A stretch of 63,601 nucleotides of DNA, filler included, from Octopus bimaculoides (taxonomy: Eukaryota): NCBI RefSeq assembly GCF_001194135.2. It is 6 parts of 5 records of this genome, joined end to end, with 100 filler letters (N's around TTAATTAATTAA, not from the genome) between each part and the next. Parts side by side here need not be neighbours in the genome. Positions count along the whole stretch, not along the records: positions 10,068 to 23,298 come from NC_068984.1; 5 more parts are not named here. One strand, 5' to 3'. Within the stretch, counting starts at the first letter, position 1, and each line of letters begins with the position of its first letter. The position numbers were made by a program, and so were the translations under genes. Under the pieces are notes generated by a model. The model was not told the origin of the DNA, did no database searches, and saw only the letters and a program-made list of their open reading frames with translations. This document shows, piece after piece, positions 1 to 63,601 of the stretch.

Positions 1-3000
1 GCCGTCTACTCGTGACCGAGGAAGACTATTGCTGACCTTCAGGGACAATGTGCGCTCTAGGGCTAACTTATATTTTGCAATTGTCAGGAGCCCTGCTCCT
101 AACAAGCATACACAACTGCAAACATTGCAGACCAAGCCTTCCCCATTCACTACACCAGCAGTGCGCTTTCGAGCAGTACGCTTAAGTTCTTCATGTTGAA
201 TACGTGATCTCTCAAAGTGTCGACCTCCTCCTTAACCTGCATATTCCATCTGTGGCGATGACAGGCATAGTTCTCCCAGTCAGTCTCCTGCATATCACAG
301 GCCTTTAATGAGGACTTGACACAGTCCTTAAATCGCAGCCTTGGTTTCTGCCGGGGTCTCTTTCCATTCACAAGTTCCCCATATAGCATCTGTTTAGGGA
401 TCCTGCTATCCTTCATTCTAATAAGGTGTCCAGTCCAACGTAATCGGTGCTTGTGCACCATCGCCTCAATACTCAAAATATCAGCTGTCCTCAGGACCTG
501 TATGTCTGGAGTTTTTAAGGTCCAGCTAAGATTCAGAATGTGTCTGAGACATCTCTGATGAAAGCGTTCAAGGACCCCTACATGACGTTTGTAAAGGGTC
601 CATGTCTCACATGAGTAAAGGAGTGATATCAGTACACATGCACGGTACACAGCAATTTTTGTTTTCCTTGTGATACCATGCTGGGACCAGACACGAGACT
701 GAAGAGACCGGAAGGAATCAATTGCTCTCTGCATCCTGAAAGATATTTCTTCAACCAGAGGGCAAAAACGGCTGAGTGTGCTGCCCGGGTAGACAAACTT
801 GTCTACCACTTTCAGAATTGTTCCTTCAACCAAGATAGCTGGTTCCGCATATGGATTTCCTGGTGCAAGCTGGAACATTGCAACAGTCTTGTCCAAGCTA
901 ATTCTGAATCCAAATGCCTTGCAGGCAGCAGAAATACGATTCATAAATATTTGCATGTTATCTACTGTATGAGTGACCAATTCACAGTCATCTGCATAAA
1001 GGAGGTCACGAATAAGAGACTGGAAAACCTTTGAATTTACGATACACCCATTCAAGCGAGTAAGAAGAATATTTGCCAGAACCTTGCCAGCAGCTGATAA
1101 TACCTCTGTAGTTACCATACATTGTTCTGGCTCCTTTTCCTTTATAGAGAGGAAGAATAATTGCATCCTTCCAGTCCTTCGGCATCGCACCATCCCTCCA
1201 GACTGCACTAATAAGATCATGAAGAGACTATGATGCAATTACCACCAAATCGCAAGACCTCAGCACAAATTCCATCCTTTCCAGGTGCCCTACCGAGATT
1301 CAATTTACTTATTAATGTCATTACTTCATCTATTAAGAGTGTGGAATCTAATGAGCCAATGATAGGTCTTTGTTGCATAGTATCAATCACTGTTTCATCC
1401 ACAACTGACTCGTGGTTTAGGAGTTCAGAGAAGTGTTCGATCTAGCGACCTGTGATTTCTGTTGATTTAGTAAATAGCGTGGAAGACTCCTTGGAAAGCA
1501 CAGGAGCTGATGTGGAGCTCTTAGGCGCATGAATTTGCTTCAAAAGATGGTAAAGCTTCTTGCTGTCATTTGCATCAGCAGCAGCCTGAACACCACGAGC
1601 AAGATCCTCCCACCAAGCGTTCTGCATCTTCCTGAGAGATCGATGCAGTAGTGATTTTGCACTGCTGCAGTGGGTAAGTGATAGATTTCGCTGAACAGCA
1701 GAAAGTCCTCTGTACAGCAATACATTGTGGGCACGGCGCTTTACAGCCAACAGTCGTTGAACTTCAGCATCAGTTTCATCAAACCAGTCTCTGTGTCTGC
1801 ACATTGAAGAACCTAGTCTCGAAGATCTTCCCATGCTGCAGTATTTTCAATGTTAGACAATCGAGTCTGAAGCTCTTTCCTCAACACAGCATCATATATC
1901 TATCTTGTGGACTTTCAGACGCCGAGGAATGCTGGCTGGCTCTCTTCTCTCTTTCATTCTAATCATCATCCATAACTTTGCTCGCACCAAACTGTGGTCT
2001 GTCCAGCATTCTGATCTTGACATTACAAATGTCATAGATGTCACGCTTGCGGATGATGACACAATCCAGCAAGTGCCAAACTTTTGACCTTGGATACATC
2101 CATGTTGTTGTTTGATCACCTTTGTGCATAAAATGAGTGCTTGCGATGTAAAGTCAATGTTCATTTCAAAGCTCCAGCAGCCTGAAACCATTGCTACTCA
2201 TTTTCCCTACTCCAAAACATCCTAGAGAGTTCCATGTTTGCTAGTCTGTTCCAACCCTGACATTGAAATCCCCCAGTAGAATGACTTTATCAAAATTGGA
2301 GATTTTCCTAAATATGGCTCTCAGTTGGGTATAAAAATAGTCTTATCTTCATCACAGCTAGTCAGAGTAGGTACACAGGCACTTATTAGAGTAACAAACC
2401 ACCCACGTTTCAGGTGCAATCGTCATTAGACGTTCATTTATAGGAACAGGAAGCTTCCCAACTTCTTAAGGATATCAGATCGAACTGCAAAGCCAACACC
2501 AGCTTCTCTGCGCTCCAGCTTCTGCCTCCCCTTCCAAAAAAAGGTGTATCCACCTCCTACTTCCTCAAGCTGACCATCACCTTCTATACGAGTCTTTGAA
2601 AGTGCATCTATATCAATGTTATAACGGTTCAGCTCGCTAGCAACAAGCGCAGTGCGTCTTTCAGGCCTACAATTATTCATATTATCCAACAGAGTGCGCA
2701 CATTCCAACATGAAATGTTCAAGTTCCACCCAGATTTTTTTTAAATAAAAGTCTCTTTGTTTCTCGAGCGCTGAGTGGACATCCGTCAGTCGCGCTAAAC
2801 TGACCAGATATAGAAAGACAGGCAATTTTTGGTTCACCTTTTCTAGAACCTCCCCAGCCTCCGGGTGAGCAGTGCCCTCTCCAAATGGAGCTGCTCAGAC
2901 ACCCATGCAGCAACCTAATCCTACCGCTGTCGTGGGCGACAAGGAGACGACTTTATATCTAGCATGGGCCGCCTACGTGCAGGTCGCTGACTACATGCTT

Positions 3001-3655
3001 CCAACCCGTCAGGACCTTCCCATCACCGTAGGACTTCTGAATAAAAAATAAATTGAAAATATACTAAAAATATATAAATATATACTAAAAATAAAATATA
3101 TATATATAGGAAAAAAAGAAAAGCACATATCGAGCAGAGGTCAGCAATGCCCGTGTAGAGTTTTAGGTCTAATAAGGCTTGCACGACACATCATTGACCC
3201 TCTTCACTTTATTGACATTATCCAGAGAGAAGCCGGAGCAAGATGCCTGGTGTCAATATGAGTCGCAGGCTCAGGGATGTAGGAGCGCCATGATCTCTAG
3301 TACAAACCAAAGATCCCCAAAATGTTCAATGGCATTCCCTGCATATCTAGTTTTATACCAGAGTGACCTTCTCCTAGAGACATGCTTCAACAGAGGCTGA
3401 GGGGTGCCTCACTCCCAGTGGTCTTTCAGCACGCCGGACACCATTCTGGAATTTCTGCGTACCTGTGCTATTGCTAGATAGCCGTTAAGCCTGCACTAGG
3501 TCCATCCGAGCTTTCAACAGGTCTTGTTTTTAATCCTGCTGGGTTTCTAGCAACCCTCCTCACCAGGATAGCCTGGTGGGGGTACGAGTTTAGTCGCCGG
3601 CAACCCGACCTTGCAACAGGTTGCACGGGATTCCATGTTACCAGTAGCACTTATA
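1..3655 (-). mobile_element. RTE-clade non-LTR retrotransposon copy 1, decayed (5' leader ~2720-3655; APE endonuclease; RT with internal deletion)
   Basis: Minus-strand ORF pieces: 2438-2722 (ISCWNVRTLLD..ERRTALVASEL..YNIDI..LSKTR..GYTFFWKG, the RTE endonuclease N-terminus), 1892-2191 (TDHSLV), 1442-1834 (DWFDE), 1217-1402 (APGKDGI) and 150-1238 (DLLYADD, FVYPGSTLS, RLRWTGHLIRM). The RT core between GKVLANILL and RDLLYADD is missing. The leader is interrupted by an AT-rich tract at ~3040-3125. The 3' end runs off the window start. Confidence 0.93.
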
Positions 3656-4434
3656 NNNNNNNNNNNNNNNNNNNNNNNNNNNNNNNNNNNNNNNNNNNNN
3701 NNNNNNNNNNNNNNNNNNNNNNNNNNNNNNNNNNNNNNNNNNNNNNNNNNNNNNNNNNNNNNNNNNNNNNNNNNNNNNNNNNNNNNNNNNNNNNNNNNNN
3801 NNNNNNNNNNNNNNNNNNNNNNNNNNNNNNNNNNNNNNNNNNNNNNNNNNNNNNNNNNNNNNNNNNNNNNNNNNNNNNNNNNNNNNNNNNNNNNNNNNNN
3901 NNNNNNNNNNNNNNNNNNNNNNNNNNNNNNNNNNNNNNNNNNNNNNNNNNNNNNNNNNNNNNNNNNNNNNNNNNNNNNNNNNNNNNNNNNNNNNNNNNNN
4001 ATATATATATATATATATACATTAATTCATATATTTGTTTTTAATGATTTGCTTTGCATTTACTTCGCATTGTTCTGCCCTTACCCACGATCCTTTATAC
4101 AATATATTCTACACAGTGCTTCATAATAATTATTTCATTATATATATATATATAATTACGTAAATATTAGTCAGAGATTAGACAACCATCTAAGGGATAA
4201 TCAATATCCAATATACTACTTGCGTTATACCTATTTATATCCAAACGCTTGCTGTTGCATGGCAATAGTACAATTGAATAATAGGTATAAGTGGAGGTAA
4301 ACAAACGTTTATGCAGAATTTATAAGGCAAAAAAGAAAATGGAGAAGATATTCAATTGACAAATATCAGCAAGATCTATTTATTAATTACAATTATAGGA
4401 ATAAATAAGTAAATAAATAAATAAGTACAACTCT

Positions 4435-4534
4435 ACTCTTATAGATGTTTCTACTTTGGGGATCCAGCCCGCCAAAGTTGACACATCATACAACAATTAT
4501 ACAAAAATTGAACCCCAAAGCTTCATCAGAGAGT
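4435..4534 (-). ncRNA. Type I hammerhead ribozyme-like motif (intact CUGAUGA, stem III mutated)
   Basis: Minus strand reads ACUCU CUGAUGA A GCUUUGGGG...CCCCAAAGU A GAAAC AUCU AUA^ AGAGU, giving a 9-bp stem II and a 5-bp stem I. Confidence 0.7.
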
Positions 4535-4552
4535 CCATAATGGTCTCTCTGA

Positions 4553-4645
4553 TACTCTCCGATGAAGCTTTGGGGTTCCATTTTTGTATAATTTTTGCAT
4601 GATGTCAACTTTGGGACCCCCACAGTAGAAACAGCTGTAAGAGTA
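4553..4645 (+). ncRNA. Type I hammerhead ribozyme-like motif (core CCGAUGA, i.e. U4C)
   Basis: Stem I UACUCU/AGAGUA; core 4559-4565; stem II 11/13 bp (4567-4579 with 4614-4626); GAAAC 4628-4632; stem III AC-agcu-GU; GUA^ cleavage triplet 4637-4639. Confidence 0.7.
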
Positions 4646-5739
4646 GAGTTGCATTCATTCATTCATTCATTTATTTATTTATTCCTATGATTGTAATTAA
4701 TAAATAGATCTTGCAGATGTTTCTCAATTGAATATCTTCTCCATTTTCTTCCTTGAGTGTCACGGTTTGAAATTTTTTGATCAAAGATTTACAGGATCAG
4801 AGCTGACCTACAGATAAACAACTACAGATTTTCAAGTTGAATACTAATTAATCAATTTTGCCAGTGTCGAAAACCTGTAAACGTCATAAACACAGCCACT
4901 TTTCTCTGGCTGTCGTAAAATAAGAGAAACAAACAACAAAGTGTACAAAAATGCAGAGAATGTTATAAATAAATGCCAAAGCCTCCTCGTGGTCGCTAGG
5001 CCAGTTAGGAATAGTGACAGAATCTCCTTCCAACCACACTCTACCGTCTAAAAAATAAGAGTTACACTACTACTGAAAATCCACGTGATGATCTTGGCTT
5101 CAGTATTCTAATCATAGGTTTGATGGATCAGGGCCGCCTTGAAGTTAAATAGCAACAACAACAATGCAGAACAACAATGACAAAATCTGAAGTCAAAAAT
5201 AATTTTCAGCGTTGTTGTTTTGATGTTGATGATAGAGCAGACCTTCTGTCAAAAGCCTTCCAACAGTGACCCATCTCACGGCTAAATGCAATATTTTGTC
5301 GGGCTTATTATGAAATGTGTTACAATGTGAAGCTCCAGATCTTTTTTTTTTTTTTTTCTGTAAGATAATGTCAAATATTTCCTTCGTGATAGGGTGTGAT
5401 TTGAAGAAATTGGGCCGCTATTTCTGGCAGGTTGAATCATTATTGAAATGGCTAAGAAAATAAATTTTATATGAATTACTTACGCTTAGCAAATGCAACC
5501 AGTGGGAAAGCCGGAAAAGTAATTTATGAATATGCAGAGACAATGGAGCATATTCCGAATTGTGAGGTGAGAAATGACGTCATATAAGGATTATCGTCGT
5601 TGACGTAACAATGCCGATAACTAAAATGGCAGAAAGCGAAGTTAATGAGGTCGATAAGAGTGCATGTTGATTTTAATTTTGCACTGCAAGTATAGTATCC
5701 ATAACTAACATTCTATTTTTGTGAGGGACTATAAATATA

Positions 5740-6225
5740 TTAGGTTGGGTAAAAAGTTCTCTCAGTTTATTTTTAAAGAAAAATAAACACAAGTTTTAAA
5801 CATATTGCGATTTATTCAATCAAAGATATAATTGTCACTTAGTTTCAGTATCTTCTGCCTTCTTGCCGGCAGATCCATTATTTCCTGCTCAAAGAATTTC
5901 CTGTCTTTACCGGCAGAACTCTTCCAGGTGAACTTTTACACCTTTTTCACCTTATCTATTCAATGAATTCTGAAGAGACTGAAACTGGTGGAAATCTGAA
6001 GGCACAAAGGCGGGTGAATATGGAGGATGAATCAAAACTTCCCAGCCAAGCCCCAGTAATATATGCCACGTGTGCAAAGACGTGTGCAGTATGGCATTGT
6101 CCTGATGAAAGAGAATACCCATGTAATTAGTAAGCTCTGGGTGCTTCTGGTGGGTCACTGTGCTTAATTTGTCCACCTGGTCACATCTGGTTTCAGTGCT
6201 TATCAACTGTTTTCTTGCCTTTTTT
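5740..6225 (-). mobile_element. mariner transposon 3' remnant with right TIR
   Basis: ORF 5952-6206 has FHQDNAILH, LGWEVLIHPPYSPAFVPSDFH (mariner HDNARPH / WEVLPHPPYSPDLAPSD motifs). TA + TTAGGTTGG..AAAAGT TIR-like end at 5738-5760. Confidence 0.88.
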
Positions 6226-6391
6226 AAGGATCTAAATTACCTTAAAAGAGACAAGGAAACGGTTGATAAGTACTGAAGTGGTCAGTCTTAACCTCCTTAT
6301 CATTTTATTATCTCTAAATGCTTTATTTTACTTTATTCTGCATTTTATTTTTTAGTCTGTTTAGAACTCTCTTCCTTATAATTTGACCATT

Positions 6392-6535
6392 GGCGCAAGC
6401 ATAGCTGTGTAGTAAAAAACTTGCTTCCCAACCACATGGTACCTTCAGTAAGTGTCTTCCACTATAACTTCGGGCTGACCAAAGCCTTGTGAGTGGATGT
6501 GGTAGAAGAAAACTGAAAGAAGACCATTACATATA
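6392..6535 (+). mobile_element. SINE family A (tRNA head + CORE-like ccttgggcaagtgt domain), internally deleted copy
   Basis: Matches the full copy at 41888-42277 (ggcgcaagcatagctgtgtagtaa...ccaaagccttgtgagtggat..gaaactgaaagaag). Its (TA)n tail abuts the 3' end of RTE copy 2. Confidence 0.75.
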
Positions 6536-6540
6536 TATAT

Positions 6541-9500
6541 ATGATGGCTTCCCCCTCGTTATCGAGTATGGCCATTGCACGAAGCTTAACTTAACGGTGC
6601 TGTGATCGAATGTGACTTTTTAGCCCAGCCAAAGATTTACAATGTCTTGCACAGAGTTGGCATCCAAAACCTTTACTGGTAATAGCTGGCTGTTGTTGTA
6701 ATTGGGCTCCATGTACCTTTGCGTGTCGTTTAAGTCCTCCTGCTGAACCACACTCCCTTCCACATGCTCGACAGACATGATTAGTATGGTGTGTAGCATC
6801 ATCACCAGCGGCCTGGTAGTTAATCATCGGTCTTGCTTTATGATTACGAAGGTGACTCATGAGTCCAGCTTTACTGAGGCACGGTCTTGCACAGACACTG
6901 CATGTCAGTGTCATTGGAAGACCTTTACCATCTGGAAGTGCAACAACAATGCCCTTCCTGACATCCCTCCTTAATTTCTCATGTGCAATTCGTGATTTAT
7001 CAAAAGTAGTTGTCCCCTCATGCACAATCCTTCTCCACCTGCCATGGTCAGTAGCTATGCCTTCCCACGTGTTAAGAGAGATGTTAGCATCTCTCAAGGA
7101 AACCTTCAGCAAGTCTTTTATATCTCTTTATATCTCATTTTTGGTTTATGTGGAGGTCGTTCTCCTTTAGCTATCTCTCCATAAAAGAGTTGTTTTGGCA
7201 TCCTTGAATCTTTCATTCTGACCAGATGACCACTCCATCTGAGCCTTTGCTTCAACACAAGAGCCTCCACACTTTCACACCGAGAGCTTTCCAATATCTC
7301 AAAATCACTGATGCGGTCCTCCCACTTGATGCCACAGATCCGTCTGAGATACATCTGATGGAAATGTTCCAGTTTTTTAAGGTGGTATCGATATGTGACC
7401 CAGGTCTCGCAGGCATAAAGAAGAGAAGAGAGTACACACGCCTTGTACACCTTTATCTTTGTCTTCCTGCATATGTCTCGCCGACCCCAGAGACGTCTTT
7501 CTAGCCTTCCGAAAGCATCACTTGCTTTCCTAATTTTGTATGGAATTTCATTGTCCAAATTGCCATATCTATTAACAGTGCTTCCCAAGTAGACAAACTG
7601 ATCGACTACACCAAGTCTTCTACCATACACATAGATATTTGGTTCAATATACTGCTTACCAGGGGCAGGTTGGTACATGACAACAGTTTTCTTGAGATTG
7701 ACTGTCATTCCTAAGGCAGTGTAAGCATCAGAGAATGCATTCAAAATGTGTTGCATATCAATCTCTGTGTGCGCTACTAAATCACAATCATCTGCATACA
7801 AAAGGTCTCTTATGATAGAGGTAAATACCTTTGTTTTTGCAGCAAAGCGCCTGATATTAAATATGCTGCCAGAGGTTCGATAATGGATGTAAACACCATA
7901 TCTACAATTTCTAAATGCGATACAGAAAACCATTGCAAAATATATGGCGAATAGAGTCGGTGCCAGAATATCCCCTTGTTTCACTTCATTTTGTATTGAA
8001 ATGGGCTCCGACATTTTACCTCTAACATTAACCCTACCCTTCATGTCTTCACAGCAAGGAACTTTTCAGGACAACCAAGTTTCTGGAGGACTTTCCATAG
8101 TGCTTTTCTATTAACTGTATCGAAGGCCTTTGTCAGATCGACAAAAACCTGATATAAATCGAGACCCTGTTCCACACACTTTTCCTGAAGCTGTCTAGCT
8201 GAGAAGATCACATCAGCAGTGCAGCGTCCCACACGAAAATCAGATTGACTTTCTGGAAGAACACAATCTGCAACGTGTTTCAACAAACGGTCCAGATGTA
8301 CCCTGCATAAAACCTTTCCTGCGACAGAAAGCAATGATATTCCCCTGTAGTTACCACAATCATTCCTGTTACCCTTTCCCTTATATAAGACCACCATTAC
8401 TGTATCTCTCCAGTCCTCAGGTACAGATTCACTATCCCATATCCTGCCAAACAAGGAGTGAAGTTGCTGTAGAAGTTTCTTACCACCATGCTGCAACAAC
8501 TCTGCATGAATACCATCCAAACCCGGAGACCTCCCATTATTCATCCTTGAAACAGCCACAGCGACTTCTTTCAAGAGCTCTCACAGGTAATTCAGGGATG
8601 CGATTGAGAACATCCTCACTAACCATAGACTGCTGATTCAAGAGTTCATCAAAGTGTTCTTGACACCTTTGCAAAATTCCTTGTGAATCACGAAGAAGTT
8701 CTTTACCATCCCTGCTTCGAAGTGGTGTCATCAGAGAAGAAGTCGGTCCATAAACCTCTCGCAAGAGCCCATATAACAACTTTGTGTTATTGGAATCCGA
8801 TGCCGCTTGTATCTCATCAGCCTTCTTACTCCAACAGGTATCCTTCATTTGAGAGAGCCTCCGCCTCACACGTGATTTCACATCTTTAAGTTCCCTATGC
8901 AATACATTTCTCTCCTGTGGCTTTGCTAACAAATAGCGTGACAAAGTACGTCTTTTAACAGCCAATAAATCATCAATATGTTCATCATTTTCTTTAAACC
9001 AATCTTGATGCTTTCTTTGTATCAATCCCAGAACTTTCCTGCCTATATCATAAACTGACTTTTTGAGGGTCGACCAATCTTCCCCAAAATCTGCAACATT
9101 CATTTCCTCTCGTAAAGTTCTCTTCACGCCATTACAACTAAGACGAGCAACGTTCAGTCTTTNNNNNNNNNNTCTTCCACAAGATTCTGTAAGATGACCA
9201 TCTCCAGCCAGTCTCGTCTCAGACAAAGCAACGATATCAAAATCATAGCGTCGAAGCTCCTTCGCAACAAGAGCAGTCCTTCGTTCAGGACATTCTGGGG
9301 ACTTGCGGTCAAGCAGTGTCCGTACATTCCAACAGCCAATATTCAATATTTTATTTGGTTCTATCACAATAACACGATGACGGCCGGGTTCAGACTGTGA
9401 TGCTCTGGATACCCTGCCGGGCCAGACTCTTTCATCTGATGTGGTTCCAGAGTCCTTACTGCCATTTATTTTTTTACTGTCTTGGTACATCATTGATTTT

Positions 9501-9880
9501 TTGCTTTTTAAGGCTACAGCCAGCCATTTGGTTGAGACTCACAGCACTATCAACAATCATCATTTAGTTAATCGATTAATCGATCAATCCATGTTGTTAT
9601 CGTGCAGTGCCTGTACAAGAAGAATTTTTTTTAAGTGAGGAAAGGCTGTGCGCTGAGTCAATCCCACTCACTAAGCAACAGTAGCCATAACCCGAAAAGA
9701 AGAACAAGTCAACATCATCGGTAACCACTGAGCCGCAGGTTTTATGTCGGAGTTATCCCAGTTGCCTGAGTTGCCTTCTCCTAGAAGGATGCCCTAACAA
9801 GGGCTAGGGGTCCTTCACTCCCAATGGTTTAACCGCGCGATCGGGTATTCAGTCCAATTATTTCTATGTTCCCGCGCAAA
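6541..9880 (-). mobile_element. RTE-clade non-LTR retrotransposon copy 2, near full length, frameshifted; C-terminus with three C2H2 zinc fingers
   Basis: ORFs 8537-9493 (LNIGCWNVRTLLD, endonuclease; most of the domain is hidden by the N gap at 9163-9173), 8041-8574 (SPGLDGI, NYRGISLLS, QSDFR, FVDLTKAFDTV), 7118-8044 (VKQGDILAP, DLLYADD, FVYLGS, RLRWSGHL) and 6591-7112 (CSVC..H..H, CRAC..H..H, CQLC..H..H). 3' tail gaagccatcat(at)n. Confidence 0.96.
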
Positions 9881-9967
9881 AAACAGCATTAAGCTGGATA
9901 AAAAAAAAATTTTTTAAACCTTAAGCTGGGGAAAAAAAAAAGTTGATATACAATATATACATAAAAT

Positions 9968-10067
9968 NNNNNNNNNNNNNNNNNNNNNNNNNNNNNNNNN
10001 NNNNNNNNNNNTTAATTAATTAANNNNNNNNNNNNNNNNNNNNNNNNNNNNNNNNNNNNNNNNNNNN
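9968..10067. other. Assembly spacer 44N-TTAATTAATTAA-44N (also 23299-23398, 35049-35148, 50419-50518, 61550-61649)
   Basis: The identical 100-nt block occurs five times, and the 12-mer has stop codons in all six frames. It is an artificial join marker, not genomic DNA. Confidence 0.95.
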
Positions 10068-10104
<37 letters not shown>

Positions 10105-10749
10105 ATACATATATGTATATATATATATATATATATTCATACATGCATACATATATATGTATATATATATATAATGTATGTATGTATGTATATAAATATG
10201 TATGTATATATTTATATATGTATGCATGTATATATATCTGTATGTTACTGTTAATAACAATAGCACCCCTCTACCACGCTACACAATATGACAACTAAAG
10301 ACGGAATGAGAGAAGGTAAAAACACAGATACAAACAGTATAACAAACAGTATATAACCCATATACAAACACACAAGACATACATATACATACTTAAGATG
10401 AAATGAGGAAAAAAAGTACAAGAAATAGATAAGTAAATAAACGAATTAAAAAGCTAAACAAAAGACATGGGTAAAAACTGTGTAGTAAGCAAACCCATAT
10501 ATAGGCACACAAAACACATACTAAACACACACACACACACACACACACACTGATGCAAATGCATGCACAGGTAGGGATACACACCACATAAAGACAGAAT
10601 GGACTAAACAGAAGAGGCAGAAACACGTGGGATAGAGAGACATTGATGAGGTCACAGGATGTGTGATGAAAGATTTCAGACAAAGGAGACTAAAATAAGA
10701 ATAATAAAGAATAGGTATATAGTGCATGTGGTTATTTGGTTAAAAAAAA

Positions 10750-10990
10750 AATGACCATCTCCAAATACAACAATATATATATATATTGTAAATAAGTGTT
10801 ACTGTCATACAAGTGGTGTTAGTCATTTCCAATATTCTGTGAAAACATGTCTGCTCATGGGGAAATATTACTTTGCTTGGAAACAGGTCAAGATTGGTGA
10901 CAGGAAGGGCATCTGGCTGTAGAAAGTCTGCCTTGATAAACTCCATCCAACTAATGCAAGCATAAAAAAGTGGATGGGAACACATTCATG
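10750..10990 (+). mobile_element. SINE family D fragment (ggaagggcatccagctgtagaaa domain, gatgat-type tail); other copies 13395-13750(-), 18830-18930(+), 20047-20280(+), 22005-22072(-), 43640-44005(+)
   Basis: Recurrent blocks gttggcattaggaagggcatccagctgtagaaac and ccaacccatgc(t/c)agcatggaaag(c/t)ggacgttaaa(c/t)gatgatgat. Copy 43640 has internal ~24-bp tandem units (gccagtgacacataaaagcac). Confidence 0.8.
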
Positions 10991-11258
10991 CTGTGTACAT
11001 ACACACATATGATGGTCTGAGCACTGAGTTTAAAGTTTTCCTGCTAAATTGTTATAGGTTAGTGGTTTAATGGAAACGATCAAGAGGAAAATGGTTTTTG
11101 AGCAGAATTAATTGCTCAGAAAAGAAAGATTAAGAAAAAAACGCTGTCACTGCTGTTTTAAAGCTTTGAAGCAAAATAGCATTTTCTAAATTGTTAGTGA
11201 AATATTAAGAAACATGGAAAAATAAAATATTGGAAATCAGAAATTTTAAAGTTTCATT

Positions 11259-12380
11259 TCAACAAAAATCAAATTCTTTGAAAATTGGTCGATCTTCAAT
11301 GGGTGTGTTCAGTTTAGAAAAACGACGGGAAAAGTGATGTCTTGGATGATGTCTTGAGAAATGATCAAATGGTGGTCTGTCATATCTACAATTCCATGTA
11401 AAATCTGCTTTATCTTGGCCTTTTTCAAAACTTTGGTGAAAAGGGCCATGTTGGCCAAAATTTTCTGGTTTGCCAAAATGACGATAGCTATCAAAATGCC
11501 ATTCTTTGGGAGAATAGGAAGAATCATGTTTTTGCCTTGGCATCTGAAAGAAGCTGTTTTCAGATGGGTGACAGTTGTATTCATAATTTGGTCTTTGGAA
11601 AAATTTCGGACCTACAAAGTGATCTGGTCCACCATAATAACAAGGGGTGTTAAAATGACCTCTTGTATGAGATTGCCATGGAGCATTAAATTGCCATGGA
11701 TTCATGAAGTGATCTGGACCTCCATACATAGATGGTGTATTAAAGTAATATGGCGCATCATGACAGTCAAGATAGTGATTTGGTCCACCATAAAAGCAGG
11801 GTACCTCAAAATGATTGCCTCTACCAGGAGAATCATGATGACCTCTCCTGCTGAAAAAAGGAGGAATATCAGAATAGTGTGGTCTTCTAAACTGATCAAA
11901 ATGCTCTGAATGGTTGGGGAAATTATGATTCCCAAAATGCCTCCCCATATGGCAAGAAGAATCGGCATGAAATTCGTCATGTTTACTCCGATTTAGATTC
12001 TCAGTCTTGGAATCTTCACATTCTTTGTCTTTTGAATTGTCCTTCTCATGGCAGAAACAATTAGAATGATCTGGAAAAGTATTCCAGCCACTTCTAAAAT
12101 AGTTAGGATGGCAACAATCATTTTGGTATTGACCAAAAAATCCAGGAAATTGGTGACTCCCTTCAGATATCTGTCTCTCTTTCATTGGATTGCAATTAGA
12201 AAATTTTCCATGCTTCCAAGAGTTACATGGAGTTTTCTTGGATGTATCTTTCTCAGTGTTCTTCTCTTCTGCTGCAGCAGGTATGTTTTCTTTATCAACA
12301 TGCTCTTTGGCATCTGTTACCTTCAAATTTTGGTCTTTGTTGACTTCAGGAATTTCTTTCTTGCCGCTTTTTTCAGCCAT
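11259..12380 (-). CDS. Orphan 373-aa His/Phe/Pro/Gly-rich low-complexity protein with three YGGP(D/N)H repeats; single coding exon
   Basis: Uninterrupted 1122-nt ORF in otherwise ORF-poor DNA. Kozak context ACAATGG. In-frame TAA 9 nt upstream. Polypyrimidine tract + CAG acceptor ending at 12404 (exon starts 12403, 23 nt before ATG). Possible ATTAAA at 11066-11071. About 9% His and 10% Phe but only 4 Leu (hand count). No signal peptide or TM segment seen. Confidence 0.8.
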   Translation of the reverse strand: MAEKSGKKEIPEVNKDQNLKVTDAKEHVDKENIPAAAEEKNTEKDTSKKTPCNSWKHGKFSNCNPMKERQISEGSHQFPGFFGQYQNDCCHPNYFRSGWNTFPDHSNCFCHEKDNSKDKECEDSKTENLNRSKHDEFHADSSCHMGRHFGNHNFPNHSEHFDQFRRPHYSDIPPFFSRRGHHDSPGRGNHFEVPCFYGGPNHYLDCHDAPYYFNTPSMYGGPDHFMNPWQFNAPWQSHTRGHFNTPCYYGGPDHFVGPKFFQRPNYEYNCHPSENSFFQMPRQKHDSSYSPKEWHFDSYRHFGKPENFGQHGPFHQSFEKGQDKADFTWNCRYDRPPFDHFSRHHPRHHFSRRFSKLNTPIEDRPIFKEFDFC

Positions 12381-12636
12381 TGTAAATTATTTTGTATGTT
12401 GTTCTGTAAGATACAATAAAAAAGAAAAATAGAGAAAACAAATATTATAAAACATATTAAACAAAAATATTTTAAATACTGACAATGTACTTTTTCACAT
12501 TGTGAATTTTGAATGTGAGCATGTGCATGTATATGCATGCATACCTATCTAGGGTTAGTTTTCTGTCACTACAGAACCCCCCCACACACACACACACACT
12601 CACAATACTAGATCATGCATATATTTGATGTTTATA

Positions 12637-12960
12637 CAGGGTGCAGTGAATAAACTGTCATTCAAATTATGCAAAACTGAAAATAACAGACATCCTATTT
12701 TAATGTTGACCAAAATTACATGAAAATATCTTGAAATACTAAAGAGTAAATTTATTCAATAAAATCGCCATTGGCTTCAACCATGGCTTCCAGATGACTT
12801 CAGAATCTTCTGCAACTCTTCTGGACGATCTTGTTTAAGTTGGTGAATGCTGCCATAATCCTTGCCATCAGTTCATCTTTGGTGTTACAAGGGGTTTTGT
12901 TGGTCTCTCACTCAACATAATAATCAAGGAGGTTGCAGTCTGGGGAGTTAGGTGGCATTT
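12637..12960 (-). mobile_element. Tc1/mariner (maT/DD37D-like) 3' remnant with TIR; second longer copy at 60860-61490
   Basis: Terminus TA-CAGGGTGCAGTG. The minus strand encodes PPNSPDCNLLDYY..TKDELMARIMAAFTNLNK..EAMVEANGDFIE*. Nearly the same sequence recurs at 60860-61170. Confidence 0.85.
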
Positions 12961-13047
12961 CAGTTAACAAATACCAAAGTTCTAATATTGGAGAGCATAA
13001 AATATCATTTTCATCTGGAGAGAAGCCTTGCACAGTATATGGGGAGT

Positions 13048-13048
<1 letters not shown>

Positions 13049-13120
<72 letters not shown>
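13049..13120. repeat. (CA)n microsatellite; the window has dozens of (CA)n, (TA)n, (TATG)n, (GA)n, (AAT)n, (TAC)n tracts (e.g. 16590-16685, 21325-21390, 24638-24698, 30007-30056, 37500-37568, 56381-56472)
   Basis: Direct sequence. Most N gaps start or end in such tracts, and they generate the low-complexity ORFs in the track. Confidence 0.97.
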
Positions 13121-13122
<2 letters not shown>

Positions 13123-13763
13123 TAAATTAATAAAAAAAAATACTAAGTATGTCTACCTGCTGGAAATAACAGTCAAAACTATTATTTAAATTGCCAAAAT
13201 ACACTGATGATAACTACAGAACTCAGCTGAAGGTAGATCAGGTTAATAAAATCTCCTAACATACATTTAAGCATTTGGACTCACATGGACCAGTTTCTGT
13301 ACTGGCAAAACCACCTTAGCTTCTTTAGCACACGTTACCATGATGGAGACCCCCAACCTATCATTTTGAAGTCTGTGCCACAACTGATACATTTATATCA
13401 TCATCATAATCATTTAACGTCTGTTGTCCATGCTGGCATGGGTTGGATGGTTTGACCAGTGTTGGTAAGCTGGAAAGCTGCACTAGACTCCAGTCTGATT
13501 TGGCATGGTTTTCTATGGCTGGACACACTTCCTAACACTTCAAGAGTGTGATGGGTGCCATCAGCATGAGTGCCATTTGCACAACACCAGTATCTGCCAT
13601 GACTGTGATTTTGCACAGCTTGATGGGTCTTATTCTCAAGCACCACATAATATCAAAGGTCTGTCATTGCCTCTGTGAGGCCTGATGCTCGAAAGGAACT
13701 CAGCTACAGTGCACAAAAGCAGGGCAGATCTTCGGCCTCAGTCACGAGACCCTTGCCTGAACC

Positions 13764-13818
<55 letters not shown>

Positions 13819-13827
13819 CATGAGTGT

Positions 13828-14110
13828 GTGAAGGCACATAGCTCAGTGGTTTGAGCGTTGGGATCACAATTATGAGGTATGAGGTAGTGAGTTTGATTCC
13901 CAGACCAGGCTGTGTGTTGTGTTCTTGAGGAAGACACTTTATTTCACATCATTCCAGTTCACTCAGTTGTAAAAATGAGTTACGATGTCACTGGAGCCTT
14001 TCTCTTGGATAACATCAGTGGCTTGAAGAGGGGAGACTGGTATGCATGGGTGACTTGTCCAGACTCGTGCAATCTATGTGCAATCCCATGATCATTCATG
14101 ACCGAAGGGG
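13828..14110 (+). mobile_element. SINE family C (tRNA head, cttgagcaagacacttt domain); other copies 37790-38070(+), 45035-45245(+), 46870-47090(-), 47850-48120(-), 48885-49165(+), 51500-51805(-), 53700-54050(-), 62418-62800(+), 62915-63225(+)
   Basis: In copy 62418: A box TGGCCCAGTGG and B box GGTTTCGATTCC. Shared blocks ccagt(c/t)cactcagctg..aaaatgagt and gctgttccgttgatcg..ctgg.accctcgtcgtcgt. Confidence 0.85.
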
Positions 14111-14119
14111 TTCTTTACC

Positions 14120-14171
<52 letters not shown>

Positions 14172-15743
14172 TTGAGCCCTTCGCTCCCTAAAGAGCATAG
14201 GCCATCTATGACAACTTTCCACTGTTCTTGACTCTGGGTTGTCCTTTCTCTCTTAGGTCTTGAATTGTTTTGAATTGTCTCAGGTCTTGAATTAAGTTTA
14301 CTTTTCATTTTAGCTAGCCAGGTGTGTTGGAACTCTGTAAACCCAGTGTTACCCCAGAGAAGAGGAAGTCCATATTAATCTGACATCTGCCCAGCACTTC
14401 ACTGGCATAGCTCTTATGATCACTGTCACACACAAGCCATCATATTAGAACAAGGACTGGATCTTGTGATAAAGACAAATATTTTAATACTCTATATCAA
14501 GTGCAAACAATAGTCACAAAAGATACAGTGGGATCATTAGCTGATGGATAGCCAACAACTTTTAATGGCATAAATGTTGAGGTGTCATAAGTAGTTGCAG
14601 CATTAATGTAACAAAGTCTATGAATTACTCATATGGTTCACTCAGAGTAGTAAACAATTTCTGTTAACTAGGTGACCTAATTATTACTGGAATATAACTA
14701 TTTGTGAATATATCGAAGGTAGACTAACAAAATAGGGGAGGAAATTTTAGGGGCTTTTGTGGTTGTTAAGTCCCACATCTGCCCTAGGTAAAGAAACAAA
14801 CCTATGATTAAAAACATTCTGTTCATGACTTTACAATCTCTCTCTGAAGACATGGTATATCAAGGTCTACACCATTCAATATGTCTATTTATTTTTTAAA
14901 GCTATTTGGGTGTGATTTGAGAGAAATTTGATAGCTATTTGTGAATAAAAAGTGTGGCTTAAAATACATTATTTTGTTTTTTTTTACATCTGGTTTTCTA
15001 AGCTTTAGCTCTAAAGTTGACAAACTACATTTTAATTCTCTGTGACACATTTTCCAGCAATAATCTATTGATAAATAATTGGTTGAGAATATATTTTATT
15101 GAAATTATGTACTGGTTATATAAAAAGAGCAAAAATTTACATTAGTAAAGAGCTGGGAAAGTAAGAAATATCTAATATGTTGACAAAAGTATTTTACTAT
15201 AGAATGAAGGGTAACTTAGGTTATTTTTGAGGCATTGACACCTGCTATAGTGGCCCTTGAGCCAATAAGAGAGTGTCCAGGCAGTCATTTCAACTGCTTG
15301 AAACAGAAGTCATTAAATCTTTCTTAAATTGCAAAAAAACATTTTTAAACAAAAGGAAGTATGTAGACCTTAGTACACTAATATATATGATGTAGAACTA
15401 GACAAAGCAGTTGTTAGTGTTGTTGTGATTTTAGCCTTCATAAGCAAACATGTGGTCAAAGGCTTTTGAAAAGATCCAGCAGTTATTTAGGTAAGCCCTT
15501 TGCTTGTTATGGAGAAGAAGTCATGGATGACTTTTCTCCACTATTCTTGACTCTGGGCTGTCATTTCCTTTCACAAGTCTTGTTGGCTTTGAATTTTTAT
15601 TGATGCTTCTGTAACTTTGCTTTTCTTTTCCTGGGTAGGGGTGTAGGCCCTACACAAACCCATTTTACCTAGGAACAGGTAGTTCATATTGTTCAGGTTT
15701 GCATTATTTGACCTTTCTGGATTTTTATTCCTACCAAATGCAT

Positions 15744-16450
15744 TGAGTAGAGATATTGCATCAAGTTTTGCCAAACATTTGATGATACTCCAGCTCATAC
15801 CACCCAGAAGAGTCAGCAGGCCTTTGGTGACGATGCCATGGACAGAACTCAGATCAAGGACTGGTACAACTGCTTCAAACATGGCAATGTCTCAGTGGAG
15901 AGCAAGGCATGCTCAGGCATGCCATCCACAAGCCAGAAGGAAATGATGATTGAGATGGTTCAGCAAATAGTCATGGAATACCCTCATGTAAGAAATCAGA
16001 AAATTGCTCACAAAGTGGGAATAAGCACGGAAACAGTGAATTCCATTTTAACAGAGGATTTGTGCATGCAGAGAGTGTCAGCAAAATTCATCCACAAGGC
16101 ACAGACAGAGCAGCAGAAGAAACTTCACATGGAAATCATTCAGGACATACTAGACTGTGCAAACCGCAACCAAGACTTCATGAAGACTGTCATTAATGGT
16201 GATGAGACGTAGGCTTGTGGTCTCTGCTCAATGAGTTCAGTCATCTTGCATGAAAATGAAAATCTGATGAGCATGCACTACACCTCTGTACTCTAAGCAG
16301 AGCAGCTAGGAACTGATGCGGCCTACTGGTGCAAACATTTTCATGCATGCACAGGAAGGGTGGCATGACCTCTTGCTCAAAGGATTTTGCCCATAAAGCA
16401 TCAGTTTTGGTGGTAAAAAATAAAATTGGATACTTTTTGGACACACTTTG
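15744..16450 (+). mobile_element. mariner transposon remnant (HTH region to GDET, internally deleted, right TIR)
   Basis: RYCIKFCQ..QQAFGDDAMDRTQIKDWYNCFKHG..IAHKVGIS..LCMQRVSAKF..VINGDET*. The 3' end aaaattggatactttttggacacac..TA resembles a mariner TIR. Confidence 0.88.
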
Positions 16451-16487
16451 TATATATATATATATGTGTGTATATATGTTTATCGTT

Positions 16488-16590
16488 ATTCAGTTTATTT
16501 CAAGTTTCTTGCCAATAGTGAAAGAACCAGTTTCTAACCTAGATCCAAAGCTCCTTCATTAGAATTTCAACATCAACAACAGGGTATTTT
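16488..16590. repeat. ~110-bp dispersed repeat abutting (TATG)n; second copy 28765-28875
   Basis: Shared tatttcaag.ttc.tg.caatag.gaaaga.c.gtttctaacctagatcc.a.gctccttcatt.ga.ttt.aaca..aacaacagggtatttttgta, followed by (TATG)n in both copies. Confidence 0.8.
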
Positions 16591-17989
16591 TGTATGTATG
16601 TATGTATGTATGTATGTATGTATGTATGTATGTATGCATGCATGTATGTATGTATGTATGTATGTATGTATGTATGTATGTATGTGTGCAGATTTGTATG
16701 TTTTGCTTTATGTATGTCTTCTCGTGCATATACTTGCATATCTAGACATGCTCATATCATATTTAAATGATAAACTTCTGGAAAGTTTTACAGATTTTTA
16801 CAGTTCCAGTAATGGATTGGATCTGTAGTCTTCGAATCAGCTTTCTCCATTCTGGTTTTGAGAAGCCTAATTTCTCAAGATTGGTATTTAGGCAGTGTGT
16901 TACATATCCCAAGGCCCCAATAATTACAGGTATAAACCTGAACTTGTAATCTGGATAGAGTAACTAGATTTCTCAATAGTTCAGCATAGGTGTTCTCTTT
17001 TTCACTGATCTTCAGCTTTATAATGTCTGTCTGTCTGTCTGTATGTATGTGTGTGTATACATGTTTATGTAAATAGTTATATATCCACATATATGTACCA
17101 ACATACATACAAATATATAACATATATACGTACATGCATACATCAAAGTTTCAGAGATGTCTCTCACACCCTGTCACAAAAATATGTAAATAAGCAGATT
17201 GTCTTTCTCCCAATATCAAAATTATCTCTATCAATCCCTCTGTTTATAGCTATAATTAACATAGTGAATTGTTTTTAAATTTGGAATAATGAGAGTTAAT
17301 TATACATACTGATTAATTGTCTAAACTGACCAGTTTAACAAGAGTAGGAGGAGCTGAGTAGACAAAAATAAACAACATTTATAAACTAAAATACTAAAAC
17401 AAAAATATTACTAAGGACATCTATTAAATTTCTTTTCTCTACAAATTACTGAAATGAAAAGCTGTTATGCAACTTTTTTTTTTGTCAAAGACAAAAACAA
17501 GAACAAGTTGTGTAACTCATGACAACAATCATCACAACCATCAATATCGACCACCACCACCACCACTACCACTAAGACAACCTTTATGTGATCGATTCAC
17601 ATACAGGTTACGGCAGCTGTCAAACCTCTTTCGTATCATGTTGTACCATTCAAAAAAAAAATGGAAGGTCACATAGGACAGTGTAGGTATTATAAAAGAT
17701 ACACCAGCAGCAGCAACAGCAATAATCTACCCACCACAATTTCATTGTTGCTTGCAATGAGTTAATAAAGTTTATCCTAAAACACACACAGACATATCAA
17801 GTGTTTGACTGTTTGTTCTGGACCAGATCTTTGACGAAGATTGGGTTTGCTGTATAAACCTGTATAGGCTAAGGTGGTCAGGGCAGTTGGGGTAGTAAAT
17901 ACACAGGCTACACTGGGTGGAACACACCCAAGCTAAGCCATTGAGTTGATACAGCAAATTTGTATATTACTCATGTTATTTATTAGTAC

Positions 17990-18660
17990 CTGCCCATGGT
18001 GTTTTATTTTGGTTTACATCTGATTACAATGGGATGACTGCTCAAGTGTTTCTTGTGAAAGAAATGCATTACACTCATAAGAGGTCCATCTGTTGCCAAC
18101 ACCTTCAGTATGTCCCAACTGATGATGCACAGGCAAATACTGAAGCTGTAGGATCTGCAGAGATTCATGAATGGTGAGCAAGTGTGATAGACGTTTGCAA
18201 ATCACGTCTTCCTCCAGCTCAAGTCTTTGACAGAGCTACAGTACCAGGTTGCACAAAGGGTGAAACTGGGGACCTGGAATCTGGAATGTTGTTAGGTGCT
18301 CATAGTTCACAACAAGTTGGGTAATGTGAGTGGGAAGTACATCAACCCTTACATTCGATGGAAGGTTAGTGGTAGGCAAGAGCTATGGCATTCTTTGGAA
18401 GACTGGGCAGCTATCAAAAAAAAAAAAAAGAGACAAAACTGCAGAGCTTATTCTAGGAGAACTTAAGTATAGGAACTGTAGATAGCTTCCTGAAATCTCT
18501 GACTTATTAATGCCACAGAGAGTGGGCATTGCTGGTTTGAGATAAACTTCATAGATATGGAAGTACCATCAACTGGTCCTGTTTGAGATGTGTGCAGAGC
18601 AATTAAAATATTCTGCACATACGTTTAGTTTGTTAGTTATGTCCAAACAACTATTGTGCT
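17990..18660 (-). mobile_element. Possible heavily decayed CR1/Jockey-like LINE RT-region fragment
   Basis: Frameshifted minus-strand pieces (AHSLWH, PTTNLPSNVRVDVLPTHITQLV..IPGP, ADPT..SICLCIISWDILKVL) loosely echo the CR1-type FWH / PS..DI.IT..V..PGPD / DP.NYRPISLLSIISKILE segments. Judged by eye only. Confidence 0.4.
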
Positions 18661-20841
18661 GTGTATGACGGATCCAACTAATAGACAAATACATCATGAG
18701 GATTTCCATGCCAATTATCTTCTCTAGTGAAGGTGACATGCTTGCACATAGTACACTCTACAGAAAACGAATGGAGAATACATAGAGAGAGGAAACTCTA
18801 GTTTGTTTTGTTTAAGACAACCTTGTCAGTGGTGATACCACAATGAAATGCACTCAATAAAACTTTTTAGGATGGCTGTTGTTAGGAAAGGAATCCAGCC
18901 ATAGAAACCAAGCCAAATCACAAGTAAAACTGAGGTTTTCTGACTTTCTAGTTTAGTAGTTGTTCTGAATAAGAAATGACAAATCCAATTCAGGAACAGC
19001 ATGGAAAGCAAATACAAAATACTGCTGATGTACACAAGTGTGCATGTGCATACACACACACACACATGCAGATACATACATACATACATACATACATACA
19101 TACATACATACACATATGCATATATACATGCATACAAGCATCCATGTATACATAGATAAGTCTTGTTATTATCTGTCTAATGATAAGGAACATGGTTAGG
19201 TCAATTAGATTATAAAAGTCAAAGTGTTGGCACTGAGTGTCAGGAAGTTTTAAAAACACTGAGTCTGACAAAACACATTTTGTTTTGTCTCAAAAGTGTT
19301 TTCATACAAAACAAAGCTTGCTGTGATGGACTTGTTGTTTTCATCATTTTAAACACATACACATAAAGGCAATATAATATAAACATAAAACAATATATTG
19401 GATTATGGAATGCTAATGCTCATACTTCATAAAGCTTATATAACTGAAATATGTATGTCTGTGTGTGTGTGTATATACATATAAACACACACACACATAT
19501 ACATTCACGTACACATTTGCAGGTTTTGTTAAATGCTGACGCATTTACGCTATCTATTGCAAATACTTTACTATATTTCACCTGACCTTATTCAACGTTA
19601 TTACTAAATGAAAAAANNNNNNNNNNNNNNNNNNNNNNNNNNNNNNNNNNNNNNNNNNNNNNNNNNNNNNNNNNNNNNNNNNNNNNNNNNNNNNNNNNNN
19701 NNNNNNNNNNNNNNNNNNNNNNNNNNNNNNNNNNNNNNNNNNNNNNNNNNNNNNNNNNNNNNNNNNNNNNNNNNNNNNNNNNNNNNNNNNNNNNNNNNNN
19801 NNNNNNNNNNNNNNNNNNNNNNNNNNNNNNNNNNNNNNNNNNNNNNNNNNNNNNNNNNNNNNNNNNNNNNNNNNNNNNNNNNNNNNNNNNNNNNNNNNNN
19901 NNNNNNNNNNNNNNNNNNNNNNNNNNNNNNNNNNNNNNNNNNNNNNNNNNNNNNNNNNNNNNNNNNNNNNNNNNNNNNNNNNNNNNNNNNNNNNNNNNNN
20001 NNNNNNNNNNNNNNNNNNNNNNNNNNNNNNNNNNNNNNNNNNNNNNGAGTGTGGCCATTGCCAGTACCGCCTGACTGGCCTTCGTGCCAGTGGCACGTAA
20101 AAAGCACCCACTACACTGAGTGGCTGGCATTAGGAAGGGCATCCAGCTGTAGAAACTCTGCCAAATCAGATTGGAGCCTGGTGTAGCCATCTGGTTTCCC
20201 CAGTCCTCAGTCAAATCATCCAACCCATGCTAGCATGGAAAGCGGACGTTAAACGACGACGACGATGATGATGATGATGTATATACATGTCACATGTATA
20301 CACACATATACATTCACGTACACATTTGCAGGTTTTGTTAAATGCTGACGCATTTACGCTATCTATTGCAAATACTTTACTATATTTCACCTGACCTTAT
20401 TCAACGTTATTACTAAATGAAAAAAAAAAAAAANNNNNNNNNNNNNNNAAAAAAAAACACTTCATGGATTCAAATTTCCCCTAGATAAATTTCTGCAAAA
20501 ACATTTTGTCCTTGAAAAATTTTATTTTTCTAGAGCTAAGTCAGAGAGAGAAATGCCATGCCTTAAACTCTTTTGCACGCTTCCAAAGACGAAATACAGA
20601 TACCAGATCTCAGTGCTTACAACAAATTTTTCTCTGCTAATGTACGCAAGAAGCAGGTAGTTTTGATAAAATAGTTGATAAAATACTCTACTATTATATT
20701 GTATTAGTTAGTTTAGTCCTAAAAATAACTTTTGGCTTCAAGTGCTAGTTTCATGATAGCACATGTAGTGGAGTTAAGTTGAAGTTAATTATGACACCAT
20801 AACTAGCTGAAAGTTATGGCAGGACTAGTGTTGCATGTAAA

Positions 20842-20886
<45 letters not shown>

Positions 20887-20897
20887 CAAATGTTTGT

Positions 20898-20936
<39 letters not shown>

Positions 20937-21288
20937 GATAATGATGCACCATGTATGTATACATATATATATATTTGCCTTCGAAACGCAGAGTAGTTGA
21001 AACAGGGACAACTGACGAAGGGGTATACTCTTTATGTTGCATGTCTCGTTTCTTGTTTGTTTTTTCGTTGTTCGAAAAATGTTCGTTTCCATGTTTTCGT
21101 TTCTCATTATTTTTAACGTTTTTTTGATGTCCTATACCCATATATGCATGTATGTGTACATATAGATGTAGGTATGTACATATATGTATGGATATATGCA
21201 TATATTTATATATTATTTATATTATTATACATATATATATATATGTATGTATGTATGATAGATAGATAAATAGATAGATAAAGAGGGC

Positions 21289-21397
<109 letters not shown>

Positions 21398-21549
21398 GGT
21401 CTAATAGATAATAGTCTTGCTAGATGTCAATGCATGATATACAAAAATATAAACCAATTTCCATGTACTGAATTTTTAAACTGTCAAACATTTAATGTGT
21501 TACTTAATGCATGTACATTTTGCAAGTAATGTATGTTTGTGAGAGTGTA

Positions 21550-21587
<38 letters not shown>

Positions 21588-21767
21588 TGCATGTGCGTGT
21601 GTGTTTACATGCAACTCCAGTCCTATGGTAGTTTTTAGCCAGCAATGGTTTAAGTCATAGTCAAGTTTAACTTAGCTGCACTACAAAGTCTTAGTATATG
21701 ATGTGTATGTGTGTATAACATTATCAACAAAATTTTGACTGCCTCCTTTCTCTCACTCTCTCTCTCA

Positions 21768-21800
<33 letters not shown>

Positions 21801-21994
21801 ACTATAATTATAACTATAATTATAAACTGCGGTTTAAACAATAAATTACCTGCCTCTGGATACCCTCTAATGAAGACGGTACCCACACAAGTAATTCCCA
21901 GGTGTACCTCCGGATTTAAACATCCCCTGGTTGCTTGGATACTTCAGACTACCCCTGAAAAATTGAAGCAATCCTATCATTTACCTATATATAT

Positions 21995-22027
<33 letters not shown>

Positions 22028-23398
22028 GTTTAACGTCCGCTTTCCATGCTAGCATGGGTTGGACGATTTGACNNNNNNNNNNNNNNNNNNNNNNNNNNNN
22101 NNNNNNNNNNNNNNNNNNNNNNNNNNNNNNNNNNNNNNNNNNNNNNNNNNNNNNNNNNNNNNNNNNNNNNNNNNNNNNNNNNNNNNNNNNNNNNNNNNNN
22201 NNNNNNNNNNNNNNNNNNNNNNNNNNNNNNNNNNNNNNNNNNNNNNNNNNNNNNNNNNNNNNNNNNNNNNNNNNNNNNNNNNNNNNNNNNNNNNNNNNNN
22301 NNNNNNNNNNNNNNNNNNNNNNNNNNNNNNNNNNNNNNNNNNNNNNNNNNNNNNNNNNNNNNNNNNNNNNNNNNNNNNNNNNNNNNNNNNNNNNNNNNNN
22401 NNNNNNNNNNNNNNNNNNNNNNNNNNNNNNNNNNNNNNNNNNNNNNNNNNNNNNNNNNNNNNNNNNNNNNNNNNNNNNNNNNNNNNNNNNNNNNNNNNNN
22501 NNNNNNNNNNNNNNNNNNNNNNNNNNNNNNNNNNNNNNNNNNNNNNNNNNNNNNNNNNNNNNNNNNNNNNNNNNNNNNNNNNNNNNNNNNNNNNNNNNNN
22601 NNNNNNNNNNNNNNNNNNNNNNNNNNNNNNNNNNNNNNNNNNNNNNNNNNNNNNNNNNNNNNNNNNNNNNNNNNNNNNNNNNNNNNNNNNNNNNNNNNNN
22701 NNNNNNNNNNNNNNNNNNNNNNNNNNNNNNNNNNNNNNNNNNNNNNNNNNNNNNNNNNNNNNNNNNNNNNNNNNNNNNNNNNNNNNNNNNNNNNNNNNNN
22801 NNNNNNNNNNNNNNNNNNNNNNNNNNNNNNNNNNNNNNNNNNNNNNNNNNNNNNNNNNNNNNNNNNNNNNNNNNNNNNNNNNNNNNNNNNNNNNNNNNNN
22901 NNNNNNNNNNNNNNNNNNNNNNNNNNNNNNNNNNNNNNNNNNNNNNNNNNNNNNNNNNNNNNNNNNNNNNNNNNNNNNNNNNNNNNNNNNNNNNNNNNNN
23001 NCATTGCATTGTGGAGATTTTAGGCTACTGCCTTGAAGTGTTAAGCCGAAGACATAAACTCCAGTCCTGATCTTTTTTTTATTTTACAAGTCTGTTACTT
23101 ATTCCATCTGTCTCTTAGACCAAACTGCTAAGTTATGGGAACAAAAACAAACCAACACTGGCAGTCAAGCTGTAGTGAGGGACAAACACAAAGAAACACA
23201 CACACATGCACACGTATGTATGCATGTACACACGTACACACACACAGCACCTACCCACCCACACACTATAAATGCACATTCATATTTGTATGCGTACANN
23301 NNNNNNNNNNNNNNNNNNNNNNNNNNNNNNNNNNNNNNNNNNTTAATTAATTAANNNNNNNNNNNNNNNNNNNNNNNNNNNNNNNNNNNNNNNNNNNN

Positions 23399-23437
<39 letters not shown>

Positions 23438-38335: not shown

Positions 38336-39578
38336 GCGCGCGTGTGTATATATGTATATAATATATATTAATGCATGTGCGTATGTGTGTATACACACAT
38401 ACTCACACACACACACACAAACCCACACCCGCACAAACACATATACTCACGCACACGTATACAAGAATATATATATGTGTGCGTGTATGTATGTGCATAT
38501 ATACATATAAGCATACGTACATTACGTTCATAAACTTCTGAACATACGTAGTATTTTAATGTTCAAGTGGAAGTGTATTCAGGGGAGATAACTCACATGT
38601 TTACATGTTTTTGTGTGCACATGTGTTTTGCAACGTTCTAACCAATCTGTGTTCAGTTTCGCCTCACGTCACCACATCGCGATTTGGAATGCTCTGGTCA
38701 AGATATGGACATGCTCCAACGCTCAACCGTATCCTTGGTTGACTAGGTTAGTCAGCTGGTTTAATGTGTGTTTACTGAACAGACAGATACAGTGACAGGC
38801 CTTCGCCACATCAAACGGTACGTACAGTTGTTGAATTCGTAAACCTATAAATAGCTGGATAAAAGAACTCCAGGAATTAGAAGCTAATGGGGGAGCATCG
38901 CCTTATACGTTTGCCTTGCTAGAAATAACTGTCAAATTATCCTCAGGTCGCACTGTAGCGTGGTAAAATAAAACAGGAAGGACGCATAGGTTAATGTTAC
39001 TATTGCTACATCATGCATGGAAGAAAAAAAATAAAAACGACGGGTTTGCTTCAGCTAAAACACCTTTGATCATATATAGTCTGCTCTATCAGGGCTGACC
39101 AGGGCTAATCCACAACAGCAACAACTGCTACCCCTATTATATCTACTAATACTAGTTCTTAAAAACTAACGAGATATCGTTCGAATTGTTTAAAAAAAAG
39201 AAAAGAGACAAAGAAAATAAAACGTGGAAAAGAAAAAAATGAAAATCAAAGCAAAAACAGATATGCATTGGATAATGTAGTCGTAGATATATGTCTCAAG
39301 AAAAATAATAAAATCATAGTAAACTCGAAGACGTATCAGTTTGCAACTGTCATGCTTTTTTGATCTGAGGTTCGCTCGGTCGGGGTTGGCCTGGGGCTAA
39401 ACTACAACGAGAACCGAAAGAAGTACGTCTTAAATAGTTATATAAGATTCAGTTCGCTAGGAAGACCGCTTATTAAACGTTTTTCTTTACGTTACCACTT
39501 TCCGCTTTCCCCCACTTGTAAATATATCTACCAACAACGCTTTTTCTCTCCCCCTCTCTCACTCTGTGTCTCTGTGTG

Positions 39579-39632
<54 letters not shown>

Positions 39633-40297
39633 CACACACACATATATGCGTGTGTGTATTTCTTTGTCGCGGCAACAGTAAACTGTCTCGTAGTCCTCCG
39701 TCGTCAACTGTAAATAAACAAAGCAATAAATATAATTAATAGACCCATTTTATAGGTGAATCCTGTCATTTTTGTTGTTGTTGTTGTATTCCTCGGGGGG
39801 TCGATTAAAATTATGATATTGCCGTGCTGTCGGCAAACTTAATTCGCAATAATTAATCCAATGTATAATTAACATAACTGTGAGAAGGTACTTGGCCTTG
39901 ATAGACGAGGTAGGTAATTCTGGATCCTCAAGGCTCCTCGAATGGCACTTGGTGACCTGTCTCCCCCTCCCTCCGGCTGGGACGTCGCGTTTCATTATAT
40001 ACACACACACACATATGCATGCATTCATGCATACATACATACATATTCGATTCTGCACGAGTCTAAATCCGTTTGTGTAATTTGTCCTTGTGTGTAGCCC
40101 TCATGTGGCACCTTTGTGGTAATAGACAAAATCATTAGCGACATTTCTTGCATTCTGGGCTCAAATCCCACCGAGGTCAACCTTGCTTTTTAGCCTTCGA
40201 GGTCGATAAAAATGAAGAACCAGTCAAATACTAGAATCGATTTAATCGACTATCCTCCCTCCCCGAAATTTCAGGCTTTGTGCCTATAGTAGAAAGG

Positions 40298-40330
<33 letters not shown>

Positions 40331-40333
<3 letters not shown>

Positions 40334-40401
40334 TAGTTTTATTTTTATAATGTGCTCTCACTTCACTACCGAGCGCAGCTCTGTGTGCCTTAGGTATGTG
40401 C
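40331..40401 (-). mobile_element. Short insert within (AAT)n, probable 3' terminus of a Dong/R4-like element
   Basis: 71-bp unique insert flanked on both sides by (ATT)n. The minus strand ends AAAAATAAAACTACTG-(AAT)n with a poly(A) signal. Family assignment is an inference. Confidence 0.5.
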
Positions 40402-40404
40402 TTA

Positions 40405-40443
<39 letters not shown>

Positions 40444-41887
40444 ACAACATAGCCGTAACTTTATAATCTGTTTATTTTCTCCTGACAACAATGCACTGAA
40501 TTATTCTCTTCTTTTCAGTTTTTGTAATTATTTTACCTTTAATTACTTTAAAGTGGTAAGCTGGTGGAATTGTTAGGGCATCAAACAAAATGTCTAGCAG
40601 TATTTCTTCCAATTCATTACATTCTGAGTTCAAATCCCACTCAGGTCAACTTTGCCTTTCATTCCTCCAGGGTCATGTACTACAGTTGATGTAATCAACA
40701 ACTCCCCTCCCCCCATTCAAAATTGCTGGCTTTGTGCCAGAAATTAGAATTATTTTTGATAACTATGAATAATTTTCTTTTATCGTTTTGAGAGTTCTAT
40801 TTGGTTTAACTCCATAATAATAATAATAATAATAATAATAATATCCTTAAACAAACCTTATTCAGGGACCTTTAGAGTGGGATGGGCTACTCAGCCTGAA
40901 GAAAATTCTAACTGGGCCCCACCTTCAAGGTCATGCACTGTTTATCTTGATATGAGATCACCATGTTGCACCCATGGTTGTGATGCATGTGCTTGATGTA
41001 CCCTTATCAGATGGGTATATTCGGCTTCATAATTGTACCCCAGTGTCACTTTGATGGCATGTGCTGCTCTCTCACTCAATAATGATGATGATGGCTTAAA
41101 ATTTTGGCACAAGGCCAGTAAGTTTGGGGGAGGAGATAAGTTGATTGCACCAACTCCAGTACTTAATAATAATAATAGTAATAATTATTATTATTTTGTT
41201 GAGGTATATTATTTTTTTACCACCAGAGCCTGTTCATATCTATCTACCACAAAATGTATATTATGGTGTTACAAAGCAGGAGTTAAATTTAAACAAGTTA
41301 AAGAGTAAAGTTGTTACTTAAAATATTGGGATGAATTATGTTTTCCTTAAAATTACACAAAATAATTAAATGAATATATATCTTTTACTTGTGTCAGTCA
41401 TTGGTTGTGATAATGCTAGGGCACCTCCTTGAAGAGTCTTTTAGTCAAATTGACTCCTGTACTTACTTTTTTAAAGTTTGGTACTTATTCTATCAGTCCT
41501 TTTTCCCAAACGGGTAAGTTACAGGGACATAAACAAACCGACACCTTTTGTCAAGCGGTGGAGGACACACACACACACACACACACACATACACACAAAT
41601 ACATACAGCAGGCTTTTTTCAGTTTTCATCTATCAAATTCACTCACAAAGCTTTGGTTGGCTCGGGGCTATAGTAAAAGACACTTCCCTAGTGTTGGGTT
41701 CGGTTTTAGGTTCAATCTCCTTGCCATGCAATGACACTGAATGTCCCTGGCTGTAACCCTTGTACTGCTAATGTGTACAGTGCACTAACTCAGCCCTTCA
41801 TGGAGCCTCTCCCATTTTGTAAGGCCCCCTTTATATCAAATTAAATATACTGAACTATTTAAATATATGGTTGATATGCATATATAA

Positions 41888-42277
41888 GGAGCAGGCATGG
41901 CTGTATGGTGAGAAGCTTGCTTCCCAGCCACATGATTCTAAGTTCAGTCCCACTGCATGGCACCTTGGGCAAGTTTCTTCTACTATAGCCCCGGGCTGAC
42001 CAAAGCCTTGTGGGTGGATTTGGTAGATGGAAATTGAAAGAAACCTGTCGTGCATATGTGTATGTCTTTGTATGTGTGTTTGTCCCCTATCACTGCTTGA
42101 CAACTGATGCTGGTGTGTTTATGTCCCTGTAACTTAACGATTCAGCAAAGGTGACTGATAGAATAACTACCAGGTTTAACAAAAAAGTAAGTACTATTCA
42201 TTAAACTAAAAATTCTTCAAGGTGGTGCTCCGGTATGGCTGCAGTCTAATGACTGAAACCAGTAAAAGATAAAAGAT
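41888..42277 (+). mobile_element. SINE family A full copy; other pieces 23070-23260(-), 23450-23615(-), 25735-25800(+), 41385-41700(-), 42545-42715(-), 49700-49900(+), 57985-58165(-)
   Basis: tRNA-like head (tggctgtatggtgag; agttcagtcccact), CORE-like caccttgggcaagt, internal (GT)n-like tract, tail gtaacttaacgattcagcaaag..gactgaaaccagtaaaag. Comparable to described octopus tRNA-derived SINEs (OK/OR1/OR2); exact family not determined. Confidence 0.85.
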
Positions 42278-43197
42278 ATCGTTGTCATCATCATTGTTTT
42301 GAAGCTTCCTGGGTCAGATGAAATTCTGGATGCTCTCTACCTGTCCTCGGTCCTGTCCTCCACCGTTCCCAAGCAATGTAATATTTTCTCCTAGTCTGTG
42401 TTTTCATACAAGATTGAAAAGAAGCAACACTGCTTGTACGACATTGATGCTTGTTTACAATTGGTGCATGTTGCCAATGCAAGAAGACACGTGCATGCAC
42501 AGGCACGCGTTGACACACATACTCACACACACACACACACACGGCAGGCTTCCTTGCCCCCAGTTTTTATTTTGTCTACCAAATTTATTCACAAGGCTTT
42601 GGTTAGCCTGGGGCTATCATAGAAGACATTTGCCCAAAGTGTAGCACAGTGGTATTGAACCTGAAACCACATGGTTGTGAAGTGAATTTCTAAGCCACAT
42701 AGCTGTGCCCATGCCTTTATTTTAAAAGTATTTAGCAAAATGTATATATATATATTAAGTGCACATATATCAGGTTTCATAATATATATATGTATATTTA
42801 ATATGCATATAAGATATTTATATAAAATAATGTCCCTCATATCTCACCCTACTGTTTTGAAAGAAAAACAGGAAATACACATTGCATGCCTTGTGGTATT
42901 GAGTTACATCCCTGTCCATTCTCAGTTCTACTACGTATGATCTAGTTGTCAGCTAACTTTTGTGGGGTTCACTTTATTGCAAGTATTCAAACCAGGGTTT
43001 CCCTTCCACCAGTCTGGGAGGCCTTGTAATAAGTCATGGGTGTTGCCCTTTCCTTCCCTGATTAAGTCATAACAAATGACGATGATGATGAGGAGGAGGA
43101 CTAATGATAATGGTGCTATAACTGAGACAAGGCAGATGATGTTCATGGCTTTGATTATGGTTATGGTAATGATGATGGTAATGTTAAAGTGGGTTAC

Positions 43198-43282
43198 CAG
43201 GTATATTGATGTGCTGCTTCCTGTGGTGCTAACCCCGGGGTCATGGTTTCTTCTTTCATTTTGCTCAACTATCTATGAGGAC
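43198..43282 (-). other. Speculative 85-nt exon with initiator ATG (MKEETMTPGLAPQEAAHQYT)
   Basis: Acceptor ctttgacctttgcAG, donor CTG/GTAACC, AAAATG context at 43259. The phase-2 end is compatible with the 31902 exon, but the chance of that by luck is 1 in 3. Confidence 0.22.
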
Positions 43283-44672
43283 CTGCAAAGGTCAAAGACA
43301 CAGCTCTTTTTTCTTGCATTAAATTATACTCCCATCAACTTCCAGTACTCCCCGCCACAGACACACACATTTGCTAAACTTCTTCAGAACTTGTGACCTT
43401 GTGTCTATATTAGATATTGCTAATTCATGTTCTAATGGAGGTTTTTTAAGTATTTATATATCGACTGAAACACTGCTAACCCCTTCCCTTATTACCTATC
43501 ATATCTATTCTAAGTAACTGGTACATTACATTACTTTTTACACCAATTGTCTTTCATCCATCCATTCATTTTCACTACCCACCCACTGTTCCTGGGCGGG
43601 TTGTCTGGGTAGTGTCCTCAGGTATCTCTTCCACAGGGTCCTAATGTTATCCTGCTTTTAACAATTTGCTGTACTTTAGCGGACTTATCAAGCCAAGTGA
43701 AATCATAGTTGTGACTGGTGCTAGTAACATGTAAAAGCATCTGTGCTAGTGACTTATGAAAGCACCTGTACCGCAGACACATAAAAGCACTCATGCCAGT
43801 GACACATAAAAGCACCCATATTAGTGACATGCACAAGGCATCTACTACAGTCTTGGAGTGGTTGGCATAAGGAAGGACATCCAGCTGTAGAAACCAATCA
43901 AAATCAGACTGGAACCTGGTACAGCTCTCTGGCTTACCAGATCCAGTCAAGCTGTCTAACCCATGCCAGCAGGGAAAGTGGATGCTAAATGATGATGAGG
44001 ATGATCCCCCAAGCGTGATCAGGTGAAAATATGGATATTACCAAACCATCTTCGTCTACCCCTAGGTCCTCTGCAAAGTTGGCTCAGCTTGAAGAATCCG
44101 TATTGTGATCCTTTCATGTGACATCCTAATAACATGTTTATGGTACTGAAACTATGATTTTTTGATGCGGAGAAATAACTCCTACTTGGCATTGTCTCTT
44201 ACATCAAGCATCTATCTCTCTGAAAGAATTCAATAAAATTTTTGAGAGATAGCGAGAGAGACAGCGTTTTCTGGCAGATGAAAGTATTGACTGATCTGCC
44301 TTTTTTAAAGCTGTCTAATGATATTTTCTTCCATATAAGGTGAGATCACTATATGTTTACTGGACTCGTATTCAACAAAGGAGTTTTTTTATATAGTCAC
44401 TCAACCTGCTGAAAGTGGCACCCTAATCTTCCTTAAATTAAGCTCTGCCATTGTAAGCAAGTTAGTATGGAAAGGGTTGAGACTGTCACTGACTGTAATA
44501 ATACAAACTTCTGATTTTCAAATGATCTAACTTAAAAACCTTCCATCAAAATTTCACATTAATTTCTGTTTCAGACACCAACTTAGTAATGGCTAAGTTA
44601 CAAAAAAAAAAAAAAAAGGAAAAAAAAAAATCACTTTTAATTGTGGAGCTTGAAGTAGATAAAGCTATAAAT

Positions 44673-44903
44673 CAGTGGGGCTCAACCATTTTTTATGCAT
44701 GGAGCCCTTTGATTCTTATTTTACTCTATTGGGCCCTCATAGCCATTCAGTGTTTAAAAAATTCTTATATTTTTATAATTGAATATTATTAGGAATTGTT
44801 TTAAAAAAAATTAAAATAATTTGTGGATTGTAGAAGTATAAGCAATTTACAGAATATGAATTTTAACAATAAAATCTTAAAGGGCCCTGGTTGAGAATCA
44901 TTG
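44673..44903. mobile_element. hAT MITE; partial 5' end of the same family at ~53528-53580
   Basis: TIRs cagtggggctcaacca / tggttgagaatcattg; TSD ctataaat / ttataaat (7/8). Confidence 0.78.
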
Positions 44904-47093
44904 TTATAAATAATAGTATATAAATTATTGGGCACAAACTGATGGATCGGAAAACTTGAGGATTATTGACCAAATTCAAAGTTCTGCTCAACTGAAACTA
45001 TGTAAACTGAGGGACAACTATATATATCTGGATCGTGGGTTCAATTCCCTAACTGGGTAGCGCATTGTATTCTTGAGCAAAACACTTCATTTCACATTGC
45101 TCCAGACCATCTTTCGATCAGTGCGGAATGTTGCCCTGCTCACCTAGCCAGAGGGGTGGCATCGTTTGAAGGCTAAAACAATGCAAAAGTGCATTGTGAC
45201 CAGCGATGTGAAACAGCATCTGATAGCCTGGTTGGTCACATGATCATATGATATATATATATATATATTTATCAATATTTTGCTCAAGTATATATATATA
45301 TATATATATATATATTGAGTAGACTAAGAAAAAGCAGAATCTCTACCTTTGTTAATAATTACTCTTAAATGGGTAAAACGGTAAATTTTGAGAAAGATAT
45401 ATGCGATGACAATTGATTCAAAGAGTTTATTACTTGTAATTATTAATAGGAAATTGGAAAATGAAATGATTATTATTGGAAGATTGGAAAGTGAAGGAAA
45501 CCAAGCATCAGTCTATGTTGGTTATTTTTTTTTTCAGCCTAATCATCATCACTATCATAATCCAAACCATGCTTACCACCGCCATCTGCCTCGTCTCATC
45601 ACTCATGCCTACACACAGATATATGCAATAGCCTTATGAACTCCTATCTTATGTTGGTGCTGAAATAAGATGCACAGTAAAGTATCTGTTCATTCTAGTT
45701 TTTCTATCACCTCTGTTGTTGCCTCCACTCTTCGCATCTCATCCCTGCCCCTGCAAGGGAACAACAATAAATAGATAAACAACATGCCTAGCATCAAAGG
45801 AAGACTACTGAACCATTAAATTTCCACTCCCCGATTACACTTAGCTCTACTCTGCTTCATTCTCTGCAAAAGTAAAGAAAAGAGCCACCTGCTAATATCC
45901 TGCCCCGCCTGGTTGTTTGTGCATCTTGGCACAGACCCACCTTAACTTGTGCAGGCCTAGGAGGAGGAGGAGGAGGAGGAAAATATATGAGAGCATTGAG
46001 AAACAGTAGCAGCTGTGGAATATTGTTGTTGCTGTTGTTGTTAGTGGTGGTGGTGGTGGTGGTAGTGCTGTGTAGCCCCCGGTCAGATTTATGGCACCAA
46101 GAGTAGCATTATTGTCCGAACAACTAGGCATAACCCAGAGATCTATTGCTCCAGATATACTATGTCACCTGCCTAACTGAAAATCACACAGCACAGTCCA
46201 ACATGCTGTGGTTGATCTTCCCAGGTGCATTGTTGCAGACTGAACATGTTCTTTCTCTCTCTCTCTATTGACCAATTGACCAAGCCTGTTTATGTACATC
46301 TGATGTTGTTCGTTAGCTCCACAACTGCTCTGACCTATGACTAAAAGCATTCCAGCCATGATCATCCTGTCTTTTTTCTTTTCTTCTTTTGCTCCTTTGT
46401 TGGATGTATATATACCTATCACTAACAAGATTTAGATTTAAGTGGATTTGGTTGCTATTTCTAGTAGGTTTAGTGACCATGCAGAGGCCCCCTTTTGGAA
46501 ATTCTGGTGGTGATCAAAATGGAAGCAGGTGAGATAGACCTGTTAAAAATAGTAAATAAATCTCCCTGCAATTTCACCCTACCATCTTAAAAGAGGAAAT
46601 AGTTTGTTGAGGTAATTAGGAAGCAACAAAATTCCCCTCAAAACACACTTTGGTATCTTAAAAGAAGTGGTGGCCTTCAAGCAAATGAGGATGCCTCAAT
46701 GTGGTTACTTAATGTTTTAGAAATAGTAGCCACATTTTCCTCATATCATACCTTACAATCTCAAAAAATAAAAACAGAAAAAGGACATATTTGAGAATGT
46801 AACCCAAACACACTATGCCTAGAAAACATAGATGGGGTGGTCACAGATGGTATGCCTGTAATCAATTTTTTTTGTATGTGTCTTGAACCATGGGACCAAC
46901 CGGGCCAGTTACCTAGTTTTCATGGCATATAGAAGTCAAGGTCACAACGTTCCCTCTGGAGGGAGGGTTACTTATTTACAGCTTAGGGGACTGGAGCAAT
47001 ACAAAATGCAGTGTTTTACTCAAAAATACAACATACCAGCTTCTCCTGGACTTGAAACCATGACCTAACAATTGTGAGTGCAATACCCTAATG

Positions 47094-47578
47094 CAGTGGT
47101 TCCTAAACTTTTTAGAGACACGACCCACTATTTATGACACCAGTTTATGGCGATCCACTTAACTCTACTGGGTTAAAAACTATTTATATTAAATGTGAAA
47201 CAAAACGTTTTATAACTGTTTCAACGTCTCCATACCCTATGGGCAGGTATTAACTCTAATACAAAACCTCGAAGCAGTAACTGTTATTGGCTCGATCAGT
47301 GTTGTACTGCGCCTATTTAAAGTTCTCTATAAATAGGTAAAAACAGACTTTACCTTTTTACGATTACGTACAAATAAATAATTTGAGAAAATGACCACCT
47401 CTGATTTGTTAAATTCGTGAAAAAAGCCTACTGCTTGATAAAACAACCAGTCTGGTATTGAAAACATGAGTCTTGAACTCTCTCGTTAGACAGCAGTTAA
47501 TCAAAGCTAATGCGTAATTTTATAACTTTTTGCAACCCACTAGGATGCCGTTCGCGACTCATAGTTTGGGAACCACTG
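47094..47578. mobile_element. hAT (Charlie-like) MITE with perfect 8-bp TSD
   Basis: TIRs CAGTGGTTCCTAAACT / AGTTTGGGAACCACTG; CCCTAATG at 47086-47093 and 47579-47586. Confidence 0.92.
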
Positions 47579-48294
47579 CCCTAATGAATTTTTGCATATG
47601 TCTATAATCAGAGGACCTTTGCATATGTCGACAATCAGAGACTTGCTCAGTTAGGACTGATGTGGGTCTAAACAACAACAACTACTACAACAAAACAGTT
47701 TACTACTCTGTGCCATACTGTACATTTGCAGTATATTCTAATATATTCTGCCCCGCCGCCTTTTTTTCTCAGCCAATAGGATGACAGTTTACTGCTGTTG
47801 TAAGCTCCGATCCATATCATGGACTCTACTGCTACTATTAATACATATATCATGTGGTCGTGTAACTGACCAGATTATCAGATGTTGTTACACATAGCTG
47901 GTAACAACGCACTTTGGATTGTTTTAACCATTGAATGGTGCCACCCCTGCCGGTTGGGTGAGCAGGCCAAACACTCCCTCCTGATCGAAAGGGGGCTGGA
48001 GCAACATAAAATGAAGTGTTTTGCTCAAGAACATAACATGCCGCCCGGTCTTGGAATCAAGGCCACAATCGCTAGATCATGAGTGTGACAGCCTAACCGC
48101 TCGGCCATGCGCCTTCACACTCCTACATCTATGATCACTACTGCATATATAATCACAGTCAAACATCCAGATATACCTACCAACAGCTCAAAAAGAAAAC
48201 TACGCCATCACTGTAACGACATTAACACTCTCTCTCTCTCATTCATTACATTACACAGTTCTGCGCTACATAGCCACTATGCGATTGCTTCACC

Positions 48295-48485
48295 GATTAG
48301 AAATAGCAGCTAAATCTTCCACTGAATCACATGCCACTGCAAAACTAAAAATATAAAACTGACATATTGGATAATGCAATACTAGTTACCCGTTTAAAAT
48401 ATGGGATGGTCACAGCTGGAGTACCTTTGATCATGGATCAGCTCGATTTGGGCTGACCTGGGACTAAGCTGCAATAACAACACTC
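48295..48485 (+). repeat. Old dispersed repeat family F (~200 bp, (CAA)n end); degenerate copies near 5000-5170, 5200-5430(-), 14780-14945(-), 31180-31365, 36290-36440, 38900-39125, 39240-39420, 46340-46480(-), 46530-46860
   Basis: Recurrent blocks gaaatagcagc.aaatct, cattggataatg, gggatggtcac.gctgga, ctttgatcat, gatcagggctgacctggggctaa..caacaac. Confidence 0.6.
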
Positions 48486-49383
48486 CCTGTACTGCTATAG
48501 GCTTTCATTTTTTTTTTTATTTAGTTGGTAGGGATATGATTTGTTGCTGCAGTAAGCTCCGCCCAGCAAGATCCCACACCCACTACAAGCATAATCACTC
48601 AAATATAATTGTTTCTAACGAAAGCTCAAGGCTAGAAATTTAGAGGAGTGGGTTTGTTAATTAAATTAACTCCAGTGTTTGACTAGTATTTTATTTTGTC
48701 AACACCTGGAAAGTTGAAGGGCAAATTTGATCTTGGTAGGATTTGAACTTGGAATACAAAGTGATGCGTCTAAGTACTGCAAGGCATTTTGTCCGACATT
48801 CTGTCAGTTCTGCCAATCAACTGCTCTGATATTCAAGTTAATAATGACGACAAAGTGAAAACCTGACTTTGTGGCTAGAGTATATTCAGCTCATGATCAT
48901 TAGGATGTGAGTTCAATTCCTGGCAGCATGCTATGTCCCCGAGCAAGACACATTATTTCATGTTGCTCCAGTTCTCTTAAATGGCAAAAATGAGTTGTAC
49001 CTATTATTCAAAGGGCCAGCCTTGTCATATTCTGTTTCATGCTTAACTCCCTGAGAATTCTGTGGGAGGTAAGCATGCTTGTGAAATGCTCGGCCACTTG
49101 CACATTAATTACATGAGCGGACTGTTTCATTAATTAGATCGACCAGAACCCTCAACGTTGTTGTCATAACCAATAGAGTGCCAGTCAATGAAGATAAAGG
49201 GAAAGTATTTGGTGAAGATAAATTTGTGCCTCAGGGGATCACTTTTATTTATTGAAAAAGCAATGTGTGTGTATAACAATGTTTTATAAGGCATGAATGA
49301 CACGACAGACCTTACTCTTTGCATATAACTATCTAGAACTTATGGTACTATTGGAAAAAAAAGTCACTAACATATTCAATTAA

Positions 49384-49604
49384 CCCTTTTGATACCAACC
49401 CTGCTGAAACCGCCTCTGGTTCTGTAGTACAAATGTCTTGTTTTCGTAAGTTTTGAATTAAAATCTTCCACCAAACCTTAGTCACAATTTATGTTCCTAA
49501 CACTAGCTTAATGATAACTAAGTTATTTTACTAAATTCTTTGTTATATTTAAAGTAATTCAAAGAAACCCAGAGCATCTCAAAATAAATACGGTAACGAA
49601 AGGG
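49384..49604. mobile_element. piggyBac-type MITE
   Basis: TTAA TSDs at 49380-49383 and 49605-49608; TIRs CCCTTTTGATACC / GGTAACGAAAGGG (11/13). Confidence 0.82.
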
Positions 49605-50518
49605 TTAAGAGCTAATATCTTTGTATGATAGTCAATATCTGTTGTATTTTTTTCCCCACTTGGAGTTTTCATTTTATTTCTAGACATAGTTGATGTCTCC
49701 ACCGTTACATTGACAACTGGTGTTGGTTGTTTATGTCCCCTGTAACTTAGCAGTTTGCAGAAGTGACCAATAGAATAAGTACTCAGGCATAAAAAAAATG
49801 AACAAAACACTAACTACTGGGGTCAATTTTTTAAAACTTAAGCCTTGAAGGCAGTGCCCCTAGATGGTTGCAGTCCAATGACTGATATAAGCAAAAAGAT
49901 ATTCTTGAGAAACAATATGTTTATATTAATTTCTTATTAATTTAAATTAGTATAGTCTGTAGTAGAGTTTCAAACGATTTTGACTTAAGTGTTTTCATTC
50001 CCTAGTTTACATCGTACAATCATGAAATGAATGGGAAATCGTGATAACGAGAGTTTTGCATTGCATTCTAGGATCACTGAAATGATTTTGCTGTGGTGTA
50101 ATTGGTTCACATTCAACTCCCAGTCATTAACGAAGTCACTTCCTTGAAAAGTATCACTCCAATATAAATGGTTAAAGGGGAATAAATCCGTGTTTATTTG
50201 TGTGTGTGTGTTGATTGTGTGGAGGGAAGTGTGTTTGTATGTGTGTGTATGTGCATGTGTGTGGATATATACATATATCCACATGTATACATATATGTGC
50301 GTATATACATACACACACACACACATCTATATACTCACATATAAATAAATATGTATGTATGTGAACGTATGTATATATCCACACACACATGTCTAGTATA
50401 TATATATATATATATATANNNNNNNNNNNNNNNNNNNNNNNNNNNNNNNNNNNNNNNNNNNNTTAATTAATTAANNNNNNNNNNNNNNNNNNNNNNNNNN
50501 NNNNNNNNNNNNNNNNNN

Positions 50519-50744
50519 ACAACTATATCTGGTCTATTTGCCTTAATTTCTCTATCTGTGTGTATTGGCATATCCCAGAGTATGGTTGCTTTCTCGTTTT
50601 CTGTGACCTTTTCTGGCGTGTGTTTATACCATCTTTTTTCTGTTGTTATTCCATAGTGTTGGCATAGCTTCCAGTGTATATAGGTCCCAGCTCTGTCATG
50701 TCTGTGAATATATTCCTTCTTAGCTAGGACTGGGCAGCCAGAGA

Positions 50745-50745
<1 letters not shown>
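50519..50745 (-). mobile_element. Dong/R4-clade non-LTR retrotransposon fragment (end of CCHC knuckle + restriction-like endonuclease), 5'-truncated at (AAT)n
   Basis: ISGCPVLAKKEYIHRHDRAG..IHWKLCQHYG..WYKH.PEKV.ENEKATILWDMPIHTDREIKANRPDIV. Fused directly to (AAT)n at 50746-50793; the 3' part is lost in a gap. Confidence 0.88.
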
Positions 50746-50795
<50 letters not shown>

Positions 50796-52566
50796 AACTA
50801 CAACAACAACAAGAAAAATACAAAACTGTGTTGTATATATGATGCAATAGATCTGTTCGATTAGGAATGACTTGAATCCAAACATGATGTTCAAGAATTC
50901 ATCTGAATAAAAATGGGATCGTCTGAGGAAACGGTTTTGATCATGAGTATGCTAGACCAGGGCTTAGCTTTGTGTTACACTGCCATTAATAACAACAGTA
51001 ACAAGATACTGGCGGAATAAATCCTAGATACAGTTATGTCCGAATTTAAGATTGGATGGACACGGCTAAAATACCTTTGGTGCTAGGTTTGCACGACGGG
51101 AGCTCTAACCTGTTGAATAATGACGTCTCAGATACACTATACCTGAATAAAATACTGGGTGGTTATAGTCGGAAGTACGTTGATCATAAGAGCTTTGACC
51201 TAGGTCTAAATAAAATGTTATTAATTATGTCCTAAATTCACTGTCGTGTGTTCATAGCTAGAATCACTTCGATCATAGGTTTCCATCTCAAGAGCTCTGA
51301 CTAATGGCGAAGCGAAATATTAATAACGATGTCCATGATTCACTATGACTGAATAAAAGAGAAAGCGCAAAATTTCTCACGGATCTCAATGGTTGCGGAC
51401 TGAAGATCTAACCACAATCTTCTGAATCGCAAATGGACGTGTCTTCACCACGATATTAACAACAATCCGTATTCTCCTCCATAGGGTTATAAACATATTT
51501 ACTTTAAAATAGGTCAATAGGTCTTTCATGCGCCCCAGGGATCAAAACGCCGGAGCTTAATCCTGTTTTCCATGGTATATAAATGGCTGAGATCACAACC
51601 ACCCCCATCCCTGGACGGGACGCCAGCCCACCGTAGAGTTAACTTCCCAACTATTGCTGGAATTTGTTTACAGCTGAGTGAACTGGAGCAACGTGAAATG
51701 AAGTGTTTTGCTCAGGAGCACAACGCATCATTTGTTCTGGGAATCGAAACCATGCCCTTACGATCGCGAGTGCAACACCTTAACTACTAAGCCACACGCC
51801 TTCACTTAAAATTTTAAAAAACAACAACAAAATCGAAATAAAACAAAGGAAAAAAAAAACGAAAGAGAAAAAAATCAGGTAACAAGCTATACAGAGTTAT
51901 CTGCCCGGATGAGTGAATGAGAAATAAATTATACAGCGGCCATGCTATATGCTCTCTTAACCAACGCTTGACATAGTCGAACGTAACGCTTCATACCTCT
52001 CACTTTACATGGTTTTCTAAGAATTTTTTCTTTCATTTTGCTTTTTACTTTATAATTTTTCTTCTTCCACTTCTGTCTTCTGATAATATGATTCTTCTGC
52101 TTCTTTACCTTCTTCTTCATCGTCGTCTCCTTCTTTCTTATTCTTCATTTCACTTCTATATTCTCTATTCTTTCTTCTTTTCTGCTTCTCCTATATTTGC
52201 TTCTTCTTGGTTTCTTCTTCTTTTTCTCTTTCTTGATTCTTCTTGATTCTGCCTTTTTTTTGTTATTTATTCTTCTTTGTCTCATTTTTCTTTTTTTCTT
52301 CCTTACCTTCGTGGAACATGGTTGAAGAATTTGACATCCACCACCAAATGTCTCTACTCTCCCCCCTCTCTCTCTCACTTTCTCTTTTTTTCTCTCTCAC
52401 AATCAGCTGCTCTGTACAGTAACAAAAAATTAGTTGAGCCACTCATTTTTTTTTTTTTTTTCTCTTAGACAACCACTTCCACTCTTTTACACTTGAAGAA
52501 TTTTACCCCCGAGGTCTTGGTTGTGTATGGCATATTTCGATAGTGAATGTCGTTGTGGGATGATGG

Positions 52567-52598
<32 letters not shown>

Positions 52599-63601: not shown

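What the first reader, a model, noticed from the sequence alone, without database searches (positions are those of the whole stretch)
11259..12380. Intact orphan gene for a His/Phe-rich, aliphatic-poor 373-aa protein
Seen in sequence: a clean single coding exon with splice acceptor, upstream in-frame stop and Kozak ATG. By hand count it has ~34 His, ~38 Phe, 14 Cys and only 4 Leu. It has a charged Lys/Glu N-terminus (1-50, 112-135), an aromatic/His/Gly/Pro-rich centre and an Arg/His C-terminal patch (RHHPRHHFSRRF). No signal peptide is visible. Established: cephalopods have lineage-specific aromatic- or His-rich disordered proteins that self-assemble (reflectins, histidine-rich beak proteins, suckerins). 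This ORF lacks the reflectin MD repeats and the GHG/GGY repeats of those families. Inference: a possibly new intracellular phase-separating or metal-binding structural protein.
Basis: partly seen in the sequence, partly recalled or inferred. Interest (0 to 1): 0.75.

Follow-up and report, generated by a model that had tools for sequence, protein, structure and literature searches.

The report
Octopod-only disordered His/Phe-rich protein gene
This is a real, intact gene found so far only in octopuses and argonauts; it encodes a structureless protein rich in histidine and phenylalanine and almost free of leucine, and selection has kept that odd make-up more than the exact sequence, but its function is untested.

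Summary
Window 11259-12380 (-) is a 373-codon ORF with 38 Phe, 34 His, 14 Cys and 4 Leu, far longer than chance allows. It has a conserved splice acceptor, an in-frame TAA at -9 and an ACAATGG start.

It is not a strict orphan. Intact orthologues exist in Octopus vulgaris/sinensis (LOC115210916, 84%), an unidentified octopodid (78%) and Argonauta hians (40-45%). Nothing credible was found outside incirrate octopods among 1.84 billion representative proteins. dN/dS is 0.33-0.64.

Pfam and PDB give no hits. AlphaFold gives pLDDT 31.6, which fits disorder. Reflectin, beak-protein and suckerin motifs are absent, and there is no signal peptide.

The new result is that composition is under selection. 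At the 204 sites where Argonauta differs, Leu and Ile stay at 1% and His and Phe at 7.8%. Phe and Pro positions are preferentially invariant. Net charge is near zero at pH 7.4 in all four orthologues. Predicted refractive increment is 0.200-0.201, at crystallin level.

Two invariant terminal motifs point to partner docking: EHVxKENIP, which is KEN-box-like, and the C-terminal FSKLxxPIExRPIFKEFDFC.

Best reading: an intracellular sticker-and-spacer disordered protein that self-associates in a pH- or metal-sensitive way. That function is inferred, not shown.

The parts
11259..12380 (-). Complete CDS, 373 aa plus the TGA stop (11259-11261); single coding exon
   Evidence: intact orthologous ORFs of 359-379 aa in 4 other genomes/contigs, dN/dS 0.33-0.64
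12404..12440 (-). Polypyrimidine tract plus acceptor AG (12405-12404); the coding exon begins at 12403
   Evidence: identical in the Octopus species, and polypyrimidine+TTGCAG is kept at the equivalent place in Argonauta (dS~1) while further upstream cannot be aligned
12381..12403 (-). 23-nt 5' UTR portion of the coding exon, with the in-frame TAA at 12387-12389 and the ACAATGG start context
   Evidence: TAA at -9 in all four species
12279..12305 (-). aa 26-34, EHVDKENIP: invariant island in a variable Lys/Glu-rich N-terminus; KEN-box-like motif (D-K-E-N-x-P)
   Evidence: invariant runs EHV and KENIP. Calling it an APC/C degron is inference from the published KEN consensus, not tested here.
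12048..12230 (-). aa 51-111, Cys/His-containing segment; H57, H76, C89, C108, C110 and H111 (NCxCH) are invariant
   Evidence: Possible metal ligands, but AlphaFold gives no confident fold here.
11961..12047 (-). aa 112-140, acidic/Lys-rich spacer (pI 5.15, almost no aromatics)
11322..11960 (-). aa 141-353, aromatic/His/Pro/Gly-rich, aliphatic-poor core. It holds most of the protein's 10 HF dipeptides. Aromatic residues are more evenly spaced than in shuffles (aa 141-373). Predicted dn/dc over aa 141-373 is 0.205.
11616..11813 (-). aa 190-255, three degenerate repeats HF..P[CS]xYGGP[ND]H[FY] (cores at aa 194-203, 216-225, 246-255)
   Evidence: the pattern HF..PxxYGxP is retained in Argonauta
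11262..11321 (-). aa 354-373, FSKLNTPIEDRPIFKEFDFC: the most conserved segment (RPIFKEFDFC is invariant) and the only part where AlphaFold pLDDT rises (~57, short helical turns); a probable docking motif

Best explanation
Shown: this is a real single-copy protein-coding gene, found so far only in incirrate octopods. It has one coding exon preceded by a 5'-UTR intron. The product is a 373-aa, non-secreted protein predicted to be disordered. Selection preserves its composition (about 10% Phe, 9% His, 9% Pro, only 8-10% aliphatic residues), the positions of its Phe and Pro residues, and two terminal linear motifs. Inferred: the protein works as a sticker-and-spacer disordered protein. The evenly spaced Phe/Tyr/Trp/His residues of aa 141-353 act as multivalent contacts that drive reversible self-association into a condensate or a dense cytoplasmic phase. 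The ~30 titratable His residues place the net charge at about zero at cytosolic pH, so a small drop in pH (about +20 at pH 6), or Zn/Cu binding, would switch association off or on. The invariant C-terminal 20-mer and the N-terminal EHVDKENIP island are handles that dock it to a partner and/or control its abundance, the latter by KEN-type APC/C recognition.
For: Gene reality: the ORF is 375 codons against a shuffle maximum of 207. Five intact orthologous ORFs give dN/dS 0.33-0.64, with dS up to 1.0-1.2. The acceptor, the TAA at -9 and the start context are conserved. Restriction: only octopod hits came from two word-indexed searches and an exhaustive phmmer over 1.84e9 representatives. The extra hit P0007 is a low-complexity repeat match. 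Disorder: Pfam gives 0 hits at E<=10, PDB gives none below E=0.5, AlphaFold mean pLDDT is 31.6 with pTM 0.12, and the protein lies on the unfolded side of the charge-hydropathy plot. Selection on composition: all four orthologues have F 37-41, H 31-34, C 13-14 and LIVAM 8.0-9.8% despite 42% identity. Phe and Pro are preferentially invariant (OR 3.5, p=5e-4; OR 4.7, p=8e-5), while Ser, Asp and Ala are variable. At the 204 Argonauta positions that differ, Leu is 1.0% against 10.0% expected (p=2.5e-7), Ile 1.0% against 8.2% (p=9e-6), His 7.8% against 3.2% (p=8.5e-4) and Phe 7.8% against 3.9% (p=0.009). Patterning: aromatic spacing in aa 140-373 is more even than in 98.4% of shuffles, and HF dipeptides number 10 against 3.5 expected (p=5.5e-4). 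pH switch: computed net charge at pH 7.4 is -0.8 to -4.0 and at pH 6 is +18 to +23 in all four. Motifs: the invariant runs are KENIP, EHV, FSKL, PIE and RPIFKEFDFC, and the C-terminus is the only region with raised pLDDT. Precedent: His deprotonation together with aromatic contacts drives coacervation of squid beak HBPs, and charge neutralisation drives reflectin assembly (review PMC11931252).
Against: There is no experimental or expression evidence of any kind: no transcript contig, tissue or localisation was reachable. Low pLDDT from a 4-sequence alignment is weak evidence for disorder. Aromatic evenness is only modestly significant (p~0.016) and disappears when aa 55-140 are included or His is counted. 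Composition-level selection also fits the refractive, metal-binding or multi-partner-binding rivals. A KEN tripeptide in a K/E/N-rich segment is expected by chance at roughly 0.1-0.2 per protein, so only its conservation argues for function, and no D-box (RxxL) is present in any orthologue. Charge values use generic pKa values.
Confidence: 0.4

Rival explanations
1. Regulatory hub or cell-cycle/germline protein. The function lies in the short linear motifs: KEN-box recognition by APC/C and the C-terminal docking motif, possibly as a fast-evolving securin-like or inhibitor-like disordered protein. The His/Phe-rich centre is then a tolerated or partner-binding linker, not a self-association module.
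For: The only strictly invariant runs are terminal motifs. EHVxKENIP fits the D-K-E-N-x-P style of strong KEN boxes (my knowledge of the APC/C degron consensus). RPIFKEFDFC is invariant at dS~1 and is the only region with raised pLDDT. Rapid evolution (dN/dS 0.33-0.64), disorder and lineage restriction are typical of such regulators.
Against: This rival does not explain why composition is maintained at the variable sites, or why 63% of Phe and 70% of Pro positions in the centre are invariant. There is no D-box. No solved complex contains a peptide resembling either motif. A single KEN can occur by chance.
Confidence: 0.2
2. High-refractive-index cytoplasmic protein. It would be an octopod analogue of reflectins or lens crystallins, selected to raise the refractive index in an optical tissue such as iridophores, leucophores, lens or cornea.
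For: Predicted dn/dc is 0.2013 ml/g, held at 0.2002-0.2013 in all four orthologues, and 0.2047-0.2054 for aa 141-end. The human proteome averages 0.1899 (SD 0.0030), betagamma-crystallins 0.1999, and the maximum reported is 0.209 (PMC4047532). Crystallins and reflectins likewise enrich polarisable residues at the expense of aliphatic ones (PMC11118217; PMC11931252). The protein is intracellular, with no signal peptide.
Against: High dn/dc follows automatically from any Phe/His-rich composition. The protein keeps 27 Lys (low dn/dc), whereas crystallins replace Lys with Arg. The invariant terminal docking motifs and the KEN-like motif are unexpected for a bulk optical protein. No expression data exist. 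The per-residue dn/dc table was recalled from memory: 4 values were checked against papers, and calibration on gammaS-crystallin gave 0.1988 against the published 0.1984.
Confidence: 0.15
3. Intracellular metal (Zn/Cu/Ni) buffer, store or chaperone that uses His and Cys ligands.
For: The protein has 34 His and 14 Cys, and the counts are conserved (31-34 His, 13-14 Cys). H57, H76, C89, C108, C110 and H111 are invariant. His enrichment is maintained at variable sites.
Against: Only 4 of 14 Cys and 14 of 34 His positions are invariant. Phe and Pro are the preferentially conserved residues, which metal binding does not explain. There are no poly-His runs or known metal-binding motifs. AlphaFold finds no ordered zinc-finger-like element.
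Confidence: 0.1
4. Not a functional protein gene: a chance ORF, a pseudogene or a transposon-derived ORF.
For: The gene sits among mariner-like remnants and SINE-like repeats. It is unannotated functionally. Long antisense ORFs overlap it.
Against: The ORF is 1.8x the longest shuffle ORF. It is intact in five copies across dS>1, with dN/dS well below 1. Each genome yielded only one protein. It has no transposase domain. The start context and acceptor are conserved. The antisense ORF is shorter and differently bounded in O. vulgaris: 130 aa against 182 aa.
Confidence: 0.02

Closest known systems
Reflectins (cephalopod iridophore/leucophore proteins)
   Same: Both are cephalopod-restricted, intracellular (no signal peptide) and disordered. 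Both are strongly depleted in aliphatic residues and enriched in polarisable aromatic/His residues, giving a high predicted refractive increment. In both, assembly would plausibly be governed by charge neutralisation.
   Different: No sequence similarity was found in any search. There are 0 MD dipeptides and 0 MDx5MDx5MDx3-4 repeat motifs, and no conserved reflectin N-terminal domain. This protein is Phe-rich and Met-poor (1.6% Met), whereas reflectins are Met/Tyr/Arg-rich. It has Lys/Glu-rich segments and unique terminal motifs. It is single-copy and octopod-only.
Histidine-rich beak proteins (HBP-1/2, Dosidicus gigas)
   Same: Both are His- and aromatic-rich disordered proteins. The proposed pH switch, in which His deprotonation allows aromatic-driven coacervation, is modelled on them.
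   Different: The GHGxY and GAGFA/GFA pentapeptide repeats are absent (0 counts). The protein is Gly- and Ala-poor by comparison. It has no signal peptide, whereas HBPs act extracellularly in the beak's chitin network. Its repeats are only 3 degenerate PxxYGGPxHF units.
Suckerins (squid sucker ring teeth)
   Same: Both have Gly/Tyr/His content and proline-flanked modules in a cephalopod-specific structural protein family.
   Different: There are no M1 (Ala/Val/Thr/Ser/His beta-sheet) or M2 (GGY/GGLY/GLGGY) modules (0 counts). Ala is 2.4% and Leu 1.1%. Suckerins form the extracellular sucker ring teeth of decapodiforms.
Lens crystallins (vertebrate betagamma, cephalopod S-crystallins)
   Same: Predicted dn/dc of 0.200-0.201 equals the betagamma-crystallin mean and is reached the same way, by enriching polarisable residues at the expense of aliphatic ones.
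   Different: Crystallins are compact folded domains (Greek key, GST fold). This protein has no predicted fold and no sequence relationship to them, and it keeps many Lys residues.
KEN-box-bearing disordered APC/C substrates (e.g. securin, Cdc20 N-terminus)
   Same: Both have an N-terminal D-K-E-N-x-P type motif within a disordered, fast-evolving protein, together with a separately conserved C-terminal partner-binding segment.
   Different: There is no D-box and no detectable homology. The composition is unlike securins. Degron function is untested. The resemblance is recalled from knowledge of the motif, not from a tool result.

Membership tests
Reflectin | Repeating motifs MDx5(MDx5)nMDx3-4 (PMC11931252) | tested here: not met
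   The regex gave 0 matches in all four orthologues; MD dipeptides number 0, 0, 0 and 1.
Reflectin | Conserved N-terminal domain MEPMSRMTMDF.. and detectable sequence homology to reflectins | tested here: not met
   The N-terminus is MAEKSGKKEIPEV... No reflectin appears among the hits of the exhaustive phmmer or the profile searches.
Reflectin | Aliphatic-poor, polarisable-residue-rich composition; intracellular | tested here: met
   LIVAM is 8.0%, F+Y+W+H is 25%, dn/dc is 0.2013 and there is no signal peptide. This is a resemblance only and is not sufficient for membership.
Histidine-rich beak protein (HBP) | C-terminal tandem pentapeptides GHGxY/GHGxH and GAGFA/GFA (PMC11931252) | tested here: not met
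   0 GHG.. and 0 GAGFA/GFA/GxGxA in all orthologues.
Histidine-rich beak protein (HBP) | Acts extracellularly in the beak, so a secretion signal is expected (my knowledge) | tested here: not met
   The N-terminus is hydrophilic; the maximum Kyte-Doolittle 10-residue mean in the first 50 aa is -0.19.
Suckerin | P[M1]P[M2] modular repeats: M1 = AATAVS/HTTHHA-type, M2 = GGY/GGLY/GLGGY | tested here: not met
   All counts are 0.
APC/C KEN-box substrate | Conserved KEN tripeptide in a disordered region, preferably D/N-KEN-x(1-2)-P | tested here: met
   DKENIP at aa 29-34. KENIP is invariant in four orthologues and lies in a region with pLDDT ~33.
APC/C KEN-box substrate | Cdh1/Cdc20-dependent ubiquitination and cell-cycle-dependent degradation | not testable with these tools
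   This needs degradation and ubiquitination assays.
Sticker-and-spacer phase-separating disordered protein (functional class, not a homology family) | Disorder; many aromatic stickers, conserved in number and evenly spaced; composition conserved more than sequence | tested here: met
   pLDDT is 31.6. There are 59 F/Y/W; F positions have OR 3.5 for invariance; the spacing CV2 is 0.42 against 0.76 in shuffles (p 0.016) for aa 140-373. Composition is kept at the variable sites.
Sticker-and-spacer phase-separating disordered protein (functional class, not a homology family) | Demonstrated concentration-, pH- or salt-dependent demixing in vitro or in cells | not testable with these tools
   This needs recombinant protein and imaging.
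Any Pfam family / solved structure | Significant profile or sequence match | tested here: not met
   Pfam gives 0 families at E<=10. The best PDB E-values are 0.57 and 0.81. The termini searched alone give 0 hits.

The most novel reading that the evidence does not exclude
This is the founding member of a previously unrecognised, octopod-specific family of intracellular self-assembling proteins. It would be unrelated in sequence to reflectins but convergent with them. Its aromatic/His-rich, aliphatic-free core would form a pH-switchable, high-refractive-index dense phase, positioned or turned over through its invariant terminal motifs. That would make it a new optical or material protein of octopus tissues.
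Probability: 0.2. Interest if true: 0.75.

Novelty: new variant of a known kind. Interest (0 to 1): 0.5.

Why it matters
Cephalopod-specific disordered proteins (reflectins, beak proteins, suckerins) underlie lineage-defining traits and have become models for biomaterials and for phase-separation physics. All three were found through their tissues, mostly in squid. This locus would add an octopod-restricted, sequence-unrelated family found from the genome alone. It also provides an unusually clean natural experiment. Between Octopus and Argonauta, 58% of positions have changed, yet aliphatic residues remain about 10-fold excluded, His and Phe remain about 2-fold enriched at the changed sites, net charge stays at about zero at pH 7.4, and the predicted refractive increment stays within 0.001 ml/g. 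That makes 'composition as the selected phenotype' directly testable in one small, single-exon, easily expressed protein. If instead the KEN and C-terminal motifs dominate, it would be a lineage-specific cell-cycle or germline regulator. That is less striking, but still a new family.

Tried and rejected
(1) Spliced-transcript evidence. The three short Logan contigs (L001-L003) looked like possible mRNAs because they join sequence homologous to window 14599-14407 directly to 12444. Alignment showed that they keep the polypyrimidine tract and acceptor. The 'junction' is the absence of a mariner-type insertion that the window and O. vulgaris carry, so the contigs are genomic. Looking up the window protein itself in the assemblies found nothing, and O. 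sinensis gave only the chromosome.

(2) Distant homologues. The profile of four orthologues added nothing. The exhaustive phmmer gave one extra hit, P0007, rejected as a low-complexity tandem-repeat protein matched in five weak stretches. A C-terminal-motif-only profile search returned no hits at all, not even the orthologues that contain the query. I treat that as a technical failure, not as evidence.

(3) Structure. The AlphaFold model was too poor (pLDDT 31.6) to justify a fold search, so none was run.

(4) PDB sequence searches with the whole profile, the C-terminal profile and the N-terminal 60 aa found nothing meaningful.

(5) Literature. There were no papers for LOC115210916, the protein accessions or the SRA run numbers.

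(6) Synteny. Argonauta has an XAP5/FAM50 gene 5 kb downstream. tblastx did not find it within 10 kb in O. vulgaris, and the corresponding window side is cut off after 1.2 kb, so synteny is unresolved.

(7) Poly(A) signal. The only ATTAAA in the window's 3' flank (11066-11071) lies in a segment deleted in O. vulgaris/sinensis and altered in the Logan species. No conserved signal occurs within 500-700 nt, so the 3' end is undetermined.

(8) Candidate matches of the C-terminal motif to PAM2, TOS, RVxF, PIP-box, AP-2/GAE and PDZ-ligand consensus motifs were considered from memory. None fits well, so none is claimed.

(9) Pfam did not confirm the mariner-like ORF at 15838-16212. The transposase identity rests on visual resemblance only.
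Full report
OBSERVATION. The hand counts are exact: 38 Phe (10.2%), 34 His (9.1%), 33 Pro, 14 Cys and 4 Leu (1.1%). Ile, Val, Ala and Met are also rare, so L+I+V+A+M is 8.0%. The stop-to-stop length is 375 codons. The next longest N-free ORF in the piece is 183 codons, and 200 shuffles of the piece gave a mean of 109 and a maximum of 207. No tandem DNA repeat lies in the CDS, so the composition is not a microsatellite artefact. It is also not a by-product of AT-richness: from the CDS base composition one expects 10.7% Leu and 8.4% Ile, against 1.1% and 1.6% observed, and 4.3% Phe and 3.5% His, against 10.2% and 9.1% observed.

GENE STRUCTURE. On the minus strand, a 37-nt polypyrimidine tract ends in ...cttacAG at 12405-12404, so the exon starts at 12403. 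Twenty-three nucleotides later comes ACAATGG, with an in-frame TAA at -9. The TAA at -9 and the TACAATGG context are present in O. vulgaris, in an unidentified octopodid (Logan contigs) and in Argonauta hians. In Argonauta, where synonymous sites are saturated (dS~1) and the upstream DNA otherwise cannot be aligned, a polypyrimidine tract plus TTGCAG is still found about 22 nt before the ATG. This supports a functional 3' splice site and a 5'-UTR intron. Splicing itself could not be verified. The Logan contigs are genomic: what looked like a junction (window 14407|12444) is a mariner-type insertion present in the window and in O. vulgaris but absent in that species. No conserved poly(A) signal was found within 500-700 nt downstream.

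RELATIVES. The protein is not a strict orphan. Full-length orthologues are Octopus vulgaris CAI9720860, which clusters at 90% identity with O. sinensis XP_029635556-8, 'uncharacterized protein LOC115210916' (379 aa, 84% identity). There are also 376-aa proteins on contigs from runs SRR11869384/90/91 (78%) and Argonauta hians GAB1598051 (359 aa, 40-45%). A profile of the four found nothing more. An exhaustive phmmer over 1.84 billion representatives found only these plus one spurious low-complexity repeat protein. Octopus and Argonauta share the suborder Incirrata, so the family is at least that old, and only one protein per genome was recovered. Absence from decapodiforms is only as good as the gene models in those databases. 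Three RefSeq isoforms with identical protein in O. sinensis suggest alternative 5' UTRs. This is an inference from how NCBI models are built and was not checked.

SELECTION. All five copies are intact, with no frameshift or internal stop. Nei-Gojobori dN/dS is 0.64 (window against O. vulgaris, dS 0.10), 0.37-0.55 among Octopus-level pairs and 0.33-0.41 against Argonauta (dS 1.0-1.2). The gene is therefore coding and constrained, but fast-evolving. The 3' flank and the upstream flank are about 88-91% identical to O. vulgaris, which is close to the synonymous level, so nothing beyond the CDS, acceptor and start stands out.

WHAT IS CONSERVED. Of the positions, 36% are invariant. Phe (24 of 38; OR 3.5, p=5e-4) and Pro (23 of 33; OR 4.7, p=8e-5) are preferentially invariant, while Ser, Asp and Ala are preferentially variable. 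Residue counts are held constant even where positions are not: F 37-41, H 31-34, C 13-14, LIVAM 8.0-9.8%. The key test is the 204 aligned positions at which Argonauta differs from the window protein. There the replacing residues are still 1.0% Leu (expected 10.0%, p=2.5e-7), 1.0% Ile (8.2%, p=9e-6), 7.8% His (3.2%, p=8.5e-4) and 7.8% Phe (3.9%, p=0.009). Composition itself is therefore under selection. Invariant runs of three or more residues are KKEI (7-10), EHV/KENIP (26-34), KNT (40-42), RPH, GGP, PWQF (228-231), PKE, HFG, GPFH (312-315), FSKL (354-357), PIE and RPIFKEFDFC (364-373). The centre carries three degenerate repeats, HF..P[CS]xYGGP[ND]H[FY]. HF dipeptides are about 3-fold over-represented (10 against 3.5, p=5.5e-4).

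STRUCTURE AND PHYSICAL PROPERTIES. Pfam gives no family at E<=10, and PDB gives nothing below E=0.5. AlphaFold2 on the four-sequence alignment gives mean pLDDT 31.6 and pTM 0.12, with essentially no secondary structure. Only aa ~358-371 reach about 57. The alignment is shallow, so this is supportive and not conclusive. The charge-hydropathy position (<H> 0.347 against a boundary of 0.416) agrees with disorder. There is no signal peptide or TM segment. Computed net charge is -0.8 to -4.0 at pH 7.4 and +18 to +23 at pH 6.0 in all four orthologues, so a zero-crossing at cytosolic pH is a conserved property. Aromatic residues in aa 140-373 are more evenly spaced than in 98.4% of shuffles. Predicted refractive increment is 0.2013 ml/g, and 0.2002-0.2013 across the orthologues; for aa 141-end it is 0.2047-0.2054. 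The human proteome averages 0.1899 with SD 0.0030, betagamma-crystallins average 0.1999, and the maximum is about 0.209 (PMC4047532). The per-residue table was recalled from memory. Four values were checked against papers, and calibration on human gammaS-crystallin gave 0.1988 against the published 0.1984.

COMPARISON WITH KNOWN FAMILIES. I used the definitions in the review PMC11931252. Reflectin repeat motifs (MDx5MDx5MDx3-4), HBP pentapeptides (GHGxY, GAGFA/GFA) and suckerin modules (AATAVS/HTTHHA; GGY/GGLY/GLGGY) are all absent from all four orthologues. The protein is therefore not a member of any of these families. It resembles reflectins in being intracellular, aliphatic-poor and rich in polarisable residues. 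It resembles HBPs in pairing His with aromatic residues. Unlike both, it is Phe-rich and not Tyr/Met- or Gly-rich, it has Lys/Glu-rich segments, and it has unique invariant terminal motifs. D-K-E-N-I-P fits the strong form of the APC/C KEN box (my knowledge of the consensus). No D-box is present. I could not match the C-terminal 20-mer to any linear-motif class I know.

INTERPRETATION. The following are shown: a real, single-copy gene restricted to incirrate octopods; a non-secreted product; predicted disorder; composition-level purifying selection; and two conserved terminal motifs. My best inference (confidence 0.4) is a sticker-and-spacer disordered protein. Its aromatic/His core would self-associate reversibly, poised at its isoelectric point in the cytosol and therefore switchable by small pH shifts or by metal binding. 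Its termini would dock it to a partner and/or control its turnover. The rivals are: a motif-driven regulatory protein such as an APC/C substrate (0.2); a high-refractive-index optical protein (0.15); a metal buffer (0.1); and a non-functional ORF (0.02). These readings partly overlap, and the remaining probability is 'something else'. None can be separated without expression and biochemical data.

VERDICT. Novelty: a new variant of a known kind, namely a cephalopod lineage-specific aromatic/His-rich disordered protein that is unrelated in sequence to the known families. Interest: 0.5.

Noticed in passing
window 12640-12960 (-) and about 15780-16212 (+): Degenerate mariner/Tc1-like transposase remnants. 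One is a C-terminal piece (..PPNSPDCNLLDYYVE*ETNKTPCNTKDELMARIMAAFTNLNKIV..) followed by a terminal repeat. The other is an N-terminal HTH-like piece (..QQAFGDDAMDRTQIKDWYNCFKHGNVSVESKACSGMPSTS..). The first is shared with O. vulgaris but absent at the orthologous site in the Logan octopodid, so it is an insertion that can be dated between those lineages. Pfam did not confirm either piece; the identification rests on resemblance.
   Followed up: partly
window 12956-14381: About 1.4 kb is present in the window but absent from O. vulgaris, where a 36-nt gap joins L004 9381 to 9417. The stretch contains (AC)n and (AT)n microsatellites and a copy of a dispersed repeat. It is a lineage-specific insertion in the putative 5'-UTR intron.
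   Followed up: partly
window 13397-13536, 20075-20288, 21986-22072: A short dispersed (SINE-like) repeat. It matches many places in the O. vulgaris locus (L004) and at least 10 places in the Argonauta locus (L005) at 70-90% identity, so it is an old, abundant octopod interspersed element. There were no Rfam hits in the piece.
   Followed up: no
window 11361-11909 (+): A 182-aa antisense ORF lies inside the gene, and another of 123 aa lies at 12048-12419 (+). In O. vulgaris the corresponding antisense ORF has different bounds (130 aa). It is most likely a by-product of a sense strand that is poor in codons whose reverse complement is a stop.
   Followed up: partly
window 19617-20046, 20434-20448, 22073-23001: Runs of N (assembly gaps) within the piece. 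All the 'ORFs' listed across them are artefacts. The piece is also dense in microsatellites: (TATA)n at 10068-10237, (AC)n at 13050-13120, (TGTA)n at 16591-16685, and GATA/AGAG arrays at 21257-21396.
   Followed up: no
L005 16261-20899 (-): In Argonauta hians the orthologue is followed 5 kb downstream, convergently, by an XAP5 (FAM50-like) gene. It was not found within 10 kb in O. vulgaris, and the corresponding side of the window is cut off, so synteny is unresolved.
   Followed up: partly
The search for homologous proteins with the 41-column C-terminal profile: The search returned no hit with E<=10, even though four database proteins contain the query segment exactly. The word-indexed search seems unreliable for very short profiles, so this negative result should not be used.
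   Followed up: no
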